A stretch of DNA of 64,000 bases from Gammaproteobacteria bacterium (GCA_018674175.1 JABHAT010000001.1:7787-71786), one strand, 5' to 3'. Shown: positions 1 to 64,000, numbered from the stretch's first letter. The notes: a model not told the origin generated them from the letters alone. Made by a program: numbers and translations.

Positions 1-1
1 G

Positions 2-388
2 ATAAATGATTTAATACGTAATTCAAATGAGAATATTATAAATAAAAAAATTATTAATTCTGATGATGTAAGAAATTGTGATAGTTTAGTTATAGGTTTT
101 TCTGATGAAATTAAAATGCTTAATATGGAATTGAAAAGATTTCTATACTCAAACTTATATAAGCATCCAGACGTTATAAAAATGACTGATCAAGCAAACC
201 TTGTAATTGAAAATTTATTTTCGGCCTATATGAATGATATAAAACTTATTCCAAATGACTACATTCAATATAATCTATTAAAAATAAATTCTGGTTTTAA
301 AGAAAGAGTTATTTGTGACTATATTGCTGGCATGACTGATAGATTTGCCCAACTAGAATATACAAAAATATTTAATGAGAGGTCATAG
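2..388 (+). CDS. dgt: dGTPase-like deoxynucleoside triphosphate triphosphohydrolase (HD superfamily), C-terminal part; 5' end lies outside the window
   Basis: The frame is open from base 2, with no in-frame stop before the ATG at 116. The C-terminal motif ICDYIAGMTDRFAQLEY is typical of Dgt-family dNTP triphosphohydrolases. Confidence 0.65.
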   Translation: MNDLIRNSNENIINKKIINSDDVRNCDSLVIGFSDEIKMLNMELKRFLYSNLYKHPDVIKMTDQANLVIENLFSAYMNDIKLIPNDYIQYNLLKINSGFKERVICDYIAGMTDRFAQLEYTKIFNERS

Positions 389-420
389 TCTACAAGGGAT
401 TATTATGACTTTTGTAAACT

Positions 421-516
421 TTTAATGATTTTTAATGATTTTTAATGATTTTTAATGATTTTTAATGATTTTTAATGATTTTTAATGATTTTTAATGATT
501 TTTAATGATTTTTAAA
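421..516. repeat. Perfect 10-bp tandem repeat TTTAATGATT x9 (421-510) plus a degenerate tail
   Basis: Read directly from the sequence. There are nine identical contiguous units, then TTTAAATAAT. The array is intergenic, between the dgt-like stop (388) and the gltB promoter. Confidence 0.97.
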
Positions 517-555
517 TAATATAAGTTATATTCAGTCTATTAATAATGATAACTA

Positions 556-584
556 TTGAATGAACAGCTCACTATCCCTATAAT
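556..584 (+). promoter_or_regulatory. Sigma-70 type promoter for the gltB leader: -35 TTGAAT (556-561), 17-bp spacer, -10 TATAAT (579-584)
   Basis: Near-consensus hexamers at optimal spacing. The predicted transcription start near 591 lies immediately before the riboswitch-like element. Confidence 0.6.
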
Positions 585-592
585 AAGGTAAT

Positions 593-641
593 ACGTTCAT
601 CCTAAGGGACGGAAGTAGGCTGAAAAGCTGAAGGAACGCAC
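593..641 (+). promoter_or_regulatory. Glutamine riboswitch aptamer (glnA RNA motif) in the gltB 5' leader
   Basis: The sequence ACGTTCATCCTAAGGGACGGAAGTAGGCTGAAAAGCTGAAGGAACGCA has a closing helix CGTTC (594-598) / GAACG (634-638). It carries the conserved strands GGACGGAAGTAGG and TGAAGGAACGC as I recall them for the glnA motif, plus a variable CC..GG hairpin and a GCT-GAAA-AGC hairpin. It sits upstream of a glutamine-consuming enzyme gene. Confidence 0.75.
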
Positions 642-666
642 CAAACTTTAAGCCTAGAGTTTGGTG
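639..666 (+). promoter_or_regulatory. 9-bp hairpin abutting the aptamer 3' strand; possible expression platform
   Basis: CACCAAACT (639-647) pairs with AGTTTGGTG (658-666) around a 10-nt loop. No U-tract follows, so it is not a classical terminator. Confidence 0.4.
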
Positions 667-711
667 AAATTATCATCAAATTCAAGGTAAGTTAAAATAA
701 CATAAACTTAT

Positions 712-3700
712 TTGAGTATGAAAGAGAAAAACAAGAAAATTACTGGTTTATATGATGAAAGCTTTGAAAAAGATAGCTGTGGCTTCGGATTAATAACTAA
801 TGTTGATGATAAGCCTAGTCATTGGTTAATTAGTACTGCAATCACAGCACTTGAAAGATTAGCTCACAGAGGAGCTGTTGGTGCTGATGGTACTTCTGGC
901 GATGGATGTGGAATATTATTTAAAACACCTGAATTCTTCTTTCGATCTATAGCTAATGAGCATAAATTTAATTTATCTAAAAATTTTGCTATAGGAATGT
1001 TTTTTCTAAATACTGATATAGAAAAAAGAAAATCTTCAATCAAAATTGTTGAAAAAATTATAAAAGAACATAATTTTATTTTAGCCGGCTGGAGAGAAGT
1101 CCCAACAAATCAAGATATTTGTGGTGAAGATGCTCTGAAAACTTTGCCATATATTAGCCAAGCATTTATAAACCCATCAGAAAAAGTTGATGCTAAGGAT
1201 ATAGAATCTAAACTTCTTGTTATAAGAAGAAAAATAGAAATAGCAATTTCAAGAACTGATGATGATATATTTTATATTACTAGTTTGTCTTCAAAAGTAA
1301 TTTTATATAAAGGCATGATAATGCCAAAGCACCTTTCAAAATTTTATTTAGATCTTTCAAATGAGAAACTTGAAACTTCTTTATGTGTTTTTCATCAAAG
1401 ATTCTCAACAAATACAACTCCTCAATGGAGCTTAGCTCAGCCATTTAGAATGCTTGCGCATAATGGCGAAATTAATACCATTAGAGCTAATAGAAATTGG
1501 TCGCAAGCAAGATCTAGTATATTCAAGACTTCAAAAATTCCAGAACTTAGTGAGTTAAAACCTCTTGTTTCTATGGGAGGCTCTGATTCAAAAAGTCTTG
1601 ATAATATGTTGGAAGTTTTGACGCTCGGTGGCGTTGATTTATTTAAAGCAATCAAATTACTTATTCCGCCAGCATGGAAAAGCATTTCTGAGAATGATCC
1701 AGATTTGAGAGCATTCTATGAATATAATGCAAAACATATGGAGTCCTGGGATGGTCCAGCAGGAATAGTTTTAACAGATGGAAGGTACGCGGCATGCGTA
1801 ACTGATAGAAATGGATTGAGACCAGCCAGATATATAATTACTAAAGATAGACACATTACCGTGGCCTCTGAAATTGGAGTTTACGATTATGATGAAAAAA
1901 ATATTATCAAAAAAGGGAAGCTAGGCCCAGGACAAATTATCGCTATAGATACACTAGAAGGCGAAATTTTATATTCAGAAGATATCGATAATATTCTTAA
2001 AAAAAGATGTCCTTATAAAGAGTGGATGGATGTTGGTGCAGAATCCATGAGAAGAATAATACCTGATAAGTTTCCAGGGCTAGAGTTTCTTAACGAATCT
2101 GAGATTAGACAATATGAGAAGATGTTTAATGTTACATATGAAGAAAAAGATCAGATCCTAAAGCCTCTTTCGAAATTAAGTCAAGAAGCTATAGGTTCTA
2201 TGGGTGACGATACTCCTTTTCCAGTTCTTTCAAGTGAAATAAGATCTTTGTATGATTATTTTAGGCAGCAATTTGCTCAAGTAACGAACCCTCCAATAGA
2301 TCCAATAAGAGAAAGCAATGTTATGTCGCTAGAAACTTATCTTGGGCCAGATTTAAATGTATTTGAAGAAGGCTCAAAACATGCACATCGACTAACAATA
2401 GAATCTCCAATTTTATCTTATAGGAAATTTAATCAGCTTCAGGAACTTAAAAATAAAAAATTTACTTACAAAATTTTAGACTTAAATTATGAAAGTGAAT
2501 CTAGTCTTACAGATGCAATTAAAGATCTAACAAAAGAAGCTATTTCTGCAGCTAAAAATAACAAAGTGTTTTTGATCTTAAGTGATAAAAATATTAAAAA
2601 AGGCAAAATCCCTATTCATGCACTTCTTGGAACTGGGGCTGTGCACCATGCTTTAATTAAAAATGGTTTAAGAACTAAAGTAAATATTATAGTTGAAAGT
2701 GGGACCGTTAGAGACTCTCATCACTGCGCAGCATTAATTGGTTATGGAGCAACTGCAATATATCCCTACTTAGCTTATGAATCATTAAATAATATGATAA
2801 TTGATAGATCAGAAAACAATTCAGAATTCTTTGAAGCAACTAGAAATTATAGGCAAGGTATCAATAAAGGTTTATATAAAATTTTATCAAAAATGGGAAT
2901 TTCAACTATTTCTAGTTACAGAGGATCACAATTATTTGAATGTGTTGGCTTGAATCAAGAAATTGTAGATTTATGCTTTTGTGACACTACAAATAGATTA
3001 TCGGGCACAACATTTAATGATCTCCATAACGACCAAATACAATTAGCAAAAAATACTTGGAGCCATAGAAAAAATATTAAACAAGGCGGTCTACTAAAAT
3101 ATGTTCATGGTGAAGAATTTCATGCTTATAATCCTGATGTTGTAAAAACTCTTCAGGATGCTGTCAAAAGTGGTGAATACAAAGACTATGAAAAATATAG
3201 CGAAATAGTGAATCATAGAGAAAAAATGGTTATAAGGGATATGCTTGAATTTAAAAGTTCCAAAAAACCTATCCCATTAGACCAAGTAGAGCCTATAGAA
3301 AATATTCTTTTAAGATTTGATTCGGCTGGCATGTCATTAGGTGCTTTATCTCCAGATGCTCACGAAACTTTAGCTCAAGCAATGAATAAAATGGGTGGCA
3401 GGTCAAATTCAGGCGAGGGCGGAGAAGATGAAAGAAGATTTAATACTGATAAAAATTCTAAAATCAAACAAGTAGCTTCAGGAAGATTTGGGGTTACACC
3501 ACATTACTTAGTAAATGCAGAAGTGATTCAAATTAAGATAGCTCAAGGTGCTAAGCCTGGTGAAGGTGGACAGCTACCTGGTGATAAGGTTGATAAACTT
3601 ATTGCGACTTTACGATATGCAAACCCTGGTATAACTTTAATATCTCCCCCACCTCACCATGATATTTACTCTATAGAAGATTTAGCTCAGCTTATCTTTG

Positions 3701-5190
3701 ATTTAAAACAGGTAAACCCCAGTGCTTTTGTTTCAGTTAAATTGGTAGCTGAAGCTGGAGTAGGAACTATAGCTGCCGGCGTTGCCAAAGCATATGCGGA
3801 CTTTATTACTATATCTGGTTACGATGGTGGAACTGCTGCCAGTCCTTTATCAAGCATAAAGTATGCTGGTGGTCCTTGGGAAATGGGCCTATCTGAAACA
3901 CACCAAACTTTAAGAGCAAGTAATTTAAGAAAAAATGTTAGATTACAAGCAGATGGAGGATTGAAAACTGGTCTGGATGTAGTTAAAGCTGCAATCTTAG
4001 GAGCAGAAAGTTTTGGTTTTGGCACAGGTCCGATGATAGCAATGGGATGTAAATACTTAAGAATATGCCATTTAAATAACTGCGCAACTGGTGTAGCTAC
4101 ACAGAATCAGGTTTTAAGAAAATATCATTTTATTGGTAAAGATGAAATGGTAATAAATTATTTTAAATTTATTGCTGAAGAAACTAGAAATATTTTAGCT
4201 TCATTAGGGTACAAGAAGCTATCTGATGTTATTGGTCAAACTAGTATTCTTAAGATTAAAAAATTTGAAACTGGAAAATTGAGAAATTTAGTAATAGACC
4301 CAATAATATCTGACGCTAACGTTGATAAAGATGTTGCTCATATGTGTCAGGTGAAAAATAATGAACCTTGGGATAAAGCTGTCTTATCAAAAATAATTGA
4401 TAAAGATATAAAAAATGCTGTTGAAAATAAAATTGGTGGTGATTTTAATTATAATATTAAAAATACAGATAGATCGGTTGGAGCAAGTTCATCAGGTATG
4501 ATTGCAAGAACTCATGGGAATTATGGTATGTCAGAAAATCCAATCAATATTCATTTTAAGGGTACTGCAGGACAAAGTTTTGGAGTTTGGAATGCTGGCG
4601 GATTAAATCTAACTTTAGAAGGAGATGCTAATGATTATGTCGGCAAAGGAATGGCAGCAGGTCAAATAACAGTATATCCTCCAAAAGATACAAGCTACAT
4701 AGCTAAAGAATCCGTAATTATTGGAAATACTTGCATGTATGGAGCAACAGGTGGGAAATTATATGCATCTGGAATTGCAGGAGAAAGATTTGCTGTAAGA
4801 AATTCTGGAGCTACAGCAATTGTTGAGGGCGTTGGCGACCATGGTTGTGAATATATGACTAATGGCGTCGTAATAATTCTCGGCAAAACTGGTGTTAATT
4901 TTGGGGCCGGAATGTCAGGTGGTTTCGCGATGGTTTTAGATGAAGATGATAGCTTTAAAAATAAATATAATTCTGAATTAGTAGAAATAATAAAAATAGA
5001 TAAAAGAAAATATCCAAATCAAGAAACGTACTTAAAAAATTCTATTATGGATTACGTTGATAAAACCAATAGCGTGTGGGGTAAAACTATCTTAGATAAT
5101 TTCGACAATTATATTGATAAATTTTTAATTGTGAAACCTAAGGCTATAAATATTGAAGAACTATTTAATAAAAGTAGTGTTGCCGCATAA
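712..5190 (+). CDS. gltB: Glutamate synthase (GOGAT) large subunit
   Basis: The 1492-aa ORF has the N-terminal amidotransferase Cys in the SCGFGL context. It also has the HQRFSTNT and HNGEINT motifs, an FMN/Fe-S central domain (SNSGEGGED, KIAQGAKPGEGG) and a C-terminal GXGXG domain. The ORF-track start is a TTG at 712; the ATG at 718 is an equally plausible start. Confidence 0.95.
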   Translation: MSMKEKNKKITGLYDESFEKDSCGFGLITNVDDKPSHWLISTAITALERLAHRGAVGADGTSGDGCGILFKTPEFFFRSIANEHKFNLSKNFAIGMFFLNTDIEKRKSSIKIVEKIIKEHNFILAGWREVPTNQDICGEDALKTLPYISQAFINPSEKVDAKDIESKLLVIRRKIEIAISRTDDDIFYITSLSSKVILYKGMIMPKHLSKFYLDLSNEKLETSLCVFHQRFSTNTTPQWSLAQPFRMLAHNGEINTIRANRNWSQARSSIFKTSKIPELSELKPLVSMGGSDSKSLDNMLEVLTLGGVDLFKAIKLLIPPAWKSISENDPDLRAFYEYNAKHMESWDGPAGIVLTDGRYAACVTDRNGLRPARYIITKDRHITVASEIGVYDYDEKNIIKKGKLGPGQIIAIDTLEGEILYSEDIDNILKKRCPYKEWMDVGAESMRRIIPDKFPGLEFLNESEIRQYEKMFNVTYEEKDQILKPLSKLSQEAIGSMGDDTPFPVLSSEIRSLYDYFRQQFAQVTNPPIDPIRESNVMSLETYLGPDLNVFEEGSKHAHRLTIESPILSYRKFNQLQELKNKKFTYKILDLNYESESSLTDAIKDLTKEAISAAKNNKVFLILSDKNIKKGKIPIHALLGTGAVHHALIKNGLRTKVNIIVESGTVRDSHHCAALIGYGATAIYPYLAYESLNNMIIDRSENNSEFFEATRNYRQGINKGLYKILSKMGISTISSYRGSQLFECVGLNQEIVDLCFCDTTNRLSGTTFNDLHNDQIQLAKNTWSHRKNIKQGGLLKYVHGEEFHAYNPDVVKTLQDAVKSGEYKDYEKYSEIVNHREKMVIRDMLEFKSSKKPIPLDQVEPIENILLRFDSAGMSLGALSPDAHETLAQAMNKMGGRSNSGEGGEDERRFNTDKNSKIKQVASGRFGVTPHYLVNAEVIQIKIAQGAKPGEGGQLPGDKVDKLIATLRYANPGITLISPPPHHDIYSIEDLAQLIFDLKQVNPSAFVSVKLVAEAGVGTIAAGVAKAYADFITISGYDGGTAASPLSSIKYAGGPWEMGLSETHQTLRASNLRKNVRLQADGGLKTGLDVVKAAILGAESFGFGTGPMIAMGCKYLRICHLNNCATGVATQNQVLRKYHFIGKDEMVINYFKFIAEETRNILASLGYKKLSDVIGQTSILKIKKFETGKLRNLVIDPIISDANVDKDVAHMCQVKNNEPWDKAVLSKIIDKDIKNAVENKIGGDFNYNIKNTDRSVGASSSGMIARTHGNYGMSENPINIHFKGTAGQSFGVWNAGGLNLTLEGDANDYVGKGMAAGQITVYPPKDTSYIAKESVIIGNTCMYGATGGKLYASGIAGERFAVRNSGATAIVEGVGDHGCEYMTNGVVIILGKTGVNFGAGMSGGFAMVLDEDDSFKNKYNSELVEIIKIDKRKYPNQETYLKNSIMDYVDKTNSVWGKTILDNFDNYIDKFLIVKPKAINIEELFNKSSVAA

Positions 5191-5191
5191 A

Positions 5192-6904
5192 ATGGCTCAA
5201 CTAATTCCAAAAGATTTTATTGATAATTTATTAGAAAAATCCAATATCGTAGATATAATTAGTAATTACATAAAATTAGAAAAAAAAGGAAATGATTACT
5301 GGTCAAGATGCCCATTCCATAGCGAAAAAACATCCTCTTTTAGTGTAAGTGAAAATAAACAATTCTTCTATTGCTTTGGTTGTGGCGCAAAAGGCAATTC
5401 TATTGGCTTTATAATGGATCATTCAAATAAAACATATCCAGAAGCAATTGAAACTATAGCTAATTTTCTGAGCATAGAAATACCAAGAGATAAAGAAGCA
5501 ACAAAAATTTATGAGTCAAAGAAAGTTATACAAAATTCTTTAGGTGATACAAAAAAAATTTTTGAAAGTAATTTAAAAAACTCAACAAAAGCTATCTCGT
5601 ATTTAAAACAAAGAAATATCTCTGGCGAGACAGCGAAATTATTTGGAATTGGTTACGCAGAGGATGACTTTCAAAGTCTGAATAAAAAATTAATAAATAA
5701 ATATACTGAAGAAAATTTACTTAATGCTGGGCTAATTGTTAAAAAAAATAGCAACTCTTATGATAAATTTCGAGATAGAATTATGTTTCCAATACATGAT
5801 ACTACTGGGAATATTATAGCTTTTGGTGGAAGAATATTAAATGATGATAAGGAAAAACCTGCAGCTAAATATATGAATTCACCAGAAACATCTTTATTCA
5901 GCAAAAAAAGAGTTTTATATAATTTACATCAAGCAAAAAAATATAAGGAATCAAAAAACTTTCTATATATTGTTGAAGGTTACATGGACGTAATAGCATT
6001 GCATCAAGCGAATATTGAAAATGTTGTTGCAACTCTTGGAACAGCTGTAACTGAAGAAAATTTGACTCAATGTTTTAAATATACTAGAGAGATAATATGT
6101 TGTTTTGATGGAGATAAAGCTGGTGAAAAAGCAGCATGGCAAGGTGTTGAAAATATAATGAAAGTTATAAAAGACGGCAATGTAATAAGCTTTGTTTTTC
6201 TACCAGATAATAATGATCCCGATAATATTATTGAAAAAGGTGGTAAAAAATTATGGGAACAACACGTAGAGAAAAAAGTTAGCATTGAAGAATTTATTTA
6301 TAATAAATTTTCAAAAGAATCTGATTTGAAAACTGCCGTAGGAAAGACTCAATATATCCAGAAAGTTGAAACTCTTCTTGATAAGTTACAGGCTAAAATT
6401 TTAAAAAGAATTTTATCTGACAGCTTAAAAGATAAAGTAGGTGCAAAATATGGACCTAAACAAGAAAACGTAAAAAGCCCTTCAAAATTTTTTAGTCCCA
6501 AGACAACTTCTCCACTTCAAAAGTCCATATTAATTTTAATGCATCACCCTGATATTAATATTGAAGAAAATTTGATCAATGATAGTCGTATTGAAAATAA
6601 CACTGGAGTAATTTTACTTAAATCTATCATTAGTCTTATTAAAGAAAATCCTGATATCAATATGGGAAGAATTATTGAAAATTTTAGAGATGAAAAACGC
6701 AATTATAATTCGTTAGAAAAAATTAGTAGGGTCCCTATTGCAGATTATGAGCATCCAAGCAAGGAACTTCATGCTTGTATTTATCTTACTATCAGAAATC
6801 ATTTAAGAGAAAAACTTAAAGATATTGATCCTTCTAAACTAAAGGAATACTCTGCGGCTCAAAGTGAAATTAGAGAAATTGAGGAGAAATCAAAGAATTT
6901 TTAA
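5192..6904 (+). CDS. dnaG: DNA primase
   Basis: It has a zinc-ribbon (CPFHSEKTSSFSVSENKQFFYCFGCGAKGN) and a Toprim domain (IVEGYMDVIAL, CFDGDKAG). I moved the start to the ATG at 5192 (MAQLIPKDFID), 1 nt after the gltB stop. The track ORF from 5153 overlaps gltB. Confidence 0.93.
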   Translation: MAQLIPKDFIDNLLEKSNIVDIISNYIKLEKKGNDYWSRCPFHSEKTSSFSVSENKQFFYCFGCGAKGNSIGFIMDHSNKTYPEAIETIANFLSIEIPRDKEATKIYESKKVIQNSLGDTKKIFESNLKNSTKAISYLKQRNISGETAKLFGIGYAEDDFQSLNKKLINKYTEENLLNAGLIVKKNSNSYDKFRDRIMFPIHDTTGNIIAFGGRILNDDKEKPAAKYMNSPETSLFSKKRVLYNLHQAKKYKESKNFLYIVEGYMDVIALHQANIENVVATLGTAVTEENLTQCFKYTREIICCFDGDKAGEKAAWQGVENIMKVIKDGNVISFVFLPDNNDPDNIIEKGGKKLWEQHVEKKVSIEEFIYNKFSKESDLKTAVGKTQYIQKVETLLDKLQAKILKRILSDSLKDKVGAKYGPKQENVKSPSKFFSPKTTSPLQKSILILMHHPDINIEENLINDSRIENNTGVILLKSIISLIKENPDINMGRIIENFRDEKRNYNSLEKISRVPIADYEHPSKELHACIYLTIRNHLREKLKDIDPSKLKEYSAAQSEIREIEEKSKNF

Positions 6905-6922
6905 ATTATGTCTTAATTTATA

Positions 6923-6931
6923 TGGTATAAT
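6923..6931 (+). promoter_or_regulatory. Candidate extended -10 promoter (TGgTATAAT) for rpoD
   Basis: TG at 6923-6924 and TATAAT at 6926-6931, in the 69-bp dnaG-rpoD spacer. Confidence 0.4.
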
Positions 6932-6973
6932 CTGTACCCCAAAACACATGTTCCTAACACTCAGAATTGTATA

Positions 6974-8824
6974 ATGACAATAGTTCAAGATCAACAAACT
7001 AAAATTAAAGAGCTTATTTCCAAAGGAAAAGAGCAAGGTTATCTTACCTATGCTGAGGTTAATGACCATCTGCCTGAAGGTATAGTTGATTCAGATCAAA
7101 TTGAAGACATTATTAATATGATTACTGAAATGGGAATAATGGTCCAAGAACAAGCTCCTGATGATGATTCTCTTAGTATGAGTGACAATTCAACAGACGA
7201 AGATGCTGCTGATGAAGCTGCTCAAGCTTTAGTCACGGTAGATCAAGAATTTGGCAGAACAACTGATCCAGTAAGAATGTATATGCGTGAAATGGGCACA
7301 GTAGACCTTCTGACTAGAGAAGGCGAAATTAAAATTGCAAAAAGGATAGAGGAAGGTTTAAACCAGGTTACACACGCCTTAGCATTTTACCCTAATACAA
7401 TAGAGAAATTATTAGCTTCATATGCTTTAGTTATAGATCAGCCTGATTCAGAAGAAGGAGAAGATGAGGATGTTGAAAGGCTAAAAGTTGATGACTTATT
7501 AAATGGTTTTATAGACCCTGATGCAGACAATGACGTAATTCAAACACATACCGTAAAAGATCCTGATAGCGATGAAGAAGAGGAAGAAGAGGAAGAAGAG
7601 GAAGAGGTTATTGATACAGGAATTGATCCTGAAGAGGCAAAATTACATTTTGATGGATTAGTTAAATTATATAAAAAAGCTAATCAACCAGCAGTTAAGA
7701 GTGATCCAAAAAAACTTTTAAAAGCTAGAGAGAAAACAGCAGACTATTTTATGAGATTTAAATTAGTCCCAGTATTACTAAGCGAACTTAAACATGATTT
7801 AAAACTAGTCGTAGCTAAAATTAGGACATATGAAAAAAATGCATCAAAGCTCGCATTATCAGCTGGCATGCCAAGAAGAGAATTTATAAAAAGTTTCACT
7901 GAGAACAGTACCAACTTATCTTGGGTTCAAAATAGATTAAAAGGAAACCCTAAATACGCTACAAAACTTAAAAAAAGTAAAGAGGATATCCAAAAACTTC
8001 AAAAGAAACTTTTAAGAATTGAAGAACATACAAACCTTACAGTTGTTGAAATAAAAGAAATAAATAGAAAAATGTCTATTGGAGAAGCTAAATCTAAACG
8101 TGCAAAAAAGGAAATGATTGAGGCGAACTTAAGATTAGTTATATCTATTGCAAAAAAATATACAAATAGAGGTTTGCAGTTCTTAGACCTCATACAGGAA
8201 GGAAATATTGGTTTAATGAAAGCTGTAGATAAATTTGAATACAGAAGAGGGTACAAATTCTCTACATATGCTACATGGTGGATTAGACAAGCTATTACAA
8301 GATCTATAGCAGATCAAGCTAGAACAATAAGAATTCCCGTTCACATGATAGAAACAATCAATAAATTAAATAGAATATCAAGACAAATGACACAAGAAAA
8401 TGGCAAAGAACCAACTCCAGAAGAGCTTTCTATAAAAATGGCTATGCCTGAAGACAAGATAAGAAAAGTTCTTAAGATTGCAAAAGAACCAATCTCCATG
8501 GAAACACCGATCGGTGATGATGAAGATTCGCATTTAGGAGATTTTATAGAAGATGGAAACATAATGACACCAATGGAGTCTGCAGCAAATGAAAGTCTAG
8601 GTGAAGCTACAAGAAGTATACTTGGATCATTGACACCTAGAGAGGCAAAAGTGCTTAGAATGCGCTTTGGCATAGATATGAATACAGACCATACACTTGA
8701 GGAAGTAGGTAAACAATTTGATGTTACTAGAGAAAGAATAAGGCAAATAGAAGCTAAAGCGTTAAGAAAACTTAGACATCCAAGTCGCTCAGAGCAGTTA
8801 AAAAGCTTTTTAGATCTAGAGTAA
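6974..8824 (+). CDS. rpoD: RNA polymerase primary sigma factor sigma-70
   Basis: Region 2 ([39 protein letters not shown]) and region 4 ([30 protein letters not shown]) are present. The length of 616 aa fits. An acidic insertion is also present. Confidence 0.97.
7574..7606 (+). repeat. In-frame GAA/GAG run encoding 11 consecutive Glu in the rpoD non-conserved region
   Basis: The sequence gaagaagaggaagaagaggaagaagaggaagag translates as [11 protein letters not shown] within [17 protein letters not shown]. Confidence 0.9.
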
Positions 8825-8825
8825 A

Positions 8826-9014
8826 TTATATAGCAATTGCCTGTGGTATAGTCTCGTGAAATTTTTCAATAATAAATGTTAAATCATCTCCAAAATTTAT
8901 ATATATTAATGTTAATAAAACAATAATTATAAAAAAGAACATTAATATCGTATAGGAAAACATTTTTACAAATATGCCTATAAAGAAAAATAAAGACCTT
9001 ATTATAAAATTCAA
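8826..9014 (-). CDS. Hypothetical small membrane protein (62 aa, two hydrophobic segments)
   Basis: ORF only. It is very hydrophobic and lies 17 bp downstream of the 192-aa ORF on the same strand. No recognisable motif. Confidence 0.35.
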   Translation of the reverse strand: MNFIIRSLFFFIGIFVKMFSYTILMFFFIIIVLLTLIYINFGDDLTFIIEKFHETIPQAIAI

Positions 9015-9031
9015 AATATTTACCTAATGTA

Positions 9032-9610
9032 TTAAATAAAAATATTTGTTTCTGTGGATACTATTATCAATAAAAATATAATAGCTATAGAAAAAAGAAA
9101 AGCGAAAAAAATTCCTCTAGATCTTTCATAAATAAAATCTTTCGTAATTAAAACTTCTATTGAATAATCATCTTCTCTAGAAATTACTTTAACTTCATCA
9201 CTAATTTTTGAAGCTGAAAGTTTTTCATCAAACTTTTTGGATAAATTAATTAACTGTTTCTCTAAAGTATCAATCCTCTTAAGTCTTAGGTTTTCTGCTA
9301 AAGCATACCCTTTTCGTATCGGACCTATTCTTGATTTTGATGGAATTGTATTTATATATTTATCATTTTTTGGAATTAAATTTTTTTCAGAGATTTTTTG
9401 GTCTAATACGGTTAACTTTTCTTCCAGATCTAAAATTTTTTTATTCATCTCATTTTCATTTATATTAGGCATAGAAAATTCTTTGCCTGACTTTGTCATC
9501 ATTGCTAAGTTATGATCTAATTCCTCTAATTTATTATCCAATCCTGATATTGCAGAGATTAAGGATAACTCCGAATCTGAAACTATTTTTGATTTTTCGT
9601 CTTTATTCAC
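9032..9610 (-). CDS. Hypothetical coiled-coil protein with a single C-terminal transmembrane anchor
   Basis: The 192-aa ORF has heptad-like charged segments (LEELDHNL, ILDLEEKLTVLDQKISEK, IDTLEKQLINLSKKFDEKL). It ends in the hydrophobic tail GIFFAFLFSIAIIFLLIIV. It lies downstream of the PepSY-TM gene. Confidence 0.5.
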   Translation of the reverse strand: MNKDEKSKIVSDSELSLISAISGLDNKLEELDHNLAMMTKSGKEFSMPNINENEMNKKILDLEEKLTVLDQKISEKNLIPKNDKYINTIPSKSRIGPIRKGYALAENLRLKRIDTLEKQLINLSKKFDEKLSASKISDEVKVISREDDYSIEVLITKDFIYERSRGIFFAFLFSIAIIFLLIIVSTETNIFI

Positions 9611-9656
9611 AATAAATATTTTATCCTAAAGTATGAATTTATTATAGTCTAAAAAT

Positions 9657-10271
9657 TTAGAATATTTTTTTATGTCTTAACCAGGAATATGTGCCTGTAA
9701 ATGATAATATTATTAATCCTATTGTAACCAAGTCTACTAATGTTATACCTACAATACCTATTAATCTTCCTGTATGTATATCAACAGCTACTCTTTCATA
9801 AGTAATTGTTTTTCTTAAACTTATATTTTTTATTTTTTTTCTTAGATTTTCTGGTGCAATATTATTTCTTAATTTTATTTTTTTAAGTTTTGAAGTTGAT
9901 ACTTTATCTAAATGCCTCATGTCCAATATTACACCTGCTTCACTGAGCATTATTTCGTGACTCTTATTATATTGAATAATATAGTTGCTGTTCTTTTTAA
10001 AAAAAGCGTTTATTGAATTTATATTATTTATTATTTTATTTTCTTGAAAATAGAGATTACTGTCACATAAAGATATCCATTTATTTTCATGCTTTGTAGA
10101 GGCCACTGTGCATGATTTTATGTTGTATAAATTACTTGCTAGTGAACTTGATATGAATTTTTTTCTTATTCCAAAATCTTCTGCGTGTTGGAGTAATGTT
10201 CCAGTAACTGATAGGATCAATAAAAATATTACTAGCGTAATACCTAGGAATCTATGTATTTTCATAATCAT
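9657..10271 (-). CDS. PepSY-associated TM-helix family membrane protein (FoxB/PiuB-like putative reductase component)
   Basis: The N-terminal IHRFLGITLVIFLLILSVTGTLLQH and C-terminal DIHTGRLIGIVGITLVDLVTIGLIILSFTGTYSWLRH match the PepSY_TM signature, with a His flanking each TM helix. The start is probably MIMKIH (10271) or MKIH (10265), not the track start at 10313. Confidence 0.65.
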   Translation of the reverse strand: MIMKIHRFLGITLVIFLLILSVTGTLLQHAEDFGIRKKFISSSLASNLYNIKSCTVASTKHENKWISLCDSNLYFQENKIINNINSINAFFKKNSNYIIQYNKSHEIMLSEAGVILDMRHLDKVSTSKLKKIKLRNNIAPENLRKKIKNISLRKTITYERVAVDIHTGRLIGIVGITLVDLVTIGLIILSFTGTYSWLRHKKIF

Positions 10272-10350
10272 TTTACAATTATAATTTGTATTATGAAAAA
10301 AAGATACTTTCATGCTATTTTACTATAATTAATCTTATTAAATTTTTATT

Positions 10351-11337
10351 ATGAAATCTAAATATTTTTCTTTACCAATCTTATTATTTACTTCATTCTT
10401 TCTTGTAAGTTGTAATAAAGATAATAAGTCTTATATATCTGGAAGTGCTTTTGGGTCTATTTATCATATTTCAATTAATGATATAAAAGACTTAGATTCT
10501 TTGGCTATTAAGTCAAATATTGATTTTATTTTAAAAAATATAGATAATTCTGCGTCTAATTATAATCCGAATTCTGAAATCTCTAATTTTAATAACTCTA
10601 ATACTAATTCCTATACAATTGTTTCTTCAAATCTTTATAACATAATTTCTGAAGCGAAGAATGCAAGCATTTTAACTGAAGGTTTTTTTGATATAACTAT
10701 TGGAGATATTAAAATCAAGAAGGGTTTTTATGTTAACACCAAGAAGACTTCTTCTAGGGAGAATAATATTTTTACTTATAAAGATATTCAGCTATCAGAA
10801 GATTTTTCCTCAATAAGAAAAAGAAATGGCCTTATTAATGTTGATTTATCTGGAATTGCTAAGGGATACGCTGTTGACATTATTTACAATTATTTAAATA
10901 GCATGAATATATCAGATTTTGTTATTAATATTGGTGGTGAAATAAGAACTAGTAGCATGAATAACACTCAAAAAATATACATTGATGATCCCTCTAAAAA
11001 TAGTCAATACATTGAAGAAATATTCTTGCTCAATAAGTCTATAGCTTCTTCTGGCACTTATATTGATTCTGTTAACTATGAAGGTAAAGAGATATCTCAT
11101 ATTATTAACCCTAAAACTCTTGAGAATATCTCTAACCTTAATATACTAGTTTCTGTTATCCATAATAAATGTTCTATAGCAGATGCACTAGCAACTGGTC
11201 TTCTTGCTATGGATGCTAATGATATTATTAAATATTCTAATATGAATAATATAGCATCAATGCTCGTTATTTTTGATGATAGTAATATAGAAAAATTTTA
11301 TTCTGAAAATTTTATTAAATTTTTATCAGCAGACTAA
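10351..11337 (+). CDS. apbE: FAD:protein FMN transferase (ApbE family lipoprotein)
   Basis: It has a lipobox (FFLVSC) and the ApbE motifs DLSGIAKGYAVD, NIGGEIR, ASSGTY, HIINPKT and ADALATGL. Confidence 0.85.
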   Translation: MKSKYFSLPILLFTSFFLVSCNKDNKSYISGSAFGSIYHISINDIKDLDSLAIKSNIDFILKNIDNSASNYNPNSEISNFNNSNTNSYTIVSSNLYNIISEAKNASILTEGFFDITIGDIKIKKGFYVNTKKTSSRENNIFTYKDIQLSEDFSSIRKRNGLINVDLSGIAKGYAVDIIYNYLNSMNISDFVINIGGEIRTSSMNNTQKIYIDDPSKNSQYIEEIFLLNKSIASSGTYIDSVNYEGKEISHIINPKTLENISNLNILVSVIHNKCSIADALATGLLAMDANDIIKYSNMNNIASMLVIFDDSNIEKFYSENFIKFLSAD

Positions 11338-11342
11338 TTTGA

Positions 11343-11849
11343 TTAAATCTTAGAATATAAATATAGAGAAAGTTTAGAAAGTTTTCTCATAGAGTTAACA
11401 GATAGAGTGGCACCAGAAATATTTGCTATTCTTTTAACAAGTTTTTTACTATCTTTCATGCTGTTTCCCTTAATCTGATTTATAAACATATCGTACTTAA
11501 TTTCGTAACCATAATTTTCTCTGTACACTAAAACTTTTGCATCTGAAATTTTATTGTCTTCAACCATAAAGCCTGTTGTTATAAATTCATGTTTTCCTAT
11601 TGCTTCTAATATGAAACCAACTTTATTTCCAGATTTCCAATATTTAATAACTGGTAAATGATATGTATCTTTCAGTATTTTTTCTACACCATCTTCTATG
11701 TCGTCTTTTAAAATTATATAAGAATGCATAGGTACTTCTGACAAACCTAATGATGATTTTAAAAAATTGTCTTTTAGTAATCTTTCATCAGAGGCGAATG
11801 CCGCTGAGTTAAGTATTAAAAATAAGAGGATTAGTATTTTGATTTTCAT
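11343..11849 (-). CDS. Secreted FMN-binding domain protein, a predicted ApbE flavinylation substrate
   Basis: It has a signal peptide (LILNSAAFASDE). Near the C-terminus, ISGATLSVNS fits the [S/T]GA[S/T] flavinylation motif of NqrC/RnfG-type FMN_bind domains. It is adjacent to apbE. Confidence 0.65.
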   Translation of the reverse strand: MKIKILILLFLILNSAAFASDERLLKDNFLKSSLGLSEVPMHSYIILKDDIEDGVEKILKDTYHLPVIKYWKSGNKVGFILEAIGKHEFITTGFMVEDNKISDAKVLVYRENYGYEIKYDMFINQIKGNSMKDSKKLVKRIANISGATLSVNSMRKLSKLSLYLYSKI

Positions 11850-11876
11850 TGACTGTCTCTAGTTTAAAAAAAGAAT

Positions 11877-12007
11877 GGCTAGTTAACGTCGAAGTTTTAA
11901 ATATTAAGAATGAAAAGAACAAGGAGAATTTCTTCAATTCATCTATATAAAAGTTTAGCTCTTATCTGAGTGGAGGAGAAAGAACTAAACTTTATTGTTA
12001 ACTAGCC
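11877..12007. repeat. 131-bp nested inverted-repeat element between the porin gene and the FMN-binding gene
   Basis: The outer arms are a perfect 11 bp: GGCTAGTTAAC (11877-11887) and GTTAACTAGCC (11997-12007). The inner arms are a perfect 9 bp: AAAGTTTAG (11950-11958) and CTAAACTTT (11985-11993). On the minus, transcribed strand the outer stem is followed by ATTCTTTTTTT. Confidence 0.8.
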
Positions 12008-12048
12008 AAAACACGTCCTAATGTGTATTTATTGCATTATTATTATTC

Positions 12049-13257
12049 TTAGAATTCGTAACCAATTCCCATGTCAAATCCATCAGTATCATTATCATTT
12101 TGAGATTCACTTGAGTAATCTTTATCGTAGTAATTGATTTTGAATACTGTATTTGTACCTTGTGGCCAGTAACTGAAACCTGCTGTTTGTACTGTGTACT
12201 GTCTTGATACTTTTTCACCAGATACGATACTTTGGTTTGCATAGATTCCAATATTACCCATTCTTTTTGATACTTCTAAGAATGTACCTTGATGCTCATC
12301 AAAACCGTTTGTAAAGAATGCACCTGATTCATCTTTACCACCAAAGTCAGCTTGCACATGTAAAGCTCTCACTTCAAAACCGTCACCGAAGTTATAAATA
12401 GCTGATGCTCCCATGATATCTAATTCTTCAATATTATCAGTTGAGACTTGTGTAAAGTCTGATTGATGATTGTAGAAAAGACTTGCTTTAAGACCTGGCA
12501 TACCTGTGTATGTAATACGTGCTGTATAAGCTAAGTCACTTGCGTCAGCATTTGCTGATTTTTGACGTCCACCTCTGATATAACCAGTTGTTGCACCTTT
12601 AAGTCCTTCACCAACCATTGCTTCAAATGTAATTCCGTTTGACATTTTGTGTGAAACCTTCACACCTGCTGCCCACCATGTTGCTGGGAGTAGGTATTTT
12701 TCTACGTCATTTCTTTCTACACCGTAGAATGTTGGAGGCTCATGATTTTCATTCATAATTCCAACTGGTACTAAAATAACACCTGTTTGAATTGATGTTT
12801 GGTCATTTAGATCAACCTCAATATACATTTGCTCTAGCTCAACTTCACCACCGTTAGATCCATCGACAGTATCTTTTACTAAACCATGCTCTAACTCAAA
12901 CTCAGATCTAAATCTGACTTTTTCGTTGTAGTCGTAACCAAAGAATAATACGTATCTGTGCGCATCAACTTTTTTTGTTTTGCCGCCACCGTCTTTCTCA
13001 TGGTCGTTGTAATGTAATTCACCATAACCACCTATGTGAATTTTTTCGAATTTTTTAGCTGCTTTAGCTATTTTGCCCATTGAAGCTTCTTGAACTTCGC
13101 CTTGCATTTTAACAGCTGCTTTCAATTCATTTAATTCAGCTTTTAATTGTTGAATTGTTTCCAAAGCAATATGAACTTCCTCTTCCACATGCTCTAGTGT
13201 GTCTGCAAATGTTACTGGCGTAATTGCTAGTAAACCTGCTAGTACTAATTTTTTCAT
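12049..13257 (-). CDS. Outer-membrane porin-like beta-barrel protein with an N-terminal coiled-coil extension
   Basis: It has a signal peptide (LLAITPVTFA) and a coiled-coil segment (LETIQQLKAELNELKAAVKMQ). The rest shows alternating beta-strand character and ends in the aromatic terminus GIGYEF. G+C is higher than its surroundings, suggesting high expression. Confidence 0.7.
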   Translation of the reverse strand: MKKLVLAGLLAITPVTFADTLEHVEEEVHIALETIQQLKAELNELKAAVKMQGEVQEASMGKIAKAAKKFEKIHIGGYGELHYNDHEKDGGGKTKKVDAHRYVLFFGYDYNEKVRFRSEFELEHGLVKDTVDGSNGGEVELEQMYIEVDLNDQTSIQTGVILVPVGIMNENHEPPTFYGVERNDVEKYLLPATWWAAGVKVSHKMSNGITFEAMVGEGLKGATTGYIRGGRQKSANADASDLAYTARITYTGMPGLKASLFYNHQSDFTQVSTDNIEELDIMGASAIYNFGDGFEVRALHVQADFGGKDESGAFFTNGFDEHQGTFLEVSKRMGNIGIYANQSIVSGEKVSRQYTVQTAGFSYWPQGTNTVFKINYYDKDYSSESQNDNDTDGFDMGIGYEF

Positions 13258-13287
13258 TGGTATATCTCATAGTTTTAAAATTTAGAT

Positions 13288-13342
13288 GTAAATAGTAATC
13301 GTTCTCATATTCATTTGCAAGTGTAAATAGGAACTATTCTCA
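13288..13342. promoter_or_regulatory. Two direct copies of a 20-bp operator-like motif (GTAAATAGNAANNNTTCTCA) overlapping the porin promoter; weakly Fur-box-like
   Basis: The copies are at 13288-13307 and 13323-13342 and are identical at 16 of 20 positions by hand alignment. On the minus strand they match the 19-bp Fur consensus GATAATGATAATCATTATC at 12 of 19 and 10 of 19 positions. Confidence 0.35.
13292..13320 (-). promoter_or_regulatory. Candidate promoter of the coiled-coil porin gene: -35 TTGCAA (13315-13320), 17-bp spacer, -10 TACTAT (complement of 13292-13297)
   Basis: Hexamers read on the minus strand, about 35-60 nt upstream of the ATG at 13257. Confidence 0.45.
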
Positions 13343-13632
13343 ATAATTTATTAATTGTATTAAAATCAATTACTTAATTTTTTGTAAATTAAATTAATAT
13401 TAGTAAATTACTATTTTTTAAAATTCATTTCTTAATTTTTCCAAATTTTTGAATAAAAATATTTATAGGAATATTGTAAAAAGAGTTTCTACAAAAAAGC
13501 TAAAAATTAATACAGAAATTAATAATAAGAAAAAATACTCTTCAGCCTTTCAACGAAGTTACTTTATATCCAGTATAGTGGGTAAGGTGATATTTAAAAT
13601 AAGAGCGAGAAACATTTTTTTAAGATTACTAA

Positions 13633-14736
13633 TTAATTAGATGCGCATTTATAATCAATAAAATTATTTATTGTTTCATCGATTTTATTTTTAGCTATGA
13701 CTACATCCTTATCTGCTTTATATTCTTCAGCTTGCGTAAAGTGATAAATGAATAAAGGGTTTTTTTCATGCTGTTTTTTTAAACAAAACTTATTTTCACT
13801 TAAGAGTATTCTGTCCCATTTATCTCTTACTATATTCCAGTATCCTTTTGTAGAGTTCCAGTATTTATAGGCAGCACTAAAGTCATAATTTTTTATTTTT
13901 TGATATCTTGCCAAGCCGTACTCAGTTCCAATAAAATTCTTTGGGGTACTGATTTTATCGTTATTTTCTTCCATAACCCATCCCCATGGCAAGATTGTAA
14001 TCTTATTAATTCCTTGAATTAAATCATAGTCTTTACGAACACTATGCTCTCGCCTAGGCAAAGGTCGATTTGTAGTTTTACTAATCCATCTTGAAGCGCC
14101 TCTTTCATGAATCCAAGAACCGTATGATTCATATCTTGGAGAGTCATCAACCTGATAAACTGCCTGACTCCAAGTATTCTTAATATCTTTTTGTTTTTTT
14201 ACGTTCCATTCATTTTTCCCTTGGAATTCTAAAATCTTTCTATCTTCATAAGACCAGTCTTGTCTCCAATGTTTTTGAATATACGGGCCGTTTATTTTAC
14301 CATTTTTATCTCTCATAAACATAACAAGAATATGCTGAAGAGATATGAAATTTTCACTATTTTGAATAATAATTATAGTTTCTGTGCCCCAAGATTTGTA
14401 TGGGTTATCAAGTTTATAATTAGCATCACTACCAAATATTTCCGTAAATTCAAAATTAGCCTTATGATCTCCAGCCATTGCTAATATAGCTAGTCTGTCT
14501 TTATCTTTTGTATTAGTAGCGCTTTGAAGTTTTAGAAAATAATCTGAGCTTTCAATATCTATTTCCGGCTCTAGACCGTCGGTTGTTCCGCCTCTAGACT
14601 CTTGAACATTATGTCTATCTAATAGCCATTTTATTTCACTTTGATTAACTTTTTCTTTAGAAGAACCATAATTATTTTCTTCAGCACTTACCGAATAATT
14701 TAGAGCCATAAAAAATAATAATAAAATTAATCTCAT
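13633..14736 (-). CDS. Hypothetical secreted Trp-rich protein, same strand as and downstream of znuA
   Basis: It has a signal peptide (MRLILLLFFMALNYSVSAEEN). Many Trp residues occur (HWRQDWSYED, WGWVMEEN, YWNSTKGYWNIVRDKWD). I recognise no family. The start is moved to the ATG at 14736; the track start at 14745 is a GTG. Confidence 0.6.
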   Translation of the reverse strand: MRLILLLFFMALNYSVSAEENNYGSSKEKVNQSEIKWLLDRHNVQESRGGTTDGLEPEIDIESSDYFLKLQSATNTKDKDRLAILAMAGDHKANFEFTEIFGSDANYKLDNPYKSWGTETIIIIQNSENFISLQHILVMFMRDKNGKINGPYIQKHWRQDWSYEDRKILEFQGKNEWNVKKQKDIKNTWSQAVYQVDDSPRYESYGSWIHERGASRWISKTTNRPLPRREHSVRKDYDLIQGINKITILPWGWVMEENNDKISTPKNFIGTEYGLARYQKIKNYDFSAAYKYWNSTKGYWNIVRDKWDRILLSENKFCLKKQHEKNPLFIYHFTQAEEYKADKDVVIAKNKIDETINNFIDYKCASN

Positions 14737-14810
14737 ATACAACACTCTAATACATTTTTAATAATTTTACATTGCACAAAATATTAAAATATTAAGAGTA
14801 TTTGTTATAT

Positions 14811-15713
14811 TTACTTAAGGCAGGCGTTCAAGTTCTCTGCGATATTTTTTAGAAGTTTAGTATACATTCCTGGCCCAGAATCAATGTCTGCTCCTAGAGG
14901 GTCAAGAATACCTACTTTTGTATCTGTGTCTTCTATAACAGTATTAATGATTTTACCTCTGAATTGTGGCTCTTTAAAAACACAACTTGCATTTAAGGAT
15001 TTAATTTTTTCTCTAATTATTATAATTCTTTTGGCAGATGGTGGTAGTTCTGGATCAATTAATATAGATCCTGCCGGTTTTAAATTATATGCTTGTTCGA
15101 AATATTGGTATGCGTCATGAAATACGATGTATGGTTTATCTTTTATTGAATCAAGCATTGTTTTAATTACTAGATCCGTTTTTTTAATTTCTTTAATCGC
15201 TTTTTTTGCATTCTCTTTATAAATATTAATATTTTCTGGATATACTTTACTCAATTCTTGAATGATGCCTTTTATAATTTGAGTAGCATTGTTTGGGTCT
15301 AGCCAAAAATGAACATCATAAGAACCATGCCCATGATCATGATGATCGTGACCGTCTTCTTCCCAATTATTACCCGCTCTAGTTGAAAGAAGTTTTAAGT
15401 TTTTAATTTTTGATACCTGAACAACTTTGACATTTTTTGGCAAACTCCTTACTGTTTTTTTTAATGCTGACTCTAATTGGTTGTCTATATAAAAGACTAC
15501 TTTCGCATTATTGAGAAGTTTTGCATGCGAGGGTTTGAGGGCAAAGTTATGAGGCGACATACTACCGTCTATCAAAAGAGATACTGAATGGCTGCCTTCT
15601 GCTACTGCACTTACTAACGAGTGCAGTGGTTTAACGCTTACGACAATTTCACTTGAAATAGCATTATTACTAAAAAAAATACTAAACATGATAATTAATG
15701 CTTTTTTTGTCAT
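14811..15713 (-). CDS. znuA: Periplasmic zinc-binding protein of the ZnuABC transporter
   Basis: It looks like a cluster-9 (TroA-like) substrate-binding protein. It has the characteristic His/Asp-rich loop EEDGHDHHDHGHGSYDVHFWLDP. It lies divergent from zur-znuCB across a Zur box. The ATG at 15713 has a GGAGA ribosome-binding site; the track start at 15725 is a TTG. Confidence 0.9.
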   Translation of the reverse strand: MTKKALIIMFSIFFSNNAISSEIVVSVKPLHSLVSAVAEGSHSVSLLIDGSMSPHNFALKPSHAKLLNNAKVVFYIDNQLESALKKTVRSLPKNVKVVQVSKIKNLKLLSTRAGNNWEEDGHDHHDHGHGSYDVHFWLDPNNATQIIKGIIQELSKVYPENINIYKENAKKAIKEIKKTDLVIKTMLDSIKDKPYIVFHDAYQYFEQAYNLKPAGSILIDPELPPSAKRIIIIREKIKSLNASCVFKEPQFRGKIINTVIEDTDTKVGILDPLGADIDSGPGMYTKLLKNIAENLNACLK

Positions 15714-15743
15714 AATCGTCTCCAATAGTTTAAGTTGAAATTG

Positions 15744-15760
15744 ATGTTATATTATAACAT
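15744..15760. promoter_or_regulatory. Zur box: perfect 17-bp palindrome ATGTTATATTATAACAT in the znuA/zur divergent promoter region
   Basis: It matches the core of the gammaproteobacterial Zur operator (GAAATGTTATAnTATAACATTTC). It sits between znuA and zur. Confidence 0.85.
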
Positions 15761-15792
15761 AATTGATTTCAACAGAATTTTGAGAAAATGAA

Positions 15793-16251
15793 ATGAGTAA
15801 TTGTAAAACACATAAAACTTGTATTAACGAGGCTTTGAAAAAAGCTGAAACTATATGCAATGAAAAAGGTGTTAAGTTAACTAAGCTTAGACAAACAGTA
15901 TTGAAGCTTATATGGAAGAGCCATAATTATGTGAAAGCATATGACCTTCTTGATGAATTAAAGAAAATTGACGATTCTGCAAAACCTCCAACAATATATA
16001 GGTCATTAGACTTTCTAATAGAAAATGGATTTATCCATAAAATTCAAAGCTTAAATGCTTACGTAGGATGTTCTCACCCACAGGAACATAAAGAATGTTA
16101 TTTTTTAATATGTGATAGTTGCCAAAATATAGAAGAGTGCTGCTCTGAACAAATAAATAAAGTTGTAATCTCAACAACTGGAAAAAATCATTTTGAACTA
16201 AATCAAGTGACTTTAGAAATATCAGGAACTTGTCAGGACTGCACAAACTAA
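15793..16251 (+). CDS. zur: Zinc uptake regulator (Fur family)
   Basis: The 152-aa Fur-family fold has a winged-helix N-terminus and the Cys clusters CDSCQNIEECC and CQDC. It is first in an operon with znuC and znuB. Confidence 0.85.
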   Translation: MSNCKTHKTCINEALKKAETICNEKGVKLTKLRQTVLKLIWKSHNYVKAYDLLDELKKIDDSAKPPTIYRSLDFLIENGFIHKIQSLNAYVGCSHPQEHKECYFLICDSCQNIEECCSEQINKVVISTTGKNHFELNQVTLEISGTCQDCTN

Positions 16252-16980
16252 ATGCCATCGTTAATTCAAGCAAAAGATTTGTGTGTCACAAGACATAACA
16301 AAATTATTCTCGAAAATGTTTTTATTGATGTTAAGAAAAAAGATTTCATAACTATTATTGGGCCAAATGGAGCAGGGAAATCGGTTTTTCTTGAATGCTT
16401 AATGGGCTCTTTCATACCGGACAGCGGTAAAATTAAAAGAAAAGATAATCTATCTGTAGGTTATATACCACAAAATTTTAGTCCAGAACGTTCTATGCCA
16501 ATCAGTGTAGAGAGATTCTTAACATTAAAAAAAAAATTTATACCACAAGAATTATTAAATATTTCTAAAGAAACAAATATTTCTGGAATTCTAGATAAAA
16601 ACTTAGCAAATCTTTCCGGTGGTGAACTTCAGAAAGTTCTTTTAGCAAGAAGTCTACTTAACAATCCAGAATTACTAATATTAGATGAACCTGCTCAAAA
16701 CCTTGATATCAAAAATCAATTAAATTTTTATAATTTACTAAATCGGATTTACAAAAATAGAGACATAAGTATTCTTATGGTTTCTCATGATTTACATATG
16801 GTTATGTCATCTACAAGAAAAGTTGTATGTTTATATCATCATGTTTGCTGTTCGGGAGAACCTCAAATAGTTGCAAAAGATCCTGAATTTATTTCATTAT
16901 TTGGAAATGATATGGCTAAAATGATGTCAGTTTATCAACATACACACAATCATTCTCACCAAGAGATTCTTAATGATTGA
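16252..16980 (+). CDS. znuC: Zinc ABC transporter ATP-binding protein
   Basis: Walker A (GPNGAGKS), signature (LSGGELQK) and Walker B (LLILDEP) are present. It has a His-rich C-terminus (HTHNHSHQE). Confidence 0.9.
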   Translation: MPSLIQAKDLCVTRHNKIILENVFIDVKKKDFITIIGPNGAGKSVFLECLMGSFIPDSGKIKRKDNLSVGYIPQNFSPERSMPISVERFLTLKKKFIPQELLNISKETNISGILDKNLANLSGGELQKVLLARSLLNNPELLILDEPAQNLDIKNQLNFYNLLNRIYKNRDISILMVSHDLHMVMSSTRKVVCLYHHVCCSGEPQIVAKDPEFISLFGNDMAKMMSVYQHTHNHSHQEILND

Positions 16981-17770
16981 GCCATTTATAATTAGAGCAA
17001 TAATTGCTGGGGTTGGTATTGCAATAATTGCCGGGGCTATTGGTTGCTTTGTTGTTTGGAGAAAAATGGCATATTTTGGCGATTCACTTGCACACAGTGC
17101 TTTACTTGGCGTTGCTCTTGGTCTTGTTATGGGCATAAGTACCAACTTAGGAACAATAATTATATGTTCTTTGTTTGCAGTTGTATTAATTTGGCTGCAA
17201 CAAAAAAAAATATTGGCAACAGACACACTTCTTGGCATTCTTGCTCATTCAGCTCTTTCTGTTGGAATGGTCACTTTAAGTTTGCTTGAGCAAAGTATTG
17301 ACCTTCATTCATATTTATTCGGTGATATTCTTGCTGTTTCTTCAGCAGAAATTTACTTCATATTATTTGGTGGTTTCTTTGTATTAATTTTTCTTTATTT
17401 TAATTGGTCATCCTTTGTTCTAATGACTATAGATGAAAAATTGGCAAAAGCTGAAGGAATTAATATTGTATTTTATCAACTTTTGATAATGTTGTTGATG
17501 ACTGTTGTAGTTGCTGTTTCATTTAAGATTGTCGGTTTGCTACTAATAACTTCATTATTAATTATTCCTGCAGCAGCAGCTAGGCAGCTTGCAAATTCAC
17601 CAGAGAAAATGGCTATAATCTCTTCATTACTTGCAGTCTTGTCTGTCGCGATAGGTGTTTATAGTTCTTTGTATTTAGATACTCCATCAGGTCCATCCAT
17701 TGTAGTTGCTTCGACAATCATATTTATAACGATATCTGTTTTTTCTTTTATATTTAAAAAAAACAATTAA
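16973..17770 (+). CDS. znuB: Zinc ABC transporter permease
   Basis: It is a polytopic ABC-3 family membrane protein. It overlaps znuC by 8 nt. Confidence 0.9.
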   Translation: MIEPFIIRAIIAGVGIAIIAGAIGCFVVWRKMAYFGDSLAHSALLGVALGLVMGISTNLGTIIICSLFAVVLIWLQQKKILATDTLLGILAHSALSVGMVTLSLLEQSIDLHSYLFGDILAVSSAEIYFILFGGFFVLIFLYFNWSSFVLMTIDEKLAKAEGINIVFYQLLIMLLMTVVVAVSFKIVGLLLITSLLIIPAAAARQLANSPEKMAIISSLLAVLSVAIGVYSSLYLDTPSGPSIVVASTIIFITISVFSFIFKKNN

Positions 17771-17801
17771 GTATAAATTTAAAATAATATTAGACATATC
17801 T

Positions 17802-17820
17802 AATGTTATATTATAACATT
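17802..17820. promoter_or_regulatory. Second Zur box: AATGTTATATTATAACATT, 29 bp upstream of the His-rich OMP gene
   Basis: It has the same 17-bp core as the box at 15744-15760, extended by one symmetric base on each side. It overlaps a plausible -10 region. Confidence 0.8.
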
Positions 17821-17848
17821 ACTTTTTTTAACTTGTGGAAAATTAAAT

Positions 17849-19000
17849 ATGAAATTCAAATTATTAACAAAGCTACTAATTCTAACATTTGTATTAAGCA
17901 AATGTGCCTATGCTGCTGATGATGAACATGATCATGATCACTCGGCTCACTCGGATGAAAAATTTTATGGGCATGTTGGAATACGTGTTCATGCAGATCA
18001 TATAAATGACGCAAATGAAGGGGAAGAAGAAGTCAATGAGCTTTATACTCACTCACATATAGAAATGGGCTCTAGGATAGCTGAGGGTTTCAATATTGAT
18101 ACTAACCTAAAGATTGAAGGAGAACCTGCTGGTCATTCACATGGTGGTGTTAGTAGAACACATGATGGAGATAGCAGGATCTTTGAAGATCATCCGTTAC
18201 TTGTAGAATCTTTGACGCTTACATACAGTCAGGAAGACTTTTCTATATATGCTGGAAAATTCAATCCTAAAGTAGGACTAAATTATCATAACTTCCCAGG
18301 TCTTTATTCTTATTCTATGATTGAAGAGTATAAAATTGCTGAACGAATTGGTTTAGGAGCAAATTATTCTTTTAATTTTGATGATTTTGGTACTCATAAG
18401 ATAGATGTTAGTTCTTTTTTTGCTGATACGACAGTTTTGAGCCAAGCCATATTAGATAGTAGAACTAAAGTTCGTAAGAAAGATGGTGGCTTAGCAAATA
18501 CTGAGGACTTAGATTCATATGCAATTTCTCTTGGGGGAAAAGATTTTTATTCTTTAGATAATAATTTTGCTGAAAGAATTTCTTATAGACTAGGTTACGC
18601 ACTTCAAAAGAAAGGAGTCACAAATGATAATGACGAAACTAGATATTCTGTTTCATTAAGTTACAAAGAGAAATTTGAATCTAAAATTAGTAAAACAGTC
18701 ATATTCGAATATATGAATATCAATCATTACAATGGTGAAGCAGGTCATGATAGATCATATGTCACGGGAAGCTTAGGGTTAAAACTTTATCCATATAGCT
18801 TTAGTACAACATATACATTTATCGATAATGACGCACCAGAAGAAGAGGCAGAAGGCGCTGATGGAAAAGTACTTCAGATATCTGTAGGTTACGCGGTCTC
18901 CCCTGATGTAGAAGTTAGTTTTGGTTTTAAAAGAGCAGATGAAGAACTAGAGGTTACAGAAAGATTTGGATTAGGTATGAAATATAACTTTGAGCTTTAA
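17849..19000 (+). CDS. Zur-box-associated outer-membrane beta-barrel-like protein with a His/Asp-rich N-terminus
   Basis: A signal peptide (LILTFVLSKCAYA) is followed by ADDEHDHDHSAHSDEKFYGH. A second His cluster is present (GHSHGGVSRTHDGD). The rest shows alternating beta-strand character through to ...GLGMKYNFEL. Confidence 0.6.
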   Translation: MKFKLLTKLLILTFVLSKCAYAADDEHDHDHSAHSDEKFYGHVGIRVHADHINDANEGEEEVNELYTHSHIEMGSRIAEGFNIDTNLKIEGEPAGHSHGGVSRTHDGDSRIFEDHPLLVESLTLTYSQEDFSIYAGKFNPKVGLNYHNFPGLYSYSMIEEYKIAERIGLGANYSFNFDDFGTHKIDVSSFFADTTVLSQAILDSRTKVRKKDGGLANTEDLDSYAISLGGKDFYSLDNNFAERISYRLGYALQKKGVTNDNDETRYSVSLSYKEKFESKISKTVIFEYMNINHYNGEAGHDRSYVTGSLGLKLYPYSFSTTYTFIDNDAPEEEAEGADGKVLQISVGYAVSPDVEVSFGFKRADEELEVTERFGLGMKYNFEL

Positions 19001-19044
19001 AATTATATTTTTTAGAAAAAATTTATAAAAATTTCCTAATAAGA

Positions 19045-19078
19045 AGCCCGCGATTCAATTGAAATGTGGGCTTTTTTT
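19045..19078 (+). terminator. Rho-independent terminator after the His-rich OMP gene
   Basis: AGCCCGC (19045-19051) pairs with GTGGGCT (19066-19072), including one G-U pair, and is followed by a T-run. Confidence 0.7.
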
Positions 19079-19118
19079 ATATTTTCATATAGTTTCAAAC
19101 AATCATTAAAAACAATTG

Positions 19119-19127
19119 TGATATAAT
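19119..19127 (+). promoter_or_regulatory. Candidate extended -10 promoter (TGaTATAAT) for the tRNA gene
   Basis: TG at 19119-19120 and TATAAT at 19122-19127, about 37 nt upstream of the tRNA 5' end. Confidence 0.4.
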
Positions 19128-19163
19128 GGTTTTGAATGTATCTTACATTCTACCCTTATAAAA

Positions 19164-19240
19164 GGCCCTGTAGCTCAGTTGGTTAGAGCAGTGGACTCAT
19201 AATCCATTTGTCGTAGGTTCGAGTCCTACCGGGGCCACCA
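19164..19240 (+). tRNA. tRNA with a CAU anticodon; most likely tRNA-Ile2 (lysidine type), otherwise elongator tRNA-Met
   Basis: The 77 nt fold by hand into a cloverleaf. The acceptor stem is GGCCCTG/CGGGGCC, the anticodon loop is CTCATAA, the T-arm is GTAGG-TTCGAGT-CCTAC, and CCA is encoded. C4-G69, C5-G68 and a G27-U43 pair resemble E. coli ileX and the TilS identity elements. Confidence 0.9.
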
Positions 19241-19291
19241 TAATTTTACCAAGTCATCAAACTAATAAATAATGCTATAATTTTCAAACAT

Positions 19292-20044
19292 ATGAATACT
19301 GTTAGCGTAATTATAATTGTTAAAAATGGTGAAGAGTTTATTGAGAGAGCTCTTAAGAGTGCAGTGTGGGCAAATGAAATTATTATTTTAGATTCTGGAA
19401 GCTCTGATAATACTTTAGAAATTTCTAAAAAGTATACTGATAATATTCACATATCAGAAACGTGGCCTGGGTTTGGGAAACAGAGACAAAATGCCCAAAA
19501 ACTCGCTAATTCGGACTGGATATTTATGTTAGATGCAGATGAAGAAATTAGTTCCAACTTAAAAGATTCCATTTTACAGGTAATTGATGGGGATCCTGCT
19601 ATCTATCAAGTGAATAGATTAAGCAAGGCTTTTGGGAAGCCGGTTAGACATTCTGGATGGTATCCAGACTGGATTAATAGACTATATCCAAAAAATATTA
19701 CTTCTTATAATGATGCATTGGTTCATGAAACTTTAATTATACCCGCGCAATATAAACCATTAAAAATTCATGGGGAGTTGAGCCATGACACATATAACAA
19801 TATGCAGGATTATTATAGGAAAATGAGTATTTATATTGATGCCTGGAGCACTCAAAATATTAATAAAAAATATGGTGGTTTATTAATTGGTATCCTCAGA
19901 GGAACATGGGCATTTATTAAAATGTACATTTTAAAACTTGGATTTTTAGATGGGAAAATTGGTTTTATTCTTGCCGTACTTAGGGCGGAGACAACCACAA
20001 TGAAATATTTTGATCTTGCAATTAAAAATAAATCTTCTAAATAA
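19292..20044 (+). CDS. Family-2 glycosyltransferase (LPS core-type)
   Basis: The N-terminal VSVIIIVKNGEEFIERAL...IIILDSGSSDNT and the DxD motif (MLDADEE) are typical of small GT2 enzymes. Confidence 0.75.
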   Translation: MNTVSVIIIVKNGEEFIERALKSAVWANEIIILDSGSSDNTLEISKKYTDNIHISETWPGFGKQRQNAQKLANSDWIFMLDADEEISSNLKDSILQVIDGDPAIYQVNRLSKAFGKPVRHSGWYPDWINRLYPKNITSYNDALVHETLIIPAQYKPLKIHGELSHDTYNNMQDYYRKMSIYIDAWSTQNINKKYGGLLIGILRGTWAFIKMYILKLGFLDGKIGFILAVLRAETTTMKYFDLAIKNKSSK

Positions 20045-20063
20045 TTCTGAAATACTCAACTAG

Positions 20064-20759
20064 TTACTTACCCAATTTGTTTGTTAGATGTACTCCAAGA
20101 TATACTAATGGGGTATCAATTACTGCTATTATAATTTTAAATATATAACTTGCGATTATAATTTTAAAAATTATATCCCAGCTAAGATTTAAACCAAAAT
20201 GTAAAAATATAGAATTTACAACAATAGTATCTATAAGCTGAGAAAACATTGTTGAAACATTATTTCTTAACCACAATTTTTTACCATTTGTTATTTTTTT
20301 TAAATAATGAAATATACGAACATCTATAAGTTGTGCGACCAAATATGCGAGCATAGAAGCAGAAATTAGAAATCCTGGTAAAGTAAATACAGATTCATAA
20401 GCCTTTTGCATGTCATTAATAGAATAATATCCAAGGGAGTTATTAACCCAAGCTTCGGAGCCTGGAAGTATGACGGCGAGGTTAATAAATATTAAAGATA
20501 TGATGCTTGTAAAAAAACCTAAAATAACCATGTGACTAGCTTTTTTTTTACCAAAAACTTCACACACTATATCTGTTACTAAAAAAGTTATTGGATATGT
20601 AATTATCCCAGTAGTTAAAGTTATCGGTCCTCCAAAAATACTATCTGAAGTAAGATTAGGAAAAATTTCGAAAAGCTTAACTCCAATTATGTTAGTTAAA
20701 ACTATCATAGTTATAAAAACTGCTAAAAATATATTGTATGTTTTATCCATATTTTTCAT
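20064..20759 (-). CDS. yhhQ: Queuosine-precursor transporter (YhhQ/DUF165 family)
   Basis: It is a polytopic membrane protein with the YhhQ-like segment GPITLTTGIITYPITFLVTDIVCEVFGKKKA. Confidence 0.7.
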   Translation of the reverse strand: MKNMDKTYNIFLAVFITMIVLTNIIGVKLFEIFPNLTSDSIFGGPITLTTGIITYPITFLVTDIVCEVFGKKKASHMVILGFFTSIISLIFINLAVILPGSEAWVNNSLGYYSINDMQKAYESVFTLPGFLISASMLAYLVAQLIDVRIFHYLKKITNGKKLWLRNNVSTMFSQLIDTIVVNSIFLHFGLNLSWDIIFKIIIASYIFKIIIAVIDTPLVYLGVHLTNKLGK

Positions 20760-21265
20760 TTTTCTAATCTCTTAATTTTTCTCCATTTCCAAGGAGGAAT
20801 AGGCTTAACATCTTCATTTTTCCAGATGCCAACTTTATTATTTCTAGCAATGATCTCCGCATCTTCTATTTTTTTTCTTTTATTGTAGCGTTTATAACAC
20901 CATGCATATCCGTTTATTACCAAGTAATGATTAATCTCGATGTTTTTATAATAAATAATTCCGACAACTCTACCGTATCTGTCTATAGTGATTTTTTTAA
21001 GTTTTACTACTTTATTATTAACTATTTTTTTTAATTCTTTTTTAGCTTCTTGGCCATATGGTTGTTTTTTTTCTGGAGTATCTATTTCTGCTAGCCTAAC
21101 TTTTATTTTCCCAAATTTTTTATGTTCTAAGTGGATTGTATCACCATCAACTACCCTTATAACCTTTGCATATAGAGTATCAGGAAGCTTGTTTTCTGCA
21201 TATGAATGTACATTTATTAAACATAATAAAATAATAAGGAATGTATTTTTAAATTTTGCTAACAT
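20756..21265 (-). CDS. Secreted thermonuclease (SNase) family nuclease
   Basis: It has a signal peptide. The SNase motifs VIRVVDGDTI, VRLAEIDTPEK and GYAW are present. Confidence 0.8.
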   Translation of the reverse strand: MLAKFKNTFLIILLCLINVHSYAENKLPDTLYAKVIRVVDGDTIHLEHKKFGKIKVRLAEIDTPEKKQPYGQEAKKELKKIVNNKVVKLKKITIDRYGRVVGIIYYKNIEINHYLVINGYAWCYKRYNKRKKIEDAEIIARNNKVGIWKNEDVKPIPPWKWRKIKRLEK

Positions 21266-21271
21266 AAGATT

Positions 21272-21799
21272 ATGTTTTTTATAAATAAAGTTATATATAC
21301 CACTTTAATATTTTTGCTTATGGTTTTCAATGTAAATGCCAAGGATAAACTTACAGTAGGAGCAGAAGCCCCTAATTTTACGCTATCCGATCAAGATAAT
21401 ATTAAAAGAACTTTAGATGAGTACAGAGGTAAGTGGGTAGTTTTATATTTTTATCCAAAAGATGATACTCCTGGATGTACCACCGAAGCTTGTTCTTTTA
21501 GAGATAATATTGAAATAATTAATAACTTAAATACCACTATTTTAGGTGTGAGTGTTGATTCAAATGAAAGCCATAAAGAATTTTCTGAAAAATATTCTTT
21601 ACCGTTTCCAATATTAGCAGATAAGGATGGTGAAGTAGCAAAAAGCTATGATAGCTTCGGCTCGTTTGTTGGTTTTAAATATGCTAGCAGACATACTTTT
21701 ATAATCAATCCTTCTGGCAAGATTCATAAAATTTATAAAAAAGTTAACCCAAGCAAGCATGCCGCAGAGATCATAGCTGAGCTTAAAAATAATATCTAA
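21272..21799 (+). CDS. bcp: Peroxiredoxin (Bcp-type thiol peroxidase) with an N-terminal signal-like sequence
   Basis: GKWVVLYFYPKDDTPGCTTEAC carries the peroxidatic-Cys motif. Confidence 0.85.
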   Translation: MFFINKVIYTTLIFLLMVFNVNAKDKLTVGAEAPNFTLSDQDNIKRTLDEYRGKWVVLYFYPKDDTPGCTTEACSFRDNIEIINNLNTTILGVSVDSNESHKEFSEKYSLPFPILADKDGEVAKSYDSFGSFVGFKYASRHTFIINPSGKIHKIYKKVNPSKHAAEIIAELKNNI

Positions 21800-22618
21800 A
21801 TGCTAGTTAAATTTATAAGTTACTTTTTAATTATAATAGTTTCTTCAAGCGCTTGTTTTTCTTCTGAAACTATTTTTACAGGAGACTTTGTTCAAGGTGG
21901 AATAATAATAGGTAAAAATAAATTAGCTAAAAAAGTTTTTTTAGATGGTAAAGAACTTAAAATAAGTAATAATGGTTATTTTATTTTTGGCTTTGGAAGA
22001 AATCATAATAAAAAATCTTCTTTAAAAATTATTTTAAATAAAAATAACAATGTTAAATTTCATTATTTTGATATAAAGAAAAGTAAATATAAAATTGAGA
22101 AAATTGATGGTTTGCCAAAAAAAATGATCACACCTGGACCTGAATTTTATAAAAAAATAAAAGACGATAGAACTTTAATAAAAAATAGTATGAAAGATAG
22201 TTATGCTAATAAAATTTTCCCCTTATCTTTTATTAAGCCTTCTGAGGGAAGACTTTCTGGAGTATTTGGTAGTCAGAGAATTCTTAATGGCATTAAAAAA
22301 AATCCTCATGGTGGCATGGATATAGCTGCCCCTATTGGAACACCTATAAAAGCAACAGCAAAAGGGAAAGTTATACTAGCTCGAAAAGGTTTGTACTATA
22401 CTGGGAATATTGTAATTATCGATCATGGCTTTGATCTAAAATCTATGTACATACATATGAATGATATACATGTTAGAGAAGGCGATATTGTAGACCAAGG
22501 TAAGGTTATTGGAACTATAGGGATGACAGGTCGTGTTACTGGGCCACACCTTCACTGGAATATTTATTTGAATAATATAAAAATTAATCCAGAATTATTA
22601 CTTTCCATTTATAAATGA
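21800..22618 (+). CDS. M23 family peptidoglycan endopeptidase
   Basis: HGGMDIAAPIGTPIKA (HxxxD) and GPHLHW (HxH) are present. Confidence 0.85.
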   Translation: MLVKFISYFLIIIVSSSACFSSETIFTGDFVQGGIIIGKNKLAKKVFLDGKELKISNNGYFIFGFGRNHNKKSSLKIILNKNNNVKFHYFDIKKSKYKIEKIDGLPKKMITPGPEFYKKIKDDRTLIKNSMKDSYANKIFPLSFIKPSEGRLSGVFGSQRILNGIKKNPHGGMDIAAPIGTPIKATAKGKVILARKGLYYTGNIVIIDHGFDLKSMYIHMNDIHVREGDIVDQGKVIGTIGMTGRVTGPHLHWNIYLNNIKINPELLLSIYK

Positions 22619-23100
22619 AAATTTTAATTTTAATTTACCTACTATTTACTTCTGTTATTTCTTTTGCTGATAAAAGTATTGATATTATTATAGTTAATAA
22701 ATCCGAAAGAATACTTTATGTCGTTAAAGATGATAAAATTATTAAAAAATATGAAATTGCTCTTGGCCTAAATCCTACTGGCCATAAGAAAAAAGAAGGT
22801 GATAAAAAAACTCCGGAAGGATATTATTTCATTGATGGAAAAAATTCTAAAAGTAAATACTTTTTGTCTCTACACACTTCGTATCCAAATTTTCATGACA
22901 AACAAGTTGCTTTAAAAAATGATTTAAATCCAGGAGAACATATTGCTATTCATGGTTTACCATCAACCTCAGTATTATCTCAACACTTGTATAGTAGAGG
23001 AGCAGATTGGACTGATGGTTGCATAGCAATTAACAATGCAGATATGAAAGAATTATGGGATTTAATTGAAGAAGGAACTCAAATCCTCATTAAGCCTTAG
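22615..23100 (+). CDS. L,D-transpeptidase (YkuD domain)
   Basis: It has a signal peptide. The catalytic region is IAIHGLP...WTDGCIAI. Confidence 0.8.
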   Translation: MKILILIYLLFTSVISFADKSIDIIIVNKSERILYVVKDDKIIKKYEIALGLNPTGHKKKEGDKKTPEGYYFIDGKNSKSKYFLSLHTSYPNFHDKQVALKNDLNPGEHIAIHGLPSTSVLSQHLYSRGADWTDGCIAINNADMKELWDLIEEGTQILIKP

Positions 23101-24367
23101 TTGTTGATTTATTTAAATAATAAGAAATTATAATTGCTGGAATACCCAGAGAAGCTGAAATAAAGAAAAGCTCAGAGTATCCAAAATTGTCTACTACCAA
23201 ACCAGAAAATCCTGACAAAAATTTTCCTGGCACTAACATCAAAGAACTGAAGAGTGCATACTGTGTGGCAGTATATTTTGGATCAGTTAAACTAGATAAA
23301 TATGCTATAAAAACTGTACCTGCAAAACCACCTGTAAAATTATCAAGAGCAATAGTTAAAATAAATAAATTCATGTGGTTGCCATATAAAGACTGTATTA
23401 CAAACATTAGGGTTGTAGATGCAATCATTATTGACCCATAAAATAGTGGTTTTTTAACTCCATATCTTAAGACTATAACTCCACCGATAAATGCCCCAGT
23501 TAAGGTCATAGCAATTCCAAAAACTTTTGTGACTGTTGCTATTTGACTAAGGGTAAATCCTATATCTAAATAAAATGGGTTGGCCATTACGGCCATTGAA
23601 AGATCACTTAATCTATAAACACCGATAAAAAATAATATTAATACAGCGTTTTTATATCTTGAGAAGAAATCCCTGATTGGCGCCCAGAATACTGCGGATA
23701 TAAGGTTACTAGAACCTTCTAATTTGAATTTATGTTCTTTCGGCTCTGACGAAAACATTGTTGTTAAAATGCCTACTAGCATTAATGAAGACATAATTTT
23801 ATATGATATTTCCCAAGAATAACTGTCTGCGATATAAAGTGCACCTGCTCCAGCAACTAAAATAGCAACCCTATAACCAAACTGGTAGCCCGCAGTTAGT
23901 ATTCCTTGAGATTCTACTGGCGCAATTTCAATTCTATATGCATCAACAACAATATCTTGTGATGCCGAAAAAAAAGATACAAATAAAGCACAAATTGCAA
24001 AAGATACTAAGCTATCTCCGGTTGGTGAAATAGTTGCTAATAAATAAAGAAATATTCCAATAGCAATTTGAGTTAATAATAACCAACTTCTTCTTTTCCC
24101 TAATATGCTATGTATAACTGGTAGCTTAACGCTATCTATTAATGGTGCCCATAAAAACTTTAAACCATAAAAAATAGTAACCCATCCAAAAAAACCTATA
24201 GTTGATCTAACTATATTTTCATCTCGTAACCATGCAGATAGTGTTGTAAATACTAATAATAAGGGTAGTCCTGCAGAAAATCCTAGTAAAAACATTGTTA
24301 ATAATTTCTTATTTTTTAAATGTGAAAAAATACTAGTCCAAGCATCTTTATTAAAAAAATCTGTCAT
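23090..24367 (-). CDS. ampG: Muropeptide permease AmpG (MFS)
   Basis: It is a 12-14 TM MFS protein. The N-terminal LGFSAGLPLLLVFTTLSAWLRD is AmpG-like. Confidence 0.8.
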   Translation of the reverse strand: MTDFFNKDAWTSIFSHLKNKKLLTMFLLGFSAGLPLLLVFTTLSAWLRDENIVRSTIGFFGWVTIFYGLKFLWAPLIDSVKLPVIHSILGKRRSWLLLTQIAIGIFLYLLATISPTGDSLVSFAICALFVSFFSASQDIVVDAYRIEIAPVESQGILTAGYQFGYRVAILVAGAGALYIADSYSWEISYKIMSSLMLVGILTTMFSSEPKEHKFKLEGSSNLISAVFWAPIRDFFSRYKNAVLILFFIGVYRLSDLSMAVMANPFYLDIGFTLSQIATVTKVFGIAMTLTGAFIGGVIVLRYGVKKPLFYGSIMIASTTLMFVIQSLYGNHMNLFILTIALDNFTGGFAGTVFIAYLSSLTDPKYTATQYALFSSLMLVPGKFLSGFSGLVVDNFGYSELFFISASLGIPAIIISYYLNKSTTKA

Positions 24368-25134
24368 TATATTTTATAAGTTATTGTTAAAGGAGCATGA
24401 TCAGAAAAAAAACTATCTTTATAGATTTTTTGGCTTTTTATGTTTTTTTTCAAATTTCCTGAAACTATCTGATAATCAATTCTCCAACCAACATTATTTT
24501 CTCTAGCATTTCCGCGGTTAGACCACCACGTATATTCATTTTCTTTTTTGTTAAGTTCTCTAAATGCATCTACGTATTTATCATCTTTAAAAATACTATC
24601 TAACCAAGATCTCTCTTCTGGAAGAAAACCAGAATTTTTCTTATTTCCTTTCCAATTTTTTAAATCTATTTCTTTATGTGCTATATTCCAATCACCACAT
24701 ATTATATATTTTCTTTTTGATTTTATAATTTTATTCAAGTGCTTATTAAATGATTTCATAAATCTAAATTTTGCAGCTTGTCTATGATCGCCTGATGAAC
24801 CTGAAGGGGCATATAACGATATTACGGATATATCTCCAAACATAGCTTCTATATATCGACCTTCATTATCAAACTCCTTATCACCATATTCATATATTAT
24901 TTTATCTGGCTCTATTTTTGAATGAATTGAAACTCCGCTATAACCTTTCTTTTCTGCGCATTTAAAATAAGAGTGTATGTTTTTTGAAAACATTGAGTTT
25001 ACTTCTATTTGATCTTCTTGAGCCTTAAGCTCTTGTATACAAAGGATGTCTGCTCGCTGCTTCTTGTACCAATCAAAGAATCCTTTTCTATGCGCGCTTC
25101 TTATGCCGTTAAGATTACAAGATACAATTTTCAT
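24367..25134 (-). CDS. Exodeoxyribonuclease III family AP endonuclease (paralog 1)
   Basis: It begins MKIVSCNLNGIRS...ILCIQELK and ends SDHAPLTITY. Confidence 0.85.
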   Translation of the reverse strand: MKIVSCNLNGIRSAHRKGFFDWYKKQRADILCIQELKAQEDQIEVNSMFSKNIHSYFKCAEKKGYSGVSIHSKIEPDKIIYEYGDKEFDNEGRYIEAMFGDISVISLYAPSGSSGDHRQAAKFRFMKSFNKHLNKIIKSKRKYIICGDWNIAHKEIDLKNWKGNKKNSGFLPEERSWLDSIFKDDKYVDAFRELNKKENEYTWWSNRGNARENNVGWRIDYQIVSGNLKKNIKSQKIYKDSFFSDHAPLTITYKI

Positions 25135-25192
25135 AATAATTTAATTTTTTAATATATAATATACTAGTCTATTATAACGTCGAAAAATAACA

Positions 25193-25831
25193 ATGGATTA
25201 TAAAAAAACATTTATTGAGCTTGCTATAGAAAAAAATGCATTGAAATTTGGTAGCTTCAAACTTAAATCAGAGCGTATTAGCCCATATTTTTTTAATAGC
25301 GGTGTTTTTTCTGATGGAAAATCTTTATCAATTATTAGTAATTTATTTATTGAACTGATAAATCAAGAAAATTTGAAATTTACAAATATTTTTGGGCCAG
25401 CTTATAAAGGAATACCACTTGCTTCTGCATTATCTGCCTTCATGTCAGCTAATGATGACCACATTACTAACTTTATATATGATAGAAAAGATCAAAAATT
25501 ACATGGAGAAAAAGGCGATATTGTAGGTACTTTTAGGTCTGGCAATACTTTAATTGTAGATGACGTTATTACCGCTGGTACCGCAATAAAGAATACATTA
25601 ACAAAATTAGAAAAATATAATCTGCAAATTGATACGTTATTAGTTTTGCTTGATAGACAAGAAAAAGGTAGCAGTAATATTTCTGCTTCTGAAGAAATTA
25701 AAAAAGACTTTAATATCCAAGTGCATAGCTTAATAAACATAAAAGATATTATTGAGTTTGTTACAAATACAAGTGAATTTAACGAATTTAAAGACAGTAT
25801 AATTCAATATAAAGAAAAATACGGATCATAA
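25193..25831 (+). CDS. pyrE: Orotate phosphoribosyltransferase
   Basis: It has a PRPP-binding motif (LIVDDVITAGTA). The length and N-terminus are typical of PyrE. Confidence 0.9.
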   Translation: MDYKKTFIELAIEKNALKFGSFKLKSERISPYFFNSGVFSDGKSLSIISNLFIELINQENLKFTNIFGPAYKGIPLASALSAFMSANDDHITNFIYDRKDQKLHGEKGDIVGTFRSGNTLIVDDVITAGTAIKNTLTKLEKYNLQIDTLLVLLDRQEKGSSNISASEEIKKDFNIQVHSLINIKDIIEFVTNTSEFNEFKDSIIQYKEKYGS

Positions 25832-26659
25832 CCTTAGTTTTAAATTATTTTTTAACTCCTCTGTAATTACAGGCCTTTGTAACTCCCAAATATAAAAAGA
25901 CTCTGCGGCTTGCTCTAACAACATTCCTAAGCCATCATGAAATTTTAAATTATTTTCATTTGACCACATCTTAAAACTATTTGAAATTTTTCCATATGAC
26001 ATGTCGTAACAAACTGTTTCTGTATTAAGAATCTTTCTTGATAGTTCAAATTTTATATTATTAATACCTATAGAAGTTGCATTTATTATTAGATCAAAAT
26101 TATGTTTGTGAATCTTATCTTGGCTAACTGCTTCAACTGGTCCAATATTCTCAAAACTATCACTTAGTGATTTAGCTTTTTCAAAAGTCCTATTATATAT
26201 TTTTAATTCGGACGGATTTTCATTCAAAATACTTGGTATAACTCCCATTGCAGCTCCTCCAGCTCCAACTACAAGAATTTTTTTATCATTAAAATCATAC
26301 TCGATATTATTCTTCATATCCTTTACAAAACCAATTCCATCTGTGTTATCTCCATGTATAACTCCATTTTTTATAGAAATGGTATTAACAGACCCTGTAA
26401 TTCTTGCTATTTTAGACTTAGTTTCTGCAAGTTTGAAAGCATCTTCCTTAAAAGGCAGTGTTACGTTAAATCCTGATCCACCATTTTCTAAAAAAATTTT
26501 TGCTTCTTTCTCGAATTTACCTAAGCTTCCTAAGATTGGCACATAGCTTAAGTTTATCTTTAAGTTTTTAGCAAAATACTCGTGTATTAAGGGCGACATA
26601 CTATGCTCTATAGGGTTTCCAAATACAGCATATTTTTTGATTACTTCTTGTCTAGCCAT
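25826..26659 (-). CDS. aroE: Shikimate 5-dehydrogenase
   Basis: YAVFGNPIEHSMSPLIH and the NADP site VVGAGGAAMG are present. The start is moved to the ATG at 26659 (MARQE), which still overlaps the hemB 3' end by 19 nt. Confidence 0.88.
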   Translation of the reverse strand: MARQEVIKKYAVFGNPIEHSMSPLIHEYFAKNLKINLSYVPILGSLGKFEKEAKIFLENGGSGFNVTLPFKEDAFKLAETKSKIARITGSVNTISIKNGVIHGDNTDGIGFVKDMKNNIEYDFNDKKILVVGAGGAAMGVIPSILNENPSELKIYNRTFEKAKSLSDSFENIGPVEAVSQDKIHKHNFDLIINATSIGINNIKFELSRKILNTETVCYDMSYGKISNSFKMWSNENNLKFHDGLGMLLEQAAESFYIWELQRPVITEELKNNLKLRL

Positions 26660-27639
26660 TTTATAATTTCGGGAGTGTAATAAGTTAAGACTGCATTGCA
26701 ACCAGCTCGCTTGAAACAATACATTGTCTCTAAAACTACTGACTCTTCATCTAAATAATTATTTAGCGAAGCACTTTTTATCATAGAATATTCGCCACTT
26801 ACATGGTACGAAAACACAGGAATTGAAAACTTATTTTTTATTTTAGAAACAATATCTAAATATGGCAAGCCTGGTTTAATTATAATCATATCAGCACCTT
26901 CATCTATATCTAAATTAACTTCCAAAGATGCTTCTGATATATTTGCAAAATCCATCTGATAAGTTTCTTTTGATGACTCTTGAATATTATTCGAAGAATC
27001 TACAGCGTTTCTAAAAGGCCCATACAAATTTGATGCATATTTAGCAGCATAAGATAATATTTTTGTATTATGAAATTTATTTTTTTCTAAAATATTCCTT
27101 ATTTCTAATACTCTTCCGTCCATCATATCAGATGGCGCCACTATATCTGCGCCTGCCTGAGCGTGAGACAATGCTTGTTTTTTTAATACTTCAATGGTTT
27201 TATCATTTAAAACATATCCATCTTTATTTACTATTCCATCATGTCCACTAAGAGTATAAGGATCTAGTGCTACATCAGTAATTATTCCCAAGTTTGGAAA
27301 TTCTTTTTTTAATAATTTAACTGCGCCTTGAACCAAACCTTTTGGATTAAAAGATTCCTTTGCATCTTTCGACTTCTTTGTTTTCCCTATAACTGGAAAA
27401 ATAGCGATAGCATTAAGACCTTTTTTATGAAGTTTTCCAATTATTGGAACTAGTTTATCAATTGAATATCTTTTTTTTCCAGGCATAGAATCGATTGATT
27501 CTTCTTTATTTTTCCCAGGCAAAATAAACACAGGATATATTAAATCATCAACTGAAAATGAAGTTTCTCTGATTAAATTGCGAATGAATTTTGAAGATCT
27601 ATTTCTTCTCATTCTAGTGTTTGGATAACTCTTATTCAT
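26641..27639 (-). CDS. hemB: Porphobilinogen synthase (delta-aminolevulinate dehydratase)
   Basis: The 332-aa ALAD family protein contains RMRRNR, DVALDPYT, APSDMMDGRV, YQMD, IIKPGLPYLDI and FSYHVSGEY. Confidence 0.93.
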   Translation of the reverse strand: MNKSYPNTRMRRNRSSKFIRNLIRETSFSVDDLIYPVFILPGKNKEESIDSMPGKKRYSIDKLVPIIGKLHKKGLNAIAIFPVIGKTKKSKDAKESFNPKGLVQGAVKLLKKEFPNLGIITDVALDPYTLSGHDGIVNKDGYVLNDKTIEVLKKQALSHAQAGADIVAPSDMMDGRVLEIRNILEKNKFHNTKILSYAAKYASNLYGPFRNAVDSSNNIQESSKETYQMDFANISEASLEVNLDIDEGADMIIIKPGLPYLDIVSKIKNKFSIPVFSYHVSGEYSMIKSASLNNYLDEESVVLETMYCFKRAGCNAVLTYYTPEIIKWLDKK

Positions 27640-27684
27640 AGCTTTTAAGCTGAAATTATTAATTAATAAGACTATAATATAGAT

Positions 27685-28185
27685 ATGTTCAAACTAATCA
27701 AATTAGAAGTCATTGGTTTAGGGATATGCATAATATCCTTACTTATAGCTTATACATATTTTGATTTGGTAAAGGAATTAGCGGCTTGCACACTATGTGT
27801 TTTAGATAGATTTTTATTCTTTGGAATTTCATTTATATTTTTACTTTCTATAATTTCAAAAAGAAAATACTTTATTAGGACCTTATTTTCAATAAATTTA
27901 ATTTTGTGCGTAATTGGTTTAATAAGCGCAGTTAGACATATATGGCTTCAAAAATTTCAGGACAAATCTTCAATAGATGGTTTTGGTTGTGGGGGAGACT
28001 TCTTCTATTATATTTCAACATTGCCATTTTTTGAAGCAATAAGGAATATATTTGATAATCCAACTCCATGTAATGACATTAAGTGGGAATTTCTTGGGTT
28101 ATCCATACCCATGTACACATTTATTTTATTTGTTATATTAACTATAATTACTATTAAAATTTTAATTAAAGGAAAAAATGTTTAA
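27685..28185 (+). CDS. dsbB: Disulfide bond formation protein B
   Basis: It is a four-TM protein with the first-loop CxxC (ACTLCVLDR) and second-loop cysteines (GFGCGG, PTPCND). Confidence 0.8.
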   Translation: MFKLIKLEVIGLGICIISLLIAYTYFDLVKELAACTLCVLDRFLFFGISFIFLLSIISKRKYFIRTLFSINLILCVIGLISAVRHIWLQKFQDKSSIDGFGCGGDFFYYISTLPFFEAIRNIFDNPTPCNDIKWEFLGLSIPMYTFILFVILTIITIKILIKGKNV

Positions 28186-28594
28186 GATAAAAAAAATTAT
28201 TTATTTTATATTTTTACTCTCTATAACTTCGTTATCATATAGCGGAAATAATGAAGAGAAATCTATAAAACTTGAAGGTGTAGAAAATGGAAAAACTTAT
28301 TCCTCTCCAATAAAATTAAATTTTATTATAAAAAATATGAGAGTTCTTAAAGCTGGGGTAAATGAAAAAAATAGTGGTCATCATCATTTATTGATTAATT
28401 TAAAAGATCTTCCTGACTTAAAATTATCGCTACCTATGACAAAAAATATTATTCATTTTGGAAAAGGGCAAACTTCAACAAATTTGAAATTAAAACCTGG
28501 CAAACATACCATTCAGCTTTTGTTTGCCGATTACTCGCATACTCCTCATGAAAAACCTCTTATTACAGACAAGATAACGTTTTTCATTAAATAG
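28178..28594 (+). CDS. Secreted DUF4399-like protein with a GHHHLLIN motif
   Basis: It has a signal peptide. The SGHHHLLIN segment matches my recollection of the DUF4399 signature. It overlaps dsbB by 8 nt. Confidence 0.5.
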   Translation: MFKIKKIIYFIFLLSITSLSYSGNNEEKSIKLEGVENGKTYSSPIKLNFIIKNMRVLKAGVNEKNSGHHHLLINLKDLPDLKLSLPMTKNIIHFGKGQTSTNLKLKPGKHTIQLLFADYSHTPHEKPLITDKITFFIK

Positions 28595-28619
28595 ATAATT
28601 TTTTTAAGAGTAAATTCAT

Positions 28620-29423
28620 ATGTTTAATAAAATAATTTGTCTTTTTTTATTATCAAGCTTCGTTAACGCATCTGACTTTCTCATTGTTCAATCTACGACT
28701 TCTACTCAAGATTCAGGTTTATACGACTTCTTGCTTCCAGTTTATGAAAAAAAATATGGAATTGATATTCGCGTAGTTGCTGTTGGTACAGGGCAAGCTC
28801 TTAAAAATGCTGAAAATGGAGATTGTGATCTAATTATTGTTCATTCTAAAGATGATGAAAAAAAATTTGTCGCTAATGGCTACGGGCTTGAAAGAAAAGA
28901 GCTTATGTATAATGATTTTATTATAATTGGGCCAAAAAATGATCCCGAAAATTTACGTCTAAAAGATAATATTAAAGATGTTTTTAACACAATTAAAAAT
29001 AAAAGATTACCTTTTTTAACGCGAGGTGATAATAGTGGAACACATAAAAAAGAAATTCTTCTCTGGAAAAGTTCTGATATTGATACTAGTAAACTAAATT
29101 CAAAATTTTATATAGATACTGGAAGAGGTATGGGTGCAACATTAAATATGGCTGCAAGTTTGGATGCCTACACTATTACTGATAGGGGAACTTGGCTGAG
29201 CTTTAATAATAAACAAGATTTAGAAATTTTATTTTTTGGTGTCCCGCCACTTCATAATCAGTATAGCGTTATAGTAATTAATCCAGAAAAACATCCACAT
29301 ATTAAATATGATTTAGCGAATAATTTTTCTAACTGGTTAATTGGTGATGAAGGGCAAAAACTTATTTCTGAATTTAGGGTAAGAGGACAGCAGCTATTTT
29401 TTCCAAATTTTAAAAATGATTAA
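28620..29423 (+). CDS. TupA-like periplasmic oxyanion (tungstate/molybdate-type) binding protein, with no adjacent ABC partners
   Basis: It has a signal peptide. QSTTSTQDSGLYDFLLP and TRGDNSGTHKKE are motifs typical of TupA/PBP-like-2 proteins. Confidence 0.6.
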   Translation: MFNKIICLFLLSSFVNASDFLIVQSTTSTQDSGLYDFLLPVYEKKYGIDIRVVAVGTGQALKNAENGDCDLIIVHSKDDEKKFVANGYGLERKELMYNDFIIIGPKNDPENLRLKDNIKDVFNTIKNKRLPFLTRGDNSGTHKKEILLWKSSDIDTSKLNSKFYIDTGRGMGATLNMAASLDAYTITDRGTWLSFNNKQDLEILFFGVPPLHNQYSVIVINPEKHPHIKYDLANNFSNWLIGDEGQKLISEFRVRGQQLFFPNFKND

Positions 29424-30334
29424 ATCCATTTTTTTGGTACTAGAAAATTACTGTATAATTTTTCTTCATCACTGTCTTTCTCAATTTCGTATTTATACTT
29501 CCATTTAACTAGAGGTGGCATTGACATTAAAATAGATTCTGTTCTTCCATTAGACTGCAAACCAAATAATGTTCCCCTATCATAAACAAGATTAAATTCA
29601 GCATATCTTCCTCTACGAAAAAGCTGAAAATCTTTTTGCTTATCACTGTAAGATTCATTTAAACGTTTTTTTACTATAGGCTCGTATGCTTTTATAAATC
29701 CGTTTCCAACAGATTTAATAAAATTAAAACATTTTTCAAATTCCCATATATTTAAATCATCAAAGAAAATTCCACCTATCCCTCTTTGCTCGTTTCTATG
29801 TTTAATATGAAAATAATCGTCGCAGTTTTTTTTATATTCATCGTATATTTCTTTACCAAATGGAGAACAAACTTCGTTTGCAGTCTTGTGCCAATGAATT
29901 GCATCTTCTTCATACCCATAATAAGGGGTCATGTCAAAACCACCACCAAACCACCATACTGGATTTGAATTTTTGTTATATGCTATAAACAATCTTACGT
30001 TTAAATGTGCTGTTGGAATGTGTGGATTTTTTGGGTGGCAAACTACAGATACTCCCATTGCCTGATAATTTCTACCTTGAAGCTCAGGCCTAATATTTGT
30101 TGCTGCTTCTGGTAATTGATCTCCAGATATATCTGAAAAATTTACCCCAACTTTATCAAAACAGCTACCATCTTGTAGTACGCAAGTTATACCACCTCCA
30201 CCTTCATTTCTTGACCAACTATCTTCATAAAAATTCTTATTGTCATACTTATATGCCATTGAAATGATATTTTTTTGTAATTCTTGTAAATATTGTCGAA
30301 CTTTATCAACATCACTATCTATAATTTTTTGCAT
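29420..30334 (-). CDS. hemF: Oxygen-dependent coproporphyrinogen III oxidase
   Basis: WWFGGGFDMTPYYG, GIGGIFFDD and RGRYAEFNLVYDRGT are present. Confidence 0.93.
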   Translation of the reverse strand: MQKIIDSDVDKVRQYLQELQKNIISMAYKYDNKNFYEDSWSRNEGGGGITCVLQDGSCFDKVGVNFSDISGDQLPEAATNIRPELQGRNYQAMGVSVVCHPKNPHIPTAHLNVRLFIAYNKNSNPVWWFGGGFDMTPYYGYEEDAIHWHKTANEVCSPFGKEIYDEYKKNCDDYFHIKHRNEQRGIGGIFFDDLNIWEFEKCFNFIKSVGNGFIKAYEPIVKKRLNESYSDKQKDFQLFRRGRYAEFNLVYDRGTLFGLQSNGRTESILMSMPPLVKWKYKYEIEKDSDEEKLYSNFLVPKKWI

Positions 30335-30913
30335 CTAGCCCCCATCTCGTAAAACTTTTTTTGTTATTAAGTCTAAAATTCGTGAAGGTTTTGTACTTTC
30401 GCCAATTCTATCATTGATAACATAGTCTATATTATTACCAAAATAATCTAATATTTCTTCCATATTTGTCATGGGTTTTTCACCGGTTACATTTGCACTT
30501 GTGGAAATTATTGGTGAGTCTAATAATTTACATAAATTACATGAAGCTTCATGTCTAGTAATTCTTATAGCAATTTTATTACTACCCCCAGTTACTTCTG
30601 AAAGAACTATTTTACTTGCAGGACAAAGCCATGTTGTTGGGACAGCTGCACCACTGTTTTGAACAAAAAGTTTAAAATGATCATCATTTATTAAGTTTCT
30701 TACTTTCTCAATATTATCTGATATCACGATAAGTCCTTTTGAAGCATCTCTTTTTTTTAAATCTAATATTTTATTTATTGAATTTTTATTGTTTATAATA
30801 CATCCTAATCCAAAAACTGCTTCAGTTGGATATGCAAAAACTGAACCTTTGAGAAATGATTTCTGAAATTTCACACACTCGTTTTTATCATTAAGATTAA
30901 GAATTTTAGCCAT
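30335..30913 (-). CDS. tsaC: L-threonylcarbamoyladenylate synthase (YrdC/TsaC)
   Basis: FAYPTEAVFGLGC and ISTSANVTG are present. The start is moved to the ATG at 30913 (MAKILNL), 4 nt after the topA stop. Confidence 0.8.
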   Translation of the reverse strand: MAKILNLNDKNECVKFQKSFLKGSVFAYPTEAVFGLGCIINNKNSINKILDLKKRDASKGLIVISDNIEKVRNLINDDHFKLFVQNSGAAVPTTWLCPASKIVLSEVTGGSNKIAIRITRHEASCNLCKLLDSPIISTSANVTGEKPMTNMEEILDYFGNNIDYVINDRIGESTKPSRILDLITKKVLRDGG

Positions 30914-30917
30914 AAAA

Positions 30918-33374
30918 CTATAATGGAGATTCCGTAACTTCAATTTTCGGTTTTTTCTTTTTAACTACAGCTTTCTTTTTAACTACTTTCTTTTTAACTA
31001 CTTTCTTTTTAACTACTTTCTTTTTAACTACTTTCTTTTTAGCTCCAAATCTTCCTCTTTTAGCTGGAGCATTTTCTATCATTTCTTCGCATTCAGCTAA
31101 TGATAAATCTTTAGGGTCTTGATCTTTTGGCACCTTAACATTTTTATTTCCATCAGTTACATATGGACCAAACCTACCATTTAAAACCTGAATTCCTTTC
31201 TCTTCAAAATCTTGAATTACTTTATTAGCTTCAATTATTTTTTTCTGCTCTACAAGTGGTAGTGCCTGCTCAAATGTTATTGTGTATGGGTCAAATGGAT
31301 TGTCGCCTTTCTCTTCCAAACCTTTTAAAGATAAGTTTTTCTTTTCCCCATAATTTAGGTATGGTCCAAATCTTCCCAAGCATGCGGTTATATGCTCGCC
31401 ATCTGGAGTTTCACCAAGTAATCTTGGTAGAACAAATAAATCCATAGCATCTTCTAAAGTAATTGTGCCAATATCTTGTCCTATTTTTAGTGATGCAGAC
31501 TTAGGTTTTCCAGCTTCCTTAGGGTCGTCTTTTGTGCCAATCATTGCATGAGGTCCGAAGGGTCCATGCCTCACACTAACTGTTCTTCCGCTTTTAGGAT
31601 CTAATCCTAGTATTCGTTCTTGCTTTCTTTCCTCGGGAGATAATTTTTCTGTCTCCCCAACCATTTGCGTAAGATCTTTATAAAATGAATCCGTCGTTGG
31701 CACCCACTCTACTTCACCTCTAGCAATCTTATCTAAAGTTTCTTCTAATTCTGCTGTGTAGTTATATTTTATAAAATTATTAAAATTTTTATCTAAGAAT
31801 GCGCATGCAGAAGAACCCTTACCAGTAGGAGTTAAAGTTCTATTCTCTACTTCAACATATTCTTTATATCTAAGTGTTTCGATGATAGCAGCATATGTTG
31901 ACGGTCTGCCGATACCTTCTTTTTCTAAATTCTTTATTAGGCTAGCCTCTGTGTATCTTCCTGGTGGCTGAGTAAAATGTTGAACTGCATCCAATTTTTC
32001 AAGTTGAACTATATCTCCTTCTTGCATTATAGGTAGTATTTTTGATTCAGCTTCTAAATCTTCTTCATCAGAACCCTCTAAATAAACCTGCATAAAACCA
32101 GGATGTTTTATAGATTGGCCAGTCGCTCTAAAAAAGTTTTCACTTGTCCCAAGATCTATTGAAACTGAATCTAAGATCGCATCATTCATTTGCGAAGCTA
32201 CTGTTCTTTTCCAAATTAAAGAGTAAAGATCAAATTGATCTTTACTTAAATACTTTTTCACATCTTCTGGTTTTCTCTCTAATGATGTTGGTCTAATTGC
32301 CTCATGCGCTTCTTGAGCATTTTTTGAAGTATTAGAATATTTTCTTACTTCGCTAGGCAAAGATTCATCACCATACAACTTGGGAATAATTTTTCTAATT
32401 TCTTCAATTGCTTCTTGGGCCAAATTAATCGAATCTGTTCTCATATATGTTATCAATCCAGCTGCACCTTCGCCTATATCAATACCGGTATATAATTCTT
32501 GGGCAATACCCATTGTTCTTCGTGCAGCGTACCTTAATTTCCTTGAAGCTTCTTGTTGAAGAGTCGAAGTAATGAATGGTTTTGCTGGTTGTCTTTTTCT
32601 TTCTTTTTTCACAACCTTTAATACTTTAAAACCTTTATCTGATTCTTCTAATATTTCATTTTTAATTCTTAAAGCGTCTTTTTCATTTTCTATATCAAAT
32701 TTAGCTAATCTTTTACTATTTGAATTATGTAAAAATGCTTCGAAAGGTTTATTATCTTTTAAAAGATTTGCATTTAGTGTCCAATATTCTTGAGGGATAA
32801 ATTTTCTGATTGCCTCTTCTCTCTCTACAATCATTTTCAAAGCTGGGCTCTGAACTCTTCCTGCTGATCCTTTTCTTATACCAATACCCCATAACAATGG
32901 CGATATTCCCATTCCAAATAAATAATCTATTGATCTTCTAGCAAATTGTGCATTAATAAGATTATAAGAAAGTTCTCTAGGATTCTCTATAGACTGCAAG
33001 ATAGCTTTTTTTGTTATTTCGTTAAAAACTATTCTTACTACCTCAATTCCAGCTAAGGCTTTTTCTTTTTCTAAAATATCAATAAGATGCCAAGCAATAA
33101 CCTCACCTTCTCTATCTTGATCAGTGGCCAAATAAAGCTTTTTTGCATTTTTTAAAGCTTTTTTTATATCACGGATTATTTGTTGAGGTTTATTATGATC
33201 TCTTTCTATAAGCTCATAATTCATTTGATAGTTATTATCTACATCTATACCTTGTTTTGATGGTAAATTTCTCAAATGACCAACTGTAGATATTACTCGG
33301 TAGTTTTGACCCAAATATTTTTCTATAGTTTTTGATTTTGCTGGTGACTCAACAATTACTAAATTTTCACTCAT
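30918..33374 (-). CDS. topA: DNA topoisomerase I, with a cysteine-free C-terminal repeat domain and a Lys-rich tail
   Basis: It has a Toprim domain (LVIVESPAK...ATDQDREGE) and an active-site region (TYMRTDS). Three GRFGPY-type C-terminal repeats are present, followed by the KKKVV x4-5 tail. The likely start is MSENLVIVESPAK at 33374; the track start is 33395. Confidence 0.93.
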   Translation of the reverse strand: MSENLVIVESPAKSKTIEKYLGQNYRVISTVGHLRNLPSKQGIDVDNNYQMNYELIERDHNKPQQIIRDIKKALKNAKKLYLATDQDREGEVIAWHLIDILEKEKALAGIEVVRIVFNEITKKAILQSIENPRELSYNLINAQFARRSIDYLFGMGISPLLWGIGIRKGSAGRVQSPALKMIVEREEAIRKFIPQEYWTLNANLLKDNKPFEAFLHNSNSKRLAKFDIENEKDALRIKNEILEESDKGFKVLKVVKKERKRQPAKPFITSTLQQEASRKLRYAARRTMGIAQELYTGIDIGEGAAGLITYMRTDSINLAQEAIEEIRKIIPKLYGDESLPSEVRKYSNTSKNAQEAHEAIRPTSLERKPEDVKKYLSKDQFDLYSLIWKRTVASQMNDAILDSVSIDLGTSENFFRATGQSIKHPGFMQVYLEGSDEEDLEAESKILPIMQEGDIVQLEKLDAVQHFTQPPGRYTEASLIKNLEKEGIGRPSTYAAIIETLRYKEYVEVENRTLTPTGKGSSACAFLDKNFNNFIKYNYTAELEETLDKIARGEVEWVPTTDSFYKDLTQMVGETEKLSPEERKQERILGLDPKSGRTVSVRHGPFGPHAMIGTKDDPKEAGKPKSASLKIGQDIGTITLEDAMDLFVLPRLLGETPDGEHITACLGRFGPYLNYGEKKNLSLKGLEEKGDNPFDPYTITFEQALPLVEQKKIIEANKVIQDFEEKGIQVLNGRFGPYVTDGNKNVKVPKDQDPKDLSLAECEEMIENAPAKRGRFGAKKKVVKKKVVKKKVVKKKVVKKKAVVKKKKPKIEVTESPL
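30963..31040. repeat. 15-bp tandem repeat (AACTACTTTCTTTTT x4, plus an 18-bp variant) inside the topA 3' end
   Basis: Perfect units lie at 30981-30995, 30996-31010, 31011-31025 and 31026-31040. On the minus strand they are in frame and encode the KKKVV repeats. Confidence 0.95.
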
Positions 33375-33412
33375 ATTTAAATCCAACTCTGGCAAAACTA
33401 TCTATTAATAAT

Positions 33413-33892
33413 TTAGTGAATATAAGGTAATGCTTTATCAGAATTCAAATTTTGCAACCAAGTATAATTACTTTCGTTTCCTGGTGTGTTGAATAATATC
33501 ATCAGTACAACCCATCTTATTTGACTTAAATCAACTTTTTGAGTATCTAATGCCATTATTCTATCTATAACATGCTCTCTGATTTCTCCATGAAATATAC
33601 CTAATCTCTCTAAAAACATTAGAAAACTTAAACCTTCTTCTCCTATTTTCACGTGTTCTGCACTGCTAAAAAGCCTAAAGCTATTTTTTGTTGGTTTATT
33701 TAATAAAGTGCTACTGTCGTCAACTCCCGGAAGTCCCTCTAGCCAATCAAAAGCCTTTTCAATATTATGACTCGAAAAACCAGCATCGGAGAGATTTTTA
33801 TGTAAGGATTCTTTATCAAGTTCTACTTCCTCATTATCTTCTACATAACTCTGAAACATAAACATTAAAACATCTAATATGGTTTCTTTCAT
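33413..33892 (-). CDS. smg: Smg protein (DUF494)
   Basis: The N-terminus ILDVLMFMFQSY and the 159-aa length match Smg. It keeps the conserved position opposite def-fmt. Confidence 0.8.
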   Translation of the reverse strand: MKETILDVLMFMFQSYVEDNEEVELDKESLHKNLSDAGFSSHNIEKAFDWLEGLPGVDDSSTLLNKPTKNSFRLFSSAEHVKIGEEGLSFLMFLERLGIFHGEIREHVIDRIMALDTQKVDLSQIRWVVLMILFNTPGNESNYTWLQNLNSDKALPYIH

Positions 33893-34093
33893 GGGTCTTA
33901 TCCTTAAGTATTTGATTTACATTAAAAAAATAAATTATATATAATTATAATAATATCAACTTTTTAACATTAATACATTGTTTGGATTTAGTCAAAAGTA
34001 GAAATAGCTAAATTTAACAATATAATTAAATTTTACACATATTATAGAGACAATAGTATAATTCTATTAAATATTTAAATATAAAATAAAATA

Positions 34094-34642
34094 ATGAATA
34101 AGTTAAAAGTGTTGCACTTTCCAGACTCTAGACTAAGGATAGTAGCTAAAAAAGTTGAAAATGTAGATCAAAATATTAAAGATATTATTGATCAAATGTT
34201 TTTTACTATGTACGAAGAAAAGGGTATAGGTCTTGCTGCGACTCAAGTTAATATTCATAAAAGAATTATTGTAATTGATGTATCAGAAAAAAAAGACGAA
34301 AGAATATGTCTTATTAATCCAGCAATTCTATCTTTATCTAATGATGCGGATATTTATGAAGAAGGATGTCTTTCTGTTCCTGGTTTTTATGAAAATGTTT
34401 CTAGACCTAAAGATATAAAAGTATCTACTTTAAATTATAATGGTGAATTAATTGAAATAGAGGCTAGTGGGCTTTTATCCACCTGTATTCAACATGAAAT
34501 TGATCATCTTAACGGCAAGCTTTTTGTTGACCATATTTCTTCTCTAAAGAGAAATAGAATTGCGAAAAAAATTGTTAAGTTAAAAAAAGAAGGCACTCTT
34601 ACTTCTCGAAAAAATACTCCTAATTATAAATCAGCAACATAG
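34094..34642 (+). CDS. def: Peptide deformylase
   Basis: The motifs GIGLAATQV, EGCLSVPG and QHEIDHLNG are present. Confidence 0.96.
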   Translation: MNKLKVLHFPDSRLRIVAKKVENVDQNIKDIIDQMFFTMYEEKGIGLAATQVNIHKRIIVIDVSEKKDERICLINPAILSLSNDADIYEEGCLSVPGFYENVSRPKDIKVSTLNYNGELIEIEASGLLSTCIQHEIDHLNGKLFVDHISSLKRNRIAKKIVKLKKEGTLTSRKNTPNYKSAT

Positions 34643-34654
34643 CCATTTATTAAA

Positions 34655-35587
34655 ATGAAAAAATTAAAAATTGTGTTCGCAGGAACGCCAAAGTTTGCGG
34701 AAAGCTTTTTATCGGCTTTGATTGAATCTAAACATGATGTTGTTAGTGTGTTTACACAACCTAGTAAAAGATCCGGAAGAGGATTAAAGTTTACGCATAG
34801 CCCTGTAAGGAATACCGCGGAAAAAAATAATATTGATATTAGGCAACCGGAAAAAATAACAATTAAAGAAACTGATGCCCTCTCAGAAATTAAACCAGAT
34901 TTAGTAATAGTTGTTGCATATGGATTAATGCTTACAAAAGAATTTATGTTGGTGCCAAAGTTTGGATGTATAAATGTCCATCCATCCTTGCTGCCAAGAT
35001 GGAGAGGAGCAGCACCTATTCAGAGATCTATAGAAGCTGGTGATAAACTTTCTGGAGTAACTATAATGCAAATGACAGAAGGTCTTGATAAAGGGGACAT
35101 AATTTATCAAGAACCAGTTGATATTAAAGATAATGATTCTTCTTCTATAATGCATAATAAATTTATAACCACAGGAATTGATTCTTTAAAAATTACTCTT
35201 GAATCTATTTTGGAAAATAATTTTATGTTGCATCCACAAGATGATAATTTGGCTACTTATGCAAAAAAAATTACTAAATCAGAAGCTAAAATTGATTGGA
35301 ATAATTCTGCTGAAAAAATACATAAAAAAATAATGGCTTTTAATATATGGCCTGTAGCTGAAACTTTATTATCTGGAGAAAGAATACGTATACATGAAAG
35401 TGAATTTAAAAAATTAGATGTTGATGGTATCCCTGGAAACATAAAATCTATAGAGAATAAGTGCATCGAGGTATTCACAAAAAATGGACTTTTATTAATA
35501 AAAAAATTACAAAAAAATAATTCTACTATTTTAGATGCTGAAGATTTCATTCGTTCGGTTGATTTAAAAGGAAAAAATTTTGAATAA
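34655..35587 (+). CDS. fmt: Methionyl-tRNA formyltransferase
   Basis: IVFAGTPKFA and NVHPSLLPRWRGAAPIQR are present. It lies downstream of def. Confidence 0.95.
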   Translation: MKKLKIVFAGTPKFAESFLSALIESKHDVVSVFTQPSKRSGRGLKFTHSPVRNTAEKNNIDIRQPEKITIKETDALSEIKPDLVIVVAYGLMLTKEFMLVPKFGCINVHPSLLPRWRGAAPIQRSIEAGDKLSGVTIMQMTEGLDKGDIIYQEPVDIKDNDSSSIMHNKFITTGIDSLKITLESILENNFMLHPQDDNLATYAKKITKSEAKIDWNNSAEKIHKKIMAFNIWPVAETLLSGERIRIHESEFKKLDVDGIPGNIKSIENKCIEVFTKNGLLLIKKLQKNNSTILDAEDFIRSVDLKGKNFE

Positions 35588-35635
35588 ACAAATATTAATC
35601 AATTACATAAATTTGATCTATAATACGGGCATATT

Positions 35636-36979
35636 ATGAAAATTATAATCGTAGGAGCTGGCCAGGTAGGAAGCTCATTATCTATAAATCTTGTTAAAGA
35701 GGGCAACGACGTTACCCTGATAGATAAAAGTGCAGACCTTTTGGAAAATATTGCTGATAAAATTGATCTGCAAACTATACATGGTAATGGCGCTCACCCA
35801 AGAATACTTGAAGCCGCTGGCGCCCATAAAGCTGACATGATTGTTGCGGTATCTAAGAGTGATGAAACAAATATGATTGCGTGCCAAGTAGCATATACAG
35901 TATTTGGAGTTGAGAAAAAAATTGCCAGGATTAGAGACTTAGAATACTTAAATTACGAAAACTTATTTGCTGATGAATCAACTCCTATAGATTTTACTAT
36001 TAGTCCTGACTTAATTGCTTCAAGTTATATTAAAAAATTAATTTCATATCAAGGTACAAATCAAGTATTTAATTTTTCTAATGAAGAAGATTGTTTTATA
36101 AATATAATTTTTAAAGAACAAGAAGACTTGGAAAACTCTATAAAATATTATCAGTCATCCTGTGAAAAATTCAATGCAAAAATATGTGCTTTTTTAAGAG
36201 AAGATAAACTATTTTCTATAGAAGATGGAGATATACTAGAAAATGGAGATGAATTATTATTTATTTGTAAAGAAGAGAATATAAAAGATATAACTAAGCT
36301 TTTTAAAAATAATAAGGATAATAAAAGAATAATGATTGCTGGCGGTGGAAATATAGGAAAACACTTGTCAGAAAATATTAGTGATAATTATCAAGTTAAG
36401 GTTATTGAAGCTGACGAAGAAAGAGCAGATTATTTATCTGAAATAATTGATGATGTAACTATTATAAATGCAGATTCTTCGAACGAAGATATTTTATTAG
36501 AAGAAAATATTGAGCATATGGATGTATTTTGTGCTCTTACCAATGATGATGAAGCAAATATTCTTTCAGCAATGCTTGCTAAAAAACTTGGGTCTAAAAC
36601 TGTAATGTCAATTATTAATAAAATTAGTTATTCTGACTTAGTTGAAAAACAAGAAATAGATATAACCATATCTCCTGAAGACTTAACTATGGGAGCACTT
36701 CTTACACATATTAGAAAAGCCAGTATTATAAAAGCGCACTCCTTGATGCATGGTGCACTTGAATTGCTAGAACTAGAAGTAAGAGATGAAAGTAATTCTA
36801 AGATTTTAGGGAAGAATATTGAGCAAATAAACTTTTCTGAAAATACAATAGTTTGCTGTATTATTAGAAATAGTGATTTTATTTTTAATACATCCAACAT
36901 CTTGCTAGAACAGAATGATCGTATTGTATGTCTTATAAATAAAAAAGATATAAAACAAATAGAAGATCTATTTGAGTAA
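35636..36979 (+). CDS. trkA: Trk potassium uptake system NAD-binding subunit
   Basis: There are two tandem RCK/Rossmann units (IIIVGAGQVGSSL and IMIAGGGNIGKHL). Confidence 0.92.
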   Translation: MKIIIVGAGQVGSSLSINLVKEGNDVTLIDKSADLLENIADKIDLQTIHGNGAHPRILEAAGAHKADMIVAVSKSDETNMIACQVAYTVFGVEKKIARIRDLEYLNYENLFADESTPIDFTISPDLIASSYIKKLISYQGTNQVFNFSNEEDCFINIIFKEQEDLENSIKYYQSSCEKFNAKICAFLREDKLFSIEDGDILENGDELLFICKEENIKDITKLFKNNKDNKRIMIAGGGNIGKHLSENISDNYQVKVIEADEERADYLSEIIDDVTIINADSSNEDILLEENIEHMDVFCALTNDDEANILSAMLAKKLGSKTVMSIINKISYSDLVEKQEIDITISPEDLTMGALLTHIRKASIIKAHSLMHGALELLELEVRDESNSKILGKNIEQINFSENTIVCCIIRNSDFIFNTSNILLEQNDRIVCLINKKDIKQIEDLFE

Positions 36980-36984
36980 AAATA

Positions 36985-38430
36985 ATGCAAATTAAATCTG
37001 TAATTAGAATTCTTGGGTTATTATTGATGCTTTTTAGTTTAGCTATAATACCTCCAATTATCGTAAGCATAATATATCAAGATAATGAAACATGGTCTTT
37101 CTTCTACGCCTTGATTCTAATTTTAGTATCAGGTCTATTTCTTTGGCTGCCTTCAATGCAAGCTAAGACTGATATGAAGCTTAGAGATGGTTTTATAATT
37201 GTAGTTTTATTTTGGTTTGTTTTAAGTACTTTTGCATCTTTACCAATGATTCTAAGTGAATCACTTGATATATCTATTACCAACGCAATATTTGAGTCAG
37301 TTTCAGGGCTGACAACTACCGGGGCCACAATATTAAAAGATATTGATAGTCTTCCAGAATCTATATTATTTTATAGGCAATATTTGCAGTGGCTTGGTGG
37401 TTTGGGAATTATAGTTTTAGCAGTGGCAGTTCTTCCAATGCTAGGAGTTGGAGGGATGCATTTATATAAAGCTGAAGTTGCTGGCCCTATAAAAAATAAA
37501 ATTACCCCAAGAATTACTGAAACTGCTAAATGGCTTTGGGTGGTCTATTTAACAATGACCTTTTTTTGTGCTCTAGGTTACTATATTGCTGGTATGAGTG
37601 CTTTTGATTCTATATGTCACAGTTTTTCTACTATAGCTATTGGAGGATTTTCAACTCACAATGAAAGTTTTGGCTATTATAATAACCAATGGATTGAGTT
37701 GGTTGCTATTTTCTTTATGATTGCAGCATGCTTGAATTTTAGCTTGCATTATCTAGCTTTTAAAAATAAATCCATATCGGTTTATAAGAATGATAATGAA
37801 GCTTATTTTTTTATATTCCTTATTTTTCTAATATCATTAATAACTATTTTCTATATATATAACCAATCACTAGATATAACTTTGCGGGAAGTTATTAAAA
37901 ATGCTTTCTATGCCATATCAATCTCAACTACTACTGGATTTACAAACTCTAATTACTTTGTTTATGTTGGCTTTCTTCCTTTGTTACTAATACTTTTTAG
38001 TTTTATTGGTGGTTGTGCCGGCTCAACAGCTGGCGGAATGAAAGCTATAAGAATTTTACTTTTGTCAAAACAAGGCTATAGAGAATTAAGAAGACTAGTA
38101 CATCCAAATTCAAAGATAAAAGTTAAAATTGGAAATACAGCTGTTAACGAAAGAACTTTGGAAACCATATGGGGATTTTTTGCTATATACGTATTTGTTT
38201 TTTTAACAGTTCTTCTTCTATTGATGTTTTCAGGGCTAGACTTCCTTACTTCATTTTCTGCTGTTGCAGCAACTATAAATAATCTAGGCCCAGGTCAAGG
38301 TGAAGTTCTCTATAATTACGCCAATATCTCTGACATTAATAAATGGATTTTATCATTATGTATGATTGTTGGTAGGCTTGAAATATTTACTTTACTAGTA
38401 ATATTTATACCGGATTTTTGGAAAAAATAA
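36985..38430 (+). CDS. trkH: Trk potassium uptake system membrane subunit
   Basis: It is a polytopic TrkH family protein (SGLTTTGAT, GGFSTHN, TTTGFT, NLGPG selectivity-filter-like loops). Confidence 0.92.
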   Translation: MQIKSVIRILGLLLMLFSLAIIPPIIVSIIYQDNETWSFFYALILILVSGLFLWLPSMQAKTDMKLRDGFIIVVLFWFVLSTFASLPMILSESLDISITNAIFESVSGLTTTGATILKDIDSLPESILFYRQYLQWLGGLGIIVLAVAVLPMLGVGGMHLYKAEVAGPIKNKITPRITETAKWLWVVYLTMTFFCALGYYIAGMSAFDSICHSFSTIAIGGFSTHNESFGYYNNQWIELVAIFFMIAACLNFSLHYLAFKNKSISVYKNDNEAYFFIFLIFLISLITIFYIYNQSLDITLREVIKNAFYAISISTTTGFTNSNYFVYVGFLPLLLILFSFIGGCAGSTAGGMKAIRILLLSKQGYRELRRLVHPNSKIKVKIGNTAVNERTLETIWGFFAIYVFVFLTVLLLLMFSGLDFLTSFSAVAATINNLGPGQGEVLYNYANISDINKWILSLCMIVGRLEIFTLLVIFIPDFWKK

Positions 38431-38431
38431 T

Positions 38432-39361
38432 TTAATCTATTTTATAAATATTTTCTTTTACTCCACTTCTATTTCTAAACCTTTCATAAGACCATAAATA
38501 CTGAGAGATATTCTTACTAACTAAATTCTCGATTGTTTTATTTAATAAATCTGCAGCTCCAACCTCATCAAGATCATAAAATTCTTTATTGATAGCATCC
38601 AAATGTATATCAAACCCTTTACTTTTTGAAAGACGTTCTGCGTATACATAAATTATTGGTACCTTATTTTTTTTTCCAAGCTTATATATTAGTGATGTTG
38701 TATTAACTGGTATATTATAAAATTTTGACATTGTTCCTTGATTAATTTTGGGCGTATGGTCAGGCAAAATTCCGATACCACAATTATTTTTCAAAGCTTT
38801 TAGTAATTTTTTGACCCCGCTATTATCAGTTTCTACTAACTTAGCTCCCGTGGCCTGTCTTCCAATATAAACAAAATCGTTTAGCACTTTATTTCTCAAT
38901 GGTTTAAACATTGTATATGTCCTTATCTTACTTGCTACAAATAAACCACTTAGCTCCCACGAACCATGATGTGGCGTCATAAATATAATTCCATTATTTT
39001 CTTTAGCGCAATTCTCAATACAATTTTTGTTATGGATATTATTTATAAATTTATCAATATTATTATCTGAGAATCTATACAGATACGGAGATTCCAGTAA
39101 TGACTTTAAATATTCGACTAAACTTTTTCTGGCTGTTTTTTCTATCCACTCGCTTGATTTTTCTGGAAAACAGATACTTAGATTTTTGTGAGCTACCATA
39201 TATTTTTTACTATTATCAGAATAAAGTATAATAGCTAATATATTTGCCAATTTATGAGTAATAGATAATCTGCATAAACTGAGTAAATATAGGCATATTT
39301 TTTGTATTGTGCTAATTATCATCATTTTAGTGTATATTGTATAAAATTTAATTATACTCAA
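38432..39361 (-). CDS. Lipid A biosynthesis (Kdo)2-lipid IVA acyltransferase family protein (LpxL/HtrB-like)
   Basis: The HX4E acyltransferase motif ([10 protein letters not shown]) and an N-terminal TM helix are present. The start is uncertain; the alternative ATGs near 39325 would shorten it. Confidence 0.7.
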
Positions 39362-39385
39362 CTTTTAACATATTTTTATATAATA

Positions 39386-39982
39386 ATGAGCAAAAGAGAA
39401 GCGTCCATAAAACGTAAAACTAATGAAACAGATATTGAGCTAAGCCTCAATATTGACGGAACTGGTATATGTAAAATTGAAACAGGTATGCCTTTTTTTG
39501 AGCATATGTTGGAACAAATCTGCAGACATGGTCAAATAGATCTTAATATCATTGCAAAAGGAGATCTTGAAGTTGATGCACACCACACTGTTGAAGATGT
39601 TGGCATATGTTTTGGCCAAGCTTTTGACAAAGCTATTGGTGGGAAAGAAGGAATCAATAGATACGGTCATGCTTATGTTCCTTTGGATGAAGCTCTTTCA
39701 AGAGTAGTAATAGATTTTTCTGGAAGACCAGGAGTAGAGTATTCGGCAACATATCCAAGACAATATATTAATGACTTTGACGTTGACCTAATCCATGAGT
39801 TTTTTCAAGGGTTTTGTAATCATGCAATGGTAACTCTTCATATAGATAATTTAAAAGGAGAAAATGGTCACCACATAGCAGAAACTATATTCAAGGCATT
39901 TGGAAGAGCTTTTAGATATGCAAAAGAAGTTGATTTTTTAAATAACGGGAATAAACCGCCTTCTACAAAAGGCGTTCTTTAA
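39386..39982 (+). CDS. hisB: Imidazoleglycerol-phosphate dehydratase (monofunctional)
   Basis: [16 protein letters not shown] and the HHTVEDVGI and HHIAET metal-site motifs are present. The start is moved to the ATG at 39386; the track ORF from 39302 adds an implausible extension that overlaps the lpxL-like gene. Confidence 0.93.
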
Positions 39983-39998
39983 TAATAGGCGATAAAAA

Positions 39999-40622
39999 TT
40001 GGATACTATTGCTATCATAGACTATGGAATGAGCAATTTGAGTTCTGTTGTAAAAGCTACTAAATATGTCGCGCCTAATGAAAAAGTAATAATCTCATCT
40101 GACTCAAACGAAATAAATAACGCGGATAAAATAATCTTTCCAGGACAAGGCGCTGCAAAAAAATGTATGGAATCTATTTATGATAAGAATCTTTCTAAAG
40201 TTATAAAAAAAAGTTCACAAGAAAAACCATTTTTAGGAATATGTATGGGAATGCAGGTATTAATGGATCACAGCGATGAAAATAGTGGTACAGAGTGCCT
40301 TTCAATAATAGAAGGAAAGGTTGAAAAATTTAAAAGTAACAAAAATAATAAAATAAAAATTCCACATATGGGATGGAATAAAATTACAAAAAAAAAGGAT
40401 CATCCTATATGGCATAAAATTGATGAACAGTCATATTTTTATTTTGTTCATAGTTATTTTATTAAGCCTTACGAAGAAGATTATATATTGGGCGAAACAA
40501 ATCACGGTAAGGATTTTTGCTCTGTTATAGCAAAAGATAATATTATTGCTATTCAGGGGCACCCTGAAAAAAGCTCCTCAGCAGGGCTACAATTTTTAAA
40601 GAATTTTATAGGGACGAAATAA
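39999..40622 (+). CDS. hisH: Imidazole glycerol phosphate synthase, glutaminase subunit
   Basis: The triad context is GICMGMQ and QGHPEKS. The start codon is TTG. Confidence 0.92.
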   Translation: MDTIAIIDYGMSNLSSVVKATKYVAPNEKVIISSDSNEINNADKIIFPGQGAAKKCMESIYDKNLSKVIKKSSQEKPFLGICMGMQVLMDHSDENSGTECLSIIEGKVEKFKSNKNNKIKIPHMGWNKITKKKDHPIWHKIDEQSYFYFVHSYFIKPYEEDYILGETNHGKDFCSVIAKDNIIAIQGHPEKSSSAGLQFLKNFIGTK

Positions 40623-40629
40623 AAATATT

Positions 40630-41367
40630 ATGAAAATAATACCTGCAATAGATATACAAAATGGGAATTGCGTCAGACTAAAACAAGGTGATTTTTCCCA
40701 AGAAACAATATTTCATGATAATCCTGTTGATATGGCAAAAAAATGGGCAGAAGAAGGTGCAGAACGACTTCATCTTGTAGATCTTGATGGAGCTAGACTC
40801 GGTAGTCCTGTAAATATCAAAATAGTATCAGATATATGCAAAAGTATTCCTAATATTCCCATACAGATTGGTGGTGGAATTAGAGATATAGAGACTGCAG
40901 AGAGATACCTAGAGACGGGGGCAAGTTTTATTATTATTGGAACTAAAGCTGTTGAAGATCCAAATTTTATTAAAGAGCTTTGCAATAAATTCCCTGGGAA
41001 AATTATTGTTGGAGTTGATGCAAAAAATGGAGAGGTAGCGACTGATGGTTGGAAATCTATATCTAATAGAAACGTAGTTGAGCTTTCTAAAGAATTCGAA
41101 GGATACGGTGTAACTGAAATTGTTTATACAGATATTGAAAAAGATGGAATGATGAAAGGGTTAAACATTAATGCAACTTTGAATCTTGCTAAAAATGTTA
41201 ATATACCAATTATTGCTTCTGGAGGTGTTAGCTGTATAGAGGATATAAATCAAATAAGCGCCCATATTAATTCTGGGATTTCAGGAATCATTATTGGAAG
41301 AGCTCTTTACGAAAAAAAGATAAGTATTGAAGAAGCTAAAAAAATATTTTCAAAATTAGATTTATGA
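40630..41367 (+). CDS. hisA: ProFAR isomerase
   Basis: [23 protein letters not shown] and GGGIR are present. Confidence 0.93.
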
Positions 41368-42146
41368 GTGTTACTAAAAGAATAATTCCTTGTCTAGATG
41401 TTGATAATGGAAGGGTTGTCAAAGGTGTTAAGTTTTTAGATATAGTTGATGCTGGAGATCCTGTAGAAGTTGCAAAAAGATATAATGATCAGGGTGCAGA
41501 TGAAATAACTTTTTTAGATATAACTGCAAGTTCTAGCAATAGAAAAACGATCCTAAAGGTAGTTGAGGATGTGGCATCTCAAGTCTTTATACCACTGACA
41601 GTTGGTGGAGGTATTAGCTCAATTGAAGACATCCGATCATTATTAAATTCAGGTGCAGACAAAATTACAATAAATACTGCCGCGATAAATAATCCTAATC
41701 TTATATCTGACGCAAGTGATGCTGTTGGAAGCCAATGCATTGTTGTTGCCATTGATGCAAAAAGAAAAGTTAGTCAATCTAACGAGATTTATTGGGAAAT
41801 TTATACTCACGGCGGCAGAAATGCTACAGGTATTGATGCTATTGATTGGGCCTCAAATATGGAGTCTAGAGGAGCTGGAGAGCTTTTAGTTACAAGCATG
41901 GATAAAGATGGAACAAAAGAAGGTTTTGACCTAGAATTAATGAAAACTATTAATGATAAAGTCAATATACCTATCATAGCTAGTGGTGGGGTTGGAACAC
42001 TCGAGGATCTGTACGACGGAATAAATATTGGTAAAGCAGATGCGGTTCTTGCAGCAAGTATATTTCATTTTGGGACCTATACTGTCAGAGAAGTAAAAGA
42101 GTATTTACTGAGCAAGGGTATAAATATGAGAATTACTAATGAATGA
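41364..42146 (+). CDS. hisF: Imidazole glycerol phosphate synthase, cyclase subunit
   Basis: [27 protein letters not shown] and VGGGI are present. Confidence 0.95.
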
Positions 42147-42456
42147 TATATTAAAAAAATTAAATCTAATCTTAAAAGATAGAAAAGATAAAAGCTCTGA
42201 AAAATCTTATGTAGCCTCACTATATAACAAGGGTTTGAATCATGCTTGTGATAAAATTGAAGAAGAATCAAACGAATTAATCAATGCACTAAAAAATGAA
42301 AGTGACGAGAGAATAGTATCTGAAGCCGCAGATCTGTGGTTTCACAGCTTGGTTTCATTATCTATGAAAAATCTGTCTTCAGATGATATATTGGTAGAAT
42401 TAGAAAAAAGGTTTGGAGTGTCAGGCCATGATGAAAAAAACAGTAGAGATACTTGA
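42139..42456 (+). CDS. hisE: Phosphoribosyl-ATP pyrophosphatase (monofunctional)
   Basis: The 105-aa MazG-like PRA-PH contains [20 protein letters not shown] and EAADLWFH. Confidence 0.88.
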
Positions 42457-42476
42457 TTAAATAATAGGAGCATAAC

Positions 42477-42632
42477 ATGTCTGGAATAAGCATATGGTCG
42501 TTGTTATTGATTTTTGCAATAGTTCTTTTGCTTTTTGGCACAAAGAAACTTAGAAATATCGGTAGTGATCTTGGCGGCGCTATTAAAAATTTTAAAAAAT
42601 CAGTCAATAATGATAAATCAAATAAAGAATAA
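42477..42632 (+). CDS. tatA: Twin-arginine translocase subunit TatA (51 aa; too short for the ORF track)
   Basis: My own translation is [51 protein letters not shown]. An AGGAG ribosome-binding site lies 7 nt upstream. tatB and tatC follow. Confidence 0.9.
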
Positions 42633-42646
42633 ATAGGGTGTAGCAA

Positions 42647-42895
42647 ATGTTTGATTTTGGGTTTTGGGAACTTGCACTTATACTCATAATAAGCCTAATA
42701 GTTTTAGGCCCTGAAAGGCTTCCTGTATTTGCATCACAATTAGGATCTTTTGTAAAAAAAATAAAAGATTTTGCTAATAATGTAAAAACAAGTATTGAAA
42801 ATGAGTCAAGAATGAATGATTTAAAAAAAATCATTGAGAAACAAAAAGACGAACTTTCAGAATTTGAAGATAAAATAGATTCAGATGAAAAATAA
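42647..42895 (+). CDS. tatB: Twin-arginine translocase subunit TatB
   Basis: MFDFGFWELALILIISLIVLGPERLP is present. Confidence 0.88.
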   Translation: MFDFGFWELALILIISLIVLGPERLPVFASQLGSFVKKIKDFANNVKTSIENESRMNDLKKIIEKQKDELSEFEDKIDSDEK

Positions 42896-43622
42896 TAGAA
42901 GTACACTTACAGAGCATCTTCTAGAACTTAGAAATAGACTATTAATTATTATTTCCACTATTGCAATATGCGCTTTAGTATTTAGTCCTTTCGCAAATTC
43001 TATATATAATTTTCTGTCCTTGCCGTTGTTAAGCGTTCTTCCAGAAGGCTCTAATATGATTGCTGTTGATGTAGCGTCTCCTTTTTTGGCGCCTTTTAAA
43101 CTTATTTTAATACTTTCTATTGCCGTCACTTTTCCTGTTTCTGTTTATAACTTTTGGGCTTTTATTTCTCCTGGACTTTATAAAAACGAAAAAAAATTAG
43201 TAGCTCCCATTTTAATTTCCAGCACTCTGCTATTTTATTTAGGGATTATTTTTGCTTATTATATTGTGTTCCCACTTATATTTAGCTTTTTTACAAATAT
43301 TGCACCTCAGGGAGTTATGATTGCTACAGATATAACTAGTTTTTTAAATTTTGCCATAAAAATATTTTTTGCATTTGGCTTAGCTTTTGAGGTTCCAATA
43401 ATTACTTTTTTAGTTGTTTTATTTGGTATTAGTACTGTTGAATCTTTATCTAAAAAAAGACCATATATAATCGTTATGGCTTTTGTGCTTGGAATGATAC
43501 TTACCCCTCCTGATGTTATATCTCAAGTTCTTCTTGCAGTTCCAATATGGTTACTTTTTGAGATGGGTTTATTATTTGCTCATTTAATAACTAAAAATAA
43601 AGGCAAGGCAAACAGCAACTAA
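42885..43622 (+). CDS. tatC: Twin-arginine translocase subunit TatC
   Basis: It is a six-TM TatC family protein beginning LTEHLLELRNRL. Confidence 0.93.
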   Translation: MKNNRSTLTEHLLELRNRLLIIISTIAICALVFSPFANSIYNFLSLPLLSVLPEGSNMIAVDVASPFLAPFKLILILSIAVTFPVSVYNFWAFISPGLYKNEKKLVAPILISSTLLFYLGIIFAYYIVFPLIFSFFTNIAPQGVMIATDITSFLNFAIKIFFAFGLAFEVPIITFLVVLFGISTVESLSKKRPYIIVMAFVLGMILTPPDVISQVLLAVPIWLLFEMGLLFAHLITKNKGKANSN

Positions 43623-43664
43623 TTTGCTAAAATCTTTATTTAATATCACTAATCGATATAACTA

Positions 43665-45203
43665 ATGGAAAATTCAAAAATTAAAAGAGCGCTTCTAATT
43701 ATTCTTGACGGAGTTGGAATTGGTCCAATTGGAGATAATAATGGTTGGACATTAGCTGATACCCCAAATATTGACTTACTTCTTAAAGATTATCCTTCAG
43801 CAGCTATTGAAGCTTCTGGTGAAAATGTAGGCTTACCAAAATATCAAATGGGTAACTCTGAAGTTGGGCACATGATTATTGGTTCAGGTAAAATATTTAA
43901 ACAGGATTTAGTTATAATTAATGAAGCAATTGAAGACTCTAGCTTCTTCAGTAACGAGGCTATATTAAATGCTATTTTTTCTGCCAAAGAAAATAATAGT
44001 AGTTTGCATTTATTAGGTCTTGCTTCACCTGGCGGAGTTCATTCTCATATAAACCATCTTCTTTCTATTTTAAAAATATGTAAGTCTTATGGGATATCAC
44101 CTAAGCTTCATCTTTTTACAGATGGGAGAGACTCTGATCCAAAATCTAGTATTGAAATTTTAGATAATCTTGATAAATCTTTAAAAGAATATGGTGGTGA
44201 AATATATACAATTTCAGGTCGGTACTATGCAATGGATAGAGATCAAAGATGGTCTAGAACCGAACTTGCGTGGGATGCTATTGTTAATAATAAAGGCGAA
44301 ACTAGGAAAGATTACCGTGATGCAATTAATAGCTCATATGCTAAAGGTATTACTGATGAGTTTATTTTGCCTACCTCTCTAAACTGCGCGAAGCCATTAC
44401 AAAAAAATGATTCTCTCTTATTTTTTAATTTCCGAAATGATAGAACAAGACAAATTGCTAGAGCATTGAACGTTGAAAGATTTGATAACTTTAAGAGAAC
44501 AAATAATAATATAGCTTATTCTATAACTACAATGACAGAATATGATCCATATCTGTCTTGCCCTGTAGCTTTTAGAACAAAATCACCTTCAGTAACTTTG
44601 GGAAGTGTTATAAGTGATTTAGGATTAAAGCAATTTCACTGTGCAGAAACAGAAAAATATCCGCATGTAACTTATTTTATAAATGGCGGAAGAGAAGAAC
44701 CTTATCCTGGTGAAAAAAGAGTTTTAATACCATCACCTAATGTTGCCACTTATGATCTACAGCCAGAAATGAGCGTTAAAGAGGTCGCAGAAGAGGTAAT
44801 AAGAGCTATAAAAGATACTGAGTATAAATTTATAGTAGTTAATTTTGCTAATGGAGATATGGTGGGCCACACTGCCATTAAAGAAGCTATCATACTAGCT
44901 ATGAGTGAGCTTGATGCAGCTCTAGGGGAGGTTGTATGCGAAGCTATAGGTGCAAATGTCTCCACAATAATTACAGCTGATCATGGCAATGTTGATGAAA
45001 TAAATAATCCAAAAACTGGAAAGCCAAATACTCAGCATTCATTAAATCCAGTACCATTTATTGTCATAGATAATAATCGTGAGTGGCAAATAATAAATGA
45101 TAAGAATGCTGGACTTTCAAATATAGCACCTACATTATTGACACTTATGGGTATAGAAAAACCTAAAGAGATGACTAGCAAAACATTAATAAAAGAAAAT
45201 TAA
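43665..45203 (+). CDS. gpmI: 2,3-bisphosphoglycerate-independent phosphoglycerate mutase
   Basis: LIILDGVGIG, the catalytic Ser context MGNSEVGHM, and ITADHGN are present. Confidence 0.94.
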   Translation: MENSKIKRALLIILDGVGIGPIGDNNGWTLADTPNIDLLLKDYPSAAIEASGENVGLPKYQMGNSEVGHMIIGSGKIFKQDLVIINEAIEDSSFFSNEAILNAIFSAKENNSSLHLLGLASPGGVHSHINHLLSILKICKSYGISPKLHLFTDGRDSDPKSSIEILDNLDKSLKEYGGEIYTISGRYYAMDRDQRWSRTELAWDAIVNNKGETRKDYRDAINSSYAKGITDEFILPTSLNCAKPLQKNDSLLFFNFRNDRTRQIARALNVERFDNFKRTNNNIAYSITTMTEYDPYLSCPVAFRTKSPSVTLGSVISDLGLKQFHCAETEKYPHVTYFINGGREEPYPGEKRVLIPSPNVATYDLQPEMSVKEVAEEVIRAIKDTEYKFIVVNFANGDMVGHTAIKEAIILAMSELDAALGEVVCEAIGANVSTIITADHGNVDEINNPKTGKPNTQHSLNPVPFIVIDNNREWQIINDKNAGLSNIAPTLLTLMGIEKPKEMTSKTLIKEN

Positions 45204-46111
45204 TCAAATACAATTTCGGGTATCTGACCGTTATTAATATTTTCTCCTGAAGCAGAATTATTTAAATCATCAAAAACTAAAGTGCCATTGACAGTATCGT
45301 CTTCTTCATTTGATAACTTAAATTTTTTCTTGTTATTATCAATAATATATTCATCTTGATTAGCTTCAATTTCTTCCGAAATTTCTAGTTTCCCGCCCAA
45401 ATCTTGCCTTACAATTCTATCTTTAGCTAAATCTTTATGAAAGGCTACAATTTCTCTAAAAGTATCTAAAGCATAACTAAAATTTAAACCTGGTTTCAAC
45501 GGAATTAATACTTGTCCTTTATGTTGACCCATTCTTGCTAAGATTTTTTTATTCAGTACTTTGGCATCAAATTTTGTTAGGCCATCCATTCCTCCGATAA
45601 TTCTAGAAGAAACTTCTCCAGTAACCAAAATACTTCTATTTCCAAATACAACTTTTTCTTTAAACTCTTTTTCTGAAACAGTAATATTAGCTAAATTAAC
45701 AATATTTAAAACTGTGGCGCATCCTTCTTTATTAAAGTCAGAGCCTGGTTTTGCTAGACCATCTCTCGCACACTCATAAGTGTGAAAAGATAATTTGTCT
45801 CTTTGAATTTTTATATTCTGAGCTCCTAGTGCTGACTTGAAGAATACTTGTCTCTCTATCCGTATTCTTCTTACATACTCTTCATCTTGTTCGTCTGCAT
45901 ATTCGTCGCTGAACGCTTGATACTTATCAGATTCTTTTTTACTCTCTATTTTGTCACCGCATAAAGAAGTAACTTGGTCGGGCGTAAATCCCTTCTCTAA
46001 ATAATAATTAATATCTTTTTTCTCACAAGCTGCATTGGCATTCATGCTGACAAACAAATATGTTATTAAGATAAATTTATAAATTATTATTTTTTTGAAA
46101 AATTTCATCAT
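45200..46111 (-). CDS. Hypothetical secreted protein
   Basis: It has a signal peptide (FVSMNANAACEKK). I recognise no family. It overlaps the gpmI stop by 4 nt, convergently. Confidence 0.55.
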   Translation of the reverse strand: MMKFFKKIIIYKFILITYLFVSMNANAACEKKDINYYLEKGFTPDQVTSLCGDKIESKKESDKYQAFSDEYADEQDEEYVRRIRIERQVFFKSALGAQNIKIQRDKLSFHTYECARDGLAKPGSDFNKEGCATVLNIVNLANITVSEKEFKEKVVFGNRSILVTGEVSSRIIGGMDGLTKFDAKVLNKKILARMGQHKGQVLIPLKPGLNFSYALDTFREIVAFHKDLAKDRIVRQDLGGKLEISEEIEANQDEYIIDNNKKKFKLSNEEDDTVNGTLVFDDLNNSASGENINNGQIPEIVFD

Positions 46112-46175
46112 TTTAAAATCCTATTTTCCACTGTTTCTATACTTATTATATTAACACTTTATTATAATTTTCTTC

Positions 46176-46205
46176 AAAAAAAAACAGGCGCCATTACAGC
46201 GCCTG
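46176..46205 (-). terminator. Rho-independent terminator of the major porin gene
   Basis: On the minus strand, CAGGCGC-TGTAATG-GCGCCTG is followed by nine T residues. Confidence 0.85.
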
Positions 46206-46233
46206 CTCTTATAATACAAAATTCTAATAAATA

Positions 46234-47550
46234 TTAGAACATTGTTAATATACCAAATTGGATAATTTCAACTTGGTTATTAGTTGTACCAGATCCTAGA
46301 GCACTGATACCAGTTCCGTAAGCACCATGCTCATCATTTTCAACTTCGATGTACGATACGTTTAGTTCTGTTGAATCACCTAATGCATAGAACACACCAA
46401 ATAATGTTGTGTCAGCACCAGTTGTCGCAGAGTTATCTGTTGATAAACCTGTTGCAGACATATCTAATTCATCAGCTTCTGCGTACATGAAACGGAAGTC
46501 AAAGTTTCCACCTGGAGCATATTTACCAGAAACTAAGAACGCGTCACGATCAAATTTAACGTTTGTATTAGCTGTACCACCTGCAAATACTGAACTAGCA
46601 AAACCGAAGTCTTGTAATGCAGCACCTGGAGTTGTTACGTTTTTAAACTCATATTCAACATTTTCAAACATAGCAGATAAAGTCAAGCTCGCTCCATTAC
46701 CTAAATCAGCAATGTAACGTGCTGCTATTCTGTAAGATTCAGCTTCTGAATCTGACATTGTAGCGCCGTCTAGTTTTGTTGCTGCCCACTCATCATGTTT
46801 CTGATAAGTTAAAGCACCCCAGAAAGGACCGTCTGTGTAAGCAATACCCATAGAATAAATCACTGGGTCAGTTTTCACGCTGCCTCTTGCTGAAGTTGCA
46901 TCTGTTTTGTTATCAGCTGTCATAGCAAATCTATAAGATAGTTTGCCTGAAGAACCCATATATTGAAGGATTTCTTCTTGACGTCTGTTGAAGCCCATGT
47001 TGTAGATCCCACCATAAGCACTATAAGATGTGAATGTTTGTGAACCAAAATCTCCTAAGTTATAAAAGATTGTGTATGCACCAACAGAACCCATAATGTT
47101 TGTGTGAGAAGCTGAACCAGCGTCATACCATGGATCAACCCAACCAGCTACCATTTCGTTGTAAGGTAATAACCAGTTAGCGAACATTATTTCACCAAAT
47201 GATCCTGAAATACCTACTTTAGAGTTACGGTTACACCAACCACCTGTTCCAGCATAGTCGTTCATGTATGTGAACTGTTCACAACGCCATGTAACTTTTA
47301 AGCCTTCGATTCCTGTATCAACGAAACCAAGAAAACCAATGTTACCAGCATTACCATTAATCATAGTTCTATCAACTTGCGAACCTTCCGCACCTGATTC
47401 AACTATTTCATAGGTATGATTTTGCCAACCGTAGATTGTAATTGGATCCCCGTAAGGTCCAACTCCACCGCCGCCCCAGCCTGCGTTTGCAGTAACTGGA
47501 AGCATGGCCAATGCTCCGGCTAGCATACTTGCTAAGATTTTTATTTTCAT
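46234..47550 (-). CDS. Gram-negative general porin family outer-membrane protein
   Basis: It has a signal peptide (AMLPVTANA). It is rich in Gly and aromatic residues with an alternating pattern, and ends in the C-terminal Phe of GILTMF. G+C is elevated and it has a strong terminator, suggesting high expression. Confidence 0.8.
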   Translation of the reverse strand: MKIKILASMLAGALAMLPVTANAGWGGGGVGPYGDPITIYGWQNHTYEIVESGAEGSQVDRTMINGNAGNIGFLGFVDTGIEGLKVTWRCEQFTYMNDYAGTGGWCNRNSKVGISGSFGEIMFANWLLPYNEMVAGWVDPWYDAGSASHTNIMGSVGAYTIFYNLGDFGSQTFTSYSAYGGIYNMGFNRRQEEILQYMGSSGKLSYRFAMTADNKTDATSARGSVKTDPVIYSMGIAYTDGPFWGALTYQKHDEWAATKLDGATMSDSEAESYRIAARYIADLGNGASLTLSAMFENVEYEFKNVTTPGAALQDFGFASSVFAGGTANTNVKFDRDAFLVSGKYAPGGNFDFRFMYAEADELDMSATGLSTDNSATTGADTTLFGVFYALGDSTELNVSYIEVENDEHGAYGTGISALGSGTTNNQVEIIQFGILTMF

Positions 47551-47994
47551 TAGGACTCCTAATAATTGTCTTAATTATATTTTTAAGAAGGTTCAACCAA
47601 AATTAAATATCCCCCTCCACTAAAATGCCATCTATACATCTTGTTATAAATATTTGCACATAAAATCAGTACATATACAGACCTCTCCATGTCTATAGCA
47701 TTTCCTACATTACTGCAGGATTCTTCGATTCTGAACGTTCTTAAGCATCAAGTCAATAGATATTCCTTATTTTATGCGGCAAATCTTCAGTAAAATCAAT
47801 TATATATAAGAGTTTACTAATACAGCTTATTATGATTTTCTAATTAAGATTATATTTAGTTCTACTATAAACGCTGTCAAAACAATGAATTAAAAGACGA
47901 TTGCTCTTGATAGTTATTAATTATTTCCTAACTCTGTATTATTTTATGTAGTAAACATGTAATATTACTTTTTTAATTTTTTAAAACTTTATCT

Positions 47995-48858
47995 ATGAAA
48001 GATTTTTTTAAGCTTTATTTATTTTTTTTCGTTTTACTACTAAGTGGGTGCGGATTATCGCTACCTGAGATTTCATTGCCTGATTTTGATTCATCAAAGG
48101 AATTAGAAATTAATGATTCTGATTATAATAAAGTATTAAATAAGAAATATGATGGCTATGCTGATGACGATGATCTTGATACTGAAGATATCTATAATGG
48201 CGCAAAGAAGTTTGCAGAATGTTCTAATTCAACTGAATGTGCATTACTCTGGGATACTGCTAAAAAATGGATTACGGAAAAATCTAAATATAAAGGAAAG
48301 TTAAAAACTAATACAAAAAACCTTTTAGTTACGAAAGCGGACCCGACAAAAAGTAAAGCTGATAAAATAACTTTTGAGGTTACTAGAAAGTCAAATGGCA
48401 AGACACACGTAATAAGTATCGTTGCAGACTGCCCAAAAAACTGCTCTATGTATATACATAAAGAATATTTTGCCTTTAACAGTTACCTTAAAAACCATTT
48501 GCTGGCTTATAAAAATGATATCGTGGGGTATGAAAAAGTTGAAGACGAAATGTTTGCCAATATTGAAACGTCCGATAATTTAGATATAAATTTTGATGAT
48601 TTATCAGAAAATAATCAAAGATCTGTTTTAGAAGAAAATAATGTACTTAATAAGATTGAAGTAACTAAGAGCAAAAGTAAAAGATATATTGGAAAAGTGG
48701 CCGAGCGTTTGATAGATGAATATTCATGCAATAAATCTAGTGAAATTAATCTTGTAAAGAAAACAAGAAAAAGAGAGCTCTACGAAGTTAATTGCATAAA
48801 AGAAGTGAAAAGAATGATTTTTGATTGTGGCCCAGATGGATGTGAGGTGTTGCAATGA
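47995..48858 (+). CDS. Hypothetical lipoprotein with a C-terminal 4-Cys module
   Basis: It has a lipobox (LLLSGCG) and an acidic linker (DDDDLDTED). The C-terminus is SCNKSSEINLVKKTRKRELYEVNCIKEVKRMIFDCGPDGCEV. Confidence 0.65.
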   Translation: MKDFFKLYLFFFVLLLSGCGLSLPEISLPDFDSSKELEINDSDYNKVLNKKYDGYADDDDLDTEDIYNGAKKFAECSNSTECALLWDTAKKWITEKSKYKGKLKTNTKNLLVTKADPTKSKADKITFEVTRKSNGKTHVISIVADCPKNCSMYIHKEYFAFNSYLKNHLLAYKNDIVGYEKVEDEMFANIETSDNLDINFDDLSENNQRSVLEENNVLNKIEVTKSKSKRYIGKVAERLIDEYSCNKSSEINLVKKTRKRELYEVNCIKEVKRMIFDCGPDGCEVLQ

Positions 48859-49172
48859 CAAGATTATTAAAATTTATATCTATAATTGTTTTTTCAGTAA
48901 GTATTGGTAGTTGTTCTTCAATAGAAACTAAAAGTATAAAAAATTGGCTTGAAGAGGGTACAAAAGAAAATCGCGAAACTGTTAAGAAGAATAATAAAAC
49001 TGGCAAAACTCATCTCAAAGATTATTTGCAAAAGAGTGGATGTGTTAATGGATCAAGTGCAAAAATAGTAGATAGTGAAGATAAGGAGATCCTTTTATAT
49101 GATGTAACTTGCGTGACAAAATCTAAAGAATTTTTATTAATATGCAATGATCAAGGTTGCTCGAAATATTAA
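48855..49172 (+). CDS. Hypothetical small lipoprotein with the same C-terminal 4-Cys module
   Basis: It has a lipobox (SIGSCS). The C-terminus is GCVNGSSAKIVDSEDKEILLYDVTCVTKSKEFLLICNDQGCSK. Its start overlaps the upstream stop in ATGA. Confidence 0.6.
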   Translation: MTRLLKFISIIVFSVSIGSCSSIETKSIKNWLEEGTKENRETVKKNNKTGKTHLKDYLQKSGCVNGSSAKIVDSEDKEILLYDVTCVTKSKEFLLICNDQGCSKY

Positions 49173-49180
49173 CTATGATC

Positions 49181-49807
49181 TTATCTACTTTTTTTGCTAT
49201 TTAACCAATCTATAATTGGCTCAAAATAAGTTCTATCAACTTCTGTCATTCCAGGAGCCATTTCATATATACCCAAACCTTTCTCTTGTGCTCTTATGTA
49301 ATTTTGACTATCTCTAACCATAGTTAAAAAAGGTATTCTTTGCCCCTCTAAAAATTCATCTAATTCCCAATATATATTTGTATAATCCCTACCTCTATTA
49401 GCAACTAAAGCGATTTTAGATTTCTTTTTAACAACTCTAGAGTGTTTCTTTATATTTTTTATAAATTCACTGGCTGCTCTCATATCAATGGGTGAGGGCA
49501 ATACTGGTATTATTACGCTTTCTGCCATATTTAACACTTTTGTTAAAGCTGATCCTTGAAGCCCAGCAGGAGCATCAATTATTTTGTAATCTATTCCTCT
49601 TCTTACCTTTTCACCGTACCCTTTGATTCCAGTAATAGGCGGTTTAGCAGAAGAACGTAACTTAAGCCAACTTATTGAGCTTTCCTGGCTGTCTAAATCT
49701 ACTAACGCGACTGATTTACCTATTGAGGCATAAAAACTTGCCAATGTTGTAGCGATGGTTGTTTTGCCTGAGCCACCTTTTGTATTTAAAACTAGTATTG
49801 ATCGCAT
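49181..49807 (-). CDS. Orphan ParA/MinD-like P-loop ATPase
   Basis: It has a deviant Walker A (LNTKGGSGKTT). It is about 208 aa. No ParB-like gene is adjacent. The start is taken at MRSILVL; the track start is 49819. Confidence 0.75.
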   Translation of the reverse strand: MRSILVLNTKGGSGKTTIATTLASFYASIGKSVALVDLDSQESSISWLKLRSSAKPPITGIKGYGEKVRRGIDYKIIDAPAGLQGSALTKVLNMAESVIIPVLPSPIDMRAASEFIKNIKKHSRVVKKKSKIALVANRGRDYTNIYWELDEFLEGQRIPFLTMVRDSQNYIRAQEKGLGIYEMAPGMTEVDRTYFEPIIDWLNSKKSR

Positions 49808-49868
49808 ATATAGTTCCATAAAGTTTAGCTTATGGTTATTTTATCATTATTTTTTAGCATGTCTATTT

Positions 49869-50639
49869 TCAAATATCAAAAACTGATACCACTGGGGCGT
49901 GATCTGAAGGGCGCTCATTTTCTCTTGGCATAATATCTATATAACTAGAAGTGCACTTATCAGATAAAGCTTTATTAGATAATATTAGGTCTATTCTTAA
50001 GCCTCTATTTCTCCTAAAAGCACCAGTTCGATAGTCCCACCAGCTATATAGTTCCTTATCTTGATCAAATATTCTAAAACTGTCCGTGAAACCTAAATCT
50101 AGGATTTCTTCAAGAGCATGTCTTTCTTTTTTACTACAAAGGATTCTGTCTTTCCACGCCTCAGGGTCATATATGTCCTCATCATTAGGAGCAATATTAA
50201 AATCTCCCAAAACAACATAATATTTTGTTTTTTTTAAATCATTCTCTATATGTTTTTTTATTTTTTTTAACCAATCAAGCTTGTATTCATATTTATCTGA
50301 TCCAACTTCGTGGCCATTAACCACATATAAATTTAAAACTGATAAATCTTCGCCATACCTAGTTAATAAAAATCTTTTTTGTTCTTGTTCCTCATTATTG
50401 ATTAGCTTTATAGACTCTTTTGGAGGAATTTTACTTATAGTTGTAACGCCGTTATAAGTTTTCTGACCTATATAGTCACAAAAAAAACCTGCATCCGTGA
50501 TATCATTTATTGGGAAAGAGCAATCTTCTACTTTGGTTTCCTGAATTGCCAAAATATCAACATCACTTTTTTCTAGCCAATCTAGAACTTGCGGCAGCCT
50601 TACTCTTAAAGAATTTACATTCCAAGAAGCTATTTTCAT
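49869..50639 (-). CDS. xthA: Exodeoxyribonuclease III (paralog 2, XthA-like)
   Basis: It begins MKIASWNVNSLRVRLPQVLDWL...ILAIQETK and ends PSDHAPVVSVFD. Confidence 0.88.
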   Translation of the reverse strand: MKIASWNVNSLRVRLPQVLDWLEKSDVDILAIQETKVEDCSFPINDITDAGFFCDYIGQKTYNGVTTISKIPPKESIKLINNEEQEQKRFLLTRYGEDLSVLNLYVVNGHEVGSDKYEYKLDWLKKIKKHIENDLKKTKYYVVLGDFNIAPNDEDIYDPEAWKDRILCSKKERHALEEILDLGFTDSFRIFDQDKELYSWWDYRTGAFRRNRGLRIDLILSNKALSDKCTSSYIDIMPRENERPSDHAPVVSVFDI

Positions 50640-52678
50640 TTTAGACCTAAGCTGTCTAAAAGAGGTTCTATTTTTGGCTCTCTCCCCCTAAAATCAATAA
50701 ATAATTCTAAGGCTGGTTTGGAGCCGCCTGTTTCTAATATTTTTTTCATAAATTTATTTCCAACTTTTCTATCTACTAATTTATTTTCTTTAAAAGCCAT
50801 AAATGCATCGGCAGATAAAACTTCTGCCCACTTGTAACTATAATATCCTGCTGCATATCCACCTGAGAAAATATGAGCAAAACTATTTTGGAATTTATTA
50901 CTATTGTGAACAGGCATCAACGATGTTTCTTTTCTTACTTTTTTTAGAATCACATCTGCTAATTTTGTCTTTTTCTTTTTATCGTTCATGTGCAGCAGAA
51001 AATCAAATAATGAAAACTCAATTTGTCTTAGCAAACCTAGGCCAGTATTATAGTTTTTTGTAGCTAATAATTTTTTAAATAAACTATCAGGTAATTTTTT
51101 ATTTGTTTTGTAATGAAATGCAAAAGTGTCAAGAACGTCTTTTTCCCAACACCAATTTTCCATAAACTGGCTTGGTAATTCAACAGCGTCCCACTCTACT
51201 CCAGATATACCAGATATACCTGCGTAATCTACTTTTGTTAACATGTGTTGCAAGCCATGACCAAACTCATGAAATAAAGTTTCAACATCATAATGCGTGA
51301 AAAATGCAGGGCTTGTTTTTGTTGGCGGACTTGAGTTACAAGTAATGAAGGCTACTGGTGATTGGATGGAACCATTTGAATTAAGTCTTCTTTGTGTGCA
51401 TTCATCCATCCATGCGCCACCTCTTTTATTTTGCCTTGCGTAAAGATCAAAATAAAATTTTCCTCTAAGATTTTTATTTTTATCATAAATTTCATATAAC
51501 CTAACATCTGGATGCCAAACATCTTTCGTTTTTTTTAATATAACATTAATTCCATAAAGTGATTTTACGAGTTTAAATAAACCGTCTACCACATTCTCTA
51601 CTGGAAAATATTTTTTAAGCTCTTCTTGTGAAACACCAAAGTTTTCTTCTTTATATTTCTCCGAAACATAACCTAGGTCCCATGGGTTTAGTTTTGTTAT
51701 GCCACATTTTGTTTTTGCATATTTTTTTAAGATATTTATTTCTTTTTTGGATTGTTTAATTGCTTTTGTTTTTAAATTATTTAAAAAACCTATTACTTCC
51801 TTTGATGACTTTGCCATTTTTGTCGCAAGGGAATATTCAGCAAAATTTTTATAATCTAAAATTTGAGCCATTGTTTGCCTTAAGCACAATATTTCTTCTA
51901 TATTTTTTGTGTTATCCCAAGGTCCTTTGACTGGGAATTTATCTGATGCTCTACTTGCATATGCCAAATATAAAGTTTTTCTTAGCTTTTGATTTTTTGC
52001 AAATGTCATTACTGCCATATAACAAGGCTGATCTAAAGTTAGCGTGTAACCATTTTCTTTTCTAGCAGACGCGACTTCTGCAGCAATCTCTAATGCATTT
52101 TCAGGAATACCTTCTAACATTTTTTTTGTTTTAAAATTCTTAGACCATGAGTTTGTTGAGTCTAAAATATTTTGTTCAAAGGTAGCCTCAAGATTGGCTA
52201 GTTTTTCTTGGCATTCTCTAAATGACTTTCTTTTTTTTGAATCTAAGTGCACTCCGGAAAGTTTAAAACCATTTAATGTATCCTTTAAAAGTTTTTTTTG
52301 ATTTGAATTTAATCTTGATTTATTTTCATTATAAAATATTTCATATTTTGAAAATAATTTTTTGTTTTGACCAATTTTTGCGTAATGCTTTGTTAGTAAA
52401 TTTAGACTTTTTTCATATTGTTTTCTTATTAAAGGATCATTCATTACAGAATTTAAATGTCTTATTGGCGCCCAAGCTTTTGCAATTTTATCATCTGATT
52501 CTTCAATCTTATATACAAAGTTTTTCCAAGAAAGTTTCTTTAAGCCTTCAATGTCATTTATGATTTTTATATTTTCTTTTGTTAAATAACTTATAGCTTG
52601 ATACATATCTTTGCTCTGTATCTTAGAAAATTTTGGCAATAGTTTTGAGTTTAACAACGTGTTTTTATTTATATCCAT
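50636..52678 (-). CDS. prlC: Oligopeptidase A (M3 family)
   Basis: It is 680 aa with the zinc motif HEFGHGLQH. Confidence 0.9.
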   Translation of the reverse strand: MDINKNTLLNSKLLPKFSKIQSKDMYQAISYLTKENIKIINDIEGLKKLSWKNFVYKIEESDDKIAKAWAPIRHLNSVMNDPLIRKQYEKSLNLLTKHYAKIGQNKKLFSKYEIFYNENKSRLNSNQKKLLKDTLNGFKLSGVHLDSKKRKSFRECQEKLANLEATFEQNILDSTNSWSKNFKTKKMLEGIPENALEIAAEVASARKENGYTLTLDQPCYMAVMTFAKNQKLRKTLYLAYASRASDKFPVKGPWDNTKNIEEILCLRQTMAQILDYKNFAEYSLATKMAKSSKEVIGFLNNLKTKAIKQSKKEINILKKYAKTKCGITKLNPWDLGYVSEKYKEENFGVSQEELKKYFPVENVVDGLFKLVKSLYGINVILKKTKDVWHPDVRLYEIYDKNKNLRGKFYFDLYARQNKRGGAWMDECTQRRLNSNGSIQSPVAFITCNSSPPTKTSPAFFTHYDVETLFHEFGHGLQHMLTKVDYAGISGISGVEWDAVELPSQFMENWCWEKDVLDTFAFHYKTNKKLPDSLFKKLLATKNYNTGLGLLRQIEFSLFDFLLHMNDKKKKTKLADVILKKVRKETSLMPVHNSNKFQNSFAHIFSGGYAAGYYSYKWAEVLSADAFMAFKENKLVDRKVGNKFMKKILETGGSKPALELFIDFRGREPKIEPLLDSLGLK

Positions 52679-52706
52679 AATATTACTTAATTCCTTTTTT
52701 TATATT

Positions 52707-56137
<3,431 letters not shown>

Positions 56138-56139
56138 TC

Positions 56140-57252
56140 TTACAGCCTCAAAGGCATTACCACATAGCTTGACGAGTTGTCGTTTTCTGGCATTAAAAGA
56201 GCGCTACTATTCGCATCTTTAAGCGAAATCTGAACATTTTTTGTTTTAATGACGTTAAGAACATCTATTAGATAATTCACATTAAAACCTACCTCTAAAG
56301 GTTCTCCGTTATAAGTTGCCTTGATATCGTCAGAAGCTTCTTCTTTTTCCGGGTTATTAGCACTAACGCCGATTTCATTTTCTAGAAAGTTTAGTCTAAC
56401 ACCTCTAAATCTATCGTTAGACAATATAGAAACTCTTATCAAGGCCTCTTTGAAAGATTTGCAGTCTACCGTCACGGTTTTATCAGTGTCTGAAGGAATA
56501 ACTCTAGTGTAGTCTGGGAACTTGCCATCAATTAACTTAGAAATCGCTTGCGAATGATTATTCTTAACCTGAAGATGATTCTTAGAAAGAATAGCTTTAA
56601 TCTCCTCTTCCTCAACAAGCTGCTTATCTATTTCAATTATTCCTTTTCTTGGCACAATCGCGTTAGCAGAGGGTAAAGAAATCCCGGTTTTAGTAGCTGC
56701 GCCAGCTTTTGCTAGTCTATGACCATCAGTAGCCACTCCAAAAATCTCCTCTTGCGATATGTTTAAATATAAACCATTAAGATAATACCTAACATCTTGT
56801 TGCGCCATTGCGAAAGATGTTTTTCCAATAATATCTTTAAGATTTTGAGACTTAAAAGAAAATGGAATGCTATTTTCGTCAGTAGTGTCCATTATTGGGA
56901 ATGTTCTTGCGTCCAGCGCAGAAAGAATAAATTTGCTTTTTTTAGATTTTATTTGAATCTTATTCTCATCTTCAAGATTTATTTCTAATATAGATTCGTC
57001 TGGCAAACCTTTTCCAATATCGAAAAGTTTTCTTCCTGGAATAGTTACATCGCTTGTAAAATCAGAACCAGCTTCCAAAGTCACCGAACAAGATAATTGA
57101 ACCTCGAGATCAGAAGCAACTACTTCGTAAGTATCGTTATTCTTTCTAAAAAGAACGTGACTCAAAATTGGCATTGTTTGTCTTTTCTCGACAACCCCGA
57201 TTACTTTTTGTAAACTTTTTATTAAGTTTTCTTTAGTTATTATTATTTTCAT
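56140..57252 (-). CDS. dnaN: DNA polymerase III beta sliding clamp
   Basis: It is 370 aa, begins MKIIITKENLIKSLQKVIGVVEKRQTMPILSHVL, and ends PLRL. Confidence 0.96.
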   Translation of the reverse strand: MKIIITKENLIKSLQKVIGVVEKRQTMPILSHVLFRKNNDTYEVVASDLEVQLSCSVTLEAGSDFTSDVTIPGRKLFDIGKGLPDESILEINLEDENKIQIKSKKSKFILSALDARTFPIMDTTDENSIPFSFKSQNLKDIIGKTSFAMAQQDVRYYLNGLYLNISQEEIFGVATDGHRLAKAGAATKTGISLPSANAIVPRKGIIEIDKQLVEEEEIKAILSKNHLQVKNNHSQAISKLIDGKFPDYTRVIPSDTDKTVTVDCKSFKEALIRVSILSNDRFRGVRLNFLENEIGVSANNPEKEEASDDIKATYNGEPLEVGFNVNYLIDVLNVIKTKNVQISLKDANSSALLMPENDNSSSYVVMPLRL

Positions 57253-57436
57253 ATTATATATATAGTTATTATAACTAACCCCTTTTTCTGTTTATATAGC
57301 TAAAAAATCTTATTAATACAATAATTTAAAACATTATTAACCTGTTAGTAATTATTTTAAAACTGTTGTCTATATTTATTATTTATAGATATACATTTTT
57401 ATTAGATAATTATATACAGGTTCTTAACATATCAAA

Positions 57437-58750
57437 TTATGTGCTTAAAGCCCTTCTTAAATTTATCAAATCTTCCTTAATCTTGTTATCTGTTAAACAT
57501 AACTCGGTTATTTTTTTACATGCATGTAGTACAGTCGTATGATCTCTTCCCCCAAATGCATCTCCAATTTCTGGCAAACTATGGCTGGTCAACTCTTTTG
57601 CTAGAGACATTGCAAGTTGTCTAGGTCTCGCTAAAGAGCGATTTCTTTTTGCTGACAAAAGTTCAGACATTCTTATTTTGTAATAACTTGCAACAGTTTT
57701 TTGGATATTATCAATAGTAACCATTTTGTTTTGCAAAGAAATAAGGTCGCGCAAGGCCTCTTTGGCAAAACTTAAAGTTATTTCTTTGCCTGTAAACTGG
57801 GAATTAGCAACAACTCTTCTAAGGGCCCCTTCAAGCTCTCTTACATTAGATTGTATGCATCTTGCTATAAAAAAAGCCACATCTGTATCTAATTCTGTTC
57901 CGATAAAGGCCGCCTTTTTTTTGAGAATAGCAACCCTAGTTTCTAGTTCCGGAGGTTCAATTGACTGTGTTAAACCCCATCCGAACCTTGATTTAAGTCG
58001 TTCATCAAGACCGTTAACTTCTTTGGGATATCTATCGCATGTTAAGACGATTTGGCATTTTCCTTCTAGGAGCGTATTGAAAGTGTGAAAAAACTCTTCT
58101 TGAGATCTTTCTTTTCCAGCAAAAAATTGAATGTCATCAATCAAAAGAGCATCTGCAGATCTGTAATATTCTTTAAAAGAATCAATTTTGTTGTGTTGAA
58201 GAGCTCGCACCATGTCCGCAACAAATTTTTCTGAGTGAAGATATAGTATTTTAGCGCTCTTATTATAATTTAATATATTATTACCAATAGCGTTCATTAA
58301 GTGGGTTTTTCCTAAGCCAACGCCCCCATATATAAAAAAGGGATTATAGTTTTGACCAGGATTACTCGATACTTGCATTGCTGCTGCGCGAGCTAGCTCG
58401 TTAGATTTGCCAGTAACAAAATTATCAAATGTAAAATCTGATGAAAATTTTGAGTTATTACTAAAATCTGTTTTCTTATCTTCCTCGATACTTGTATTAA
58501 TTGCAGCTAATTTCTGTGAAATTCCGCCAACTTCAAAATTAAAACTATATTCAGAGTCCTCAAGACGCTTTAAAAAATAACTACTAAGATTTTCGTTTGC
58601 CCAATCGACAGCATACTGATTTGGAGCAGTAATTTTTATAGTTTTATTTTGTGTTATAGCTTGAAGAGGTCGAACCCAGGTATTAAACTGTTGTTCATCA
58701 AAATTATTTTGTAAGTCGACAAGACATTGTTCCCAGAATTCTGGCTGCAT
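57437..58750 (-). CDS. dnaA: Chromosomal replication initiator protein DnaA
   Basis: It has an AAA+ Walker A ([16 protein letters not shown]) and a domain IV ([15 protein letters not shown]). Confidence 0.98.
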
Positions 58751-58802
58751 TACTATGATCCCCTAAAACTATTTATAATTATTTATTTAAGATATATTAT
58801 AC

Positions 58803-58875
58803 TTATCCACAGAAGAAATATATTAACAAATCTGTGTAAAAATTGTGGATAAGTTATGTAAAAATGTGTGATAAA
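58803..58875. promoter_or_regulatory. Cluster of four DnaA-box-like 9-mers in the dnaA-rpmH intergenic region
   Basis: TTATCCACA at 58803-58811 is a perfect box. TGTGGATAA at 58844-58852 is a perfect box on the other strand. TGTGTAAAA at 58833-58841 has the complement TTTTACACA, which fits TTWTNCACA. TGTGATAAA at 58867-58875 has the complement TTTATCACA, with one mismatch. Confidence 0.75.
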
Positions 58876-58938
58876 GTAACTATTGACAAACATACCCTAT
58901 GGAAGTAATGTCGCGAGCATAATATAAAGGAATAAATA

Positions 58939-59079
58939 ATGAAAAGAACATATCAACCAAGTAAAATTAAAAGAGCAAGAACTCATGGCTTTAGATCCAG
59001 AATGAGTACTGCTTCTGGAAGAGCTGTAATTAACGCAAGAAGAGCGAAAGGAAGAAAGCGTCTTTCTGTCTCTGGATAA
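58939..59079 (+). CDS. rpmH: 50S ribosomal protein L34 (46 aa; too short for the ORF track)
   Basis: My own translation is [46 protein letters not shown]. It is followed by rnpA. Confidence 0.95.
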
Positions 59080-59113
59080 TCTTATAAAAAATAATAGCTT
59101 TAATACTAAAATA

Positions 59114-59425
59114 ATGCGACTTAATACGCCGCAAGATTTTAAAAGATGTTTTATAAGTAGAAAAAAAATTAAGAATGCAGCTTTCACACTGCATTATGCA
59201 GAAAATGATAGCCAAACAGCAAGACTTGGCGTAAATATTGCCAAGAAAAAAATCAAAAAAGCTGTAGATAGAAATAAAATAAAACGAGCAGCAAGAGAAG
59301 CATTTAGAAGATGTCATTTAAAAGGCATAGATGTTGTTTTGATTTTAAAAAATGAAAAATTTTACGATCAAACAAAATGTTTTACAATGATTAACGAAGT
59401 TTTTAACGATTTAATGAAAAAATGA
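59114..59425 (+). CDS. rnpA: Ribonuclease P protein component
   Basis: It is a basic 103-aa protein. It sits in the conserved rpmH-rnpA-yidD-yidC order. Confidence 0.85.
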   Translation: MRLNTPQDFKRCFISRKKIKNAAFTLHYAENDSQTARLGVNIAKKKIKKAVDRNKIKRAAREAFRRCHLKGIDVVLILKNEKFYDQTKCFTMINEVFNDLMKK

Positions 59426-59634
59426 ATTATTTACTAATCAAGGTTATAAAAATCTACCAAGCTTCATTAAGCGTCTTTGTGGGACAACACTGCAGGTTTT
59501 CACCAACTTGTTCAAATTATGCTATTGAAGCGATAAAATCTCATGGATCTTTACAAGGTATTTTTTTAACAACAAAGAGAATATGCAGATGTCATCCATG
59601 GGCAGATGGTGGGATTGATGAGGTTCCTAAATAG
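59422..59634 (+). CDS. yidD: Membrane protein insertion efficiency factor YidD
   Basis: CRFSPTCSNYAIEAIKSHG is present. Confidence 0.9.
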   Translation: MNYLLIKVIKIYQASLSVFVGQHCRFSPTCSNYAIEAIKSHGSLQGIFLTTKRICRCHPWADGGIDEVPK

Positions 59635-61284
59635 ATGAATAATAGATTTTTATTATATGTAGCATTTTCTCTGGTGCTTTTTATGGTTTGGCAGCAATGG
59701 AAAATCGAACAAAACCCATTACCCACTGCTAGTAAAATTTCTGAGACTCAAAATAACCCCGAAACATTTGTAGATATGCCAGATGAGGCTATCAGAGATG
59801 AGAGTTCTGAAACAACAAAAAATACAAAAGAGAGGCTATATTTAGATGAAAATAAAAAGAAAGGCGAAAATATTTTACTGTCTAATAATGCTATAGAAAT
59901 AACTATAGATACAGTTGGCGGAACTATCAAAAGATCTAAACTATTAAATTATTTTGAAAGCACAGATGAAAATAGTTTAAATATTAACTTACTTGATTAT
60001 GAAAAAGAATACTATGTTGCGCAATCAGGATTATTGCATGATAAAAATTCTTTGAAAGAAAATAAAAATAAATTAGCTCCAAATCACCACGACGTATACG
60101 AAATAGTAAATAAAAAAAATAACGCCGTTACCTTGGAGTGGAAAAGTAAAAACGGAAAGATAACGGTTTTAAAAAGAATCTATCTTAATAATACTGGATA
60201 CCAAATAAATATAGAAAATACAGTTATAAATAGTTCTAATAAAGCTTGGGCTGGCAGACAGTATAGGCAAATTAGAAGAGAAAGTGATGGCGAAGGAAGA
60301 TCTTGGGTTACCCCCACATTTACAGGGGCAGCTTATTATGACGGAACATATAATAAAGTTTCATATGGTGACATCTCTGAAACAAGACCAAAATTCACTG
60401 CACTAAGTGGCTGGGTAGCGATGATGGAACATTATTTTGTATCGTCATGGTATTTTCCAAAAGATGAGAATAACTTGTTCTACACTAAAGAAATTTTGGT
60501 AGATGACTTGAGAAGGGATTATATAATTGGGGCGAGATCAGATGCAATTATGATCCAGCCAAACGAGAGAGCTATCTTTTCGTCAAATTTATATGTTGGG
60601 CCAAAACTACAAAAAGAATTAGAAGGTATTTCAAATGGGCTAGAACTTACAATCGATTACGGCGTTCTGACTTTCATTGCAAAACCTCTTTTTTGGCTTT
60701 TAGATAAAATTCATTCAATGACAGGAAACTGGGGCTGGGCAATTATACTGCTTACAATTTTAATAAAATTAGCGTTCTATAAGCTTTCGGCGACAAGTTA
60801 TAAATCAATGGCAAGAATGAAGCAATTTTCACCAAAAATTCAATCTATTAGAGAAAGATTTGGAAGTGATAGGCAAAAAATGAATCAAGCCATGATGGAT
60901 ATGTATCGACAAGAAAAAATAAATCCACTTGGAGGGTGTTGGCCTATATTAATTCAGATACCTGTCTTTATAGCTTTATATTGGGTTTTATTAGAAAGTG
61001 TGGAACTAAGGCAAGCTGATTTTATATTTTGGTTAAATGATCTTTCCGCAAAAGACCCTTATTTTGTTCTCCCTTTAATTATGGGGGCGTCAATGTACTT
61101 TCAGCAAAAACTTAATCCTGCTCCACCTGATCCGATGCAAGCAAAAATCATGCAAATGTTACCGATAATTTTCACAGCTTTTTTTGCATTTTTTCCTTCT
61201 GGCTTAGTTTTATATTGGGTTGTTAATAATTTGCTATCTATTGCTCAGCAATGGAAAATAACAAAGAATATAACATCCAAATAA
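59635..61284 (+). CDS. yidC: Membrane protein insertase YidC
   Basis: It is 549 aa with a large periplasmic domain. The conserved C-terminal core includes NWGWAIILLTILIKL, GGCWPILIQIPVFIALYWVL and SGLVLYWVVNN. Confidence 0.96.
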   Translation: MNNRFLLYVAFSLVLFMVWQQWKIEQNPLPTASKISETQNNPETFVDMPDEAIRDESSETTKNTKERLYLDENKKKGENILLSNNAIEITIDTVGGTIKRSKLLNYFESTDENSLNINLLDYEKEYYVAQSGLLHDKNSLKENKNKLAPNHHDVYEIVNKKNNAVTLEWKSKNGKITVLKRIYLNNTGYQINIENTVINSSNKAWAGRQYRQIRRESDGEGRSWVTPTFTGAAYYDGTYNKVSYGDISETRPKFTALSGWVAMMEHYFVSSWYFPKDENNLFYTKEILVDDLRRDYIIGARSDAIMIQPNERAIFSSNLYVGPKLQKELEGISNGLELTIDYGVLTFIAKPLFWLLDKIHSMTGNWGWAIILLTILIKLAFYKLSATSYKSMARMKQFSPKIQSIRERFGSDRQKMNQAMMDMYRQEKINPLGGCWPILIQIPVFIALYWVLLESVELRQADFIFWLNDLSAKDPYFVLPLIMGASMYFQQKLNPAPPDPMQAKIMQMLPIIFTAFFAFFPSGLVLYWVVNNLLSIAQQWKITKNITSK

Positions 61285-61289
61285 ACTAA

Positions 61290-62636
61290 ATGAGTAATTT
61301 AGAAACGATAGTAAGTATCTCTACCCCTATGGGTACGGGAGCCTTATCAGTCATAAGGTGTTCTGGAAAGTCTGTTCCTACAATTATAAAAAATTTCTTT
61401 GGAAAAGAGTTGGTCCCCAGACGTGCAAATTATCTTGATATTAAGAAAAATAATAAAGTTTTAGATGATGTTGTTGCAATATATTATTTGGGGCCCAAAT
61501 CTTTTACTGGTGAGGATATGTTAGAAATAATGTGTCATGGCGGACCTGTTATGTATCAATTAATTATTAAAGAAATTCTTAAAATAAAAAATTGTCGTCT
61601 TGCAATTGCTGGAGAATTTAGCGAAAGAGCATTTCTAAATAACAAGATGAGCATACTAGAAGCTGAGTCAATTTGTGCACTAATAAATGCAAAAACTGAA
61701 GAGGCTGCTTTAGCTGCAAGAGATTCACTTTCGGGTAAAATAATCCAAGACTTATTTAAAATTGATGCTCTTATATTGCAAATAAGAATTCAGGTAGAAG
61801 CTCTTTTAGATTTTTCTGAAGAAGATATTGAAATTGATGGATTGAAAACAATAGAGTCCCATATAAAAAATTGTAAAGAAGAGATCTTGGTGTTAATTAA
61901 AAAATTAGAAAAAAATAAATTATTATTTGAAACAAGTAAAGTGGCGGTAATAGGCAAGCCAAATACAGGCAAATCTTCTTTAATAAATTTCCTAACAGAA
62001 GAAGATGTTTCCATAGTTAATAAACAAGCTGGAACTACAAGAGATGTTGTGTCCAAAATATTTAGTTTAGACGGTTTTCCAGTGACAATATTTGATACCG
62101 CTGGGATTAGAGAAACGAGTGATACTATAGAAAAAGAAGGAAAAGAAAAAGCTCTTAAGCAAGCAACTTCTGCAAATATAATTTTATATTTATATGATGT
62201 GACAATTGGAATAGATAATGATGATATAAAGATACTAAAAAGTTTAAAAAAAATTAATAAAAATATATTGATCATTGCTAATAAAATTGATTTGGCAACT
62301 AAAGAGACTTTTTCAGAAATTAAGAAAAATAATTCAGAAAATTTAATTATTTCAATTAAAGAAAATATAAATATGAATGAGCTTAGAAGTGAAATTTTAG
62401 AATATTTAAAGCTAGCTATTAGTGATACCTCTTCAGGAATCTATCATATAAAACAAGTAAAACATCTTAAGGCGGCCTACAAAGAAATTAATGATATTGA
62501 GGTTAACCTTATCGAGTTAGAAATTATTGCTGAAAAACTAAAACAAACTCAAGAAAATATCTCTATGATCTTAGATAATAATGATGATGATAGGGTTTTA
62601 AGTGGAATATTTTCAAATTTTTGCATTGGAAAGTAA
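61290..62636 (+). CDS. mnmE: tRNA modification GTPase MnmE
   Basis: It has G1 (GKPNTGKSSL), G3 (DTAGIR) and the C-terminal FCIGK. Confidence 0.95.
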   Translation: MSNLETIVSISTPMGTGALSVIRCSGKSVPTIIKNFFGKELVPRRANYLDIKKNNKVLDDVVAIYYLGPKSFTGEDMLEIMCHGGPVMYQLIIKEILKIKNCRLAIAGEFSERAFLNNKMSILEAESICALINAKTEEAALAARDSLSGKIIQDLFKIDALILQIRIQVEALLDFSEEDIEIDGLKTIESHIKNCKEEILVLIKKLEKNKLLFETSKVAVIGKPNTGKSSLINFLTEEDVSIVNKQAGTTRDVVSKIFSLDGFPVTIFDTAGIRETSDTIEKEGKEKALKQATSANIILYLYDVTIGIDNDDIKILKSLKKINKNILIIANKIDLATKETFSEIKKNNSENLIISIKENINMNELRSEILEYLKLAISDTSSGIYHIKQVKHLKAAYKEINDIEVNLIELEIIAEKLKQTQENISMILDNNDDDRVLSGIFSNFCIGK

Positions 62637-62648
62637 TATAATAAGTAT

Positions 62649-64000
62649 ATGAAAGAATACGACGTAATAATTATTGGAGGAGGACATGCTGGTACTGAGG
62701 CATCACTAGCTAGCGCAAGGTGTGGCAGCAATACTTTATTGGTTACTCAAAACTTTCATACCATTGGGCAGATGAGCTGCAATCCTTCTATTGGAGGAAT
62801 TGGAAAAGGCCATCTTACTAAAGAAGTAGATGCTCTTGGTGGTGTTATGGCAAGGGCAGCAGATGCAGCTGGGATACATTTTAGAACTCTTAATAAGAAG
62901 AAGGGCCCAGCAGTATGGGCTACTAGATCACAAGCAGACAGAGATTTATATAAAACATTTATACAAAAAGAAATAAGGTCACAAGAGCACCTAAATGTTT
63001 TGGATGGCGAAGTTATCGATATTATTATAAAAGACAACACTGTTACTGGTATAGAGCTTGTTAATGGCTCAATTTTAAAGGCCAAAAACGTGATTCTAAC
63101 AGCAGGAACTTTTTTGTCAGGAATGATTCATATTGGTAATAAATCTTTTTCTGCCGGAAGGATTGGTGAAGATGCATCCAACAAGCTATCAAAAAGAATG
63201 AAAGCTTTAGATTTAATGATGGGAAGATTAAAAACCGGAACTCCACCAAGACTTAATGGAGATACAATTAATTACAGTCAGCTAATAGAGCAACCTGGCG
63301 ATAAACCCAGACCAGTTTTTTCTTTTATGGGAAATGCGGCTGACCATCCAGAACAAATAAACTGTTATATTGCTAGAACAAACGAAAAAACACATGATCA
63401 CATAAAAAAATCGTTAAAGAATTCACCTTTATTTAATGGCGTCATCACTGGCAAAGGCCCAAGATATTGCCCTTCAATAGAAGATAAGGTTACAAGGTTT
63501 ACAGAAAAAAATTCTCATCAGATATTTTTAGAGCCAGAAGGTCTTAAAACTAACTTAGTTTATCCTAATGGCATCTCAACAAGCTTACCAGAAGAAGATC
63601 AAGAGGCTTTCATCAGAACAATACAGGGCCTAGAGAACGTAAAAATTGAAAAATATGGATACGCAATTGAATATGATTTTTTTGACCCCAGAGGATTAAC
63701 ATCTTTTTTAGAAAATAAAAAAATCGCTGGTTTCTTTATGGCTGGACAAATAAATGGAACAACAGGTTATGAAGAAGCAGCATCACAAGGTATTGTTGCA
63801 GGCATCAATGCTTCTTTGAAATCACAAGGAAAAGAAATGTGGTCTCCTGCTAGAGAAAATTCTTATATCGGAGTAATGATAGATGATCTAATCACACAAG
63901 GTGCTCCTGAGCCATATAGAATGTTTACAAGCAGAGCAGAACATAGATTATATTTAAGAGAAGATAATGCAGATGAGAGACTAACAGCCATTGGCTTTAA
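62649..64000 (+). CDS. mnmG: tRNA uridine 5-carboxymethylaminomethyl modification enzyme MnmG (GidA); 3' end lies outside the window
   Basis: My own translation is [24 protein letters not shown]...[18 protein letters not shown]. The frame stays open to the window end, so the gene is absent from the ORF track. Confidence 0.93.

Follow-up and report, generated by a model that had tools for sequence, protein, structure and literature searches.

The gltB gene of the analysed DNA, a 64,000-nucleotide stretch referred to here as the window, was found to be preceded by what is almost certainly a canonical type-1 glutamine riboswitch aptamer (592-642, + strand), for which glutamine binding is predicted. 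The gene encodes the large subunit of glutamate synthase, and gltD, the gene of the small subunit, is unlinked to gltB and was found to have its own copy of the leader in at least three related contigs. Based on these leaders and their relatives, direct RNA sensing of glutamine may co-ordinate both unlinked glutamate synthase genes in streamlined marine Gammaproteobacteria, through leader copies that evolve in concert and through an undescribed relay platform; for this reading as a whole, the chances are put slightly below even. The aptamer class and its link with glutamate synthase are already known, from metagenomes since 2010, and what is added here is the clade of the host, control duplicated on the two unlinked subunit genes, and the putative relay platform. 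In practical terms, the novelty is modest: the aptamer is a canonical one, which every annotation pipeline using Rfam would pick up. If the reading is true, the published exclusivity of glutamine riboswitches to cyanobacteria would be wrong, and abundant heterotrophs would be the source of the 'orphan' metagenomic glnA RNAs beside nitrogen genes, one of them being an alphaproteobacterial group that has tandem aptamers upstream of amt.

The glutamine aptamer and the gltB locus

A glnA RNA aptamer had been proposed at this site in the first-pass annotation on account of its conserved helix and purine strands. When the covariance-model check was run, the Rfam glutamine riboswitch model (RF01739) matched 592-642 (+) over its full span (positions 1-53 of 53) with 56.0 bits, 21 bits above the gathering score of 35, and an E-value of 1.2e-9. 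No second RF01739 copy was found in the 64-kb window, even in a permissive scan (E up to 1), and the type-2 glutamine riboswitch (Downstream-peptide motif, RF01704) gave no match in the window at E up to 1.

The sequence that follows the promoter and 9 nt is CGUUCAUCCUAAGGGACGGAAGUAGGCUGAAAAGCUGAAGGAACGCACC. A three-stem junction was confirmed in it, in which P1 (CGUUC/GAACG, 594-598 with 634-638) encloses two short hairpins, P2 (600-602 with 607-609) and P3 (618-620 with 627-629), all on the + strand and placed by the Rfam alignment. The three stems were also recovered unprompted by RNAalifold from 15 leaders, among which the first P3 pair differs (G-U, G-C or A-U). The junction strands ACGGAAGUA (609-617, +) and GAAGGAAC (630-637, +), corresponding to the ligand pocket and E-loop of the class, contain no mismatch and are invariant across the 15 leaders.

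According to the secondary descriptions of the Ren 2015 structure given in PMC11477058 and PMC6212724, glutamine inserts the junction nucleotide G23 at the base of P1, and its pairing partner there is C60, just 3' of P1. Based on the Rfam alignment and these descriptions, G612 (+), the second G of the junction CGG, is the probable equivalent of G23 and would, in the glutamine-bound state, be the partner of the linchpin C. Both linchpin nucleotides, G612 and C639, are present at the sequence level, and formation of the pair is predicted. The linchpin C is kept in 17 of 18 leaders. The exception is the leader of locus L009 (about 1859-1914), in which a U replaces the linchpin C (GGAACGUACC); its aptamer still scores 56.5 bits, and the hairpin that follows the aptamer is retained there, closed by a U-G pair.

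The sigma-70-type promoter TTGAAT-17-TATAAT claimed earlier is present at 556-584 (+), where it matches 10 of 12 consensus positions. Its -10 hexamer ends 9 nt before P1, and the aptamer lies 8 nt after the promoter. The match is weak on its own, because a scan of 300-900 gave 5 sites of such quality against 3.3 expected; conservation of the two hexamers in the leaders of 13 gltB orthologues and of 3 gltD genes speaks in its favour. The downstream gene was correctly recognized as gltB: an open reading frame of 1490 amino acid residues (718-5190, +) matched NF008730 with 2426 bits against a cut-off of 1047, and in the alignment its ATG at 718 coincides with the orthologous starts. The aptamer lies on the gltB strand, downstream of the promoter and 75 nt upstream of the start codon, and it is highly likely to regulate gltB in cis.

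The gltB gene is flanked by the 3' end of a dGTPase gene (stop at 388) on its 5' side and by dnaG and rpoD on its 3' side. Neither gltD, amt nor a glutamine synthetase gene was found in the window, and no gltD adjoins gltB. The GC content of the window is about 30%. A permissive SD-like 4-mer was found upstream of just 12 of the 47 window genes, and the genome appears to lean mostly on SD-independent initiation; given so few SD-like motifs, the accessibility of start sites should matter in this genome.

Several other features of the window were recorded. A perfect tandem repeat of TTTTAATGAT (9.6 copies, 420-515) occupies part of the intergenic region bounded by the dGTPase stop (388) and by the gltB promoter (556), and it was found in none of 15 related loci. 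A 15-nt tandem repeat of TTTCTTTTTAACTAC (5.7 copies, 95% matches) at 30954-31041 falls within the 3'-terminal part of the topA open reading frame (30918-33395, - strand) and would encode a repeated 5-residue unit at the C-terminus of topoisomerase I. At 46170-46280 (-), the L20 leader model of Rfam was matched below its threshold (26 bits against 58.7), essentially through a GC-rich hairpin and a U-tract just upstream of the open reading frame 46234-47550; this element is probably only the terminator of the neighbouring gene. The region 52707-58750 (-) contains gyrB (790 amino acid residues, family-library match) followed by three open reading frames assigned to recF, dnaN and dnaA by order and size alone. 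This arrangement places a replication origin probably near 58.8-59.1 kb.

Host lineage, conservation and the gltD leaders

The host is an uncultured AT-rich marine gammaproteobacterium. A search with GltB residues 1-400 against one genome per species returned 29 loci, of which 15 are close relatives (75-88% identity) and 14 are Perlucidibaca or Paraperlucidibaca (about 52% identity). All the close relatives are MAGs or SAGs of uncultured marine bacteria, under the label Gammaproteobacteria or 'Thiothrix sp.', and some have contigs of about 1.1 Mb. Among the best 120 matches listed for the window GyrB, relatives at 78-99% identity are followed by two clusters at 64% and then, at about 58%, by Thiolinea, Thiothrix, Chromatiales, Methylococcales and others. 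The gammaproteobacterial type of genome proposed from the sequence is borne out by these GltB and GyrB relationships. SAR86 was considered as the host and is not supported, as no SAR86-named GyrB occurs among the best 120 matches and the next clades, at about 58%, are Thiotrichales- or Chromatiales-like.

Of the 15 close relatives, 13 have an Rfam match to the aptamer (55.3-60.8 bits) at the equivalent position, and none of the 14 distant Perlucidibaca-type gltB loci has one. The two close relatives without it, L008 and L014 (GltB identity 84% and 75%), have a short leader in which a TTGAAC..TATACT promoter is retained (about 2380-2500), so that the aptamer must have been gained or lost within the clade.

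The gltD leaders, of which that of L138 was located by a pattern scan of metagenomes, comprise the promoter, the aptamer and the pairing strands A, B and C described below, and they were found at 2644-2689 of contig L138, at 2879-2923 of L150 (a 177-kb contig) and at 1815-1865 of L151. In L138, the open reading frame beginning MKNAMQFLDIKREEP...RCLNCGNPYCEWKCP is gltD. From the aptamer to strand C, the L138 gltD leader is 96.8% identical to the gltB leader of the window, with 3 differences in 93 positions. The L151 gltD leader is closest to the gltB leader of L011 (92.7%, next best 86.5%), and that of L150 is closest to the gltB leaders of L003, L004 and L029. Paralogous leaders are thus closer within a presumed species than orthologous leaders are between species, which suggests, on leader identity, that the gltB and gltD copies evolve in concert. 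The gltD contigs and the gltB loci come from different samples, and from the identity of the leaders we infer that both are carried in one genome.

A decaying or chance aptamer-like match that has no regulatory role would be in keeping with L008 and L014, in which the aptamer is lacking and the promoter remains, so that the element is dispensable in some genomes. That explanation is very improbable, given a full-length match at E 1.2e-9, scores of 55-61 bits kept in 13 relatives despite diverged flanking spacers, and a duplicate aptamer before gltD with an identical platform.

In the metagenome scan, the genes downstream of the aptamer were gltB, gltD, amt, a gene for a glutamine synthetase N-domain protein, and genes for a TonB receptor and an amidase. 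In six contigs (L072, L102, L113, L114, L133 and L149), a type-1 aptamer is followed in tandem by a slightly divergent second aptamer (UCGGAAGUA) upstream of amt; these amt genes encode about 430 amino acid residues and lie on contigs of 27-34% GC with very high microdiversity. The amt loci were considered as a wider regulon of the same clade, and this was rejected. The closest named Amt is from 'Alphaproteobacteria bacterium' (93%), and the tandem-aptamer amt loci are therefore ascribed to a different heterotrophic lineage. In the group of contigs L050, L122 and L126, type-1 aptamers precede the genes for a glutamine synthetase N-domain protein (in tandem), a TonB-dependent receptor and an amidase, and the amidase gene lies 315 nt downstream of tandem aptamers.

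Predicted expression platform and the sign of the switch

The expression platform had been called not obvious in the first-pass annotation; in terms of predicted folds, it can now be described as a competition among three strands, A, B and C. In the minimum free energy (MFE) fold, strand A (CACCAAACUUUA, 639-650, +) and strand B (UAGAGUUUGGUG, 655-666, +) form hairpin 1, with 12 bp and the loop AGCC. The hairpin noted earlier at 639-666 is thus present and is no terminator, but it has 12 bp and not 9. Its first nucleotide is the linchpin C639 itself, which follows P1 without a linker. A terminator-type (transcription-attenuating) platform was rejected, since no intrinsic terminator (GC-rich stem and U-tract) was found in 300-900; the sequence after hairpin 1 is AAAUUAUCAUC.

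Strand C (CAUCAAAUUCAAG, consensus CAUCAAACUCU; 674-686, +) is a near-copy of strand A, and it has two alternative partners, strand B or the start-codon region. In constrained folds, the alternative B:C hairpin (652-688, +) is formed by 657-666 with 674-683 (10 bp) and 652-655 with 685-688 (4 bp); in the window it contains an A656/A684 mismatch, and it excludes hairpin 1. In the MFE fold, strand C is part of hairpin 2 (C:D, 676-721, +), in which 676-678, 680-686 and 688-693 pair with 719-721, 711-717 and 705-710, respectively, covering GAG 714-716 as well as U719 and G720 of the AUG. The small hairpin previously placed at 688-711 exists as the inner part of this fold, but the whole is larger and includes the two start-codon nucleotides. 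The MFE fold of 590-740 contains hairpins 1 and 2 and has a z-score of -4.19.

Over 14 distinct leaders, A:B pairing amounts to 98.8% and B:C pairing to 84%, against at most 50% for B:C in slid registers. The B:C helix has 12-14 bp in most orthologues; by a shuffle test, P=0.043 was obtained for the 10-bp match of the window and P=0.0004 for the 13-bp match of L010. The orthologue alignment shows hardly any variation in strands A, B and C, as expected of strands with two partners, and the loop of hairpin 1 and the spacer from strand C to the AUG are variable. Since the strands hardly vary, no covariation above controls was found for A:B or B:C among the 14 distinct leaders, and none supporting C:D, so that the argument for the platform rests on conserved complementarity and energetics. 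The two states, A:B with C:D and B:C, differ by -2.1 to +8.9 kcal/mol across the leaders, and B:C is the unconstrained MFE structure in L005, L011 and L029.

The duplex of strand C with the start region, compared with shuffles, gave a mean z of -0.98, with p<=0.05 in 3 of 16 leaders and p=0.21 in the window. In most orthologues the initiation region offers strand C a partner, in a register that differs among them, and in some orthologues the freed strand A is itself able to pair with the start region. The C:D pairing, weakly supported, is accordingly kept here as a tentative inference from the folding model.

Two further candidates in this part of the leader were rejected. The complementarity of 651-656 (AGCCUA) to the 5' strand of P3 (616-621) is limited to window-like leaders, the hairpin-1 loop varying elsewhere, and a short GUG-initiated upstream open reading frame (664-690) has an unconserved frame and stop because of a 1-nt indel in the spacer.

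Other natural leaders of the type were analyzed in a set of 111 distinct type-1 leaders from marine metagenomes, the counts being those among the matches listed. A helix starting at the linchpin C was found in 79 of the 111 leaders, and in 71 of the 111 this helix has at least 5 bp, its 3' strand carrying an SD-like motif and, no more than 16 nt away, a start codon; CACCUAACUUUAAAAGGAGGGUGUUAUG is typical of such direct-SD leaders. The gltB and gltD leaders, with a linchpin helix of 11-12 bp, are among the 8 of 79 exceptions in which no SD or start adjoins it. In the window, no direct anti-SD platform was found, as neither an SD-like motif nor the gltB start lies beside strand B, the AUG being 52 nt further. 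Because the gltB and gltD leaders have the linchpin helix with no adjoining SD or start, strand B looks like a decoy.

Based on these pairings, a four-strand relay acting at translation initiation, with glutamine as the ON signal, is proposed; as a model, it is held to be somewhat more probable than not. When glutamine is absent, strand A (from C639) and strand B would form hairpin 1, and strand C, left free, would fold on the start-codon region as hairpin 2, giving poor initiation. When glutamine is bound, C639 would be pulled into the long-range G612-C639 linchpin pair, which would strip hairpin 1 of its closing pair, and the freed G666 could nucleate pairing with C674. Strand C would then oust strand A from strand B, and the resulting B:C hairpin would leave the start codon open, so that the output of glutamate synthase would go up as its substrate glutamine accumulates. 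In this scheme, strand B would serve as a decoy for the SD strand, strands C and D would pass the signal on, and the two extra inversions of the relay would preserve the sign of the direct platform.

The coupling of the linchpin to start-codon access was analyzed by partition-function calculations, in which P1 was enforced and of which the energy model ignores aptamer tertiary structure and coaxial stacking. When the equivalent of C639 alone was barred from pairing, 8 of 18 leaders went over from an A:B to a B:C ensemble, the A:B probability falling, for example, from 0.96 to 0.26 or from 0.86 to 0.06. In the window, barring C639 alone lowered the A:B probability from 1.00 to 0.95, and four nucleotides were needed. 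When CACC was blocked, the B:C probability was at least 0.91 in 17 of 18 leaders and 0.42 in L009. The mean unpaired probability of the AUG region then increased in 10 of 16 distinct leaders (in the window, from 0.23 to 0.63), was unchanged in 6, and decreased by more than 0.02 in none.

The ON expectation of the first-pass annotation is plausible and is tentatively preferred here. It is preferred because the tested members of the class are ON and most type-1 leaders put an SD-hiding helix at the linchpin C, and induction of glutamate synthase (GOGAT) by its own substrate is sensible. OFF also fits the physiology: with aptamer and strands unchanged and the sign reversed, translation of glutamate synthase would fall at high glutamine and rise under nitrogen limitation. 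Glutamine could act in this sense by stabilizing P1, with hairpin 1 stacked on P1 and staying closed, and P1 has been described as stabilized by the ligand (PMC11477058) while hairpin 1 abuts P1 without a linker. Alternatively, glutamine-driven B:C pairing could remove a single-stranded, CA-rich strand C that aids ribosome loading on an SD-poor leader; as C:D is statistically weak, strand C need not be the sequestor. In SAR11, nitrogen limitation raises the levels of GltB and GltD protein post-transcriptionally, their mRNA being unchanged (PMC3870248), and in marine contigs rich in AT the aptamer class is also found before amt and glutamine synthetase genes, for which repression by glutamine would be intuitive. 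Against these points, both experimentally tested glutamine riboswitches activate expression (PMC6212724; PMC6316151), the linchpin-C helix hides the SD in 71 of 111 natural leaders among the matches listed, which is sensible only if the ligand opens the helix, and the B:C state in silico never reduces the accessibility of the start site and usually increases it. An OFF switch is accordingly considered unlikely, at about one chance in four.

The ON relay would act on initiation; a functional aptamer with another read-out was also weighed, in which the change from A:B to B:C would alter mRNA decay (e.g., at an RNase E site) or Rho-dependent premature termination, hairpin 2 being incidental. This would suit a leader that has no intrinsic terminator and no clear SD, in which C:D is weakly supported and which is AU-rich and G-poor over 667-717. 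It is considered improbable, since nothing was found that points to a rut or a cleavage site, strand C has a partner in the initiation region in most orthologues, and related leaders with a direct-SD platform work at the level of translation.

Comparison with known glutamine riboswitches and related leaders

Previous studies have described glutamine riboswitches as restricted to cyanobacterial genomes (PMC6212724, by Klahn et al. 2018, in which they are said to occur exclusively there; PMC6316151), with links to core nitrogen genes found just in environmental DNA of uncultured strains. This distribution was described correctly in the first-pass annotation, but the link with glutamate synthase is older than was implied there (Weinberg 2010, PMC2864571; PMC8632094).

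Copies outside cyanobacteria, among streamlined marine heterotrophs as here, have been reported from two sources. Glutamine riboswitches occur in the genomes of the OM43 phage Melnitz and the Pelagibacter phage Mosig, which are phages of marine heterotrophs (PMC9004378), and these copies adjoin tmRNA or small ORFs, unlike the placement before gltB and gltD found here. RF01739 matches in deletions of SAR86 MAGs appear as a one-line annotation with no gene context in the available part of PMC12379486. Within what is accessible of the two papers, neither describes control of gltB or gltD or an expression platform.

The gltD motif of Negativicutes (PMC8632094) is likewise a structured leader directly before a glutamate synthase gene, in which a hairpin occludes the RBS and glutamine is the suspected ligand; unlike the leader analyzed here, it has an unrelated fold, belongs to another phylum and has an unproven ligand. 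The Synechococcus crystal structure (Ren 2015, as described in PMC11477058 and PMC6212724) shares the three-helix junction, with G611, G612 and C639 of the window as the likely counterparts of G22, G23 and C60, a numbering taken from the Rfam alignment. An isolated aptamer was crystallized in that work, whereas the present analysis concerns a full leader.

The closest functional parallel is gifB of Synechocystis sp. PCC 6803 (PMC6212724), which shares the RF01739 family, a position in the 5' UTR of a nitrogen-assimilation gene, and a platform helix that starts from the C following P1. In the model proposed by Klahn et al., linchpin pairing melts the helix in which the conserved C and the nucleotides after it are paired to the ribosome-binding site, and the mode of action of the class was called 'unclear' in 2018 (PMC6212724). 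The 71 SD-hiding linchpin helices among the 111 leaders (matches listed) agree with this model, for a switch that is experimentally ON. Since the mutually exclusive helices are anchored on the linchpin C and so many natural leaders hide the SD in this way, the linchpin-melting model is directly testable. For gifB, translational action has been proposed and the ON response shown experimentally, in line with the reading proposed here. The post-linchpin strand of gifB is proposed to pair with the RBS directly, and in the window it would pair with the decoy strand B, with a relay through C and D. Furthermore, gifB encodes a glutamine synthetase inactivating factor, whereas the gene here encodes the enzyme GOGAT, and the host is a gammaproteobacterium.

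Streamlined ocean heterotrophs are known to dispense with protein regulators, as SAR11 is without PII and NtrBC (PMC3870248), and RNA sensing of glutamine may belong to nitrogen control in such abundant organisms. The glnA RNAs of marine metagenomes (Weinberg 2010, PMC2864571; RF01739), for which the distribution was given as 'Cyanobacteria, marine' and the associated genes include those for glutamate synthase, PII, glutamine synthetase and ammonium transporters, have the identical motif and the same association with glutamate synthase. Unlike those representatives, which come from anonymous reads, the gltB and gltD cases described here belong to a defined gammaproteobacterial clade with genome context, and the window and its relatives thereby supply a host and a genomic setting for orphan nitrogen-gene riboswitches.

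Follow-up and report, generated by a model that had tools for sequence, protein, structure and literature searches.

Four neighbouring genes in a 64,000-nucleotide stretch of DNA (the window) from a marine Gammaproteobacteria bacterium (GCA_018674175.1; assembly of 1.08 Mb, 88% complete) probably constitute a single Fur-repressed, TonB-independent route for reductive iron acquisition. The genes encode an outer-membrane porin, a secreted FMN_bind protein, a lipoprotein ApbE and a two-helix PepSY_TM membrane protein; judged from sequence, the cassette most likely reduces ferric iron for uptake and is best read as a periplasmic ferric reductase supplied through a porin, and as a variant of the 'PepSY-like' flavinylated systems predicted earlier. 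In much of the ocean, bacterial growth is limited by iron, and little is understood of how the metal crosses the outer membrane in small, streamlined cells that possess few TonB-dependent receptors or none at all. Physiological studies suggest that reduction precedes iron uptake, and we know of no genes that have been assigned to this step. The original prediction, made for this DNA before the present analysis, had proposed an extracytoplasmic flavoprotein module that depends on ApbE and includes a PepSY_TM partner and a dedicated porin, and this core is borne out by domain matches, conserved motifs and gene order: all four pathway genes are in place, with ApbE, FMN_bind and PepSY_TM scoring above the profile cut-offs and Porin_4 just below. 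Since the assembly is only 88% complete, genes scored as absent from it may have been missed.

The lipoprotein ApbE, a FAD:protein FMN transferase (10351-11337, plus strand), matches PF02424 at 175.9 bits and carries the lipobox LVSC at its N-terminus, as had been anticipated. Its predicted substrate is the 168-aa secreted protein encoded at 11343-11849 on the minus strand, which has a signal peptide ending in AFA and matches the FMN_bind family PF04205 at 24.2 bits (cut-off 22). The features by which an FMN_bind-type ApbE substrate is recognised, namely PF04205, a [S/T]GA[T/S] motif and an extracytosolic location, are all present, so that the FMN_bind assignment and the proposed flavinylation motif both stand. 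The predicted flavinylation site is T148 in NISGATLSV (residues 143-151, nucleotides 11397-11423), and N-I-[ST]-G-A-T-[LM]-S-V is invariant across the FMN_bind sequences of 11 relatives. The assembly holds a single ApbE copy and, as far as was found, a single FMN_bind domain, that of the 168-aa protein, and a search of it for NQR and RNF yielded no NqrB/RnfD; given the lack of NQR/RNF and of a second FMN_bind domain, ApbE appears to serve only the 168-aa flavoprotein. Family f1 was covered by 17 genomes, of which 10 have both ApbE and FMN_bind and seven have neither.

The third component is a PepSY_TM protein (9657-10271, minus strand; PF03929 at 39.2 bits, cut-off 28.8), a half-size relative of FoxB. 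Its open reading frame extends back to 10313, and the start is most likely M15, giving 204 aa, because the genus orthologues have 198-203 aa and begin M-[ILV]-[IF]-[KR]-[IL]-H-R. The AlphaFold2 model (pLDDT 93.2) has two transmembrane helices, 2-28 and 173-203, in keeping with the expected two-helix architecture. With M15 taken as residue 1, H6 and H166 do not vary among 28 sequences and H29 is about 90% conserved in them, and R7 and R169 are conserved in a set of 10; of the four histidines proposed earlier to flank the two helices, three are thus conserved, and the C-terminal one, in 'LRHKK', is not. A profile of the 28 sequences matches FoxB (7ABW) at E = 1.9e-7, with TM1 falling on FoxB TM1 and TM2 on FoxB TM4. 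H6/R7 and H166/R169, the candidate haem-ligand histidines and propionate-binding arginines, align with 'LLHRYVG' and 'IHGGR' of FoxB, whose R10 and R342 have been named as haem-propionate partners (FoxB preprint). With two helices that align to FoxB TM1 and TM4 and keep these His and Arg positions, the protein probably dimerises, and the monomer model and the alignment suggest that such a dimer would bind two haems. No PepSY-domain Pfam match was found in the protein, and the modelled periplasmic domain gives weak fold matches to beta-propeller blades alone (E >= 0.014). A NAD-binding domain is also absent from it, which counts against the favoured reading.

The porin (402 aa; 12049-13257, minus strand) matches Porin_4 at 25.8 bits, against a cut-off of 27, and consists of a signal peptide, a periplasmic helix of about 50 residues and a 16-strand barrel. 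In the AlphaFold2 model (pLDDT 81.6), helices at 18-51 and 58-70 precede the 16 strands, in agreement with the porin-like protein with an N-terminal periplasmic helical part that had been described, and the top fold matches are trimeric porins, OprP included. Glu and His make up most of the conserved residues in strands 1-4 and in the long loop at 163-194 (E80, H82, D98, H100, E119, E121, E123, H124, E140, E142, E170, H172 and E173). One porin paralogue, 58% identical, lies in an unrelated context, which counts against the favoured reading.

The porin is tied to the unit by the conservation of gene order. At least 540 relatives were found and 80 related loci were fetched, spanning Verrucomicrobiota, Alpha-, Beta- and Gammaproteobacteria, Planctomycetota and Bacteroidota. 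In nearly all of these, a single strand carries the genes for the porin, the FMN_bind protein and the PepSY_TM protein, often with apbE after them, and the FMN_bind and PepSY_TM reading frames frequently overlap by a few bases. The porin gene is directly upstream of FMN_bind in 73 loci, and in each of the other seven the contig ends just upstream of FMN_bind; two of three contigs picked through the porin alone have the same gene order. Further, within the genus, the four cassette genes, and no others, come and go together as a block: where they are missing (G003, G009, G010 and G011), the locus reads rpoD, a small ORF, the coiled-coil gene, (DUF6607), znuA. The tail-anchored coiled-coil protein (9032-9610), which had been tied to the cassette and was considered here as a member, persists in these four genomes and is therefore not part of the unit.

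The porin promoter, as read from the sequence, has a -35 hexamer TTGCAA (13315-13320) and a -10 hexamer TACTAT (13292-13297), and tandem copies of a 21-bp motif, retained in the genus orthologues, lie over it on the minus strand. The distal Fur-type box (TTGAGAATAGTTCCTATTTAC, 13323-13343) is 2 nt upstream of the -35 hexamer, and the proximal one (ATGAGAACGATTACTATTTAC, 13288-13308) covers the spacer and the -10 hexamer. A Fur-box-like operator hence overlaps the promoter, and Fur is predicted to bind there. The proximal box is a weak match to the E. coli Fur 19-mer, and the six mismatches of the window's boxes count against the Fur reading; the orthologues L015 and L013 have two to four. A weight matrix made from the box copies of the genus orthologues and run over the genome placed sites in the upstream regions of iscR, fbpA and a bacterioferritin-like gene among its eight best elsewhere. 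Of 65 loci outside the genus, 48 have the 300-bp segment at the porin start among the best 10% of segments in the locus for the E. coli 19-mer, and 34 loci, mostly from genomes of 46-69% GC, have a match with at most five mismatches at the porin start. Fur-type sites on the porin promoter in the window and most relatives agree with the iron link proposed for the module, and repression of the cassette by iron through Fur is the best reading of these sites. In this genus, apbE lies on the opposite strand between the FMN_bind and PepSY_TM genes, so the PepSY_TM gene needs its own promoter; the weight-matrix scan found no scoring Fur box at that gene, which counts against a single Fur-controlled unit.

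Between the porin and FMN_bind genes, folding and conservation reveal a structured RNA element (11866-12007, minus strand), in which an outer stem of 11-12 bp encloses nested hairpins and is followed by a T-run. The 199-nt spacer as a whole folds with z = -4.06, and six genus members retain the outer stem, in which one change is compensatory and two are wobble changes. The genome has a single copy of the element, and no Rfam match to it was found; it could possibly act as a partial terminator.

How such a cassette might work can be outlined. Iron scarcity would release Fur from the two boxes at the porin promoter, and the 16-strand, presumably trimeric porin would admit small Fe(III) species into the periplasm; Glu and His predominate among its conserved positions in strands 1-4 and a constriction-type loop, and it bears the periplasmic helix of about 50 residues. 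ApbE would link FMN by a covalent bond to Thr148 of the secreted protein, and the PepSY_TM protein would form a homodimer, a FoxB-like four-helix bundle with two b-type haems, through which electrons pass from the cytoplasmic face into the periplasm. The haems would then reduce the flavoprotein and the flavoprotein would reduce Fe(III) to Fe(II), freeing the iron from its ligands for passage to an inner-membrane importer, here most likely FbpABC. Among the iron-importer families searched, FbpABC and one TonB-dependent receptor were seen in the assembly, and a FeoB-sized match and FTR1 were not found. FbpA-type proteins are Fe(III) binders, so that reduction ahead of FbpABC is left unexplained, a point that counts against the favoured reading. 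A more ambitious version, which we regard as doubtful, would join these steps in one trans-envelope machine: a cation-selective, metal-binding trimeric porin would hold the flavinylated protein at its periplasmic mouth through the coiled coil, a minimal homodimeric di-haem PepSY_TM protein would feed it electrons, organically complexed Fe(III) would be reduced on entry, and the iron set free would go on to FbpABC without TonB energy. Such a machine would supply what is missing from siderophore-independent iron uptake in streamlined marine bacteria, namely the passage of the outer membrane and the reduction.

The genes that accompany the cassette in other lineages bear on its substrate. Bacterioferritin is a neighbour in 10 loci, exbB/exbD lie nearby in seven to eight, fbpABC follows directly downstream on the same strand in three, and a divergent fur gene stands beside the cassette in two. 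These recurrent neighbours, together with the dedicated porin as the most constant partner, would be left unexplained if the cassette were an iron-sparing or general periplasmic redox module, in which a flavin carrier replaces an iron-rich one or feeds some other periplasmic or outer-membrane acceptor and iron is the signal instead of the substrate. Fur control by itself names no substrate, and flavinylated FMN_bind proteins do take part in extracytosolic redox systems of many kinds; those PepSY_TM proteins that have been characterised reduce metals, however, and we consider this explanation unlikely. Somewhat less probable again is the reduction of another metal, with the porin as the channel for that metal, for instance manganese, or Cu(II) for haem-copper oxidase assembly. 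The PepSY_TM family does reach beyond iron, as CrpH, proposed to reduce Cu(II) for haem-copper oxidase assembly, acts on copper, and members of this genus carry the cassette within a block of metal-uptake genes, next to znuA, zur and znuCB. Yet zinc genes flank it only within this family (genera g1 and g3), copper genes do not recur among the neighbours, and the operator motif is common to the iscR, fbpA and bacterioferritin-like promoters and not to zinc genes, with Fur-type boxes conserved across phyla.

The porin itself raises the question of phosphate. OprP (2o4v) gives the highest query-normalised TM-score for the porin model (0.63), a porin profile search against PDB sequences returns OprO and OprP at a weak E = 0.3-0.6, and homologues at 39-48% identity carry PF07396 (Porin_O_P). 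Moreover, the porin and FMN_bind genes of a Gallionellales MAG have pstS-type genes after them, and in strain OM43 NB0046 a Porin_O_P gene (NB46_00625) stands three locus tags before pstS, with two genes in between; both count against the iron reading. A true OprP/OprO-type phosphate channel, serving a cassette for phosphorus acquisition such as the reductive dissolution of Fe(III)-bound phosphate, would accommodate these observations. Against it, among the 74 loci outside the genus a pst neighbour occurs in one and iron-gene neighbours in at least 20, the promoter has Fur-type boxes, and the window porin has no PF07396 match at E <= 0.1; the predominance of Glu and His among its conserved strand 1-4 and loop residues argues against an arginine ladder and is not decisive. 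Overall, we hold a phosphate role to be very improbable, the least likely of the explanations considered here.

Compact and under Fur-type control, this combination of a porin, a flavoprotein and a haem protein offers a concrete candidate for the reduction step. If reductive iron acquisition is indeed the function, the cassette would provide a new physiological role for ApbE flavinylation, a minimal two-helix form of the FoxB-type cytochrome and a gene marker for metagenomic iron studies. The cassette occurs in hundreds of species and is retained in a 1.1-Mb genome in which ApbE seems to exist solely for it, and related species with and without it offer a natural comparison.

Among known systems, the closest are the 'PepSY-like' flavinylation-associated clusters, in which the gene for a PF03929 membrane protein neighbours those for ApbE and a flavinylation substrate that is secreted (Meheust et al., 2021, eLife, PMC8238504; Huang et al., 2024, mSystems, PMC11334425). 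The class, defined by PF03929 or PF16357 in a cluster with ApbE and/or a flavinylation substrate bearing a signal peptide, is predicted to serve the reduction and assimilation of iron by passing electrons through the inner membrane, and some members are reported to be repressed by Fur (PMC8238504). The window falls within this definition through its PF03929 match, ApbE and the secreted FMN_bind protein with SGAT. The class is described with three transmembrane helices and mostly has DUF2271 (2833 of 3220 clusters) and DUF4198 as companions, and its outer-membrane partners, where noted, are TonB-linked, with a TonB-family Pfam match in 231 clusters read by the authors as siderophore receptors (PMC8238504). 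In contrast, the membrane protein of the window has two helices, its substrate is an FMN_bind protein (neither DUF appears in the Pfam results for eight neighbouring window proteins), and its constant outer-membrane partner is a porin. The body text of neither survey mentions a porin, and no porin Pfam codes were found in the 2021 supplements (PMC8238504), in line with the earlier view that this pairing lies outside described systems.

FoxB of P. aeruginosa (PDB 7ABW) and FpvG, FhuB, FsrB, HiuB and VciB are PepSY_TM ferrisiderophore reductases, and share with the window protein H-R-x-x-G at the start of TM1 and D-x-H-x-G-R before the last helix, regions that in FoxB hold the two b-haems with which Fe(III) is reduced in the periplasm. 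All members characterised have four or more transmembrane helices in one chain together with large periplasmic domains, which in FoxB are PepSY domains, and those among them that are siderophore reductases operate downstream of TonB-dependent siderophore receptors, whereas the window protein is a single two-helix unit, lacks periplasmic PepSY domains and has a separate flavoprotein partner and a porin. NqrC and RnfG, the classical ApbE substrates, belong to the FMN_bind fold family like the 168-aa protein and have, as it does, the flavinylation threonine of SGAT; the 168-aa protein is free and secreted, whereas they are NQR or RNF subunits. The phosphate-selective porins OprP and OprO of P. 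aeruginosa (PDB 2O4V, 4RJW) have, like the window porin, a 16-strand barrel. At about 12% sequence identity to them, the window porin has an additional N-terminal helix, is predicted to be under Fur-type instead of Pho control, and has acidic or His residues as its conserved charged positions in strands 1-4 and the long loop. Finally, MnoP of Bradyrhizobium japonicum is a metal-regulated outer-membrane Mn2+ channel that acts alone, handles manganese and is regulated by Mur. By its description, it resembles the window porin as an outer-membrane channel under a Fur-family metal regulator with a proposed role in free-metal entry without TonB, and, again by description, it is set apart from the window porin in being uncoupled to any redox module.

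The window's assembly, from an uncultured marine gammaproteobacterium whose close relatives in public records are single-cell genomes labelled 'uncultured Thiothrix sp.', amounts to 1.08 Mb at about 30% GC and is 88% complete. The region under study is bounded by rpoD on one side and a zinc-uptake block on the other. Pfam profile matches back the four proteins named in the original prediction: a PepSY_TM protein (open reading frame as called 9657-10313, minus strand; PF03929, 39.2 bits, cut-off 28.8), ApbE with the lipobox LVSC (10351-11337, plus strand; PF02424, 175.9 bits, cut-off 25.6), a 168-aa secreted protein (11343-11849, minus strand; PF04205 FMN_bind, 24.2 bits, cut-off 22) and a 402-aa porin (12049-13257, minus strand; PF13609 Porin_4, 25.8 bits, below the cut-off of 27). 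Overall, the observation of an ApbE-dependent flavoprotein module is confirmed and its interpretation supported, with three corrections that concern a start codon, a fourth histidine and a coiled-coil neighbour.

It is evident from the relatives that the four genes travel together. Porin, FMN_bind and PepSY_TM follow one another in this order on a single strand in 13 fetched loci among 40 relatives, including other families of the taxonomic order at protein identities of 22-40%. When one genome was scanned for each species, the flavoprotein had at least 540 relatives; in the best 80 of these loci, drawn from Verrucomicrobiota, Alpha-, Beta- and Gammaproteobacteria, Planctomycetota and Bacteroidota, this gene order recurs almost without exception, often with apbE after it and often with overlapping reading frames. 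Clustering of all neighbouring open reading frames returned these four as the only widely shared families. Within the window's own family, ApbE and the flavoprotein are both present in 10 genomes and both absent in 7. Four members of the genus, two of them 98% complete, run from rpoD through the small open reading frame and the coiled-coil gene to znuA, with DUF6607 optional, and precisely the four cassette genes are gone. That the four are merely neighbours, without forming a functional unit, is an explanation to which we attach hardly any credence.

The same four genomes retain the coiled-coil gene, which places its product outside the unit; the proposed tie between the cassette and this protein (9032-9610) therefore falls away. 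This 192-aa protein with its hydrophobic tail and the 62-aa open reading frame (8826-9014), both on the minus strand, were rejected as members since both remain where the cassette is missing. Neither received a family assignment, and the coiled-coil protein is confined to the genus among the 80 loci searched. Whether or not the cassette is present, the tail-anchored protein and the small open reading frame adjoin rpoD in all members of the genus that were examined. Beyond the porin lie DUF6607 (13633-14745, minus strand; 214 bits), with znuA upstream of it, and then zur and znuCB. These genes were also set aside, as they flank the cassette only in the window's family; DUF6607 itself is variable within the genus and was not found in the fetched loci L015, L110 and L111, and a literature search found no paper on it.

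The FMN_bind protein carries a cleavable signal peptide and no lipobox. Its segment N-I-[ST]-G-A-T-[LM]-S-V is unchanged across 11 orthologues at identities down to 31%; this is the ApbE flavinylation motif, with Thr148 as the predicted FMN acceptor. Profile searches found one ApbE and one FMN_bind domain in the assembly, and a search of this 88%-complete assembly for further ApbE targets gave no second FMN_bind domain and no NqrB or RnfD, so the ApbE appears to be dedicated to this flavoprotein and to serve it only.

The PepSY_TM gene is present as predicted, but its start has to be moved. Since genus orthologues are 198-203 aa long and begin M-[ILV]-[IF]-[KR]-[IL]-H-R, the true start is almost certainly M15 (10271), giving a product of 204 aa encoded at 9657-10271. 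Histidines had been proposed at both ends of each helix. In an alignment of 28 diverse sequences (numbering from M15), H6 and H166 never vary, H29 is conserved to at least 90%, and the fourth, in LRHKK, is not conserved. The profile of these 28 sequences matches FoxB (PDB 7ABW; E = 1.9e-7), aligning TM1 with FoxB TM1 ('LLHRYVG') and TM2 with FoxB TM4 ('IHGGRIAG'). FoxB is a four-TM protein in which conserved histidines bind two b-haems and R10, K373 and R342 hold the haem propionates (FoxB preprint), and characterised PepSY_TM proteins all have at least four TM segments (2026 survey). Given this alignment to a four-TM protein, the window's protein corresponds to one half of a FoxB-type bundle, and a homodimer would pair H6 with H6' around a cytoplasmic-side haem and H166 with H166' around a periplasmic-side haem. 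The AlphaFold2 model (pLDDT 93.2) consists of TM1, an eight-strand periplasmic domain, two short helices and TM2. The periplasmic domain (residues about 50-125) gave weak fold matches only, to beta-propeller blades (BamB-like), and no fold match to PepSY domains; as modelled, it is not a PepSY domain. It is about 40 residues shorter in the genus than in other lineages.

The AlphaFold2 model of the porin (pLDDT 81.6, pTM 0.76) begins with helices 18-51 and 58-70, after which come 16 strands; strand 5 leads into a long loop (163-194). Classical trimeric porins head the fold matches, OprP having the top query-normalised TM-score (0.63), and PF07396 Porin_O_P is present in homologues at 39-48% identity. 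Across 35 porin sequences, a conserved Glu/His set (E80, H82, D98, H100, E119, E121, E123, H124, E140, E142, E170, H172 and E173) occupies strands 1-4 and the long loop, and the conserved Arg/Lys residues lie mostly in later strands. Such a distribution would fit the handling of cations or metals. When contigs were chosen through the porin alone, two of three had the same gene order and the third, with a 58%-identical porin, was without it. An exclusive porin-flavoprotein tie is thus not absolute: this 58%-identical porin, P0098, adjoins unrelated, unannotated proteins. On L116, a TARA-labelled marine metagenome contig (6001-10675), the Glu/His set is retained in a porin that shares 58% identity with that of the window, and proteins of 651 and 376 aa without a Pfam family follow it in place of the flavoprotein genes.

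Two intergenic elements could govern how the cassette is expressed. The 199-bp spacer between porin and FMN_bind contains an element (11866-12007, minus strand) conserved at the DNA level above its neighbouring genes. It consists of an outer stem of 11-12 bp (GGCTAGTTAAC...GTTAACTAGCC), nested hairpins inside and then a T-run. The spacer folds with z = -4.06, and six members of the genus retain the outer stem, in which one change is compensatory and two are wobble changes. The genome contains a single copy of the element, and Rfam gave no match; outside the genus the spacer is often much shorter, sometimes a few bases. The element may be a partial terminator setting the ratio of porin to downstream expression. 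In the window's genus, apbE runs opposite to the FMN_bind and PepSY_TM genes on either side of it, so that the PepSY_TM gene needs its own promoter. The divergent spacer (10272-10350) holds an AT-rich stretch, AATTATAATTTGTATTAT..AAAAAAGATACTT with the palindrome AATTATAATT, that is conserved throughout the five genus sequences compared and may act as a promoter or operator common to both genes.

The porin promoter provides a link to iron. A 21-bp motif occurs twice, the distal copy (13323-13343) ending 2 nt upstream of the TTGCAA -35 hexamer and the proximal copy (13288-13308) spanning the spacer and the TACTAT -10 hexamer. A Fur-type matrix was built from genus orthologues of this motif, and among the eight sites that it ranks highest elsewhere in the genome, which encodes both Fur and Zur, are the regions upstream of iscR, a bacterioferritin-like gene and fbpA, the ferric ABC-transporter binding protein. 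This matrix and a 65-locus test replaced two scans: the E. coli Fur 19-mer on the window alone, uninformative at 30% GC (6 mismatches, equalled by 25-31% of control windows), and a 7-1-7 palindrome scan, too noisy for Fur sites. The 65 loci all lie outside the genus: in 48 of them the 300 bp at the porin start ranked among the locus's best 10% of windows for the 19-mer, and in 34, most of which come from genomes of 46-69% GC, the match had five or fewer mismatches. Outside the window (G000:C22:10813), iscR-iscSUA is preceded at about 90 bp by TGAGAATCATTCTCA, a perfect 15-bp palindrome; it is the genome's best 7-1-7 Fur-type site, which suggests that Fur controls the isc operon directly.

The best-supported reading, and one that we consider reasonably probable, is that of a porin-fed periplasmic ferric reductase. 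Upon Fur derepression, Fe(III) species would enter through the porin; ApbE would load FMN onto Thr148; the dimeric di-haem PepSY_TM protein would send electrons outward to the flavoprotein, which would reduce Fe(III) and free iron from its ligands; and FbpABC would import the released iron. The assembly encodes fbpABC and one TonB-dependent receptor. No FTR1 was found in it, and FeoB_N matches proved to be ordinary GTPases in frames too short for FeoB, except for one weak, below-threshold match in an 813-aa frame. Among the neighbours in other lineages are bacterioferritin in 10 loci, exbB/exbD in 7-8, fbpABC, immediately downstream in the same orientation, in 3, a divergent fur gene in 2 and pstS in 1. 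It is puzzling, and counts against a ferric reductase, that reduction should precede the Fe(III)-binding FbpA, and a weak point is that the Fur matrix finds no scoring Fur box in the PepSY_TM promoter region (10272-10350). Beside these two points, an iron-sparing or general periplasmic redox role has to be weighed, and we regard it as unlikely.

Another metal as the substrate, such as copper, is a distinctly improbable variant, and a phosphate-linked role we take to be very improbable indeed. At L078, a locus in a Gallionellales MAG (6157-12984), genes for a pstS-type phosphate transporter follow the porin and FMN_bind, fur is divergent upstream and no PepSY_TM gene was detected. In strain OM43 NB0046 (NB46_00625 to NB46_00631), a Porin_O_P gene stands three locus tags before pstS (PMC5120137). 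The remaining probability belongs to mechanisms not thought of.

Among known systems, the window's PepSY_TM protein is not a strict member of the FoxB family, because it has neither the four TM segments nor the PepSY domain by which that family is defined; once dimerised, it probably works like FoxB. The cassette falls within the operational definition of a 'PepSY-like' flavinylation-associated cluster (Meheust et al., 2021; PMC8238504). Porins are not mentioned in the body text of that paper or of its 2024 follow-up (Huang et al.; PMC11334425), and neither full-text searches nor the eLife supplements, which are possibly incomplete, yielded a published porin pairing or, in the supplements, PF07396 or PF13609. 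In the published class the substrate is mostly DUF2271 with DUF4198 and the outer-membrane partner, where noted, is a TonB-linked component, whereas here the substrate is FMN_bind, the membrane protein has two TM helices and the constant partner is a porin. The published class is itself so far only predicted, and the cassette is a new form of it.
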